Below are positions 1 to 64,000 of a stretch of DNA of 64,000 nt, piece after piece. The notes under the pieces are model-generated. The model was not told the DNA's origin, did no database searches, and worked only from the letters and a program-made list of their open reading frames with translations. Every line of letters starts with the position of its first letter. Within the stretch, counting starts at the first letter, position 1. The position numbers and the translations under genes were made by a program. Source of the stretch: Macrostomum lignano (Eukaryota); contig NIVC01002498.1 of assembly GCA_002269645.1 (NCBI GenBank), positions 62,001-126,000 of the forward strand, in the 5' to 3' direction.

Positions 1-250
1 TGCGAGTTTGTCTGCTTCATCAGCTCAACCCAGCCAGTTGGTCTGTGCTCGTTGTAGATCTGAAAAAATGATATCGGCTTCTGAACAGTTTTCATTTCAC
101 TTCCAACGTAGTCTACCGGGTTCCCAGGGGCAGAGCAGCCCAGAGGTTTAAACACCTCAAACCCCGCGCCCATCTCCTACACCTACATCCCACATCCAAC
201 AACCCGCATCCCATACCCCACAACCCATCTACCAGCCTCAAGCCCCTCAC

Positions 251-7565
<7,315 letters not shown>

Positions 7566-8222
7566 CTGGATTTTGAGGTGGAGATAAAGGCTGATTTTCA
7601 GGGCTTATTGAAAATAGGGATTTTGTACGAGCTATATTACTGGAAAACGTCAATAATCCATAGAAATAAAGACTTTCCGTGACAATATTTGCGTTCTCCG
7701 GGATTTTATTTGGTAATATTCAATAATATCCCGTAAAGTCTTTATGTCTATGGTTTATACGAGATTACACATGCCTTTTTCGGGAGTTATTTTCATAAAT
7801 CCCTCGGGCCTCAGGCCCTCGTGATTTATACAAATAACTCCCTCAAAAGGCATGTTTAATCTGATACATCGTACGTAGCTCATAAGTGTAGACAGTCCCT
7901 CAAGCTCCACGCTGCTTTGACCGAACCTTAGAAGTGTTTTGTCTATGGGCGAAGCGTAAAGAGCCTCTCAAGCTCCACGCTGTTTTGATCGCACCTCAAA
8001 AGTGTTTTTGTCTATGGCCGAAGCGTAGAGAGCCTCACAAGCTCCTCTCTGCTTTGACCGCACCTCAGAGGTGTTTTGTCTATGGGTGAAGCGTACAGGG
8101 CCTCACAAGATTTTTTCTGTATTACCAACACATCAAATGGCAGCTTTATGTCTAGCATTGCAGAAGCGTAGAGAGCCTCCAAAGCTCTTTACCACGCACC
8201 AGACGCAGAAAAATCAACTCAC

Positions 8223-8312
8223 TTCGGGATCAATCTGTGCAGCCAGAGATCTGCGATGGCAGGCGCCGCTTCCGCCGGCACTGTTTCCGCCCCTCGAAGT
8301 GGCCTCCGCCAT
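8223..8312 (-). CDS. Candidate alternative first coding exon of the DPP-like gene (MAEATSRGGNSAGGSGACHRRSLAAQIDPE)
   Basis: ATG at 8312, 30 open codons, phase-0 consensus donor GAA|gtgagt, compatible with the phase-0 acceptor at 7565. Confidence 0.6.
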
Positions 8313-9604
8313 TTTTCCAAATCAAATCTTTCAGCTGCCTGTCCCTCTCTCCTCGACGAAGACAAAAAATGATTCTCGTCGTCAAGACACGAGAAGAAAT
8401 ATCCCATCCTGCGGTCTTTATGATCTCCTCTTCCATCTATTCCGCCTCTCCCCAACTGCTCATTCGCGCCCGCCATCTGGCGCGTCTCATTTTCGAGCTC
8501 GCCTGCCTCTCCTCCCATCGCTTCCTTCCTCTCTCGCTTCTCCCACTGTCAGAGAGGCAGATGGGAGCTTTCGAGATGGAATTGCTGGCCAAGAAGCCAA
8601 AGAGCTTGGCAGAGGAATAAAACCGGGGGTTGCAGGTGAGCAATGTCTGCCCTCCCTGCTGTCACCCCTGCTCCTGCCCGCTGCCAAGATGAGCACAAAG
8701 AGGAACGGCGGCAAAATAGAAGGGATGCCACCTGATGCCGGCTGGAAGACAGCTACAGGAGCTGCTGCACTTCTGCTACTATAAGAAGATTGTTATCAGA
8801 CTGGGGATGGTCGCGTAGTGTTGCTTCGTGCCAAATTTCTGGGAATTGTTGACTCTCGGCTTATCAGTCAATTCGGTGTTCTTCCTGGGGTCGCTGGCAG
8901 ATGCTGGCAAACATTTGCCGACAGCTGTCACTCGAGCTGTCACTCCGCTGTTGCCTGGCACTCTATTGGGGTATTTCTGTAACTTTCTGCTCAGACCATC
9001 TGCTTGCTTGTCTTTCTGTATTTTTCTTTGCCATTAACTCTTGTCTGTCTCCGCGTGGCTCCCGATAGGTTTCTCTGGTTTCACTCCGTTTTTCACTTCA
9101 TTTTTACTCCGTTTGTCACTCCATTCTCACTCGATTTGTCACTCTTTCTCACAGTTTTTCTTCTCTCCATGCTCGCCCAACCCAACAAGAAATCTGTACT
9201 ATAAATGAGCGGCCCCGATGGGCGGCCTCACTGAGCGGACAGCTCAATACAGAAAGCATGGACCTGAGACAGCAAGTCACAGATCAAGAAAAGCGAAGAT
9301 CCATCGATGGGGTCGAGGATGCGTCACTCGCGTGTCAGGGAGCAGCTCAAGTAACAAGAGCCCATATTGCCGTGCCCCAATGTGCATCAATATTGCCCAG
9401 CGCCTCCGTGTAGAAGGCAAAAACTTATATCGATTTTGCCAAAACCCTCCCTGAGAATTTCAACTGAACCAAAAAATCCCTGCCCACACTCTGAGTGGTC
9501 AAGAAGTTTAACAGCATTCGATTTGGCTGCGTTGAGCATACTACTGATTTGAGTAGGCAGCGGGTGCATTCTGGGAGTGCATTCGAAGGGAACGACAAAA
9601 CATT

Positions 9605-10336
9605 GATCAGGTGGCACCAAATTGATCAGGTGGCACCAAATTGATCAGGTGGGGCCAAATTGATCAGGTGGAGCCAAATTGATCAGGTGGCACCAAATTG
9701 ATCAGGTGGGGCCAAATTGATCAGGTGGGGCCGAATTGATCAGGTGGGGCCAAATTGATCAGGTGGGGCCAAATTGATCAGGTGGGCCAAATTGATCAGG
9801 TGGGGCCAAATTGATCAGGTGGGGCCAAATTGATCAGGTGGGGCCAAATTGATCAGGTGGGGCCAAATTGATCAGGTGGGGCCAAATTGATCAGGTGGGG
9901 CCAAATTGATCAGGTGGGGCCAAATTGATCAGGTGGGGCCAAATTGATCAGGTGGGGCCAAATTGATCAGGTGGGGCCAAATTGATCAGGTGGGGCCAAA
10001 TTGATCAGGTGGGGCCAAATTGATCAGGTGGGGCCAAATTGATCAGGTGGGGCCAAATTGATCAGGTGGGGCCAAATTGATCAGGTGGGGCCAAATTGAT
10101 CAGGTGGGGCCAAATTGATCAGGTGGGGCCAAATTGATCAGGTGGGGCCAAATTGATCAGGTGGGGCCAAATTGATCAGGTGGGGCCAAATTGATCAGGT
10201 GGGGCCAAATTGATCAGGTGGGGCCAAATTGATCAGGTGGGGCCAAATTGATCAGGTGGGGCCAAATTGATCAGGTGGGGCCAAATTGATCAGGTGGGGC
10301 CAAATTGATCAGGTGGGGCCAAATTGATCAGGTGGG
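9605..10336. repeat. 19-bp minisatellite (CAAATTGATCAGGTGGGGC)n
   Basis: ~38 copies. Confidence 0.97.
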
Positions 10337-10929
10337 CTAGATTACGCAGACACGCTGATAAGCCGCTCACGAGATTCCCTAAGCTACAAAAATCTGCAGC
10401 ATCCACCTACCTCATCCGCAGTTGCATAAGCCGATTCCATGAAGCCAACTCCGAAATGACAGAACAGAGCGAGCAAGCACCGGATTTCCAATCACAGCGT
10501 GCCTTCACTTTTAAGGGCCAAATTTTACAATACCTGTCTCTCACTGCCTGTCCTGAACTACTCGCAAGCCGTTTCGGGTGGGAAAGCCTTCAGCCAATCA
10601 GCTCTCAGTTTGAAAATGGGGCCGTTAAGCGAACTGTTTTGTTAAAATACCAACTTGTCAAGCCCGGGATGAAAAATTGCTGACGGAGCAGCGCTGAAGG
10701 CGGATTAGCGAGAATCCGGGGGGGGGATGAGATTGACAAGACGGTGGTGTGACGCTGGCAGCTGCATCAGCTTAAAACCATAAATGCATCTGATATAAGA
10801 TCCTGTGAAATAACTCTGAGCTCCCTATGAGATCCCCGAGAATCCCCCCGAGATTGCTATGAGATCACTTTGGAATCTCTACTAGATAACTGAGAGTCCA
10901 TGAGTTTCAACCCGAGATCCTATGAGATC

Positions 10930-11250
10930 TCAGTGACCCCATTACAGCTATTCCTTGAGAATCTAAGTGAGACCTAATTGAGAATCTAAATGAGATATAA
11001 TCTTAAGAATCTAAGTATGAGCTAATTAAGAATCCAATCGAGGACTAATGAGATCTAATTAAGAATCTAAATGAGACCTAATTAAGAATCTAAGTGAGAT
11101 CTAATTGAGAATCTAAATGAGATCTAATTAAGAATCTAAGTGAGAGCTAATTAAAGAATCTAAGTGAGATCTAATTAAAAATCCAAGTGAAATCTAATTA
11201 AGAATCTGAGTGAGACCTAATTAAGAATCTAAGTGAGACCTAATTGAGAA
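10930..11250. repeat. Degenerate ~22-bp AT-rich repeat (GAGATCTAATTAAGAATCTAAGT)
   Basis: Imperfect copies. Confidence 0.8.
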
Positions 11251-11784
11251 GGCCAGTGCTATCTCCAGCGCTTAGTCCCCAATCGCATATGAATCGGTGA
11301 GGGATTAATCAACATAGGAGTAAGCTGGCTTAAGAAGCTGAGAAAGGCATAGAAAGTGCTCAAAGCGCTGGAGAATCTGTGTCCCATTCAATTAGCCGAG
11401 CGACTGCCTTCCGGGGCTGGAGATGGGAGAGGAAAAGGGAGGCCCCGGAGCTGCCTCATCTGGCCCCGCCTTTCCCAATATCCTGCCTCTGTACGATGCG
11501 AGCTCTCTGTGCTCCGTGGTGAGGGGTTCTCAGGCGCTGAGCACTCCGGGGTTTCCGCACGACCGGCCGGGCTGCTCGAGAGATTCGGCCGGGTTTCCTT
11601 TGTAAGCCGGGGAAGTTCCCTTTAGTCCCGAGTTCGAATCGACTCCCCAAAAATTAGGGGACGAACTGCGACAGTTGAGGTTAGTCGTTAATCCTTCGCT
11701 GATTTCAGGCATTTAAATCCTTCTGAACTCACTTGTTTTAGCGCTGTAAATCGTTAATCCTTCGTATGTACTGTACTGTATCGG

Positions 11785-13655
11785 ATTGTAGCCTAGTGGG
11801 GGTTGTAGCCTAGTAGGGGTTGCAGCCTAGTGGGGGTTGCAGCCTAGTGGGGGTTGTAGCCTAATGGGGGGTTGTAGCCTAGTGGGGGTTGCAGCCTAGT
11901 GGGGGTTGTAGCCTAGTGGGGGTTTTAGCCTAGTGGGGGTTGTAGCCTAGTAGGGGTAGCAGACTAGTGGGGGTTGTAGCTTAGTGGGGGTTGTAGCCTA
12001 GTGGTGTTTGTAGTCTAGTGGGGGTTGTAGCCTAGTGGGGGTTGTAGCCTAGTGGGGGTTGTAGCCTAGTGGGGGTTGTAGCCTAGTGGGGGTTATAGCC
12101 TAGTGGGGGGTTGCAGCCTAGTGGGGGTTGTAGCCTAGTGGGGGTTGCAGCCTAGTGGGGGTTGTAGCCTAGTGGGGGTTTTAGCCTAGTGGGGGTTGTA
12201 GCCTAGTGGGGGTTGTACGAGTAGCCTAGTGGGGGTTGCAGCCTAGTGGGGGTTGCAGCTTAGTGGGGGGTTGTAGCCTAATGGGGGTTGTAGCCTAATG
12301 GGGGTTGTAGCCTAGTGGGGGTTGTAGCCTAGTGGGGGTTGTAGCCTAGTGGGGGTTGTAGCCTAGTGGGGGTTGTAGCCTAGTGGGGGTTGTAGCCTAG
12401 TGGGGGTTGCAGCCTAGTGGGGGGTTGCAGCCTAGTGGGGGTTGTAGCCTAGTGGGGGTTGCAGCCTAGTGGGGGTTGTAGCCTAGTGGGGGTTTTAGCC
12501 TAGTGGGGTTGTAGCCTAGTGGGGGTTGTACGAGTAGCCTAGTGGGGGTTGCAGCCTAGTGGGGGTTGCAGCTTAGTGGGGGGTTGTAGCCTAGTGGGGG
12601 GTTGTAGCCTAATGGGGGGTTGTAGCCTAGTGGGGGTTGCAGCCTAGTGGTGGTTATAGCCTAGTGGGGGTTTTAGCCTAGTGGGGGTTGTAGCCTAGTG
12701 GGGTTGCAGCCTAGTGGGGGTTGTAGCCTAGTGGGGGGTTGCAGCCTAGTGGGGGTTGTAGCCTAGTGGGGGTTGCAGCCTAGTGGGGGTTGTAGCCTAG
12801 TGGGGGTTTTAGCCTAGTGGGGGTTGTAGACTAGTGGGGGTTGTACGAGTAGCCTAGTGGGGGTTGCAGCCTAGTGGGGGTTGTAGCCTAGTGGGGGTTG
12901 CAGCCTAGTGGGGGTTGTAGCCTAGTGGGGGTTGTAGCCTAGTGGGGGTTGTACGAGTAGCCTAGTGGGGGTTGCAGCCTAGTGGGGGTTGTAGCCTAGT
13001 GGGGGTTGCAGCCTAGTGGGGGTTGTAGCCTAATGGGGGGTTGTAGCCTAGTGGGGGTTGTAGCCTAGTGGGGGTTGTAGCCTAGTGGGGGTTGTAGCCT
13101 AGTGGGGGTTGTAGCCTAGTGGGGGTTATAGCCTAGTGGGGGTTTTAGCCTAGTGGGGGTTGCAGCCTAGTGGGGTTTGTACGAGTAGCCTAGTGGGGGT
13201 TGCAGCCTAGTGGTGGTTATAGCCTAGTGGGGGTTGTAGCCTAGTGGGGGTTGTAGCCTAGTGGGGGTTGTAGCCTAGTGGGGGTTGTAGCCTAGTGGGG
13301 GTTGCAGACTAGTGGGGGTTGCAGACTAGTGGGGGTTGTAGCCTAGTGGGGGTTGTAGCCTAGTGGGGGTTGTAGCCTAGTGGGGGTTTTAGCCTAGTGG
13401 GGGTTGCAGCCTAGTGGGGGTTGTACGAGTAGCCTAGTGGGGGTTGCAGCCTAGTGGGGGTTGCAGCTTAGTGGGGGTTGTAGCCTAGTGGGGGTTGTAG
13501 CCTAGTGGGGGGTTGTAGCCTAGTGGGGCGTTGTAGCCTAGTGGGGGGTTGTAGCCTAGTGGGGGGTTGTAGCCTAGTGGGGCGTTGTAGCCTAGTGGGG
13601 GTTGTAGCCTAATGGGGGGTTGTAGCCTAATGGGGGGTTGTATCCTAGTGGGGGG
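11785..13655. repeat. 17-bp minisatellite (GTAGCCTAGTGGGGGTT)n
   Basis: ~105 variable copies. Confidence 0.97.
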
Positions 13656-13970
13656 ACTATTGGGGGCCCCACTCCGATGTTAAAGCGTCGAACTCTCGAC
13701 TTGATGGTCGGGGTTCGATTCCAGATCCCACTGAAACAAGTTATGTGCTTGAGTAAGACACTTAAATCTGCATCGCTTCAGTTCACCCAGCTGTAAAATG
13801 GGTGCCAGCATTAGCTGGGGTAATTGAGGGTGTGTGGCGACCCTCCAGTCCTTGGACTGAACAGCCGTACGCAGCCTTCAGATGCGCCGCGCAATAGCTG
13901 CGGCTGAGCTGTCGGTTGCACATCTGGCTCATTTGGGGCAGGTGTAATCCTATTATATTATTTATTATCA
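13655..13970 (+). mobile_element. tRNA-derived SINE with CORE/Meta-like central domain
   Basis: B-box GGTTCGATTCC at ~13712, a central segment CTTGAGTAAGACACTTA...TTCACCCAGCTGTAAAATGGGT resembling conserved SINE core domains, and an (ATT)-rich tail TATTATATTATTTATTAT. Confidence 0.65.
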
Positions 13971-13974
13971 TGCA

Positions 13975-14462
13975 CTGTAAGTACTGTATGTACTGTATTT
14001 ACTGTATGTACTGTATGTAACTGTATGTAACTGTATGTACTGTATGTACTGCATGTACTGTATGTACTGTATGTACTATATGTACTATATGTACTGTATG
14101 TGATGTATGTACTGTATGTACTGTATGTAACTGTATGTAACTGTATGTAACTGTATGTACTGCATGTACTGTATGTACTGTATGTACTGTATGTACTGTA
14201 TGTAACTGTATGTAACTGTATGTAACTGTATGTAACTGTATGTAACTGTATGTAACTGTATGTACTGCATGTACTGTATGTACTGTATGTACTGCATGTA
14301 CTGTATGTACTGTATGTACTGTATGTACTATATGTACTGTATGTAACTGTATGTAACTGTATGTACTGTATGTAACTGTATGTACTGTATGTACTATATG
14401 TACTGTATGTAACTGTATGTAACTATATGTACTGTATGTGATGTATGTACTGTATGTACTGC
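13975..14462. repeat. 9/10-bp repeat (CTGTATGTA/CTGTATGTAA)n
   Basis: Seen directly; follows the SINE tail. Confidence 0.95.
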
Positions 14463-14869
14463 ATAAGCATGTCGCCTATCCAGTGAAATCTTTTCTTATT
14501 TTTATACAATCCGATTGCCTCACCAGAAATGCTCCCTCCATACGGCTACTTCAAGTAGAATGAGTAGCTTAACAGGTATTTTATTTAACAAAAAGATTTC
14601 CTTATTCCCAGAATACTTTCAGCTCGATGTCCCAGCTGTTAAATAATTTATTGCGCAAACTCGAATTTTGAACGGAGATCAAGCGAGTCAAATTCGAAAT
14701 GCAGCAGGATCCTGTCTGGTCTCCGGTCTGAGCTCCCCGAGGATTTGCGGGGTCAATATGCTTTGTAGGAGAAAATCCCATCAATAAACTCTGCTGCGAA
14801 CTCGGAGCAAACTAACTGGGCTGGATCGATTTTCTAACCGTGATTGGGTGAGTGACAGATGAGATTGAG

Positions 14870-15817
14870 GCATTGATAAACACACTAGAGATTGATAAAC
14901 ACACTAGAGATTGATAAACACACTAGAGATTGATAAACACACTAGAGATTGATAAACACACTAGAGATTGATAAACACACTAGAGATTGATAAACACACT
15001 AGAGATTGATAAACACACTAGAGATTGATAAACACACTAGAGATTGATAAACACACTAGAGATTGATAAACACACTAGAGATTGATAAACACACTAGAGA
15101 TTGATAAACACACTAGAGATTGATAAACACTCTAGAGATTGATAAACACTCTAGAGATTGATAAACACACTAGAGATTGATAAACACACTAGAGATTGAT
15201 AAACACTCTAGAGATTGATAAACACTCTAGAGATTGATAAGCACACTAGAGATTGATAAACACACTAGAGATTGATAAACACACTAGAGATTGATAAACA
15301 CACTAGAGATTGATAAACACACTAGAGATTGATAAACACACTAGAGATTGATAAACACACTAGAGATTGATAAACACACTAGAGATTGATAAACACACTA
15401 GAGATTGATAAACACACTAGAGATTGATAAACACACTAGAGATTGATAAACACACTAGAGATTGATAAACACACTAGAGATTGATAAACACACTAGAGAT
15501 TGATAAACACACTAGAGATTGATAAACACACTAGAGATTGATAAACACACTAGAGATTGATAAACACACTAGAGATTGATAAACACACTAGAGATTGATA
15601 AACACACTAGAGATTGATAAACACACTAGAGATTGATAAACACACTAGAGATTGATAAACACACTAGAGATTGATAAACACACTAGAGATTGATAAACAC
15701 ACTAGAGATTGATAAACACACTAGAGATTGATAAACACACTAGAGATTGATAAACACACTAGAGATTGATAAACACACTAGAGATTGATAAACACACTAG
15801 AGATTGATAAACACACA
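14870..15817. repeat. 19-bp minisatellite (GAGATTGATAAACACACTA)n
   Basis: ~50 copies. Confidence 0.97.
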
Positions 15818-16189
15818 AGACGCATCCAATTTCCAGAGTCAGTTAATGGCTGATTTTACAGCTCTGGCCGCAGTTGCAATTTGATTTAAAGCTCAGTGGG
15901 GGGGGGGCAAGCCGGAGCTGAAGACTGAGTGAGGCAGGCCATGGGGGCCGATGTTAGTGCTCATATCTCATGGCTGCCATAGCTGGGAGTGAATGGGAGG
16001 AGCAGAGCTCGAGATTGAGCAGCATCTCCCACCTCGGCCTCGGGGAATCCCAAGCGGGCTGGTGCTAAAAAACATCTCGGCAAATTTCGCCCCTTTGACT
16101 CCGGCCGCCCTGCCTGCCCTCTGCTCGCGGAATTCTTGAAATATTTTCGTCTCTGCTCTCGATTTTATGAGTTTTCGACCGCAGCTTTG

Positions 16190-16829
16190 CACAGAGGCGC
16201 CAGCACCAGAGGCGCCAGCACCAGAGGCGCCAGCACCAGAGGCGCCAGCACCAGAGGCGCCAGCACCAGAGGCGCCAGCACCAGAGGCGCCAGCACCAGA
16301 GGCGCCAGCACCAGAGGCGCCAGCACCAGAGGCGCCAGCACCAGAGGCGCCAGCACCAGAGGCGCCAGCACCAGAGGCGCCAGCACCAGAGGCGCCAGCA
16401 CCAGAGGCGCCAGCACCAGAGGCGCCAGCACCAGAGGCGCCAGCACCAGAGGCGCCAGCACCAGAGGCGCCAGCACCAGAGGCGCCAGCACCAGAGGCGC
16501 CAGCACCAGAGGCGCCAGCACCAGAGGCGCCAGCACCAGAGGCGCCAGCACCAGAGGCGCCAGCACCAGAGGCGCCAGCACCAGAGGCGCCAGCACCAGA
16601 GGCGCCAGCACCAGAGGCGCCAGCACCAGAGGCGCCAGCACCAGAGGCGCCAGCACCAGAGGCGCCAGCACCAGAGGCGCCAGCACCAGAGGCGCCAGCA
16701 CCAGAGGCGCCAGCACCAGAGGCGCCAGCACCAGAGGCGCCAGCACCAGAGGCGCCAGCACCAGAGGCGCCAGCACCAGAGGCGCCAGCACCAGAGGCGC
16801 CAGCACCAGAGGCGCCAGCACCAGAGGCT
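16190..16829. repeat. 15-bp minisatellite (CAGAGGCGCCAGCAC)n
   Basis: ~42 perfect copies. Confidence 0.97.
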
Positions 16830-18192
16830 CCAGGAGTTGCAGAAATTTCACTAATGCTGTAATTGGCTCACACCTGGACACCTACATACGCGTGGGGCGA
16901 TGTTTCTCGCAGTTTCCAGCTAGTGGCAACAAATTATCTTAGAAAAGAGCATGCTTAGGCCAATCAAATTCTGCTCATAACTTGCCCTAAACTGGCTTTT
17001 TAGGCTGATATAAAAGCTACGAATTATAATCCAATAAGTACAAGTGCATTTCTAGGAAAGTCCATAAATTGTCGTGTAGCGATCGAGGACAACCTGAGTC
17101 GGCCAGGCCGGGACTTGTAGGACAATGAAATCCGAGTGGCATTGATAAGGGGATACAGAAATGGGGGAGAGGAAGCGCGGAGGACCGGGTCCCAACAGCT
17201 GCTACAGAAGCCTCTCTTGCCTCACTGTCCGAGACTCTTCCGCTGTTCCATTGCTGAGCACACGGCAATCAATTCCCCCGATCCCCAATTCCGACTCCCA
17301 ATTCGAAAGCCATTTCTGAGCAGCCCTGACCAGCAGCTCAGGACCTGGCGGTGTTCGCGGACAAGCATTTAAAAGGCTTTAATAAAACCCCGCTGCCACT
17401 TCAGGCGGGTCCCCGAAGCAGTTTCTCCAAATTTTAGGCGCCAATTTCTGAACTCATATTCGCCTGCGACAGACGGGATCGAGAGACGGTTGGAGGGCGG
17501 TTGGCAGAGAAGAGAAATTTTCACGACAAACTTCTTCCGCCGCAAAAATTGTCGATAGCAACAACTTTATTTGCCCGACAGCGGTTGCCGGGGAAATAAA
17601 AAAATAGAGACAGAGTTAGAGAGATTTCTCGGCAAACGAAGGAAGCGAACCAGAGAGAGAGAGAGAGAGACTGCAGCCACCGCCTGCTCCATCAATTCTT
17701 AATCAGCTCACTGCGAACTGCAACTCCGATCCCCCTGGAACCGGGCAGTTTCAGCCCGAACTCCCCAGGGGGAGCGCCGGGATTCCACTTTGAACTTTGA
17801 GGCCGCGCCACTCGAGAAATTCGCGGGCTATCGGGGAGAGGCCGGACTCGAGTCCCAGCGGCTGAGCTGTCTGCCAGTGAAAATGTTATTTACGATACAT
17901 ATCGGCTAACTGGCTTGCGTGCACGAAAGTTATCCGGTTGGGTTGAGGTGTGACTCACAGCCATGAGGGCATGTCTGAGTGCAGTATTGGTGCGCTTGTG
18001 TGCTCGGAGTCAGCGGAATGAGCAGCTTGAAGGACTTAAGATTGCAGATTTTCCTCAGCATTGCCTCCCCAGTTCGCTTTGACAGGCTGGGCCTAAATAT
18101 TGCACCTGCCTGTTAGTTGCTTTTGGGTGCTTCCTAAATTTGGTTTGCTTAAATATTTGTTGACTTGCCTCTCAGGTACTCTGTCCTCATCA

Positions 18193-19065
18193 TATCTATT
18201 CTCACCCAATTTATTCTCACCATAGCCATTCTCACCTAATCTATTCTCACCCTATCTATTCTCACCATATCCATTCTCACCCAACCTATTCTCACCATAT
18301 CCATTCTCACCCAATCTATTCTCACCCAATCTATTCTCACCAAATCCATTCTCACCCAATCTATTCTCACCCAATCTATTCTCACCATATCTATTCTCAC
18401 CATATCTATTCTCACCCAATCTATTCTCACCCAATCTATTCTCACCAAATCCATTCTCACCCAATCTATTCTCACCCAATCTATTCTCACCATATCTACT
18501 CCCACCCAACCTTATTCTCACCATATCTATTCTCACCTAATCTATTCTCACCATATCCATTCTCACCCAATCTATTCTCACCCTATCTACTCCCACCCAA
18601 TCTATTCTCACCCTATCTACTCCCACCCAATCTATTCTCACCCAATCTATTCTCACCCAATCTATTCTCACCCAATCTATTCTCACCCAATCTATTCTCA
18701 CCCAATCTATTCTCACCATATCTACTCCCACCCAATCTATTCTCATCATATCCATTCTCACCCAACCTATTCTCACCCAATCTATTCTCACCCAATCTAT
18801 TCTCACCCTATCTACTCCCATTCAACCTATTCTCACCCTATCTACTCCCACCCAATCTATTCTCACCATATCCATTCTCACCCAACCTATTCTCACCATA
18901 TCTACTCCCACCCAATCTATTCTCACCATATCCATTCTCACCCAACCTATTCTCACCATATCTACTCCCACCCAATCTATTCTCATCATATCTATTCTCA
19001 CCCAACCTATTCTCACCATATCTACTCCCACCCAACCTATTCTCACCATATCTACTCTCACCCGA
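18193..19065. repeat. 15-bp degenerate minisatellite (CTATTCTCACCCAAT)n
   Basis: Seen directly in the sequence. Confidence 0.95.
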
Positions 19066-19166
19066 GTGTCGGTAGGATTTTGAGTCTACCTTTTGGTCCT
19101 TTCCCTCCTCTCTCATGGCCATAGCCAGTTTCTACACGCCATCAGCGACCCCCTCCGCAGCCTCAC

Positions 19167-19361
19167 CTCCAGGTTGTCGAACATGGTGTCCACATTTTCA
19201 GTCCGTCGATTCCATCGAACTCCCCGAACTCCGCCGCCTCCGCCGCTGCCTCCTCCGCCGCCGCCGGCTCCGCTGCCGAGCTGACGACCTTCCGAGAGGT
19301 GCTGGTGGTGGTGGTGGCCCAGCTGCTGGCCGCCAACCACCGTGGCTCGGGTTGCAAACAT
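19167..19361 (-). CDS. Candidate alternative first coding exon of the DPP-like gene (MFATRATVVGGQQLGHHHH...DTMFDNLE)
   Basis: ATG at 19361, 65 open codons (His/Gly-rich), phase-0 donor GAG|gtgagg. Confidence 0.6.
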
Positions 19362-19924
19362 TGTGCCCGTCTGCCTGCCCACTGCCTGCCGTCACCGCAA
19401 GCGGCAGTTTGCCATTTTTGTCCGCCCTGCCTGCCCTCCACTTGTCCGCAGCCACCCCCCCCCCGATTCCGCAATCCAATCCTCATGCACTCGCCTCACA
19501 GCCTGGCCATTTTTTCAACTCTGCAGCATAAATTTCTATCATAAAATTCTTTTCTTGCCTACTAATAGTAGCTGAAAATCCACATGGAAATGTTTTTCAA
19601 GAATAACGAATGGCGCTGTAAGGACTGGAGGGATTAGAAATATTCGCAGAGTGCACACCTGGGCATTCTTCACTCTTTTAATTCCCTCTGAGCACAGTTT
19701 ATCTTCCCCTGATCCCACAGGGCCGGACATTGGTTATAATTGAAATTCCGGATAGCAGAGAGAACTGAAATCTGTAGCGATAGGCAAACAGGGGGTGAGG
19801 AGGGGAGCGGCTCTGAGAGTTGCAAAACGGCCCCGAGAAATGCTGCTCTGCTTTGTCTGACCTGATGAATTAGAAAAACGGCTGAGTGCCTTTCGAATAC
19901 TTGAATAAAGATTTCAATTTAATC

Positions 19925-20625
19925 ATCTATGCCTGTCTATCTCTGCCTATGCCTGTCTATCTCTGTCTATCCCTGTCTATCCCCGTCTATCCCTGTCTAT
20001 CCCTGTCTATCCCTGTCTATCCCTGTCTATCCCTGTCTATCCCTGTCTATCCCCGTCTATCCCTGTCTATCCCTGTCTATCCCTGTCTATCCCTGTATAT
20101 CCCTGTCTATCCCTGTCTATCCCTGTCTATCCCTGTCTATCCCTGTCTATCCCTGTCTATCCCTGTCTATCCCTGTCTATCCCTGTCTATCCCTGTCTAT
20201 CCCTGTCTATCCCTGTTTATCCCTGTCTATCCCTGTCTATCCCTGTCTATCCCTGTCTATCCCTGTCTATCCCTGTCTATCCCTGTCTATCCCTGTCTAT
20301 CCCTGTCTATCCCTGTCTATCCCTGTCTATCCCTGTATATCCCTGTCTATCCCTGTCTATCCCTGTATATCCCTGTCTATCCCTGTCTATCCCTGTCTAT
20401 ACCTGTATATCCCTGTCTATCCCTGTCTATCCCTGTCTATCCCTGTCTATCTCTGTCTATCTCTGTCTATCTCTGTCTATCTCTGTCTATCTCTGTCTAT
20501 CTCTGTCTATCTCTGTCTATCTCTGTCTATCCCTGTCTATCCCTGTCTATCCCTGTCTATCCCTGTCTATCCGTGTCTATCCCTGTCTATCCCTGTCTAT
20601 CCCTGTCTATTCCAGTTTATCTCAG
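19925..20625. repeat. 10-bp repeat (CCCTGTCTAT)n
   Basis: Seen directly in the sequence. Confidence 0.97.
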
Positions 20626-21211
20626 TTTACCCTTTTTTATCTCATTAAATGCCAGTTTATCTCATTACAGTTGAACTCAGTTGCAATGCGAGAAAGGCAG
20701 ATGGCAGACTACAGGATCATATCTGCAGCGGAGCAGCTGAGTCTGCTACTCAGACTTATCTGAGGAACTTTATTTATCCCCATTTGAGATCTGAGGCGCA
20801 GATCTGGGACAAGCTCTGCCGCTTGCCCCACTCAATAAATTAGCTGGCTTTGACAGCGGGCTGCCCCAGCAACCACCGGTCTTAGCTGGGACCGATTTCG
20901 CACCTTCAAGCCGAGCTTATCATGAATAAACTGCATTAAGAGAGAATTTCAGACTCGTGCTAGAAAATTGATCCGGGGCTTGGCTTGGTTCCACGCAAAC
21001 TCGTGAGAGCAAAACTTCAAGGCTCATTGTGCGTCTTTCACCGATGAGAAAGCCGGGGCCGCTGTACACCCTCTGTGAGCGTGAGCCTGTGGACAGCACC
21101 AATGTGGGTGCTCAGGGGTCAGCGAAATGAGATGGGCATGGCTGCTTGGCTCTTTGCTGGCTGCGGGCCCACTGTCGACCTCCTTGACTTGCGGCAGCGC
21201 CCGAAGCCTTT

Positions 21212-21635
21212 AAGTCACGTGAGTTTCATTTTGAAGAGAATTTTCATGTCACGTGACTTTCATTTTGAGGGAGTTTTCAAGTCACGTGACTTCCATTTTC
21301 GAGGGAGTTTTCAAGTCACGTGACTTTCATTTTTGAGAGAATTCTCAAATCACGTGACTTCCATTTTCGAGGGAGTTTTCAAGTCACGTGACTTTCATTT
21401 TTGAGAGAATTCTCAAATCACGTGACTTCCATTTTCGAGGGAGTTTTCAAGTCACGAGACTTTCATTTTTGAGAGAATTCTCAAATCACGTGACTTCCAT
21501 TTTCGAGGGAGTTTTCAAGTCACGTGACTTTCATTTTTGAGAGAATTCTCAAATCACGTGACTTCTATTTTCGAGGGAATTTTCAAGTCACGTGACTTTC
21601 ATTTTAGGGAGTAATTTTCAAATCACGTGACTCAC
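21212..21635. repeat. ~32-33-bp repeat carrying (G/A)TCACGTGAC palindromes
   Basis: About 13 units alternating in a dimer pattern. Confidence 0.9.
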
Positions 21636-21896
21636 GAAAAATAAAGATATTTTTAACTTTTCTCTCTGGTGAAGACAAGTCTCTTGCTTTTTCCTAATCT
21701 GAGGAATTTAGGTAAAACATCACATGACCTCGAGTTCTCAAAGCGTTCGAGGTCAAATTGTACCGATGCTACAAGCCAATTTAGCTTCGAAGGTGTATCT
21801 AATCTGTCTGAAAAGTAGCAACAGGAAGATAAGAAACCACAGCTGTGACGCCAAAAAATCTCAATCAGAGATGTGACTTTGATCACACTTCTACGA

Positions 21897-22806
21897 CTGG
21901 ATAGAGGCGCCATATCGGGGAACTGATAGAGGCGCCAAATCGGGGAACTGATAGAGGGAGGCGCCAGATCGGGGAACTGACAGAGGCGCCAAATCGGGGA
22001 ACTGATAGAGGCGCCAAATCGGGGAACTGACAGAGGGAGGCGCCAGATCGGGGAACTGACAGAGGCGCCAAATCGGGGAACTGATAGAGGCGCCAAATCG
22101 GGGAACTGATAGAGGCGCCAAATCGGGGAACTGACAGAGGCGCCAGATCGGGGAACTGATAGAGGCGCCAGATCGGGGAACTGATAGAGGCGCCAGATCG
22201 GGGAACTGATAGAGGCGCCAGATCGGGGGAACTGACAGAGGGAGGCGCCAGATCGGGGAACTGACAGAGGCGCCAAATCGGGGAACTGATAGAGGCGCCA
22301 GATCGGGGAACTGATAGAGGCGCCAGATCGGGGGAACTGACAGAGGGAGGCGCCAGATCGGGGAACTGATAGAGGCGCCAAATCGGGGAACTGATAGAGG
22401 CGCCAAATCGGGGAACTGACAGAGGCGCCAGATCGGGGAACTGACAGAGGCGCCAGATCGAGGAACTGATAGAGGCGCCAGATCGGGGAACTGATAGAGG
22501 CGCCAGATCGGGGAACTGATAGAGGCGCCAGATCGGGGAACTGATAGAGGCGCCAGATCGGAGAAAAGATAGAGGCGCCAGATCGGGGAACTGACAGAGG
22601 TGCCAGATCAGGGAACTGATAGAGGCGCCAGATCGGGGAACTGATAAAGGCGCCAGATCGGGGAACTGATAGAGGTGCCAGATCAGGGAACTGATAGAGG
22701 CGCCAGATCGGGAAACTGACAGAGGTGCCAGATCAGGGAACTGATATAGAGGCGCCAGATCGGGGAACTGACAGAGGCGCCAGATCGGGGAACTGATAGA
22801 GGTGCC
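21897..22806. repeat. 25-bp minisatellite (CTGATAGAGGCGCCAGATCGGGGAA)n
   Basis: Seen directly in the sequence. Confidence 0.95.
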
Positions 22807-22910
22807 ATTCGACTTTCGAGCTTAACCTCCAGACCACTTAAAAAACTTCATCAGCAGTTGCGCCTCAGCCTCTAAAACTGCTTCATCAACGTTCACTCCA
22901 TCAGCCTCAC

Positions 22911-23225
22911 CAGCTGTAGCAACTGCAGCTGCTGCTCCTGCACCTGCTTCCTCAGCAAGTCCTGCTGCCTCCGGCGTGCTGCCGTCTCCCGCATGGAGCA
23001 CGCACTGCCGCTGCCGCTGCCGCCGACGCCTTCGCCGGCTCCTCCAGCGGCGCCGGTGCCGTCGACTGCCATCGTTGGCGTCGCCTCGCCGCCGTCGGCG
23101 CCCAGCGCGGCCGCCACGCTGCGCCTGAGCTGGCGCTGAAGCTGCGAGCTGCGCCGCTTCGCCAGCCGCCTGTCCTCGTCGTTGGCGTAGTCCTCGAACA
23201 GCGGGTCCGGGGGCCGCTCTGCCAT
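22911..23225 (-). CDS. Possible alternative first coding exon (MAERPPDPLFEDYANDED...QQLQLLQL)
   Basis: 105-codon GC-rich open frame ending at phase-0 donor CTG|gtgagg; attachment to the DPP gene is inferred. Confidence 0.35.
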
Positions 23226-24199
23226 CCGGGTGGCAGCAGCCAGACAGCCTGTCGCAGATCCCGCCAGATGCTCCCACCGGAAATTGCCTGTCCCTGGCCG
23301 CTCCGCCGTCAATCTTTGAGCCGGGCAGCTCAGAGAAATGTCACGCGCACAGCCGAGTCTGCTTTATCTCGGCTTGCTAAATCCATTCTCTTTACCTGCG
23401 AATCCAGGCCTCAATTACAATTGGTCCGAGGTTACCTGTGCCGCGCCGTATCCGGGATTGGCAGCGGTTCAGAGCCGCTGCCTCTCAGCCTCCGCCTCTC
23501 CTGTCATGAGCCGTCTCGGCCCGACCCCCCCTCCCCTATTCAGAAATCCATTTTTTGCGTCGCTCATGAAATTCTGCTTCATTCTTTCTCCCTCTAATTG
23601 TGTGGTGCTGCCAGCTCCCATCCCCTCAGCTCTCCGCCAGCTTTCACTGTTGCCCCATTGTCTTCCGCTGCCTGCGCTCGGCAAAGGCCCGGCTCTGCCA
23701 AGCAGATTCAAATTAGGCCAGGAAGACTCTGCCGCCCCAAGGTTGCCCCGGACTCGATTCCGCCCCGTGAGGCCACTTTTTTCAATGAGACAGTCAGGGC
23801 CGCGTACACCCTGCATGAGCCTGTGCCTGCGTTGGGGCAGGGCCAACCCCCCCCCCCTGCGAAAGATGCATTCTGAGTTTGAAACCAAATAACTTCAAGC
23901 TTCAAGCAACGTTGGGACTGAGGTTGCCTGGGGAACAGAATGGATGATGCTGGAGCTGACAGGGCCAGGAGCTCTGCCTGCGGCTGCCAGCTGTAAATGA
24001 CGAATGAGGCTGTAGAGGTTGGCCCGGCACGGGGCTATCAATATGGGCTGCCGTGCTGGCGACAGGGAGCGGGGAGGAGAGAGTTTTAGAATGTTTTGGG
24101 AGAAAGTCGGCGTAAAAAATCTGACACAGCGGCTCGGAGAGGGACGGAAGGAAAATTGACCAAAAATGTTTTCAATTCAGAAGGATGGGCAGTATGAGA

Positions 24200-25845
24200 T
24201 GAGAGTCAGATAAGGAAATTCAGACAAGGAGAGTCAGACAAGAAGAGAGTCAGACAAGGAGAGAGTCAGACAAGTATAAAGTCAGACAAGTATAAAGTCA
24301 GACAAGAAGAGAGTCAGACAAGGAGAGACAAGGAGAGAGTCAAACAAGGAGAGAGTCAGACAAGAAGAGAGTCAGACAAGGAGAGAGTCAGACAAGACGA
24401 GAGTCAGACAAGGAGAGACTCAGACAAGGAGAGTGTCAGACAAGAAGAGAGTCAGACAAGAAGAGAGAGTCAGACAAGTATAGAGTCAGACAAGGAGAGA
24501 CTCAGACAAGGAGAGAGTCAGACAAGAAGAGAGTCAGACAGGAAGAGAGAGTCAGACAAGGAGAGAGTCGGACAAGAAGAGAGTCAGACAAGGAGAGACA
24601 AGTGAGTCAGACAAGGAGAGAGTCAGACAAGGAGAGAGTCAGACAAGGAGAGAGTCAGACAAGGAGAGAGTCAGACAAGAAGAGAGTCAGATAAGAAGAG
24701 AGTCAGACAAGGAGAGACAAGGAGAGAGTCAGACAAAGAGAGAGTCAGACAAGAAGAGAGTCAGACAAGGAGAGACAAGGAGAGAGTCAGACAAGGAGAG
24801 AGTCAGACAAGAAGAGAGTCAGATGAGAAGAGAGTCAGACAAGGAGAGACAAGTGAGTCAGACAAGGAGAGAGTCAGACAAGGAGAGAGTCAGACAAGGA
24901 GAGAGTCAGACAAGGAGAGAGTCAGACAAGGAGAGAGTCAGACAATGAGAGAGTCAGACAAGGAGAGAGTCAGACAAGAAGAGAGTCAGATGAGAAGAGA
25001 GTCAGACAAGGAGAGACAAGTGAGTCAGACAAGGAGAGAGTCAGACAAGGAGAGAGTCAGACAAGGAGAGAGTCAGACAAGGAGAGAGTCAGACAAGGAG
25101 AGAGTCAGACAATGAGAGAGTCAGACAAGGAGAGAGTCAGACAAGAAGAGAGTCAGATGAGAAGAGAGTCAGACAAGGAGAGACAAGTGAGTCAGACAAG
25201 GAGAGAGTCAGACAAGGAGAGAGTCAGACAATGAGAGAGTCAGACAAGGAGAGAGTCAGACAAGAAGAGAGTCAGACAAGAAGAGAGTCAGACAAGGAGA
25301 GACAAAGAGAGAGTCAGACAAGGAGAGAGTCAGACAAGAAGAGAGTCAGACAAGGAGAGAGTCAAACAAGGAGAGAGACAGACAAACAGACAAGAAGAGA
25401 GTCAGACAAGGAGAGAGTCAGACAAGGAGAGAGTCAGACAAGGAGAGACAAGGAGAGAGTCAGACAAGGAGAGAGTCAGACAAGAAGAGAGTCAGATGAG
25501 AAGAGAGTCAGACAAGGAGAGACAAGAGAGTCAGACAAGTATAGAGTCAGACAAGGAGAGAGTCAGACAAGGAGAGAGTCAGACAAGGAGAGAGTCAGAC
25601 AAGGAGAGAGTCAGACAAGGAGAGAGTCAGACAAGGAGAGAGTCAGACAAGGAGAGAGTCAGACAAGGAGAGAGTCAGACAAGGAGAGAGTCAGACAAGG
25701 AGAGAGTCAGACAAGGAGAGAGTCAGACAAGGAGAGAGTCAGACAAGGAGAGAGTCAGACAAGGAGAGAGTCAGACAAGGAGAGAGTCAGACAAGGAGAG
25801 AGTCAGACAAGGAGAGAGTCAGACAAGGAGAGAGTCAGACAAGGA
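24200..25845. repeat. 16-bp minisatellite (GTCAGACAAGGAGAGA)n
   Basis: Seen directly in the sequence. Confidence 0.96.
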
Positions 25846-26180
25846 AAAATTAAGATAAAATCGCGTCAGCTTGGATTTCATCAGCTGTCCGGAGCTGTCC
25901 ATCCGTGTCTGAGCAAAGCCTATAAAATTGAACCGTTTTATACAGCAGCTCAAACAGCAGCTCAACTCAACAATCAATGCTTGAGACCAATCGATAAAAA
26001 TATCTCCCACAGGGGAATCAGATTTCGTCAGCAGCTGGGAATCGGACAAAATGGAAAAATTTGCCAACTCATTCTTCCTCTTATAAGTTTTTCATCAAAC
26101 TGGAGCTTAGGAAAATATTTTAACTGTCCCGCCTGCTTTTACTGCAAGTAGGCCAGTGCGCATTTTGTCAGTCAGCTTAC

Positions 26181-26294
26181 CGCAAGCACATCGGGCGGAA
26201 TGTCGTTAATATTGACGTTGTTCTTGCCTCGGCGCTTGCCGCGGTACGGCGAGGTGCCGCTTCGTTCGCCGCCTGCGCCTGATGAAGCGTACAT
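26181..26294 (-). CDS. Candidate alternative first coding exon (MYASSGAGGERSGTSPYRGKRRGKNNVNINDIPPDVLA)
   Basis: ATG at 26294, 38 codons, phase-0 donor GCG|gtaagc, preceded by an acceptor-like ttttcag in the 5' UTR. Confidence 0.5.
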
Positions 26295-27358
26295 GATGAT
26301 GCCGGATGCTGCGGAGGTTGGCCTGAAAATTTTGTCAAATATTTTCTTCGATTTTCTTAGAAACGTATATTTGCCCTAAGTGCAGTTAGAACACACAGAG
26401 CAGGGGGTTTTGCCATAGACAAATTCTATCAAGAAGCATTAAAAAGATCTGATTTCCCGAGAAAACTCTCCTGCTCATTTCAAAGAAAATCGAGCTCAGA
26501 ATTGAATTCGAATCAAAATCAGCGCATAAAAAAGGTCAGTTGGGGGCATTGTTGAAATTTTGTTATGAATATCGACCCCTTCGCATCGGAAATAATCGTT
26601 ATTCGCTGCACCTCAAAGCTCAACCTTTGAGCTCACTGGACTCCTTAAATTATTAATGCACTTCTGCACTTCCTCAGCCCCGCAGCAACCGACTCCTGCT
26701 TGACCCCGGCAGCAACTGAGCACAGCTGATGAGCTGTTGTTCATCTCGGCAGAAAATGGAGAGAAGAAAAAGAAAAAATCAGTTTGAGCACCGCGAGTCT
26801 TCCCTCCGAGCCGCCCGCCGGTTGGAAGGAGAGAAACCGTCCGGATCAGAGAGGAGAGGCTGGGAGCAAAGATGACGGACTTCTGTTTATATTGAGAGCG
26901 GCAAAGCCTCCCCGTGAGTGAGTTTGAGAGCGCCGCGCTGGCCTGCAGATCCTGCAGAGGGGGGAGGGCAGCTCATGCGGTCTGCAACTCGATTCTAAAA
27001 ATAGCGCAGCAGCCAGGAATTTCGAACCCGAGGGTCCCTCTCCCCCCTCCCAGACTAATTAAGCCCGACTCAGACTGCGGCGTCTGTCAGGCGCTGGCGA
27101 GGTCCCGGGCTCGAATTTCCCGGATGCGGCAGCTTGAGTGAAAATAAAAACGGAGTTTAGAGCGACTGGGGAAATTCTGCGGGAAATGGACGGCGGAGAG
27201 GGGGAAAGGGGGAAAAGGACGTTTGCGAATAAGGAACAGATTTACTGACTGCTGTGGGGACTTTGGGTGACTGGGGACTGCGACAGAGTAAAGCAGAGCA
27301 AGACAAAAAAATAGAAAGTTTCTCATGCACTGAAAAAAACTTAGTCAGACCGCCATTA

Positions 27359-27868
<510 letters not shown>

Positions 27869-28454
27869 CTGTGCGGTCCACAGGTCCCCTCTGAGAGCTG
27901 GGCGGAGATTCCAGTCCGCCTGTCACTCATTAATACCGAAACCTGACAGGGCCGCAGAGTTTATTCCCCAGTCTGGAATTTCCCCCAGGAATTCTCCGCA
28001 GCCCCACCGGGGCCGAGCAGCCGGTAAATCACAGCCGCTGTGAGCTCTCCGCCCCCCCCCCCTCTGCGGACTCGAGCTCGATTTTGTAGAGCAATCGGGA
28101 TCCGTACGGACAGTGGGGTGCTGAAGCCGTGGCTGTCCGCGATACCTTTCGAGCATTTTACAAGAGAACGGAGAGTAGATAAAAAGGGAATTTTTTATAC
28201 CTTGTATAGGCGACCAGATGTGAGAGGCCTGGATTTTAATGCAGAATTGTCTAGAGAACTTTACTGCCATATGGATTTTGAGAACAGGCGAGCTGAAGAA
28301 CTGAGAGCAAGAGACGGGCAGAGTGACCGGGGGATGTAGGAACAGCAAGTGCTGGACAAAGCCGGACCGACAGACAAACGACAAACAGTCAGGACAAGCA
28401 GACGGACAGACAGACAAAAAGCCGGACAAGCAGGTAAGCAGGCAGACAGACAGG

Positions 28455-28910
28455 CGAGGAATCAGAGCGGACAGGCGGGGAATCGCAGAGGACAGGCGGG
28501 AAATCAGAGCGGACAGGCGGGGAATCAGAGCGGACAGGCGGGGAATCGCAGAGGACAGGCGGGAAATCAGAGCGGACAGGCGGGGAATCAGAGCGGACAG
28601 GCGGGGAATCAGAGAGGACAGGCGGGGAATCAGAGTGGACAGGCGGGGAATCAGAGAGGACAGGCGGGGAATCAGAGCGGACAGGCGGGGAATCAGAGCG
28701 GACAGGCGGGGAATCAGAGCGGACAGGCGGGGAATCAGAGAGGACAGGCGGGGAATCAGAGCGGACAGGCGGGGAATCAGAGAGGACAGGCGGGGAATCA
28801 GAGAGGACAGGCGGGGAATCAGAGTGGACAGGCGGGGAATCAGAGAGGACAGGCGGGGAATCAGAGCGGACAGGCGGGGAATCAGAGAGGACAGGCGGGG
28901 AATCAGAGCG
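28455..28910. repeat. 21-bp minisatellite (GCGGACAGGCGGGGAATCAGA)n
   Basis: Seen directly in the sequence. Confidence 0.95.
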
Positions 28911-30061
28911 ACCCCCAGCTTGTCCCCCCAGCTGGGAAAGTACAACGTGTCGGGCTGCTATTTTGCAAATTAGAATAATGAGGAACGTGGGGGAAAAAAA
29001 TTCGGCGTCACAACGAAGGAAAGGATGAGGCGCTTCGCAAGGAGGCTGCAGCTCGTGGGAATTGGGACGCCGCCTTGAGCGAGAATTCCTGGCTCAGTGG
29101 GATTTGGCAAGATAGAATGAATTCGATGGGATGCCCTGCTTCACAGGAGTTGAGAATCCCGCGCGAGTCCGACTGAGGTAGCGAGTGAGAATAATGAGGC
29201 AGCCGACAATAAAGCTGTAAGACTGACACGCACACGGATGCGTACATTGTGCACCAGCGGCACTGACTCTCACTGCCGCGCTCACGGACAGCTGAAGCAG
29301 AAGACAGCTGCACTACAGAAGCAACAGACGGCCCCGTGTTCGCGGCAAAATGCATTGGCGAGGTTGGAAAGTTTTCAGTTCAAGGACTACTTAAGTAGAT
29401 GGATGGGAAACTTCGTTTCTTGGAATGTTTTAGAAGGCCGGTTTTACCCGAAAGAATACATTAAGGAGAACGGAGGTTTTTATTTTTTGAGCACAAAATT
29501 TGTTAGCTGGCTAAAAAAAAGTGAATTTTTTCTGTATCTCGCCTCAAGTGAGCTCGATCTGCAAGAACATGGATCTCGGAGTTCCCGACTGAAAATCAGA
29601 CTCAAGCAACTACTTTCCCCCAAAAGGTCTCAGAGAGCCGCTGCTCTGGGTTGAGTACTGCGGTAATATTCAAGCCTTCCCGAAGCCGCCACTCCGCGGA
29701 ACTGGATCGAGGACAGAAGTTTTGCAGTATGCTGATCTTCTTGCATTCTGGGAAGACCCAGATCACGGATGAGGGGAGCCGGAAGATGAAAACATGACAG
29801 TTCCAGTTAAAAGGGCCGAACGATCCTGTTGGAATTCTGCCGATGGCCGAAGTTCGAAATTTCGCACTAAAGGCTTTGCCAGAAATGCACCATTCAAAAC
29901 TGCGATCGATCCCCGCTGGCACCAGGATTGAAGTCGCAGTGACTGCGCAGATCAAAAACTGTTTCCATGCTTTGGCTTTAAGCGCAATGCAGCACTAATT
30001 AGTGGCAGCGTTTAGCAATTAATATGGAGAGTCATTTACTGCGTGTTTAATCATTTGTAGG

Positions 30062-30678
30062 TGATAGATTAGCAATCCATTCTATTCCTTCATCACTGAT
30101 GTAGGCTAGATTAGCAATCCATTCTATTCCTTCATGACTGATGTAGGTGATAGATTAGCAATCCATTCCATTCCTTAAACAGTGATTTTGGATAGATTAG
30201 CAATCCATTCTATTCCTTAAACAGTGATTTTGGATAGATTAGCAATCCATTCTATTCCTTAAACAGTGATTTTGGATAGATTAGCAATCCATTCTATTCC
30301 TTAAACAGTGATTTTGGATAGATAAGCAATCCATTCTATTCCTTAAACAGTGATTTTGGATAGATTAGCAATCCATTCTATTCCTTAAACAGTGATTTTG
30401 GATAGATTAGCAATCCATTCTATTCCTTAAACAGTGATTTTGGATAGATTAGCAATCCATTCTATTCCTTAAACAGTGATTTTGGATAGATTAGCAATCC
30501 ATTCTATTCCTTAAACAGTGATTTTGGATAGATAAGCAATCCATTCTATTCCTTAAACAGTGATTTTGGATAGATTAGCAATCCATTCTATTCCTTAAAC
30601 AGTGATTTTGGACAGATTAGCAATCCATTCCATTCCTTAAACAGTGATTTTGGACAGATTAGCAATCCATTCTATCCC
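30062..30678. repeat. 42-bp minisatellite (GATAGATTAGCAATCCATTCTATTCCTTAAACAGTGATTTTG)n
   Basis: ~14 copies. Confidence 0.95.
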
Positions 30679-31319
30679 CTCACGCACTCGAGAGTTCGAC
30701 AGTGCAGCGGTGCTCGCCCTGCAGTTCTCACCTGTCAGCAGTCAGCGGTAGAACACAGCAGCAGTTGCACTGCTGCAGCTCTTTCTATGACGTCACGGCA
30801 GTACTTTGTTCTTGTAGCAGAAATTTTCACCGTTATAGCTATCCGGCATTACTCATAAATATTGTCTGGGGGGTGAGCTGGGCTGCGCCGAAGTCCTGGT
30901 GGACAATGCCCCCCTCCTGCTGCGCTGATAACCCCAGCAGCTCGCCAAGCTGCTCTGGGCTGGGGGCGCCCATCAGAGCGGATTGGCCGATAAGCGCACC
31001 TCAGGCGGCTGGGCTCTCCCGCATTGGCCCGGTCAGTTCTGCAGCAAAAAGAGCTGCCCACGCTCTGATGCCGCTGAGGGCCAAATTGATTGACCCCAGA
31101 GACTGGCTGGCAACCGGCTGATGCCGCAGCGGCTTCCCCTATTCTTCAGTGTTTTATAAAATTGCCCTGAACACAATGGCGGCTAATCGCGCGTCCAGGA
31201 GAAATGCAGATTTTACAGCTTAGGCACGGGGGGACAAGAGATGCACAGGATTCTGGGAGCCTGCAGAGGATGAGGATTGATGAGGATGCGAGGATTCTGC
31301 TCAAAAATATTTTGATCGC

Positions 31320-31756
31320 AGCAACTGAGGATCTGGGAGGCTGGCCCAGCAACTGAGGATCTGGGAGGCTGGCCCAGCAACTGAGGATCTGGGAGGCTAG
31401 CCCAGCAACTGAGGATCTGGGAGGCTGGCCCAGCAACTGAGGATCTGGGAGGCTGGCTTAGCAACTGAGGATCTGGGAGGCTCGCCCAGCAACTGAGGAT
31501 CTGGGAGGCTGGCTTAGCAACTGAGGATCTGGGAGGCTCGCCCAGCAACTGAGGATCTGGGAGGCTGGCTTAGCAACTGAGGATCTGGGAGGCTGGCTCA
31601 GCAACTGAGGATCTGGGAGGCTGGCTTAGCAACTGAGGATCTGGGAGGCTGGCTCAGCAACTGAGGATCTGGGAGGCTGGCCCAGCAACTGAGGATCTGA
31701 GAGGCTGGCCCAGCAACTGAGGATCTGGGAGGCTGGCCCAGCAAGTGAGGATCTGC
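31320..31756. repeat. 28-bp minisatellite (GCAACTGAGGATCTGGGAGGCTGGCCCA)n
   Basis: Seen directly in the sequence. Confidence 0.95.
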
Positions 31757-32009
31757 GATGTGGGAGTAAATCAGATGCAAAAAGTCGGAATTAACAAAGC
31801 CACTTACTGTCACACAGCATCTGATGTTTTCATTGACATTCATCTCAGCCATGCCTGAATCTCAAGATTCAAGAGGAAGGCAGAGCAGCAGGATCTGATT
31901 GAGAAGGAAAATCGGAATTGGTTTTCTGTTTTCCTATAGTTGGACTTGGCAGTAACCAGGAGATAAGTGCGCAGGAAAGATTGAGAGAGGTAAGGAAAAG
32001 AGTTAGGGA

Positions 32010-32465
32010 GAAGGGTGAGAGATGGTGAGGGAGAGAGTGAGAGGGTGATGGAGAGAGTGAGAGGGTGATGGAGAGGGTGAGAGGGTGAGGAGAGGGTGAA
32101 GAAGAGGGTGAGGGAGAGGGTAAGAGGGTGAGGGAGAGGGTGAGAGGGTGAGGGAGAGGGTGAGAGGGTGATGGAGAGAGTGAGAGGGTGATGGAGAGAG
32201 TGAGAGGGTGATGGAGAGAGTGAGAGGGTGATGGAGAGAGTGAGAGGGTGATGGAGAGGGTGAGAGGGTGAGGAGAGGGTGAAGAAGAGGGTGAGGGAGA
32301 GGGTGAGAGGGTGATGGAGAGGGTGAGAGGGTGAGGGTGAGGGTGAGAGGGTGAGAGGGTGAGGGAGAGGGTGAGAGGGTGAGGGAGAGGGTGAGAGGGT
32401 GAGGGTGAGGGTGAGAGGGTGAGGGTGAGGGTGAGAGGGTGAGAGGGTGAGAGTGTGAGGGAGAG
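32010..32465. repeat. Purine-rich (GAGGGTGA)-based repeat
   Basis: Seen directly in the sequence. Confidence 0.9.
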
Positions 32466-32831
32466 GACGCAAATCAAACACATACGTACACTAGTCGTAG
32501 TAGGCAATGATTAGAAAATAACGACTGATTTGATTATTTGAAGTCAGCGTGGATTTGCTGTGCGACTTGAATGGCAGATGCTTGTGGCACACAGTTGCCT
32601 TTATTGCCTGTAGCTCTTTTTAGCACTAATAAAATCACAATGGTGTCACCTTCTGGACTTCCAAACGGGGCAAGCGGCTGTTTAATTCGAGGTGGCACTC
32701 GCAAGTTTGTCAAGAAAAAGTTTGAAATAGCATTGTATCACGCTGGCGCGCGTTAGATGCACGATTTACTGTGCGTCTAATGTAGGTGTCTATGGCAATT
32801 TTCTATCTGAGTAAAAGCAACAAGCGTGCGT

Positions 32832-33422
32832 CTAACGCTCGATCGATTGGAAGTGTCGGGCGCGTCCGCCTCGGGCAATGAAGATTCTGCCCATTGACTT
32901 CAGTGTCGTATTGGAAGCATAGAATGCGTCGTCAGTTAGAATATTGATTCGCCTTGTCGACATGAAATGCCGGTAGAGCGCAGCTCGGATACAAATCAAC
33001 GTGGCTGGAGCAAAGTATTCGCCATTCCTCTTGCGAAGTGAGCCATAGAAGTATCGCAATAGACTGTCGATCTCGCGCGGTGTAGAAGTCGCCAAATCAC
33101 GCTGAACTGACGGATGGTTCTCCATGAAGCTCTGCAACTTACCGACATAATATTCGGTAGCCTTTGTCACACTTTTACTAGCAGCGGTGTCCTCGATTTC
33201 GGAAACGAGCTGTTCCAATTCAAGTAGTTCAGCTTCTTCGTCAGGTATCTTCTTGAAAAGTGCCTCCAGAAGATCCTCCTCTTCTCGATCAATTGCCGAC
33301 TCCGGTAGATTATCAGGCTCGTTCAGAATTTCGTCAATCTCATTGGTGGACAAGCCGGAAATCATTTCGTTCGGAAATTTGCTCAGATTCAGAAGTCTGA
33401 CTTTAGTTGGTGGCTCAGCCAT
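32832..33422 (-). pseudogene. Crypton/DUF3504-like (tyrosine recombinase N-terminal part) ORF, 196 aa, truncated before the catalytic domain
   Basis: EIDSLLRYFYGSLRKRNGEYFAPATLICIRAALYRHF matches the L..fy..vRk.dG..Y.p.sl..ir.al.Ryl block of Crypton-A/ZMYM/KCTD1/QRICH1 DUF3504 proteins. No catalytic R-H-R-Y region was found nearby. Confidence 0.7.
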
Positions 33423-33722
33423 ATTCTCTCACAAGTGATTTTAATTTAACAGCTTCTTATTCCCTTCTTCGCAACACTCAATCAACTTGCGTGCCTTTCA
33501 CGCATTTTTGTCTATGGTTAAGACAAATTAACTGAGCGTGCATCTAACGCGCCATCTAAAGTATTAAGCCAACGTAATACAATGCAACTCATACATCGAT
33601 TTTTTCGTAAAATCGATGTATGAATCCTACAATATTTTGGAGAGCGGCAGTGCTTAAACTGCAGTTGTGTTGTTTATACGGGTTTTGTAAAGATTTGCTA
33701 TTCAAAGGTTCCAAGGTATCGC

Positions 33723-34272
33723 AGTAGTATGAGTTTATGCAACTCTGCCGCACTTGCACTGCGGAGATAGGCGGTAATGTAAAAGGATAGGAGGGTGTAA
33801 AAGAGCCAGCTGAGATAGCCAATGGAAATAAGGGGCGTGGGGTGGGTGTGATTGGCTGGGCGGCGCGGGTGGTGAAACGCTTATGCAACTCTGCCGCACT
33901 GGGAGGGGCAGGTAGCAAAGCAAAGCTAAGAATTGGAAGGTTTTTGGAATAGCAGAGTAAACAAATTAAAGCAAGGTAGGCGTGGCGTGGAAACTTCCAC
34001 CTCAATTTTGTGCCTGGCCTATGCAACTCCTCACCATCCTCCAATGTGCTTATTGTATAGCAATGCCTATGCAACTCTAAGCGGAGAGAGGCTCCGCTCT
34101 TGAGTGTCTGCCTCTGGCGCGACTGGCATTGATAATAAATGGGTAATAAACTTTGTAACGGGTGCGGGGGCTTGAGTGGAAAGGGTAGGGTTTGGAGTGG
34201 AGGTGAGGTTGTTGGTGGGCTCTAAAACAGTTGTTCAACTCTGCCGCACTTTCACTGTGCAGGGACAGAGAG
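33723..34272 (+). repeat. Left terminal inverted repeat of the Polinton (~550 bp)
   Basis: Imperfect reverse complement of 48256-48837; contains CCAAT and GC-box-like motifs and repeated CAACTCTGCCGCACT. Confidence 0.92.
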
Positions 34273-34684
34273 GTGAGCTCTAAAACAGTTGTTCAACTCT
34301 GCCGCACTTTCACTGTGCAGGGACAGAGAGGTGAGCTCTAAAACAGTTGTTCAACTCTGCCGCACTTTCACTGTGCAGGGACAGAGAGGTGAGCTCTAAA
34401 ACAGTTGTTCAACTCTGCCGCACTTTCACTGTGCAGGGACAGAGAGGTGAGCTCTAAAACAGTTGTTCAACTCTGCCGCACTTTCACTGTGCAGGGACAG
34501 AGAGGTGAGCTCTAAAACAGTTGTTCAACTCTGCCGCACTTTCACTGTGCAGGGACAGAGAGGTGAGCTCTAAAACAGTTGTTCAACTCTGCCGCACTTT
34601 CACTGTGCAGGGACAGAGAGGTGAGCTCTAAAACAGTTGTTCAACTCTGCCGCACTTTAATGTGCAGGGACAGAGAGGTGGGCT
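34218..34684 (+). repeat. 58-bp tandem array (8 copies) at the inner end of the left TIR
   Basis: Unit GAGCTCTAAAACAGTTGTTCAACTCTGCCGCACTTTCACTGTGCAGGGACAGAGAGGT; period 58; no spacers. Confidence 0.95.
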
Positions 34685-34831
34685 CAAGGCGCACTGGCAT
34701 TGTTAATAAATGAGCAATAAACTTTGTAACGGGTTGTGTGGCTGATGCCGACGAGCAGCCGCTGCTTGATGCCGAATAAGCAAAAAAGAAGTGGGTGCTC
34801 ATTCTGACACCCACCCCACTCCGCTTTGAGG

Positions 34832-34840
34832 GTATATAAG
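34832..34840 (+). promoter_or_regulatory. Candidate TATA box upstream of the PC4-like gene
   Basis: GTATATAAG ~90 bp upstream of the ATG at 34924; the same 9-mer occurs at 41795. Confidence 0.4.
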
Positions 34841-34923
34841 CCCCCGATTTTTAAATTCAACGGTAAATCTATTTTTTTCTTGAATTCGATTTCACAAGTT
34901 TTCGAAGTGATTTTGTGTGAACT

Positions 34924-35655
34924 ATGGATATTAGTGAAGGTTACAGAGTGCAGGTGCAAGAATTCGAAGGCCAGAAATACATCGCGATCAGGAAGTTTTA
35001 CCGACATGGCAGCACAGCAAGCCTCAAGCCTGGTGTTCCTGGTTTCAACTTGAATGTGCAGCAGTGGACGAAGCTAAAGGAGTTAAAGCGCTCCCTGGTG
35101 AAGTCGGCTCTGAACAACGAGCTCAAGGTCATCAAGCTGGGCTTCGACAAATTTGTTCAAGTCAAGGATGGCCTCATCTGGCTGAAGCGGCTGCCTGAGG
35201 ACTGCTGTGATGAATTTATGAAGCGCAACACCGTGCCGCTGTCTCCGAGGCTCTGGCAGAAGCTGTGGCAGACTTCGGACTGGATAGACCAGCAGCTATC
35301 AGAGCCCTACCAAGGTGCGGGGGCGAAGTACGAGCTGAGCTCATCCGAAGATGAGGACGAAGACGCCACCCTCATACTGCCGGTCAAGACTGAGGCTGCT
35401 GAAGGCGAGGAGGAGGTCGGCTCACCATCGGAGCTGACAACCGACATCGAGGCTGTGACTTCCACACCTTTGGCCAGAGCCGGCACATCGACTGGGAACA
35501 TCCCGGCGGAGGACACGGACCTACAGCAGGATCCGGTGTGGTACCGATTCCGGGCTCATGCCGCTGAGGTGGAGAACAATCGGAAGCGGAAACTGCCATA
35601 TCCTCTGCGCAGGCAGGAGACAATGAAGGTGTCTAAGCTGCGTTTTGAAGACTGA
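34924..35655 (+). CDS. Polinton PC4-like ssDNA-binding protein (probably two tandem PC4 domains plus an acidic tail)
   Basis: YRVQVQEFEGQKYIAIRKFY...LKPGVPGFNLNVQQWTKLK matches the PC4 domain. Intact 243-aa ORF; AATAAA at ~35943. Confidence 0.85.
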   Translation: MDISEGYRVQVQEFEGQKYIAIRKFYRHGSTASLKPGVPGFNLNVQQWTKLKELKRSLVKSALNNELKVIKLGFDKFVQVKDGLIWLKRLPEDCCDEFMKRNTVPLSPRLWQKLWQTSDWIDQQLSEPYQGAGAKYELSSSEDEDEDATLILPVKTEAAEGEEEVGSPSELTTDIEAVTSTPLARAGTSTGNIPAEDTDLQQDPVWYRFRAHAAEVENNRKRKLPYPLRRQETMKVSKLRFED

Positions 35656-36024
35656 GCTGGAGGTTGGATGAGACTGATGAGACTCAAAGGATAATTCAGT
35701 TTGGTTTGCCTTTGTCTAATTTTATTCAGCTAAGTTAAGTTTTGACAATTGTCGTAACCGTTTAGTCTTATTTATTCAGGTGTTAACAAACCAAGTTTAT
35801 ACTTAAATGCATGCAATTTATACTTATTTGCACTACTCAGTGTTACTATTTCCTGCAATCTTCTTTTCAAGATCACCAACTGTTCGCAGTCCCTAACTTA
35901 AAAAAAATATAATAAGTGTACGCTGTATGAGTTTAATATTGGAATAAAACCTGTCTTTTAAAACGCCAATCGTTGCTCTTAAGAAAAACATACCTGTGTA
36001 CATCTGGTTCTTTTTCATTTGAGA

Positions 36025-37091
36025 ATGGAAAATATTTACTTTGACCCACAACAGCCGGCTAGTTTTTCTAGTGCTTCCAAACTGTTGAATGAAGTTAGGA
36101 GAAGAGGAGATCGCAAATCCACTAAGTGCATAGAACAGTGGCTCAGTGAGCAGCCAGTGCACACCCTACACAAGCCAGCTAGAAGGCGATATCCAAGGGC
36201 CCCAATCATAGTGCGGGCTATCGATGATCAGTGGGAACTTGACTTGGTAGAAATGATTCCATTCGCAAAGTATAATAAAGGCTACAAATATATTCTTACA
36301 TGTATTGACGTACTGTCAAAGTGTGCTTGGGCCAAGGCACTGAAAAATAAAACTGCTACAGAAGTGAAGTCAGCATTCGAGAGCATACTGAGAAGTTCAA
36401 AGCGCCAGCCACGCACAGTTCGCACAGATCAGGGGAAGGAATTTATCAACTCCACTTTCCGTCAATACTGCATTGACAGAGGGATTCTGGCTTTCCCAAC
36501 TAACAGCGAGCAGAAGGCGGCTGTCATTGAGCGATGGAATCGGACTCTGAAAAGTAGAATGTGGCGCTACTTCACCTACAAGAGCACACTGCACTGGCTT
36601 GATGTGCTGCCTAAGCTGGTAAAATCTACAACAATACCTATCACAGAAGCATCAAAATGGCACCCACTAGTGTCTGCAAAGAGAATGAATCTGAAGTGTG
36701 GATGAACCTGTACGACGGAAAAGCAGTCGAGACTCTAGAAAAATTAAGGAAGCCTAAATTCGCTGAAAACCAGTCAGTGAGAATTTCCAATGCTCCACGG
36801 CTATTCAAAAAGGGATACAAAGCGAGCTGGAGTGAGGAAGTGTACACCGTGGTGAGCAGAGCCCCAAAACATTATCCCTACATGTACAAGATTAAAGACA
36901 TGCGGGGGGAAGAGATTCGAGGACTCTTCCATGAGCACGAGCTGCAGGCTGTCCCGGACTCACAGCGGCTGTATGTGATTGAGAAGATCCTGAAAACGGA
37001 GAAGCGGAAGGGAAAAATTCGCTATCTGGTGAAGTGGGCCGGCTACGATTCGACTGGCTGGGTGGATGAAAAAGACTTAAGAAAGGTTTAG
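36025..37091 (+). CDS. Polinton retroviral-like (rve) integrase with C-terminal chromodomain; one frameshift at ~36627
   Basis: DDE motifs WELDLVEM, VRTDQGKEF and VIERWNRTLK; the second frame continues YNNTYHRSIKMAP and ends in YVIEKILK...YLVKWAGYD (chromodomain). Confidence 0.93.
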
Positions 37092-37119
37092 CTTTGGCAC
37101 ATCCCTCATCATGTAGTTT

Positions 37120-37936
37120 ATGATTATAATGCGAACTATTTTGATTAACAGTGAGCATGCTGAAGGTACTCCTAGTGACTTTAATTTTTACCTGTCTTCA
37201 CCTATTTACTTGGATCGAAATGTGGACTATGAGGCAGGTCTGGCTGAAATCCATCTGCCTGCTGCATGGTTCAATGTTGACGAGCCTTACTGCTTCACTG
37301 TCTCAGATGGAAGAGAGCATGAGGCCCTGGTTCTTCAACCCGGACGCTTTGCTAGAGTGGAGGAGCTGGTGGAGCGCCTGAATGAGCTGCTGGCCAACTC
37401 TGATTCGCTGTTCTTTGATGCGATGAGTGACAGGGAGTCTGAGATGGAGGCTGATGAGTCCGGCCTGATGGGGCGTAGTGGCAACAGGGAATTCGGTATG
37501 AAGTTCGAAATCCGCAACTCACGAACTGTGGTGCACAACAACACGCGAGAGCAGAGCTGTTTCTCCCATCCAGCAAAATTCTGCATTGGCTGGGATTTGG
37601 AAACCAGGCTGTGAAAATCCAGCCAGGGAGCCGCGTGTCCGAGCATTGCATTGGCTGTCCGCGCACCAGCTTAATCAATGTACACTGCAGTGTCGTTGAG
37701 TCAACTAATTGCAACTGGGGCTCCTTGTTGAGAACAGTTGGAATGAAAGCTGGCATTGAATGGGGCAACTATCAAACAAAAATATTTAAGAAAACAATAT
37801 TCTTCCCGATTCAACGAATCAGTCTTCTTCACAGCATTCGAGTTCAGCTGCGGGACATCTATGGTTGCCCACTGATTGCCAGACTCACAGCCCTGTTCTG
37901 CTCACAGTTCAGATTCGGGAGAAACGCATTCAATGA
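37120..37936 (+). CDS. Minor capsid protein (penton-like, single jelly-roll); frameshifted
   Basis: N-terminal DFNFYLSSPIYLD...YEAGLAEIHLPAAWFNV and C-terminal LINVHCSVVE...LLRTV...SIRVQLRDIYG are typical of Polinton minor capsid proteins. Confidence 0.75.
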
Positions 37937-38319
37937 ACTACCAGCAGCTAATCCAGCAATATTCGGGGGTGAGGACAGGACACGAAAAGCCTGCACTCTA
38001 TGGCTGTGGGAGCTTTCCGGGATCATGACATACCAGCCTCCTCCAGCGGCTACATCATTATCCTCAACGCTTAGCAATGTCAGGCGCAAAAGAAATACTG
38101 AAGCAAGTCCGAAACGATTGAAGAAGAAGAAGCGCACCCGAAAGGCAACTGGTGGCGATCGCCCAATAAGAGGTCAATGGAAGAAAGCCGAGCAAGGCTA
38201 GTAGGAAAAAGCTTAAGAATAGGAAGACGAAAGCAAAGAAGAATAGAGCAGGCGGAGGAAAGCGAAAGCAAAAAGTCAGCAAGAAAACTGTGAAACGCGT
38301 GCTCGACTCTCTGTCATAG
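37933..38319 (+). CDS. Small Lys/Arg-rich putative virion core protein; frameshifted
   Basis: Pieces MNYQQLIQQYSG...LYGCGS, LAMSGAKEILKQV and KKLKNRKTKAKKNRAGGGKRKQKVSKKTVKRVLDSLS*; lies between mCP and MCP. Confidence 0.5.
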
Positions 38320-38321
38320 AC

Positions 38322-39595
38322 ATGGCTTACGGATTCAATCCCAGACTTGATTTATTTAAAACGCCCGTTTTACAAACCTGCATTGAAAAAGCTACTTATG
38401 TTGATATTCACCCAGTTAATTCCATTACTGCAAACTCCCCCATTGAATTTGACTGCCACCAATCTGCCGATGAATACACAGATCTGCTTAATTCTTTTCT
38501 TTATATTCGCTGCCGCCTTGTGAGACTGGATGGGGGTTTGCTGAGGGAGGATGTTCGAGATGGAGATGGCATCATCACCGAGCGCAGAGACAGTGATGTG
38601 CACCCAGAAAACTTTGTTCTGTCTACAGCCTTCTCAGATGTAATTGTGAGCATTAACCAGCGAGTGGTGTCTGGTGGAGACCAACTCTATCCCTACCATG
38701 CGTACTTCAAAGCACTAATGAGCTCATCTGATGCCCAGCAACTAAAACTTTACCCAGCTGGCTTCCTGGAGCCGGACTCTGCAGCTGAAGAGCACACGGA
38801 GAGCCACAGGGAATCCCGATGGATGGAGTATGCGGGGCCCCTCTTCAGCGATGTTTTCCAGTGCCCAGTGTTTCTGCTAAGCAATCTGCACTTGCACATC
38901 AAACTGGTCCCAGCGATGGGGCCTTTGCCATCAGAACCCCGAATGTAAACAACGCGGCTTATCGCATGGAAATCTCTCACAGCATTCTGCATCTTCGCCG
39001 AGTCAAAGTGGTGCCCACATCAGCCTGGCTCACGAGCAGGGGCTGACAAACCAAAATGCACTGTATCCCATCGAGCGAACTGAAATGCAGAACTTCATCC
39101 TACCCCAGGGCATTCAATCTAAAAACATTGAAGGATTCACTCATGGAAAATTGCCGAAGTTCATCATGCTGGCCTTCGTGAGCCACCGAGCATTCAACGG
39201 TCATCATCACGCGAGTCCGTTCCAGTTCCAGAGCTTCAACCTCAGCCGGTTGGCTCTAAAGAAAGGTGGGAGACCGTGTGCCACGGCGCCTTCACACCTG
39301 AAAACAATTCCTTTGTAAGAGAATACTTGCACTACCTGAAAAGCTGTCAATCTGCAAGCAATTCGGTCCCGTGGATCCCCTACCAGCTCTTCTCCAACAA
39401 CACACGGTGTTTGCATTCGATCTCACACCAGAGAGAGCGGCTCTGTGGTACGGACAGAAGGAGGGCAACCTGCGGCTGGAGATTCGCTTCCGACAGGCTC
39501 TGGACGAAACGGTGTCCCTGATCGCTCTGTGCCTGTATGACTCGTTGATTGAGGTCACCAAGCACCGGGAGCTTTTGCTGGACTATTCCTCTTAA
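38322..39595 (+). CDS. Major capsid protein (double jelly-roll); several frameshifts
   Basis: RLDLFKTPVLQTCIE...SPIEFD...YTDLLNSFLYIR at the N-terminus; G.LPKFIMLAFV..AFNG..HASPFQF, VFAFDLTP and GNLRLEIRF...LCLYDSLIEVTKHR at the C-terminus. Confidence 0.9.
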
Positions 39596-39600
39596 TTGGC

Positions 39601-40109
39601 ATGGACGCAATTCAACTACTTAATCTCGCCAGAAAATTTTTGTCTTGCCGAAAATTTCTCATCATTACTTTACATTCACGCTATAAAAATGTTTTGCCTT
39701 TGAGTCTAAAAAGAAAATATCGATCAATTTCCTTTGAAAATAAGTTTGTTTTTGTTCTACTACAGCACAATGGTTCATTTGGTCATTGGGTGGTGTGCTA
39801 TGTTGGACAAGGAAATTGCATTGAGTGTTCAACTCCCTCGGCTGGGAACCTGAAATTTTATCTGTGGTTTATAATTTGTTTCGAGAGATTAAAACAACTG
39901 GCTTTTGGCTCCGAAGCAATATAAACAGATTTCAATGTGCTAACTCTAATAAATGCGGAATGTTTTGCATCTATTTTGCTTATCAAAAGTTTCTGTTCAA
40001 TCGGTCATTTGAGGGGATTTTGAAGCATTTGCATGCTAATGAAAAAAATCATTTGAATGATAGAATCTTACAGAGGTTTGAAGCCAACTTAAGAAAAAGA
40101 TGTGCGTGA
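39601..40109 (+). CDS. Adenain-like cysteine protease (maturation protease); frameshift at ~39830
   Basis: GHWV (catalytic His), FNSLG, and RFQCANSNKCGMFCIYF (Q...S..CG.FC, catalytic Cys). Confidence 0.85.
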
Positions 40110-40132
40110 TTTCTAATATTTATGCATTAGAC

Positions 40133-40786
40133 ATGGAAGAAAAGCGAGTTTGCTACGATATCCGCCTCAGGCAGGGAAGCTGCATGATTGTCTGCGGGCC
40201 CACCAATGCAGGAAAAACAACCTTTGTCAAACACCTGATCCAGTACAGAGACGTCATGTTTGATGTGAAGCCTGGCAGAGTTCTGTGGTACTATGGGATC
40301 TCACAGGCAGGCCATGCAGAACTGAGCAGCCTAGGTGTGCAGCTGCGCCAGGGATTTCCCACCAACATCGAGGCAGCACTTAGGCCCAATGACCTGGTTG
40401 TTTTCGATGACTTAATAGAGGAAACTTCAAACTCTGCTTCAATGCGAAATTTTTTCACAGGAATCGCACATCACTTGCCGTGCTTCTTGGTGATGCTGAC
40501 TCAGAATATATTTTTTAAGGGAAAAGAGTCGCGAACAATGAGCTTGAATGTAATGTACTTAGCTATCTTGAAAAACCCCAGAGACCAGCTGCAGATTGCA
40601 GCACTGGGCAGGCAGTGCTTTACAGAGAAGCCCGGCTTTCTGCTGTCAGTGTTCAAGCACGTGACCGCGCAGAACAGGGGAGCCTACCTGTTCCTAGACT
40701 TTCACCCATCAACTCCCGATGAGCTGCGAGTGCGGCCAGAATTTGCCCAACCAGCGACCCCATCTTGTATTTGCTTAAGAAAGTGA
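40133..40786 (+). CDS. A32/FtsK-like genome packaging ATPase
   Basis: Walker A GPTNAGKTT, Walker B LVVFDDL, plus MLTQN, RTMSLN, LKNPRD and YLFLDFHP motifs. Confidence 0.92.
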   Translation: MEEKRVCYDIRLRQGSCMIVCGPTNAGKTTFVKHLIQYRDVMFDVKPGRVLWYYGISQAGHAELSSLGVQLRQGFPTNIEAALRPNDLVVFDDLIEETSNSASMRNFFTGIAHHLPCFLVMLTQNIFFKGKESRTMSLNVMYLAILKNPRDQLQIAALGRQCFTEKPGFLLSVFKHVTAQNRGAYLFLDFHPSTPDELRVRPEFAQPATPSCICLRK

Positions 40787-40820
40787 AGCTTGTTTTTTAT
40801 CAGCTATTGTTTTCATCGCT

Positions 40821-41159
40821 ATGGAAGTGCTTGATTCACATGCAAGTCTTTTTGCGGTTCTTGCGTCACCTAAATATACCGTGCGCTTCAAGCGGCTGTT
40901 GATAAAAAATTGTCCAAAAGAAGTGCGTTATTTTCTTGTCGAGGCCTGCCATAATCTCTTACAAAACAATCTATCGTTTTCGCTCGATGAAAAAGCTGTT
41001 CTTGCAAAGTCAAAAGAGATAATTCGAAAAATTACTCACAAAAGAAGAAAGACAGACTTGTTGAAGGCTGGCTTCATTAAAATACTCCCGATTCTGCTTA
41101 AGCTGGTAAAGAAGAAGAAGCAAAATGAACAAATTTTCAGAAATGGTTCTGATTCCTAA
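40821..41159 (+). CDS. Conserved small basic Polinton protein of unknown function
   Basis: LVEACHNLLQNNLSF...KEIIRKIT...KAGFIKILPILL resembles the small ORF that commonly follows the Polinton ATPase; intact 112 aa. Confidence 0.65.
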   Translation: MEVLDSHASLFAVLASPKYTVRFKRLLIKNCPKEVRYFLVEACHNLLQNNLSFSLDEKAVLAKSKEIIRKITHKRRKTDLLKAGFIKILPILLKLVKKKKQNEQIFRNGSDS

Positions 41160-41802
41160 AGCAGAGTATGAGATGTTGATGCAGAATTTGAAGCCAAATG
41201 AGACTAGCACTGACGCTAACTTGAAGCAGGCTCAGAAGAAATGCGATGATATCTTGTATGCCGAAGATTGTCCAGAAGATGTGAAAACCACCATGTATCA
41301 AAGTGCAATGCAAAGTTTGCTGGCCAGACGCAAGCACGCTGGAAAAGAAGGAGCACGCAATACTGAAGCCAAGTTGATGAAAACAGAGACACCACAGATG
41401 AACACCTGGGATGAGAAGATCAGCAAGTCGGTGCCACAGAAATTCAAAACCAGGGCTCGCAGTCTATGGACGATCCTGTCCACCAATCCAGAGCTGATTC
41501 GAGTTTGTGAAAACGGGGAGGTGGAAATCACAGGCACGTCAATCCCTTCCTCAAACATACTGGACTTGATTCAGCACGCAGTGAGGGATTCGCCATGTGA
41601 GCGTGAACCAGTTGGCTGGAACGAGTTCATCGATTTGCTGCAGCAGAAAAAGCTTAATGTTCCGCTTTCCGCTGTTGGTAAATCAGTTAAAAAGAAAATG
41701 GCAACCAGCAGAGGGAGTGAACTGGAGAAAGAACAAGCGAGTCTAGTCAAGGGGTACGGGAGCAACACAGCCTGGCTGAAACTGCCGAAGAAAAGTATAT
41801 AA
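41125..41802 (+). CDS. Conserved Polinton protein of unknown function (225 aa)
   Basis: MVLIP N-terminus and GEVEITGTSIPSSNILDLI...PVGWNEF...NVPLSAVG block, typical of a recurrent Polinton ORF; intact. Confidence 0.7.
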   Translation: MNKFSEMVLIPKAEYEMLMQNLKPNETSTDANLKQAQKKCDDILYAEDCPEDVKTTMYQSAMQSLLARRKHAGKEGARNTEAKLMKTETPQMNTWDEKISKSVPQKFKTRARSLWTILSTNPELIRVCENGEVEITGTSIPSSNILDLIQHAVRDSPCEREPVGWNEFIDLLQQKKLNVPLSAVGKSVKKKMATSRGSELEKEQASLVKGYGSNTAWLKLPKKSI

Positions 41803-41803
41803 G
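41795..41803 (+). promoter_or_regulatory. Candidate TATA box upstream of the exonuclease-like/TBP-like module
   Basis: GTATATAAG ~45 bp upstream of the ATG at 41844. Confidence 0.35.
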
Positions 41804-41843
41804 AAGGGAAACTGACTCCGAAATTTCGAGGGAAAGCTGCATC

Positions 41844-42340
41844 ATGAACTACATTGACTTCCAAGGATTCCCGTGCAACAGCACAAGCAAAAATTTGTTG
41901 TGAAAGAGTTGGCAGTTGTTCAAGTCAGAGCGGGAAGCTACCGAATTGCTCACCATGTGTACGCACCTCCGTATCCATGGGAGAGAGTCTCCCTGACATG
42001 CGAGTTTGCTACAGACAGCTATCAAAGAGTCTGCACCAGTTTAAGTGGAGATGGAACCCGTCCGTACATGGAACTGCGGAAGACATTCTGGGATTGCCAG
42101 TGGTCCGATCTGGACAAATGGGGAAAGGAAGTCTATTTTCCTGACTGAGCTGCTTGGTAGACAGGTTTATAACCTAGAAGATTTGGGAGCACCCTCGATT
42201 GAAGATTCAGATACTGGCTGTGCAGTGAGAAATTCATTGCTGCACTACAGTTGGCTTAAGCCAAAGTTCTGCATCAACTTAAGAAGCGAGCAGTGTCCGT
42301 GGCACAGGGGCAGTGAAGTTGGCAGAAGATTTGGTGAAGA
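41844..42340 (+). CDS. DnaQ/DEDD-like exonuclease-fold Polinton protein; frameshifted
   Basis: MNYIDFQGF, FVVKELAVV, YAPPYPW and LLGRQVYNLEDLGAP pieces in successive frames; the 3' end is approximate. Confidence 0.55.
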
Positions 42341-42354
42341 AGTCAAGGATCGAA

Positions 42355-42938
42355 ATGAGTCCACCTGCAGCTACAGCCCTAAGAGTGACCAATCTGGTTG
42401 GCGGAGTGGATCTGAGACTGGATGGTGGCAGGGGCGCCCAGTGCCTCTACGGGAACTGGCTCTCAGCATGGCTCATGTGATCTACCGGCCCGTCTGGCCC
42501 CGGGTGCTCATCAAGCGGATGCGGAGTCCCAGAGTGACTCTGCTACTCTACCCTACTGGACAACTGAGCATCTGTGGCGCCAAGACCCACGCAGACGCCA
42601 AAAGGGCTGCCCGTCGCTTCGTGGCTATGCTGCATCGGAGAGTGCCGGCTCAACTGCTGCCTCCTCAAGACATTTGTGTTCGAATTAAAACTATTGCTGC
42701 TCATGGACGTTTTAAGCTCCAAAATGCGCTACCGCTTACTGAACTTGTTAAAGTTTTGCCCAAAGCCCAGTATGAACCAGAAACATTTTCAGCTTTAGTT
42801 TGTCAACTTAAGTATTGTAAATGCTTGCTTTTTCATAATGCTTCTTATATTCTAAGTGGGGCGAAATCTCTGCGTATGCTAAAATCCGACAGTTCTTCCC
42901 TGTTTCGCTCTGTTAACACACTTATGCAACTAAAATAA
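42355..42938 (+). CDS. TATA-binding protein (TBP)-like protein encoded by the Polinton; one frameshift at ~42435
   Basis: LRVTNLVGGVDL ~ LQNIVSTVNL; YRPVWPRVLIKRMRSPRVTLLLYPTGQLSICGAK...AKRAARRF ~ [34 protein letters not shown]...RLAARKY; QYEPETFSALV...CLLFHNASYILSGAKS ~ SYEPELFPGLI...LLIFVSGKVVLTGAK. Confidence 0.88.
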
Positions 42939-43280
42939 AGCACAAGAATAATCCGTCTTTAATCTTCCGACAAAATCTAACAGTAAAATTTTAATCTGTC
43001 TTGTTTACTATTTTTATTTTTTGGTTAGAAAAGATGCTAAAAAATTGTCAGCAAACTGCAACACAGCGAAAATTGATACTAATATTAAAAGAACATAGGA
43101 AAAGAAAGAAAATGAAAATGCTAACACTCATAAAAGTTAAGCAAGTTTTGAAAAAGCAGTTGCACATTAAAGAAAAGTACTATAGCATTTATGCGGACAA
43201 CATGTACATTGCGTTCCAAAAACCAAAATGCAAAGCTGAGCAAATGCTCAATTCAAAAGTACGCACTAGTCAAATGTATG

Positions 43281-46200
43281 TTATTGCATCCTCATTTGCT
43301 TGGGAGCCTGATCAGCAGCTAGTTGAGGTGCTTCTCGATTGTAACGGCGGCAGCTGTGGCGGCAGGGGTCTCTTAGAGCAAAGTGCCCATACGGAAGACT
43401 TTGGTTTGGGGAAGTCCACGCACGCTTGTCCTCCCATACAGTCAGGGCACGCTTCTGTTGCTCTAAAGTGACTACTCTGTGTCGTCGGCTAGCGATTCTG
43501 CGTGTCAAGACGCGAAGCTCCTTCAAACTGGCAAACGCCTGCATGTAGTCATCGTGTGTGATTTCTGCCCGCAGCACACTCTTCTGAACACCTTTGGCTG
43601 CCTTCTTCCCTCCAGACTCGGCCTTCATCGAGTATAGTTTTGGTCTCAAAAGGATCCATTCACGATGGGGTTGCCTGCAGATTCGTCCTTTATGCAGCCT
43701 AACTTGGCTTTTAGATCATCGGATCGGAATTGATGGTCGGCCGGGAAGTTTGAGGTATCTAGCAATCGCTGGCGAATGAGTTCTGGTAGAACAGCACTCT
43801 GAACATCGATGTTTTTAAAGCACAGAAAGAAGGAATCGGTGTCCCCACCGCATAGGGAAACTCCTTGTTGGAGAGCAGGATTCTCAAATGTTGGCTTTAG
43901 CTTTCCATAGTACAATCGGTACATCGCCAGCTTAGAGTCATCTAAAACACATTGACCAACGTAGATTGGGCGGTCAAGAGTGACTGAAGTCTTGAAAAAT
44001 TGAAAAACTACTAAGTCTTGAGTCACAATCGTAAAGTCCTTAAGATTCGGACGCGATGAATAGATTTCGGACTGCTCCTCGTTGTTAGAAATTCGAACAC
44101 TGAGCCTCTTCCGTACGTTTTCCATCGTTTTGCCGAACAGGGAGTTATTCTTCAGTTTGTAATAGTCTTTTTCGAATTCCGTTGTAGCCACTGAGCGCTT
44201 TTTGCTGTTTCTGTCAATGTAGGCTTGGAAAATTGCAGCTTGACAAAATCGAATAGCTCTTCGGACCTTTTTTAGTCGCATACCGTGACGCAAGTAGAAC
44301 TTCAAAATTCGGAAATGCACGCGCACGACGTAGGATTCCTTGTCATGACATGTGAGTAAAAGTTTCACACAGCCTTTGTACGGCTCGTTGCGAGTGTTCA
44401 ATTCGCCCCAAAGACGTTTCATGAATGGCGGAAACTCTTCGAGCTTAGGCGCGGCCTTCTCGGGGGCAAATGGCAAATCTTGTGTCTGCGTGTGGATTAC
44501 ATCTGGATATTCCAAATCAACCTCAAATAGGTAGCCAACTGGACCATCGTCATCCAATTTAAGTAGCTTCTCTTCTGTCCATTCACACAGTTCTTCTTCA
44601 CTAAGCCACTCAAAGTCACTGACGGGTCGTTTTTCGGACAGCGCTTGCCCGTAGAGATTATTCATGTCTACGGGGAGCAAAGAATTTGTCTCGGCATTAG
44701 AAGCTGCGCTTGATGAATCTGCACCATCTGACGACTGGTGACTGGTCCGGCAGTAACATGATGAACGTTCGTGAAGGTCATTCCTCCACGAATGCCAAGC
44801 TCAAAGAGTCTGTACTTCTCAGCATCGTCGAGCAACTGGAGCGGTGTTGGCGCGGATTTCAGCGCGGAATCAAATGATAGACCTGGTGTAGTAAAGTAGT
44901 GGGCTGGGTCAAGACCGTCATCATGGAGACTCAAACGGCGAAAGTTCTGAAAAACATCGGCAAGTTGACGGATGTCAAGCTGCAGGTAGGCAAGCATGTA
45001 GTCGTGCAAATTTTTTGCTTCGATCTGCTTCCAGGCTTTGCGCGCATGAGCATAGCTCTCCTCACTGCAAGCTGTCTTTGTCAGAGAGTTGAAAAACTCT
45101 TCTCTGCTCGGAAGTTCGGTCACTGCCAAATTCGCGGGGATTTGACGAAATCATAGGGAAAGACTCCCTTGATAGACAAAGTTTCATTAGTTAACTTTGG
45201 AAAGCAGCTTTTCATTTGCTGAGTGAATTTTCTGTCCTGGAGAGGTAAGTTGCGAATCAGTTTGTCTAGACCGCGTTTAAAAACTGGAATGAATCGAGGA
45301 ACTGCAGAGTGAAGAAAATTGTTTTCTTTTTGCCTTTCGGTAGAGTGATTTCGGCGATTGGGAAATCTACTCGAAGAGACATATAGCGTTCAGAAGTCTG
45401 AGGAATGACACTCAGCTTCCAGTTTTTCATATTTCCTAACGCTGTTGAAAACAGGAGGTGCATGTCATAATTTCGGAGATTATGGAAGAAAATCGGCAGA
45501 AATCTTCGGCGAAGTTGCGCTAATTTGTTACACCGTGAACATGCGGCGCCTTTGAATTTTCCAGTCAGATGATCATGGTCATAGTGCTTGTCATTAGTGT
45601 CAGTAAACTGTCGATCACAGTAATGACAGTTGGAGGATTCACTGAAGATTTGACTAGCAATAGTGTCTGCTTCAGCCGTTTGGTAGCTGTGCCTTCTGTT
45701 CCATTCATAGACTTCTCGAGCCACGCGTTCCAGCTCATGAAGAAACGTTTCCATACACTCCAATGGATTCGAACTGGAGACCAACTTCACCTGACCTTGA
45801 TCCTTGAGTGGTGGTCCCTTCATGCCTTCACGAGCAACGAGTAGAAATCCACCCGCTGCAGGCAGATGCTCGGTAATAAAGACGGTTTTGCCAGTTACCA
45901 TGCCCTCATCTGGTCTTGCTTGTACATGACTGCTGCTGCTGCTGCTGCTGCGTGTGCTGCAGACTTGCTCATTGTCGCTGACCTCCATTTCCTCAACCTT
46001 CTGATGCATGACCTCTCGAGTGTGGGGGCCTAGCGGAGAATTAAATGCTTCAATATCAGCATAGATGGCGAACGGTGCTTCAATAGTTTTGAAGTAGTTT
46101 TGAAAAGACAGCACGCTGCGCTTCTCAGTAGGAACTCGTTCCTTGACAGCAAACTCATTAGAGCGATAGCACTGCTCTCTGTGCTCACTTAGCTTCTGAT

Positions 46201-47112
46201 CAGTTACGAAAGAGCTCAAGCAGCGTTCACACCACTTTCTGTGGTAAAGACCGCTTTTACTGTTTAGTAGCCTATCAAGGCTCACAATTCCGCACCAGTG
46301 TTTATCCTCTTCATCCTTGTTAGCTGATTTGTTCAATAGTAGGAGAAGAACTACTTTGCGACTGCATGCGACTTCAACTCGTGGCTGCCTCAGCACACTG
46401 ACACCGTTACTGCTTGACCAAGAAAAAACTACAAAACATAACCTTGGGTTCAGTAATTCGATTCGATTTAGCTGGTTGAGTCCAACGGGTAAGGAAATTC
46501 CTGAAAGATTGATATCGTTCAACCAGTCCTTGTAAGTAGAAAACCTTTGAGGGTTTTTCCTCAAATTCTCATCACCGTGATGCAGCACTGCAAGGCAGGC
46601 ATACAAAAAACAATCAGAGCCAGTACTAGGAGGATTGATGACGGCTTTTTTTGCCTTCAGCAGAGGAGGTAATTCAAAATTGCTTGCGTGACCAGAGTAG
46701 AAGCGCAGTCTTTGACCAACCGCAATATTCAAGTCGATGCAGTTGACGCGCACAATCACCCAACCACTGCCATTTGTGTTCATCTTCTCAATGATGCCTT
46801 CGCAACCATCAATCTGCTGCTTCCACCAATCATCAAAGCAAGCGGCGTCATTGACAGGTTGCAAACGAGTGCTTACCCATCTTTCTTCCTGGTTCACCAC
46901 TTCACCAGCTTGGATTCTGTTCATTCGGATGCTCATTTTTAGCTGCGCTCTAACTAAAAGATTTGGATTCACCATCTTCTCGAATACAATTCGCTGTATT
47001 GCTTCCCTGCTCCGTCGGGCGAGTTCAAATGGGTCACATGGTGCATCGCTTGGCACGGAAATTCGATACACCACCAGGGTTTCGTTGTGCGCACTTGCTA
47101 CTTGCTGAATGT
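43281..47112 (-). CDS. Protein-primed family B DNA polymerase (pPolB), main exon, broken by about four single-base frameshifts
   Basis: N-terminal region with DCFLYAC/KHW, C2H2 finger (CERC..H..C), ExoI AIYADIE, endonuclease VII-like CHYC..DHDHLTG...C..CN, ExoII FHNLRNYD, FLDSFQF, KGVFPYD, DMNNLYG, KLKNNSLFGK, GDTDS, KDE, LRPKLYS, KGV and C-terminal EDKR...LPYGH. Confidence 0.96.
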
Positions 47113-47293
47113 CTAAAAAAAAATTAACAGCTTTGCTTATTTTCTGTTACTCAAAGGATGGTATTCCATGGTAATGAAATTTAGACTCAATAAGCACACT
47201 TAAATTGAATTTCTCGATTTTTAAATACAAAACTTCGAATGCACCCAGGAATTAAATAACTTAAGGCTGAAATTAAAAATGTTGTTGACTCAC

Positions 47294-48271
47294 GATAAGG
47301 ATTAATATTGCTGGCACCGTTGTTTTCGATCAAGCTGAGTTCCCTTCCTGCACTACCGCCGCCAGTGTCGCTTCCTGCACTACCACCACCGGTATCGCTT
47401 CCTGCACTGCCGCCGCCGGTGTCGCTTCCTGCACTGCCGCCGCCGGTGTCGCTTCCTGCACTGCCGCCGCCGGTATCGCTTCCTGCACTGCCGCCGCCGG
47501 TGTCGCTTCCTGCACTGCCACCGCCGGTGTCGCTTCCTGCACTGCCGCCGCCGGTGTCGCTTCCTGCACTGCCGCCGCCGGTGTCGCTTCCTGCACTGCC
47601 GCCGCCGGTGTCGCTTCCTGCACTGCCGCCGCCGGTATCGCTTCCTGCACTGCCGCCGCCGGTGTCGCTTCCTGAACTGCCACCGCCGGTATCGCTTCCT
47701 GCACTGCCACCGCCGGTATCGCTTCCTGCACTACCACCACCGGTATCGCTTCCTGCACTGCCGCCGCCGGTGTCGCTTCCTGCACTGCCGCCGCCGGTAT
47801 CGCTTCCTGCACTGCCACCGCCGGTGTCGCTTCCTGCACTGCCACCACCGGTGTCGCTTCCTGCACTGCCGCCGCCGGTATCGCTTCCTGCACTGCCACC
47901 ACCGGTGTCGCTTCCTGCACTGCCGCCGCCGGTGTCGCTTCCTGCACTGCCGCCGCCGGTGTCGCTTCCTGCACTGCCGCCGCCGGTGTCGCTTCCTGCA
48001 CTGCCACCGCCGGTGTCGCTTCCTGCACTGCCGCCGCCGGTGTCGCTTCCTGCACTACCACCGCCGGTGTCGATCAGACTGGAACCGCTACTAGCACAAT
48101 CTTGCTTAGTGTTGTTGGTGTCGTTTCAGAGAGCCTATCGAAATCACTCTCCGAGTAGTCTGCCCCGGAACTTGATTCAGACCAATTATCTTCGCTCTCT
48201 GATTCTGACCAGCAGTCACAATCGGACTCTGAAAACTCGCTTGAGTCCTGCTCTGCTCTCTGTCCCTGCAC
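47294..48271 (-). CDS. Putative upstream exon of pPolB encoding a Ser/acidic segment and ~27 DTGGGSAGS repeats
   Basis: Frame reads (DTGGGSAGS)n...NGASNINPY and ends at a phase-1 consensus donor C|GTGAGT (47293). This matches the phase-1 acceptor TTTTTTTTTAG|AC at 47113. One frameshift near 48135; no ATG was found. Confidence 0.6.
47335..48070. repeat. 27-bp GC-rich tandem repeat (~27 copies) inside the Polinton
   Basis: Unit GCTTCCTGCACTGCCGCCGCCGGTGTC; most variation falls at third codon positions of the minus-strand DTGGGSAGS frame. Confidence 0.95.
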
Positions 48272-48837
48272 AGTGAAAGTGCGGCAGAGTTGAACAACTG
48301 TTTTTAGAGCTTATCAACCTCGCCTCCATTTCAAAACCCCACCCTTTCCACTCAAGCCCCGCACCCGTTACAAAGTTTATTGCCCATTTATTATCAATCC
48401 CAGTGCGCCAGAGGCAGACACTCAAGAACAAAGACAAGAACCTCTCTCTTATCTATTTCACTCCGCACTGACAAATAGTGCGGCAGAGTTGCATAGGCAT
48501 GCTATAGGATAAGCATAGTGGGGACGCCGAGGAGTTGCAATGGCCAGGCACAAATTGAGGTGGACGTTTCCACGCTATGCCTACCTTGTTTTTAATTTGT
48601 TTACTCTGCTATTCCAAAAACCTTCCAATTCTTTGCTTTGCTACCTGCCTCCCCCAGTGCGGCAGAGTTGCATTAAGCGTTTCACCACCCGCGCCGCCCA
48701 GCCAATCGCACCCACCCCACGCCCCCTTATTTCCATTGGCTATCTCAGCTGGCTCTTTTTACGCCCTCCTATCCTTTTTACATTACCGCCTATCTCCGCA
48801 GTGCAAGTGCGGCAGAGTTGCATAAACTCATACTACT
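48256..48837 (-). repeat. Right terminal inverted repeat of the Polinton (~580 bp)
   Basis: Reverse complement of the left TIR, identical over the outer ~55 bp and more divergent inward. Confidence 0.92.
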
Positions 48838-49084
48838 TATCGCCATAGACAATTCGGTGGGAAAGTTCCGCGCTTAGTACGAAAGTACGAGATTGTACGA
48901 TATTGCACCATGACTTACGTGGCTCTGATATTCGATTATTGCCATAGACGATTTCATCTTGGCAAGTTCATCCAGGTCTTGGTCAGTCAAAAGCCGTATA
49001 TGTGGACACTGAGCCAGAAAAGTATCAAAATCACTTCCACCTCCAGCACTGGCAGTTCCGTGAACTGAGAGCCATCTAATTCTT

Positions 49085-50322
49085 CCTCGGGGGTGCGGGG
49101 ACGGAGTCTTACCATAGACAAATTCTCATCAACCGGGGGTGCGGGAACGGAGTCTAACAATAGACAAATTCTCATCAACCGGGGGTGCGGAAACGGAGTC
49201 TAACCATAGACAAATTCTCATCAACCGGGGGTGCGGGAACGGAGTCTAACAATAGACAAATTCTCATCAACCGGGGGTGCGGGAACGGAGTCTAACAATA
49301 GACAAATTCTCATCAACCGGGGGTGCGGGAACGGAGTCTAACAATAGACAAATTCTCATCAACCGGGGGTGCGGGGACGGAGTCTAACCATAGACAAATT
49401 CTCATCAACCGGGGATGCGGGGACGGAGTCTAACCTTAGACAAATTCTCATCAACCGGGGATGCGGGGACGGAGTCTAACCATAGACAAATTCTCATCAA
49501 CCGGGGGTGCGGGGACGGAGTCTAACCTTAGACAAATTCTCATCAACCGGGGGTGCGGGGACGGAGTCTAACCATAGACAAATTCTCATCAACCGGGGTG
49601 CGGGGACGGAGTCTAACCATAGACAAATTCTCATCAACCGGGGATGCGGGGACGGAGTCTAACCTTAGACAAATTCTCATCAACCGGGGATGCGGGGACG
49701 GAGTCTAACCATAGACAAATTCTCATCAACCGGGGGTGCGGGGACGGAGTCTAACCTTAGACAAATTCTCATCAACCGGGGATACGGGGACGGAGTCTAA
49801 CCATAGACAAATTCTCATCAACCGGGGGTGCGGGGACGGAGTCTAACCTTAGACAAATTCTCATCAACCGGGGGTGCGGGGACGGAGTCTAACCATAGAC
49901 AAATTCTCATCAACCGGGGGTGCGGGGACGGAGTCTAACCATAGACAAATTCTCATCAACCGGGGGTGCGGGGACGGAGTCTAACCTTAGACAAATTCTC
50001 ATCAACCGGGGATGCGGGGACGGAGTCTAACCATAGACAAATTCTCATCAACCGGGGATGCGGGGACGGAGTCTAACCTTAGACAAATTCTCATCAACCG
50101 GGGATGCGGGGACGGAGTCTAACCATAGACAAATTCTCATCAACCGGGGGTGCGGGGACGGAGTCTAACCATAGACAAATTCTCATCAACCGGGGGTGCG
50201 GGGACGGAGTCTAACCATAGACAAATTCTCATCAACCGGGGGTTCGGGGACGGAGTCTAACCATAGACAAATTCTCATCAACCGGGGGTGCGGGGACGGA
50301 GTCTAACCATAGACAAATTTTC
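49085..50322. repeat. 46-bp minisatellite (CATAGACAAATTCTCATCAACCGGGGGTGCGGGGACGGAGTCTAAC)n
   Basis: ~27 copies starting ~250 bp outside the right TIR. Confidence 0.96.
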
Positions 50323-53163
50323 ATCGATAATAGACAAAAATCGATCTGTTTTTGCTCTTTTCGTTGCTATAGATCCTAATTTTACTATATTTTCTTTGCG
50401 TGCGTTACGAGTCGTAAATCGTAAATACGTTTCTCTGTTTACTAATAAAGTCTATGGTTAAATTTAGCGGGCAAAAATTTCCGGGCACAATGCGGTTAGA
50501 AATAGCCTATCTCCGTCAGCTATTTTTGCGGGCAAATAAAGCCAATAGACACACTATCGGGCATGCCTAAAGGCTCGCTGAATTAAAAAGCCTACTAACA
50601 ATACACTATTGGAGCAGCTGAAGTTTTACCGAAACTTTGCTGGCTTGCCGGAATTTCGATCAAGACAAGTAAACGTTTTAGTGCAGCTCGACCGAAACAC
50701 ACGCTTGCTTTGTTGGAATTCAGAATTGGGATATGGGAATATGGGAACTGCAGATTAGCAATATGCGACCCTTCATTAAGTGACATCACTTATTAATGTA
50801 TACCATACTTTGTTGAAATTTCCTAGAAGTGACGTCATTCGCGAAATCGCAGCCGCAAGCGACGCCATTGGAAATATCCTATAAATGACGTGATTTTCTA
50901 TATACTCAATGCATGTGTTATAAGTGACGACGCCATTTCAATCATTTTGCAAGTGACGTCATTTGCAACTTTCTACGAGTGACGTCATTTGCGATAACCG
51001 GAAATGACGTAATTAGTAATAGTTTACAGTTGATTATGTTTTTATTGGCACTTTCCGATACAAGTGCGTCACTGACTATATTTCACTGCCATACTCAATA
51101 CAGGTTCAAAATAAAATTTCGAGTGTCCATATGGAAGTCGCCAAACTTCGCAAGAGCTCGCTGAAAAGTGCAAAGCAGAGGGCTTTGCTTATAGTGAATT
51201 CGTTATCGCGGAGGCGAGAGCAAATCAATTCCAAAGGGTTTATCAATCAGTACAGCAGTGGTTGAGAGGGAGTTTGCCCTGCTTGACAAACAACTGCCCT
51301 GCAGTCTGCAGATGCAGCTTTTGACTATGCAATGCAGCTCAAAGCATGTTCCCTATAATGATATATATTTTTGTGTTAGCATAACGTAAACCTAATAAGA
51401 CGCATGTTTCAGGACTTTTGTATAAGCGTTTAGCATTATATAGATAAATGGCGCTGGACAGCATCTGACGAGGGCTGGCCAAATTTAATTAGCATTAGTC
51501 GGAAGCATTTCAGAAGCGGTAAACCCTCCTGAGAGTTGAGATATTCCTTAGAAATTATTTCAAAGGGGTTGAACGGATATACTGTAAGTAGCGCGCCATC
51601 TCTACCATGCTCCCATGCACCTGGTGTTCAACGAGCACAAAATACGCTGTCAATACTTCTTAGAAAAAATTGTGTTCAAAGGAGCGCCCTAAGGCTTGGG
51701 TGCCAACGTATTAAGTATGTCGCGCGCAGTACGATTCGGCATTGACGCAATTTGCTTGCCAAGGGGATCAGCTGAAGGTGAATTGAACAAGTGTTCAAGA
51801 ATCCATTTGTATAGTTTTCACTCGTCATGTACTATCGTATATGTACTTCTTTCTACCCAAGCAATAAAAAGAAAAGAAGCAAATTAAAGCAATCTAAACA
51901 GTTGGGTAGGTGACTGCATGGAGATGCGTAGATGTATTTTAATATTTATAGATCTGTAAATATTCTATCGTTATTCCTTATTTATTTCATACTAAAGGTA
52001 TCGAGCAGTATCTTTAGATTGTATCCTACCAAAGTAGGTAGACACGGGATAAGTATAAATAAATAAATTTAACACACGTTTAGATTTTTGATTATTTAGA
52101 ATTCTTAGGCAGTCCAAAGCTTCAGTAGCACTAATTCAGGGACTGCTCAATGACTACTCAAGTAACATATAAATATATATAGGACGCTACACTCGAAATC
52201 TATGGTAAATGTTTTGAAGGCAACTTTTCGCCGAAAAATGCATTACAGAGATAGGGGGTTTTAATTTTTTCAGCACAAAAATTGTTTTTGCTTTTGATAA
52301 GAGGCAGATCCAGTGTTCATCTTTTGATATGTTGTGCCTTTCTTATTGCTCTATCGATATTCATAGAGCTTTCTGTTCAGAAATAGTTTTAAAGGCAGGT
52401 TTAACCGGAAAAATACACTACGGAGATGGGAAATTTCACGATTGTCAACACTAAAACAGTGATTGGGTCTCTTAACAGTGTCAGAGAAAGTTTTAATCAC
52501 ACTATTTTGTGCCTCAGATGCTGCTCTAACGACGCATTAATCGATTTTTCATGTTAAATTGGTCTTGTCATTATTTTAAACGTTTTTTCAAGTGACAGAC
52601 CAATTTAACGTCCAATTCTACATAAGTTGTTCTTGGGACTACTAAATAAATACTCCTTAGTAGACCCTGAGCTAATATTATGTATTTCTAACTACTTGTG
52701 CGAAGAAATATCGATATGGTGCAAATTTGGTAATTTTGGTATGGTACAAATTGTGCCCCTACATCTGAGTCAAGACCTTACATGCCGCATTTTTCTTTTA
52801 ATCATTATAACAAAAAGGTTTAAATAGCTAGAAGTTAAAGTTTATATTTCAGGCTTGTAACAAAATTTGGGCACAGAAAGTTTACTAACATTAAGGACAA
52901 AAATGTTTTTCTTTAAGAAGCCCTCGCGCTAATGACATCATTCATTTCGTCCATTCAGACACATGGACTTTCGTTGGTATTTCCAAGCTTTCATTTTTGC
53001 AAACTTTGGCGTGCAATTCTTAAGAATATTTCTTTGGTTCGAAGCTTCGTCATGGCTGTCAAACCATTTCACTGTGGTGCTTTAAAAAGGCTTCTTAACT
53101 ATCTAACAAGAGATTTGTCTACCGTTAGAGCTTTTGATACTGTAAAAGCTAGTAATAACAATT

Positions 53164-53568
53164 ATGACTATTCAAGTTCAGGATTCTGTCATGAATATTT
53201 TAAAGAGCATGATTGAGTCTGACCAGCAATTTGTTAGCACAGAACTGCCCATGTTTACTACCGAATCCGAACCAACATCAACAACGGTACTGCCCCGATT
53301 TGGGCCTAACGCCACGTCGACATCAGCTATCTTCTTGGTGACATCGGAATTCAACACTGCGAGCGACATCGCTTTTGCTGTTTCAGCTGCTCTAATCGTC
53401 CTGGTGATTGTAGCAGCGGTTCTAATCCTATTTTGGCGTCGCAGTACTCAACGGACGAACTCTGCTGAGAGGACAAATCGTGCTCCTTCCAATCTGATTG
53501 TCCGTCAGAATCCCAACAGCCCAGACTGCACTGAAGCAGAGGACTGCCAGCTTGAAAGTTTTGTGTGA
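53164..53568 (+). CDS. Small single-pass membrane protein, or the last exon of one (Thr/Ser-rich stalk, TM, cytoplasmic tail ending ESFV)
   Basis: TM IAFAVSAALIVLVIVAAVLILFW followed by RR; acceptor-like ttcag at ~53180; followed by a long AT-rich 3' UTR-like region. Confidence 0.5.
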   Translation: MTIQVQDSVMNILKSMIESDQQFVSTELPMFTTESEPTSTTVLPRFGPNATSTSAIFLVTSEFNTASDIAFAVSAALIVLVIVAAVLILFWRRSTQRTNSAERTNRAPSNLIVRQNPNSPDCTEAEDCQLESFV

Positions 53569-54629
53569 CAACTCAGCAATGATTTTGCATTTACTATTGC
53601 TGACTTAGTTTCATGTTGCCATATTCTATCTAGATAAGCTATAGGCATGGTTATTTTATATACTAGCATGTGGTACACCTATGTCTTTGCTTACATTTTT
53701 ATCAACTGCTTTTGTCTTCTACTCACCCTTTTGATCAAAGAAATTCATTTTTATTAATCAAATACAGATTTAACTATGCACTGGGGTAGTGGATTATATA
53801 AGGCCTCTCATATTTCAATTTCAAGGCCTTAGTTTAGGTTTCAGCAATGTCATTATATTCAGATTTTTTTAATCATTGTTATTCAGATAGGTGTTATTAT
53901 ATTTTTATTTATTTTCTGTATGATTATAATTCAATTTATCTTTTTATCCAATGCTGTAGTGCAGGCGCTACATATTTGAGTTTTTTTGTTTTGTGGCAAT
54001 CTTTTTTAAAGTAACATTGTTTTACATTTTTCCTAATTCAATTAATAATTCTATTATAAATTATAATTTATAGGGTTCAAAAAATGTGTATGCAAATTCT
54101 ACTGATGCTCTGTATGTTTTAGTTGTTGTTTTATCTGCTATTTAAAGTTGATTAAACAATTAACATCTGTATTATCCTGATTATTTGCTTTTAAATAAAC
54201 ATGAATGTTTGATTGTTATTATTAACTATTAAGCATTGGTATTCAAGCCCATGATTTTCTGATGCTGTGTTTGAAATTTTTATGCACAGATACTTAAAAG
54301 TTTTTGTTTGTTTCATTTTATTTAAACTGACCTGGCAAATCATTGTTGAATGAGTTTTAAGCTGAATTTCTCAAAAACAACTTACCAGATTGCTTAAGCT
54401 TATCATTTTTATTTTTCTATATCTGAAAACCATAAGACTACTGGCTATTCACATACAGTAGTATAACTGTGCTCATTAAAAACTTTTGTTGTTTTAATCT
54501 ATACAGCGTTAGGCTATTCACGTGAAGTGTATCTTCTCCTGTTTAATACTCATGATGGCATTTAAACATCATTTATTTTCATTCTGGGTTTGTATAGGAA
54601 TTTTTCTTTTTGCATGGGCAGGTGCTGGT

Positions 54630-55565
54630 GTACATGGAAATCTCTCTCTTTGGGCAAGCGCCGCCATGTTGTGTACATAGAATCTCTCTCATTGGACAGG
54701 CGTTGATGTACATAGAATCTCTCTCATTGGACAGGCGTTGATGTACATAGAATCTCTCTCATTGGACAGGCGTTGATGTACATAGAATCTCTCTCATTGG
54801 ACAGGCGTTGATGTACATAGAATCTCTCTCATTGGACAGGCGTTGATGTACATAGAATCTCTCTCATTGGACAGGCGTTGATGTACATTGAAATCTCTCT
54901 CTTAGGACAGGCGTTGATGTACATTGAAATCTCTCTCTTAGGACAGGCGTTGATGTACATTGAAATCTCTCTCTTAGGACAGGCGTTGATGTACATTGAA
55001 ATCTCTCTCTTAGGACAGGCGTTGTGTACATACAAATCACTCTCATTGGACAGGCGTTGATGTACATTGAAATCTCTCTCTTAGGGCAGGCGTTGTGTAC
55101 ATACAAATCACTCTCATTGGACAGGCGTTGATGTGCATAGAAATCTCTCTCTTAGGACAGGCGTTGATGTACATAGAATCTCTCTCATTGGACAGGCGTT
55201 GATGTACATTGAAATCTCTCTCTTAGGACAGGCGTTGATGTACATTGAAATCTCTCTCTTAGGACAGGCGTTGTGTACATACAAATCACTCTCATTGGAC
55301 AGGCGTTGATGTACATTGAAATCTCTCTCTTAGGGCAGGCGTTGTGTACATACAAATCACTCTCATTGGACAGGCGTTGATGTACATTGAAATCTCTCTC
55401 TTAGGGCAGGCGTTGTGTACATACAAATCACTCTCATTGGACAGGCGTTGATGTACATTGAAATCTCTCTCTTAGGGCAGGCGTTGTGTACATACAAATC
55501 ACTCTCATTGGACAGGCGTTGATGTACATTGAAATCTCTCTCTTAAGGCAGGCGTTGTGTACATG
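54630..55565. repeat. 35-38-bp minisatellite (TTGGACAGGCGTTGATGTACATAGAATCTCTCTCA variants)
   Basis: Seen directly in the sequence. Confidence 0.94.
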
Positions 55566-55914
55566 TACTTCAGTATATCTCTTTGTCGTATTGTGTGACT
55601 TCGTAATTGTGCACAGTATAATCAATTGTTCTTATTGACTTGACTGACAATTTCTTCATTTGAGCAGTGTGAGCCGTCTTCTTGCACCTGAATGGCATTC
55701 AGAATAAAAAAGAATCTCGCTGTGCTGCATCTGCAGGCGCCCTTCTGAGTTATCCATATAATAGATTATTCTCATTCATACAGATTCCCCTCTCTAGATC
55801 CCTAAGGATGTCATTCCGTTTGCATTAGCTGCTGGTGTCAGGGACACAAGTTACTTTTGTGAGGCTCGTAAATGGATCGACGATTTGAATCGACGATAGC
55901 CTCCAGCCTAGTGA

Positions 55915-56215
55915 AGGGGATGAAAGGACAATAAAGGGGATGGGAGGATAATGAAGGGGACGGGAGGACAATGAAGGGGATGGGAGGATAATGAAGGGGA
56001 CGGGAGGACAATGAAGGGGATGGGAGGACAATAAAGCGGATGGGAGGACAATGAAAGGGATGGGAGGACAATAAAGCGGATGGGAGGACAATGAAGGGGA
56101 TGGGAGGACAATGAAGGGGATGGGAGGACAATGAAGGGGATGGGAGGACAATGAAGCGGATGGGAGGACAATGAAGAGGATGGGAGGACAATGAAGAGGA
56201 TGGGAGGACAATGAA
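55915..56215. repeat. 20-bp repeat (GGGATGGGAGGACAATGAAG)n
   Basis: Seen directly in the sequence. Confidence 0.93.
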
Positions 56216-56558
56216 GATTCTCAGAAAAAGGAACGTTTGAGAAGATAATGAACGAAATACGAGGTCAAACTACGGGGCTGGGGGGTCAGAGTCGGGTTGT
56301 ATGGAAACACGTGAAATGAGCACTTTCTGGTGAGTGAGGGAGAGGCGAGATAAAAAAACTGAAAATCAGGAATCTTACATAAAAATGAAATTGAATTGCT
56401 CATACTAATTGAAGCGGAGAGGGCAGAGGCCGTAAAGTGGCGGAGAGACAGACAGGTAATTGGAGTGAAGAAGGCGGCCCAGCTGCTCTGTGATTGGCGG
56501 AGCACCTGAGCAATGGCTGAGTAGCTCTCTGAGCAGTCAGTTTAATTACTTAAGCTGC

Positions 56559-59500
56559 ATGGCCTTGGCCCAGCCAGCAGCTCCATCAACTCATCAAGCT
56601 AGCAGTTCTCAAACAGAGGCAGCATCCAATCGAAGCTTCATCATGTCTGAACGCGCCGCAGCCAGCAACAGCCTGCAGTTGTGCGAACGCAACGAGAGCG
56701 TCATTAGCAACGGGTCGTTTAATTCGTACGAGTTGAGCGTCGGCCCGGTCGGCACGGAGGGCTCGGGCTCGCCACTGATGCCAAGTCCCGGTGAGAGAAC
56801 TTTGCAACCGTGACTGGCGGCTGAGTTGGCGTGGGAATGGACTTTGAGTCAAATTTTGCCACTTTCAGATGACACTCTTCCCTGTCTGATCATATCGCGG
56901 ATGGAGGTGAAGTTGCTCTTTTATGACCTACGAGTCTGTATCTACTGGTGCTGGGTGGGAGCGCTGTTGGGGGGCACTGCTAGGGGCACTGTTTTGGGGG
57001 CACTGTTCAGGGGCACTGTTCGAGGGCACTGTTTTGGGGGCATTGTTTGGGGGCACTGTTCGGGGGCACTGTTCGGGGGCATTGTTCGAGGGCACTGTTC
57101 GAGGGCACTGTTCGGGGAAACTGTTCAGGGGCACTGTTAGGGTGGAGCACTGTTCGGGGGCACTGTTAGGGGGGAGCACTGTTCGGGGCACTGTTAGGGG
57201 GGAGCACTGTTCGGGGGCACTGTTAAGGGGGAGCACTGTTCGGGGCACTGTTAGGGGGGAGCACTGTTCGGGGGCACTGTTAGGGGGGAGCACTGTTCGG
57301 GGGCACTGTTAGGGGGGAGCACTGTTCGGGGCACTGTTAGGGGGCACTGTTCGGGGGAAACTGTTGGGAAGTACTATTAAGTGATTCACTCAGGCTCATG
57401 CTTAATTCTGCATAATGCATAATTCTCATCCCTGACTATGCCATCTGCGAATTGGCAGAAAATTCCATTGAAGGATTTCAGCAGCGAGGTTCGCGCCAAC
57501 CTGGACATCGAGCGCTTCTTGAAGGAGGCGACGCTGCTGCTGGATGTGGAGGCGGACAACGCCGAGGCCATCGTTTGTCGAATGCTGCAGGCTGTGTTCC
57601 GTGCTGAGCGACAGGCCGCATCTTCGGGCACGTCAGCTGCGGCTTCTTGCGACCCGGCCGAGGACCCGGCCGAGTCCTGGGTGGACAGCCGCGTCCAGGA
57701 GGCCATGCGGGCGCTGTTTCTGCGGGTGGGATGGATGGAGTTGAGCTGTGAGTGAGGCTGGGCTAGATGAAGCTGTGAGTGAGGCTGGGCTGGATGGAGC
57801 TGTGAGTGAGGCTGGGCTAGATGGAGCTGTGAGTGAGGCTGGGCTAGATGGAGCTGTGAGTGAGGCTGGGCTAGATGAAGCTGTGGGTGAGTCTGGGCTA
57901 GATGGAGCTGAGCTGTGAGTGAGGCTGGGCAGGATGGAGCCGTGAGTGAGGCTGGGCTAGATGGAGCTGTGAGTGAGGCTGGGCTAGATGGAGCTGTGAG
58001 TGAGTCTGGGCTAGATGGAGCTGTGAGTGAGGCTGGGCTAGATGGAGCTGAGTGAGTCTGGGCTAGATGTAGCTGTGAGTGAGTCTGAGCTGGATGGAGC
58101 TGAGCTGTGAGTGAGGCTGGGCAGGATGGAGCCGTGAGTGAGGCTGAGCTGGATGAAGCTGAGCTGTGAGTGAGGCTGGGCAGGATGGAGCCGTGAGTGA
58201 GGCTGAGCTGTGAGTGAGGCTGGGCTGGATGGAGCAAACTAGTTTGCCAGCTGTACAAAGAACATTACTGTACTACAAAATATTTGCATCTTGCCCGAAA
58301 GCCTGGTGAGACCTCGGGCACCTGTTGTGAATAAAAAGGCCAGGTGTTTTTCTAGCATAGTTGTTTTTTTATTTCGTCAACAATCGCGGTTTTAGAGTAA
58401 GAGAGTAAATCACCATTTTTTAGTCAAGCCTTTGATCAGAGCCAGTATAAAGCTTTTGTGTCGCTCAGTGGCAGTATGCCGGATGTTCAAACAGATTTTT
58501 AAACAAGGGCGTTTCCAGCTACTCAATCCATCTGACTGTTTCGTGGTTTTTTGTTTTATTTTAGTGCTCAAAGTTTTTGTAATTTCTATTCTAGTACATA
58601 ATTAGAATATGAATTACTAGTTATGTTAAGATCGGTTTGGGATCAGATGGTGCCGGGGCTGGGAGTGAGGTGGGTGTCGGGACTGGTAGTGAGGTGGGTG
58701 TCGGGGCTGGGAGTGAGGTGGGTGTCGGGACTGGTAGTGAGGTGGGTGTCGGGGCTGGGAGTGAGGTGGGTGTTGGGGCTGGGAGTGAGGTGGGTGTCGG
58801 GGCTGGGAGTGAGGTGGGTGTCGGGGCTGGGAGTGAGGTGGGTGTCTGGGCTGGGAGTGAGGTGAGTGTCTGGGCTGGGAGTGAGGTGGGTGTTGGGGCT
58901 GGGAATGAGGTGGGTGTCTGGGCTGGGAGTGAGGTGGGTGTCGGGGCTGGGATTGAGGTGGGTGTCGTGTCTGGGAGTGAGGTGGGTGTCGGAGCTGGGA
59001 GTGAGGTGAGTGTCGGGACTGATACTGAGGTGGGTGTCGTAGAACTTGGTGAGTTGGGCCTCGAAGTCCGAAAGGCGTCAAATTATAATAATCCATCCTT
59101 ATCTCTCTACTGATTTATCATTGCAGACCAGCGCTTGGCCAAGACGATCAGAAGTGTATCAATTCTTGATAACGACGGCTTAAAGACTGATAACAGCTGG
59201 CTGTGCACCATGTGAGCTCGTGGAAGAGTCTTTTAGAGCATTTAAAAAGACTCAACAAGATAGAAAAATACTCGATTTCCAAAATCTCTAGTAGAAGAAA
59301 TTCGATAGTCTTCTTTATCTAAGGAAAATAATGAATCTGAAAAGAAGTCAAAGGTTTGCGTGACATTAAGCAGAATAAAATTAGTCACGGATTCAACCGA
59401 TCTGGGCAATAATTTGAGCAGGATATTACATTTCATCCAGTGAGGCACCGGTCCCACCGCAGTCTGTGCTCGATAGGAAAATAGCAACAGTGCCATTTGA

Positions 59501-62500
59501 TATCTGAAGTCCCACCGGCAGTGGATTAGGAATCTTGCTTTTAATCTTCAGTGTGGTATTAAAGATTCACTGGAAGCCTTGCATCTAGAATTTCAATTGC
59601 TAAATTGTAAATGGATGAATGGATTTCATCTGCCTAGGCTAGTGTATTCTAAGGATGTCTAGCTCTAGCCAAGCCCTGTCTAACACTAGCCAATCCCTGT
59701 CTAACACTAGCCAAGCCCTGTCTAACACCGCAGGTGCTCACTGAGAGATCTGAACAAGCGCCACGTGGCCATCGCTCGGCTCCGCAGTCCGGTGAACTTG
59801 GGCCGCGACTCCGAAGGCGTCAACTTCGTCCTGCTCGTCCTGACGCCCACAAAGGAGGTGCGGAAAGACCCCAGTTAGAAAATAATGAACACTTCAGAAA
59901 AGTTTCAGAAACAATCTTTCCAAGTTTTCTCTTTGTAGAAAGGTACAAAGAATGACATCGAGCTTGGCCGAACGTTCGCCAGCATCCTAGTCGACGCCGA
60001 GCTCCGCCGCCGGCTGCTGCACGCCCAGTCGGAGCGCGAGTTCACCCAGCTGCTGCAGGTTCAGGCGCGCGACCTGCGCGAAGAACAGCGCGCTTGTAAG
60101 CGCAGAAGTCTGCGCGCCCAGGATTTTATGACTGAGACGTTTAACTATGTGAGCGATGGGGGTGTGGGCCGTCCAGAATGTACATAGGAGAACCATTGAC
60201 TCCACCCAGAATGTACATAGGAGAACCATTGGCTCCACCCAGAATGTACATAGGAGAACCATTGACTCTGCCCAGGATGTACATAGGAGAACCATTGACT
60301 CTGCCCAAAATGTACATAGGAGAACCATTGACTCTGCCCAGGATGTACATAGGAGATCCATTGACTCTGCCCAGGATGTACATAGGAGAACCATTGACTC
60401 CACCCAGAATGTACATAGGAGAACCATTGACTCTGCCCAGGATGTACATAGGAGAATCATTGACTCTGCCCACAATGTACATAGGAGAACCATTGACTCT
60501 GCCCAGGATGTACATAGGAGAACCATTGACTCTGCCCACAATGTACATAGGAGAACCATTGACTCTGCCCAGGATGTACATAGGAGAATCATTGACTCTG
60601 CCCACAATGTACATAGGAGAACCATTGACTCTGCCCAGGATGTACATAGGAGAACCATTGACTCCACCCAGAATGTACATAGGAGAACCATTGACTCTGC
60701 CCACAATGTACATAGGAGAACCATTGACTCTGCCCACAATGTACATAGGAGAACCATTGACTCTGCCCACAATGTACATAGGAGAACCATTGACTCTGCC
60801 CAGGATGTACATAGGAGAACCATTGACTCTGCCCACAATGTACATAGGAGAACCATTGACTCTGCCCAGGATGTACATAGGAGAACCATTGACTCCGCCC
60901 ACAATGTAACATTGGAGAATCATTGACTCCACCCAGAATGTGCATAGGAGAATCACTGACTCCGCACAGAATGTACATTGGAAAATATCTGACTCTCACA
61001 GTGTGTACAATCGAGAATGATCTGATCATTAAGTTTGAATTGAATGTACATTCATCAAACCAAGAAGAGAGCATCCTGCACCGAGTAACCGGGTGAAGTG
61101 CACTTTCAGGACAGCACTTGGCTCCTGTGCAACGGCATCAGGGCTGATCTCAAACGGCGATTTCCCCACTATCTGTCCGACTTCGCCGATGGTAAAGAAT
61201 GAATAAATTTTACGATATTTTAAATCAATCTTGTCTATGTTGAGTCTGAACCGCACTTTTTAAATTGCAGGTTTCCGAGGCCCCAAAACGCTAAATAAAG
61301 TGGCGAGCACGATCGTGTTTTTGTACTTTGCATGCCTGATGCCCTGCATCGCTTTCGGAGTGCTGAACAGCCGGCAGACTGGGGGAGCGCTGAGTGAGAG
61401 CCGTTTAGCATCGGCTGTAATTTATACTTTATTCCTGCCTGCCGCGCTCAGCCAATCAGAGAGAACCTGAGACCCCTCTCTACTTCCCTCCCCGCGATCA
61501 GCCAATCAGAGATAACATTAGACCCCTCTCTACTTCCCTCCCTACGCTCAGCCAATCAGAAAGAACCTGAGGCCTCATAATTGAATTTATTACTCATTCC
61601 TAAATTTCTTTTAATTTAACCCGATCTCGTAGCGGTGGAGCACGTGATTTTGTCCCAGTGCATCGGCGGCGTCGCCTTCGCCCTGATTGGCGGTCAACCT
61701 TTGATCGTGCCGCTGACGACGGCACCGATTGCCCTCTACACGCGCAGTGAGTCTGAAGGATTGGGTATGGGGTGCAGGACAGGGTGTGGGATGGAGGGCT
61801 TGGTTTTGGATGGCGGACTGGGTGTGGGGTGCAGGACAGGGTGTGGGGTGCAGGACAGGGTGTGGGGTGCAGGTCAGGGTGTGGGGTGAAGGACTGGGTG
61901 TGGGGTGCAGGTCAGGGTGTGGGGTGCAGGACTGGGTGTGGGATGGAGGACTGGGTGTGGGGTGCAGGACTGGGTGTGGGGTGCAGGACTGGGTGTGGGG
62001 TGCAGGACTGGGTGTGGGGTGCAGGACTGGGTGTGGGGTGCAGAACTGGATGTGGGGTGCAGGACAGGGTGTGGGGTGCAGAACTGGATGTGGGATGGAG
62101 GACTGGGTGTGGGATGGAGGACTAGGTGTGGGGTGCAGGACTGGGTGTGGGGTGCAGGACTGGGTGTGGGGTGCAGGACTGGGTGTGGAGTGCAAGACTG
62201 AGTGGGGGATTGTGGATTGGTGTGGGGTGCGGGACTGGGTGTGGGATGGAGGACTGGGTGTGGGGTGCAGGACTGGGTGTGGGATGGAGGACTGGGTGTG
62301 AGGTGAGGACTGTGTGTGAGGTGAGGACTGGGTGTGAGGTGAGGACTGGGTGTGAGCTGCAGGACTGGGTGTGGGGTGCAGGACAGGGTGTGGGGTGCAG
62401 GACTGGGTGTGGGGCGCAAGACTGAGTGGGGGATTGTGGATTGGTGTGGGTGCAGGACTGGGTGTGGGATGGAGGACTGGATGTGGGTGCAGGACTGGGT

Positions 62501-62823
62501 GTGGGGTGAGGACTGGGTGTGGGGTGAGGACTGGGTGTGGGGCGAGAACTGGGTGTGGGGTGAGGACTGTATGTGGCAAAGGTGGCAAGGCCAGCCCACC
62601 CCAATTCCCCACACAGTAATATTCGAGCTGAGCCAGTCCTTTGAGGTGGACTTCCTGGCGCTGTACGGCTGGGTCGGTCTGTTCAACTCCCTGCTGCTGG
62701 TGGCCTTCGCGATGTGCGACCTGAGCAAGTTGATGCGGTGGTCCACTCGCAGCACCGAGGAGATCTTCGCCATTTTTGTGGCCATCACCTTCACGGTGGA
62801 GGCGGTGAAGAGCATCTGGTACA
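56559..62823 (+). CDS. SLC4A11: SLC4A11-like bicarbonate/borate transporter family protein, 5' multi-exon part; continues beyond the window
   Basis: Phase-compatible exons: 56559-56790, 56869-56906, 57459-57725 (KDFSSEVRANLDIERFL), 58251-58305, 59127-59211, 59734-59857 (KRHVAIARL..PVNLG), 59939-60148 (ELGRTFAS), 61110-61191 (GIRADLKRRFPHYLSDFADG), 61271-61393 (FLYFACLMPCIAFG), 61633-61746 (GGQPLIVPLTTAP), 62617-62823 (RSTEEIFAIF). Confidence 0.92.
56965..57365. repeat. Degenerate (GGGGCACTGTTCG) repeat, intronic
   Basis: Seen directly in the sequence. Confidence 0.9.
57743..58232. repeat. ~27-bp repeat (GAGCTGTGAGTGAGGCTGGGCTAGATG)n, intronic
   Basis: Seen directly in the sequence. Confidence 0.92.
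58652..59040. repeat. 24-bp repeat (GGGGCTGGGAGTGAGGTGGGTGTC)n, intronic
   Basis: Seen directly in the sequence. Confidence 0.93.
60175..60990. repeat. 33-bp minisatellite (ATGTACATAGGAGAACCATTGACTCTGCCCAGG)n, intronic
   Basis: Seen directly in the sequence. Confidence 0.95.
61765..62572. repeat. ~19-bp G-rich repeat (GGACTGGGTGTGGGGTGCA)n, intronic
   Basis: Seen directly in the sequence. Confidence 0.93.
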
Positions 62824-62894
62824 GTGAGTTCGGGTGGTCTTTTGTGTGTTCTTTGCCATGGCTTCACCTTGTCTAATGTGCAATTGGCCTTATT

Positions 62895-64000
62895 GCATGT
62901 GTACTGAACTGTACATGATCCGGTGTCTAATGTGCAATCATGTATTCTATTGAATGTGTACTGAACTGCACATGATCCGGTGTCTAATGTGCAATCATGT
63001 ATTCTATTGAATGTGTACTGAACTGTACATGATCCGGTGTCTAATGTGCAATCATGTATTCTATTGAATGTGTACTGAACTGTACATGATCCGGTGTCTA
63101 ATGTGCAATCATGTATTCTATTGAATGTGTACTGAACTGTACATGATCCGGTGTCTAATGTGCAATCATGTATTCTATTGAATGTGTACTGAACTGTACA
63201 TGATCCGGTGTCTAATGTGCAATCATGTATTCTATTGAATGTGTACTGAACTGTACATGATCCGGTGTCTAATGTGCAATCATGTATTCTATTGAATGTG
63301 TACTGAACTGTACATGATCCGGTGTCTAATGTGCAATCATGTATTCTATTGAATGTGTACTGAACTGTACATGATCCGGTGTCTAATGTGCAATCATGTA
63401 TTCTATTGAATGTGTACTGAACTGTACATGATCCGGTGTCTAATGTGCAATCATGTATTCTATTGAATGTGTACTGAACTGCACATGATCCGGTGTCTAA
63501 TGTGCAATCATGTATTCTATTGAATGTGTACTGAACTGTACATGATCCGGTGTCTAATGTGCAATCATGTATTCTATTGAATGTGTACTGAACTGTACAT
63601 GATCCGGTGTCTAATGTGCAATCATGTATTGTATTGAATGTGTACTGAATTGTACATGATCCGGTGTCTAATGTGCAATCATGTATTGTATTGAATGTGT
63701 ACTGAATTGTACATGATCCGGTGTCTAATGTGCAATCATGTATTGTATTGAATGTGTACTGAATTGTACATGATCCGGTGTCTAATGTGCAATCATGTAT
63801 TCTATTGAATGTGTACTGAACTGCACATGATCCGGTGTCTAATGTGCAATCATGTATTGTATTGAATGTGTACTGAACTGTACATGATCCGGTGTCTAAT
63901 GTGCAATCATGTATTCTATTGAATGTGTACTGAATTGTACATGATCCGGTGTCTAATGTGCAATCATGTATTGTATTGAATGTGTACTGAATTGTACATG
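62895..64000. repeat. 57-bp minisatellite, intronic, running off the end of the window
   Basis: Unit ATGATCCGGTGTCTAATGTGCAATCATGTATTCTATTGAATGTGTACTGAACTGTAC; ~19 copies. Confidence 0.96.

Follow-up and report, generated by a model that had tools for sequence, protein, structure and literature searches.

How a Polinton controls the expression of its genes, and whether it switches to making virus particles, are questions on which the present locus bears. The window, 64,000 nt of Macrostomum lignano DNA (contig NIVC01002498.1), contains one such element, and a first-pass annotation made from the sequence had proposed that it carries a divergent TATA-binding protein (TBP) gene of its own. The element spans nt 33723–48837 (15.1 kb) and has long terminal inverted repeats (33723–34278, + strand, starting with AGTAGTA, and 48250–48837, − strand; 85% identical to each other), bordered at both ends by a 6-bp target duplication, TATCGC (33717–33722 and 48838–48843). 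It also has a protein-primed PolB (DNA_pol_B_2 in a sister copy), a retroviral-type integrase (rve in the window copy), an adenovirus-type protease (Peptidase_C5, over the cut-off in a sister copy) and a P-loop ATPase (Pox_A32, just E 0.012), the characteristic set of a Polinton. No RNA polymerase gene was detected in its 15 kb. At its inner end the left repeat continues into a tandem array of a 58-nt unit (eight copies, 34214–34685), which contains AACTCTGCCGCACT, a sequence found again in the termini. Near the right end (47344–48072) there are 27 copies of a GC-rich unit of 27 nt. The rest of the window is largely tandem repeat; in the host flank, pieces at 113–538 and 32832–33422 (both − strand) match DPPIV_N (E 9e-13) and, below the cut-off, QRICH1.

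The type B polymerase gene (43281–46975, − strand; E 7e-14 for DNA_pol_B_2 in the sister copy) faces the other genes, and all genes and sites given below are on the + strand. A PC4-like gene of the coactivator/single-stranded DNA-binding family (34924–35655; Pfam PF02229, E 2.4e-9) is followed by an integrase with a chromodomain (36025–37091; rve E 2.7e-13, Chromo E 5.5e-6), a putative minor capsid gene, so labelled from position and size (37120 to approximately 37930), a small Lys/Arg-rich ORF that may encode a core protein (37933 to approximately 38320), and a putative major capsid gene (38322–39595; about 427 aa in sister copies and conserved in all related elements). The putative capsid genes have no match in Pfam, NCBIfam, PHROGs or PDB sequences; their ORFs are conserved, and their size and place fit Polinton jelly-roll capsid genes. 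Next are the protease (40109 at its end, starting at 39601), a P-loop ATPase identified by alignment and taken from its context to be of the packaging type (40100–40786), the conserved ORFs X (112 aa, 40821–41159) and Y (225 aa, 41125–41802), a DEDD/Maelstrom-like gene (41844–42688; disrupted in this copy, its sister copies encoding about 280 aa) and the TBP gene (42355–42938), whose stop codon overlaps an AATAAA polyadenylation-type signal (42934–42939). A search of the genome with the Pox_A32 profile gave no match. The majority of the element's genes are frameshifted in the window copy, among them the integrase, putative minor capsid, basic ORF and protease genes. An ORF of 145 aa between the TBP gene and the polymerase end (43034–43471) is found in this subfamily only and may be spurious. 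A PC4-like gene also adjoins TBP-bearing Polintons among metagenome relatives (L129, L135), and its product may bind single-stranded DNA or serve as a coactivator. The Maelstrom name is a lead, with an atlas score of 0.88 to Maelstrom and 0.92 to unnamed clusters, and no Maelstrom-like neighbour was seen in families 3–4 or in the metagenome loci. As a piRNA-pathway look-alike in a mobile element, the product could, speculatively, be a counter-silencing factor.

The TBP gene begins with an ATG at 42355 and ends with a stop at 42936–42938, its coding sequence being split over two frames; sister copies encode a core-only protein of 187–196 aa. The downstream piece alone (42429–42935) gave two matches to Pfam PF00352 (E 1.9e-20; 72.9 bits, cut-off 22.9) and matched 35 solved TBP sequences at E ≤ 0.001, in agreement with the TBP-like ORF of about 190 aa described in the first-pass annotation. 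The single frameshift reported there near 42435 is present but lies nearer to 42,440. It is private to the window copy, being absent from 19 of 19 other copies compared, and represents either decay or a sequencing error; the gene is broken here and the full protein cannot be made from it. In 2.2 kb, the window copy differs from its relatives by 13 private substitutions and 2 deletions. A natural, unbroken sister copy (L002) is predicted to fold as a TBP saddle (pLDDT 95.8, from an alignment that included canonical TBPs), and the model has 44 Foldseek matches at E ≤ 0.001, listed as TBPs with TM values of about 0.8. The fold had been named as the point on which the proposal could fail, and it is that of TBP. 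Identity to the host TBP is 28%, and in two quick trees with long branches the element TBPs lie far from both host TBP and TRF2. Judged by profile matches and the predicted structure, the ORF is a true two-repeat TBP in a Polinton. The host TBP and a TRF2-like gene (L021–L032) were each found on three contigs, with intronless cores.

The gene is not confined to the window. A DNA search of the genome returned 146 candidates, of which 40 were scored and were all 88–100% identical, while the Pfam TBP profile returned 330, with 150 scored: six rows are host TBP, six are TRF2-like, and the remainder are of the element type as far as inspected. At 19 of 20 loci fetched with 10 kb of surrounding DNA, integrase, capsid, ATPase or polymerase genes adjoin the TBP gene. 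The TBP frame is unbroken in 54 of 63 distinct loci, a set chosen by best score and so biased toward intact copies, some of which may be allelic. Ratios of dN/dS were 0.07–0.51 in the first half of the gene (36 pairs of nine copies) and 0.06–0.29 in the second (21 of the 36 pairs being unsaturated). The comparisons indicate that the gene is old and under purifying selection, at many loci, where a recent host copy in a single insertion had been the other outcome foreseen. A second family, about 35% identical (37 matches among 150 scored in a separate search), has another gene order and the same Maelstrom-like/TBP unit.

Ten loci of other ATPase classes were also fetched. Eight carry a TBP-like frame when searched with a custom-built TBP profile (three of these belong to one subfamily), and the two without a match look decayed; no TBP-less Polinton control was found among the ten. 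One of these TBPs passes the Pfam cut-off and two others tested fall below it, and a family-3 protein is predicted to fold as TBP (pLDDT 92.9, TM about 0.7). A quick tree, which carries long-branch warnings, separates 26 of 27 Polinton rows from host TBP with a support of 87. The earlier statement that TBP lies outside the core Polinton gene set fits the literature searched but not this genome, where TBP-like genes are present in every well-preserved Polinton locus fetched. At least four Polinton lineages coexist here, and the many identical-score copies that several of them have point to recent spread. One family-3 element (L213, 6475–7851, − strand) encodes TBP together with a deoxynucleoside kinase (Pfam dNK, E 6.5e-24) in a single open frame, which may be a real fusion or the product of a frameshift; in the sister element L217 they appear in overlapping separate frames. 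An ATG is missing where the first strand begins in the family-3 TBP frames (L214, 1645–2190; L211, 3042–3596; L217), pointing to initiation at another codon, to splicing or to a frameshift.

The TBP gene is also the site of an overlap and of a recombination joint. In family 1, the Ser/Gly-rich tail of the Maelstrom-like protein overlaps the first 107–111 TBP codons in another frame, and in family 2 the overlap covers the first 129 codons. Random synonymous recoding kept the overlapping frame open in 1.4–4.9% of trials for family 1 and 0.2–0.9% for family 2, the copies used not being independent. About 340–360 nt into the TBP gene, at the end of the overlap, identity between copies falls from about 95% to 50–70%. 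Elements with near-identical left arms have polymerases that are mostly 46–58% identical, each accompanied by its own TBP C-terminal half, making the TBP gene a joint where replication modules are exchanged. All swapped modules seen carried TBP. Since a wide search yielded short divergent TBPs, metagenomes were scanned as well; of 113 relatives, 80 were kept and 44 examined, the remainder being weaker. Integrase, capsid, protease or ATPase genes adjoin TBP in 26 of the 44, several of which probably come from related samples. Scans of IMG/VR with TBP, capsid and ATPase queries gave no relatives.

The DNA face of the element TBP has changed. The residue numbers used here, those of yeast TBP, were mapped by alignment. 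Residues N69, V71, L114, E186, E188, F190, L205 and F207 are kept, and F99, F116, V122, T124, Q158, N159, V161, P191, R196 and V203 are changed. Both C-terminal intercalating Phe residues (F190, F207) are thus retained and the second Asn is lost (N159 is Thr), as first read from the sequence. The replacement of the two N-terminal Phe residues by Trp and Tyr was right for F116, which is Tyr; a Trp in place of F99 is uncertain, because by register that position is Pro and the Trp sits one residue earlier. With two of four intercalating Phe and one of two central Asn, the protein departs from the canonical TATA-binding set, and without F99 and F116 its affinity for DNA might be reduced in general. 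In protists, TBPs with lost Phe residues function without TATA boxes (PMC4180970). The element protein has a 6-residue insertion after strand 1, a shorter loop in repeat 2 and no N-terminal extension. Positions 122, 124, 158, 159, 161, 191 and 203 are polar or altered, mostly in the same way in families 1 and 2; S122, C124, K158, T159 and T161 are identical between these families, which are only about 35% alike. Across ten Polinton-type rows, N159, V161 and T124 are changed and E188 is kept in all ten. In repeat 2, the acidic EPE loop, which in canonical TBP binds TFIIB, is invariant in the aligned sequences of 16 of 16 rows, host included.

A search for matching DNA words in the element gave two classes of site. 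The sequence suggested earlier as the target of the element TBP, GTATATAAG, was rejected as probably wrong: it occurs just twice in the element (34832 and 41795) and is an ordinary consensus TATA box, solely ahead of the PC4 and Maelstrom-like genes, which are probably early. The first of these boxes, TATATAAG (34833–34840), is 91 nt upstream of the PC4 start and is likely read by the host TBP. The second class is represented by CTTAAGAA, found six times on the coding strand of 12.5 kb and never on the other, against 0.33 expected and at most two in 100 simulations. It lies 47 nt upstream of the integrase ATG (35978–35985), within the final integrase codons 44 nt upstream of the following gene (37076–37083), 110 nt upstream of the putative major capsid ATG (38212–38219), 45 nt upstream of the ATPase ATG at 40133 (40088–40095), 47 nt upstream of ORF X (40774–40781) and 77 nt upstream of the TBP ATG (42278–42285). 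A related site, TTTAAGAA (37785–37792), is 148 nt upstream of the small basic ORF, and TATATAAGAA (41796–41805), 46–48 nt upstream of the Maelstrom-like gene, combines a consensus TATA box with an overlapping TATAAGAA site. The combined word YWTAAGAA occurs 6–8 times per element on the coding strand (0.3–0.8 expected) and precedes the integrase, both putative capsid genes, the basic ORF, the ATPase, ORF X, the Maelstrom-like gene and TBP, mostly 35–83 nt upstream of the ATG and in two cases at 107–149 nt. There is no full site before the protease or ORF Y, although an incomplete one, CTTAAGCT, precedes the latter. The protease gene itself contains a consensus TATAAAAA (39682–39689), which is present in four related copies as well, with no long ORF downstream.

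In family 2, YWTAAGAA is found at matching gene positions, read in different frames, and Leu-Arg pairs at the sites are encoded as TTA-AGA (3–4 per family-1 element against 13–21 other pairs, with 2–4% expected). PC4 has a consensus TATA box upstream in families 1 and 2 alike, as have the polymerase and TBP in family 2; no TATA box was found before the polymerase in the window copy, and no initiator signal stood out. The words also differ with the TBP lineage. Six family-1/2 elements have 6–8 YWTAAGAA and no TATAAGY, five family-3 elements have 5–9 TATAAGY and 0–1 YWTAAGAA, and the single family-4 element has six TATAAAT and neither of the others, the words having been picked by eye from the same sequences in which they were counted. 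In 15 regions of metagenome relatives, NNTAAGA[AG] was counted 113 times in sense and 23 times in antisense orientation, with 56 expected; four of the 15 exceed all 100 simulations, and there is no excess in L128, L155 or L169.

V122 and V161 lie near TATA positions 5–6, and YWTAAGAA differs from TATAAAAG at positions 1, 2 and 6. According to PMC1636458, the C-terminal repeat of TBP reads the 5' half of the box, P191 enforces T at position 1, and base 2 is contacted by residues 194, 203 and 205; a G at position 6 was not selected by the wild-type protein, although there is a cavity able to accommodate it. The element TBP is without P191 and its word often begins with C; some relatives retain P191 alongside a C-starting word.

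Because each lineage pairs its own TBP with its own word, the element TBP likely steers host Pol II to the element's integration and putative particle genes and so switches them on. On the reading that we consider probable, it reads late promoters in a lineage-specific manner and works through the TFIIB and Pol II of the host. Early, host TBP would read the consensus TATA boxes of PC4 and of the Maelstrom-like/TBP unit. Late, the changed DNA face of the core-only TBP would recognise the element's own TATA variant, YWTAAGAA, and bring in host TFIIB and Pol II at the genes for integrase, putative capsid proteins, packaging and TBP, one of the promoters so fired being ahead of the TBP gene itself; the binding, start sites, timing and TFIIB recruitment are what we infer. 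The altered specificity proposed in the first-pass annotation thus gains indirect support from the promoter words, though its target was probably misjudged. None of the datasets listed as containing the stretch is recorded as RNA; contigs of four runs guessed to be RNA span it, including the TBP gene, and are silent on transcription, its level and its starts. A wider form of the proposal, in which every Polinton lineage has its own TBP and word, and TBP is an old, near-core gene of much of the animal Polintons that runs private early and late programmes through matched TBP-promoter pairs with a position-6 G, is put forward more tentatively, as slightly less likely than not.

The positions of upstream ATGs do not discriminate between this reading and its competitors. 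In the first competing model, which we regard as unlikely, host TBP itself reads the sites as weak TATA variants, and the element TBP is a decoy or competitor that soaks up TFIIB, NC2, Mot1 or TAF1, whether to dampen host transcription or to free host TBP. Host TBP may indeed read the sites, because its cavity can take a position-6 G and PDB structures show host-type TBP in complex with G(−26) and T(−30) variants; host-type TBP tolerates such single deviations from TATA. The loss of R196 and of two of the four intercalating Phe, with the acidic TFIIB loop retained, would also suit a decoy, as would the basic helix 2 that the family-1 protein retains. This model, however, leaves unexplained why the substituted residues S122, C124, K158, T159 and T161 should be fixed on the DNA face, and why three TBP lineages in one nucleus should go with three mutually exclusive words.

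A second model, in our estimation improbable, treats the words as TAAG-type initiators for the RNA polymerase of a helper virus, with TBP as an accessory. YWTAAGAA, TATAAGY, CGTAAGAA and CATAAGAG have TAAG in common, and baculovirus late transcription begins in TAAG (PMC9786725, in the part consulted). The family-4 word TATAAAT lacks TAAG, however, the bases outside TAAG follow the TBP lineage, and no helper virus is indicated; a LEF-8 search of the genome was blank, as was its control, and carries no weight either way. About equally improbable is a role away from promoters, in which bending of the element's DNA by TBP assists its replication, packaging or integration, and the words are bound by a different factor of the element or the host. 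Movement of the TBP C-terminal half with the polymerase module, and the single frame with a nucleoside kinase in one family-3 element, would fit such a role, but the words are strand-specific, TATA-shaped 8-mers placed 35–83 nt upstream of most ATGs. Lastly, recent retroposition of host TBP or TRF2 into a copy with no function, which an intronless gene broken in the window copy might suggest, can practically be discarded, because identity to host TBP (itself intronless in its core) is low and the gene is under purifying selection, the high identity, single insertion and neutral decay of such a copy all being absent, with 54 of 63 loci unbroken and both trees placing the gene far from either host protein.

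The reading of the element TBP as a late-promoter reader can be set against known systems. Polintons, Mavericks and adintoviruses have the same inverted termini, 6-bp duplication, pPolB, integrase-chromodomain, ATPase and protease (PMC8502044). The occurrence of TBP in a Polinton-like element has a precedent: in the parts consulted of Starrett et al. 2021 it appears for one such element, solely as a figure-legend label, while the main text does not contain the word promoter and gives no TBP function or range, and the one supplement searched has no TBP match (PMC8502044). In contrast to those elements, as far as described there, TBP is here fixed across families and paired with promoter words. 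Neither TBP nor TATA nor TFIID is mentioned in the main text of PMC11131425, PMC8097293 or 10.64898/2026.06.19.733378. The openly accessible papers searched describe neither the pairing of TBP lineage with word inside one genome nor the overlap or the recombination joint.

Cellular TBP (PF00352) shares the two-repeat saddle (TM about 0.8), the element protein differing in being core-only and 28% identical to that of the host. The TBP mimics of beta- and gamma-herpesviruses (KSHV ORF24, EBV BcRF1, HCMV UL87) are likewise virus-coded proteins with a TBP fold, and act, as is proposed here with another word, at a modified TATA word (TATT) before structural or late genes (PMC6541308). Use of host Pol II would be shared by the element TBP; the mimics contact Pol II themselves and depend on five further viral proteins. 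The element TBP is a bare core of about 190 aa with a TFIIB loop, unlike the six-protein complex with its Pol II-binding extension, and the likeness is just one of proposed function. The TBP-like proteins of large nucleocytoplasmic DNA viruses, which bring their own RNA polymerase, share the fold among BFVD matches (TM 0.6–0.7) at 8–20% identity. TRF2/TLF is likewise an animal TBP relative with lost Phe residues, but has lost three and binds no TATA (PMC4180970), whereas the element TBP keeps both C-terminal Phe. The element TBP does not show the three-Phe loss, and the host TRF2-like gene (L027–L032) does not group with it.

The element TBPs explain many of the divergent 'TBP-like' entries in animal datasets. 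If the proposed function is correct, a late switch consisting of a single protein and a defined target of 8 bp would make the Polinton switch to particles testable, and a 15-kb element would have reached a minimal version of the TBP strategy of herpesviruses and giant viruses. The natural TBP-word pairs would show a reprogramming of TBP specificity known mainly from laboratory mutants (TBPm3), and private, matched TBP-promoter pairs would mean that co-resident families are transcriptionally insulated from one another and from the host. Such pairs would amount to a naturally occurring collection of mutually orthogonal TBP-TATA combinations, and would supply the so far missing switch for the timing of particle production by Polintons.
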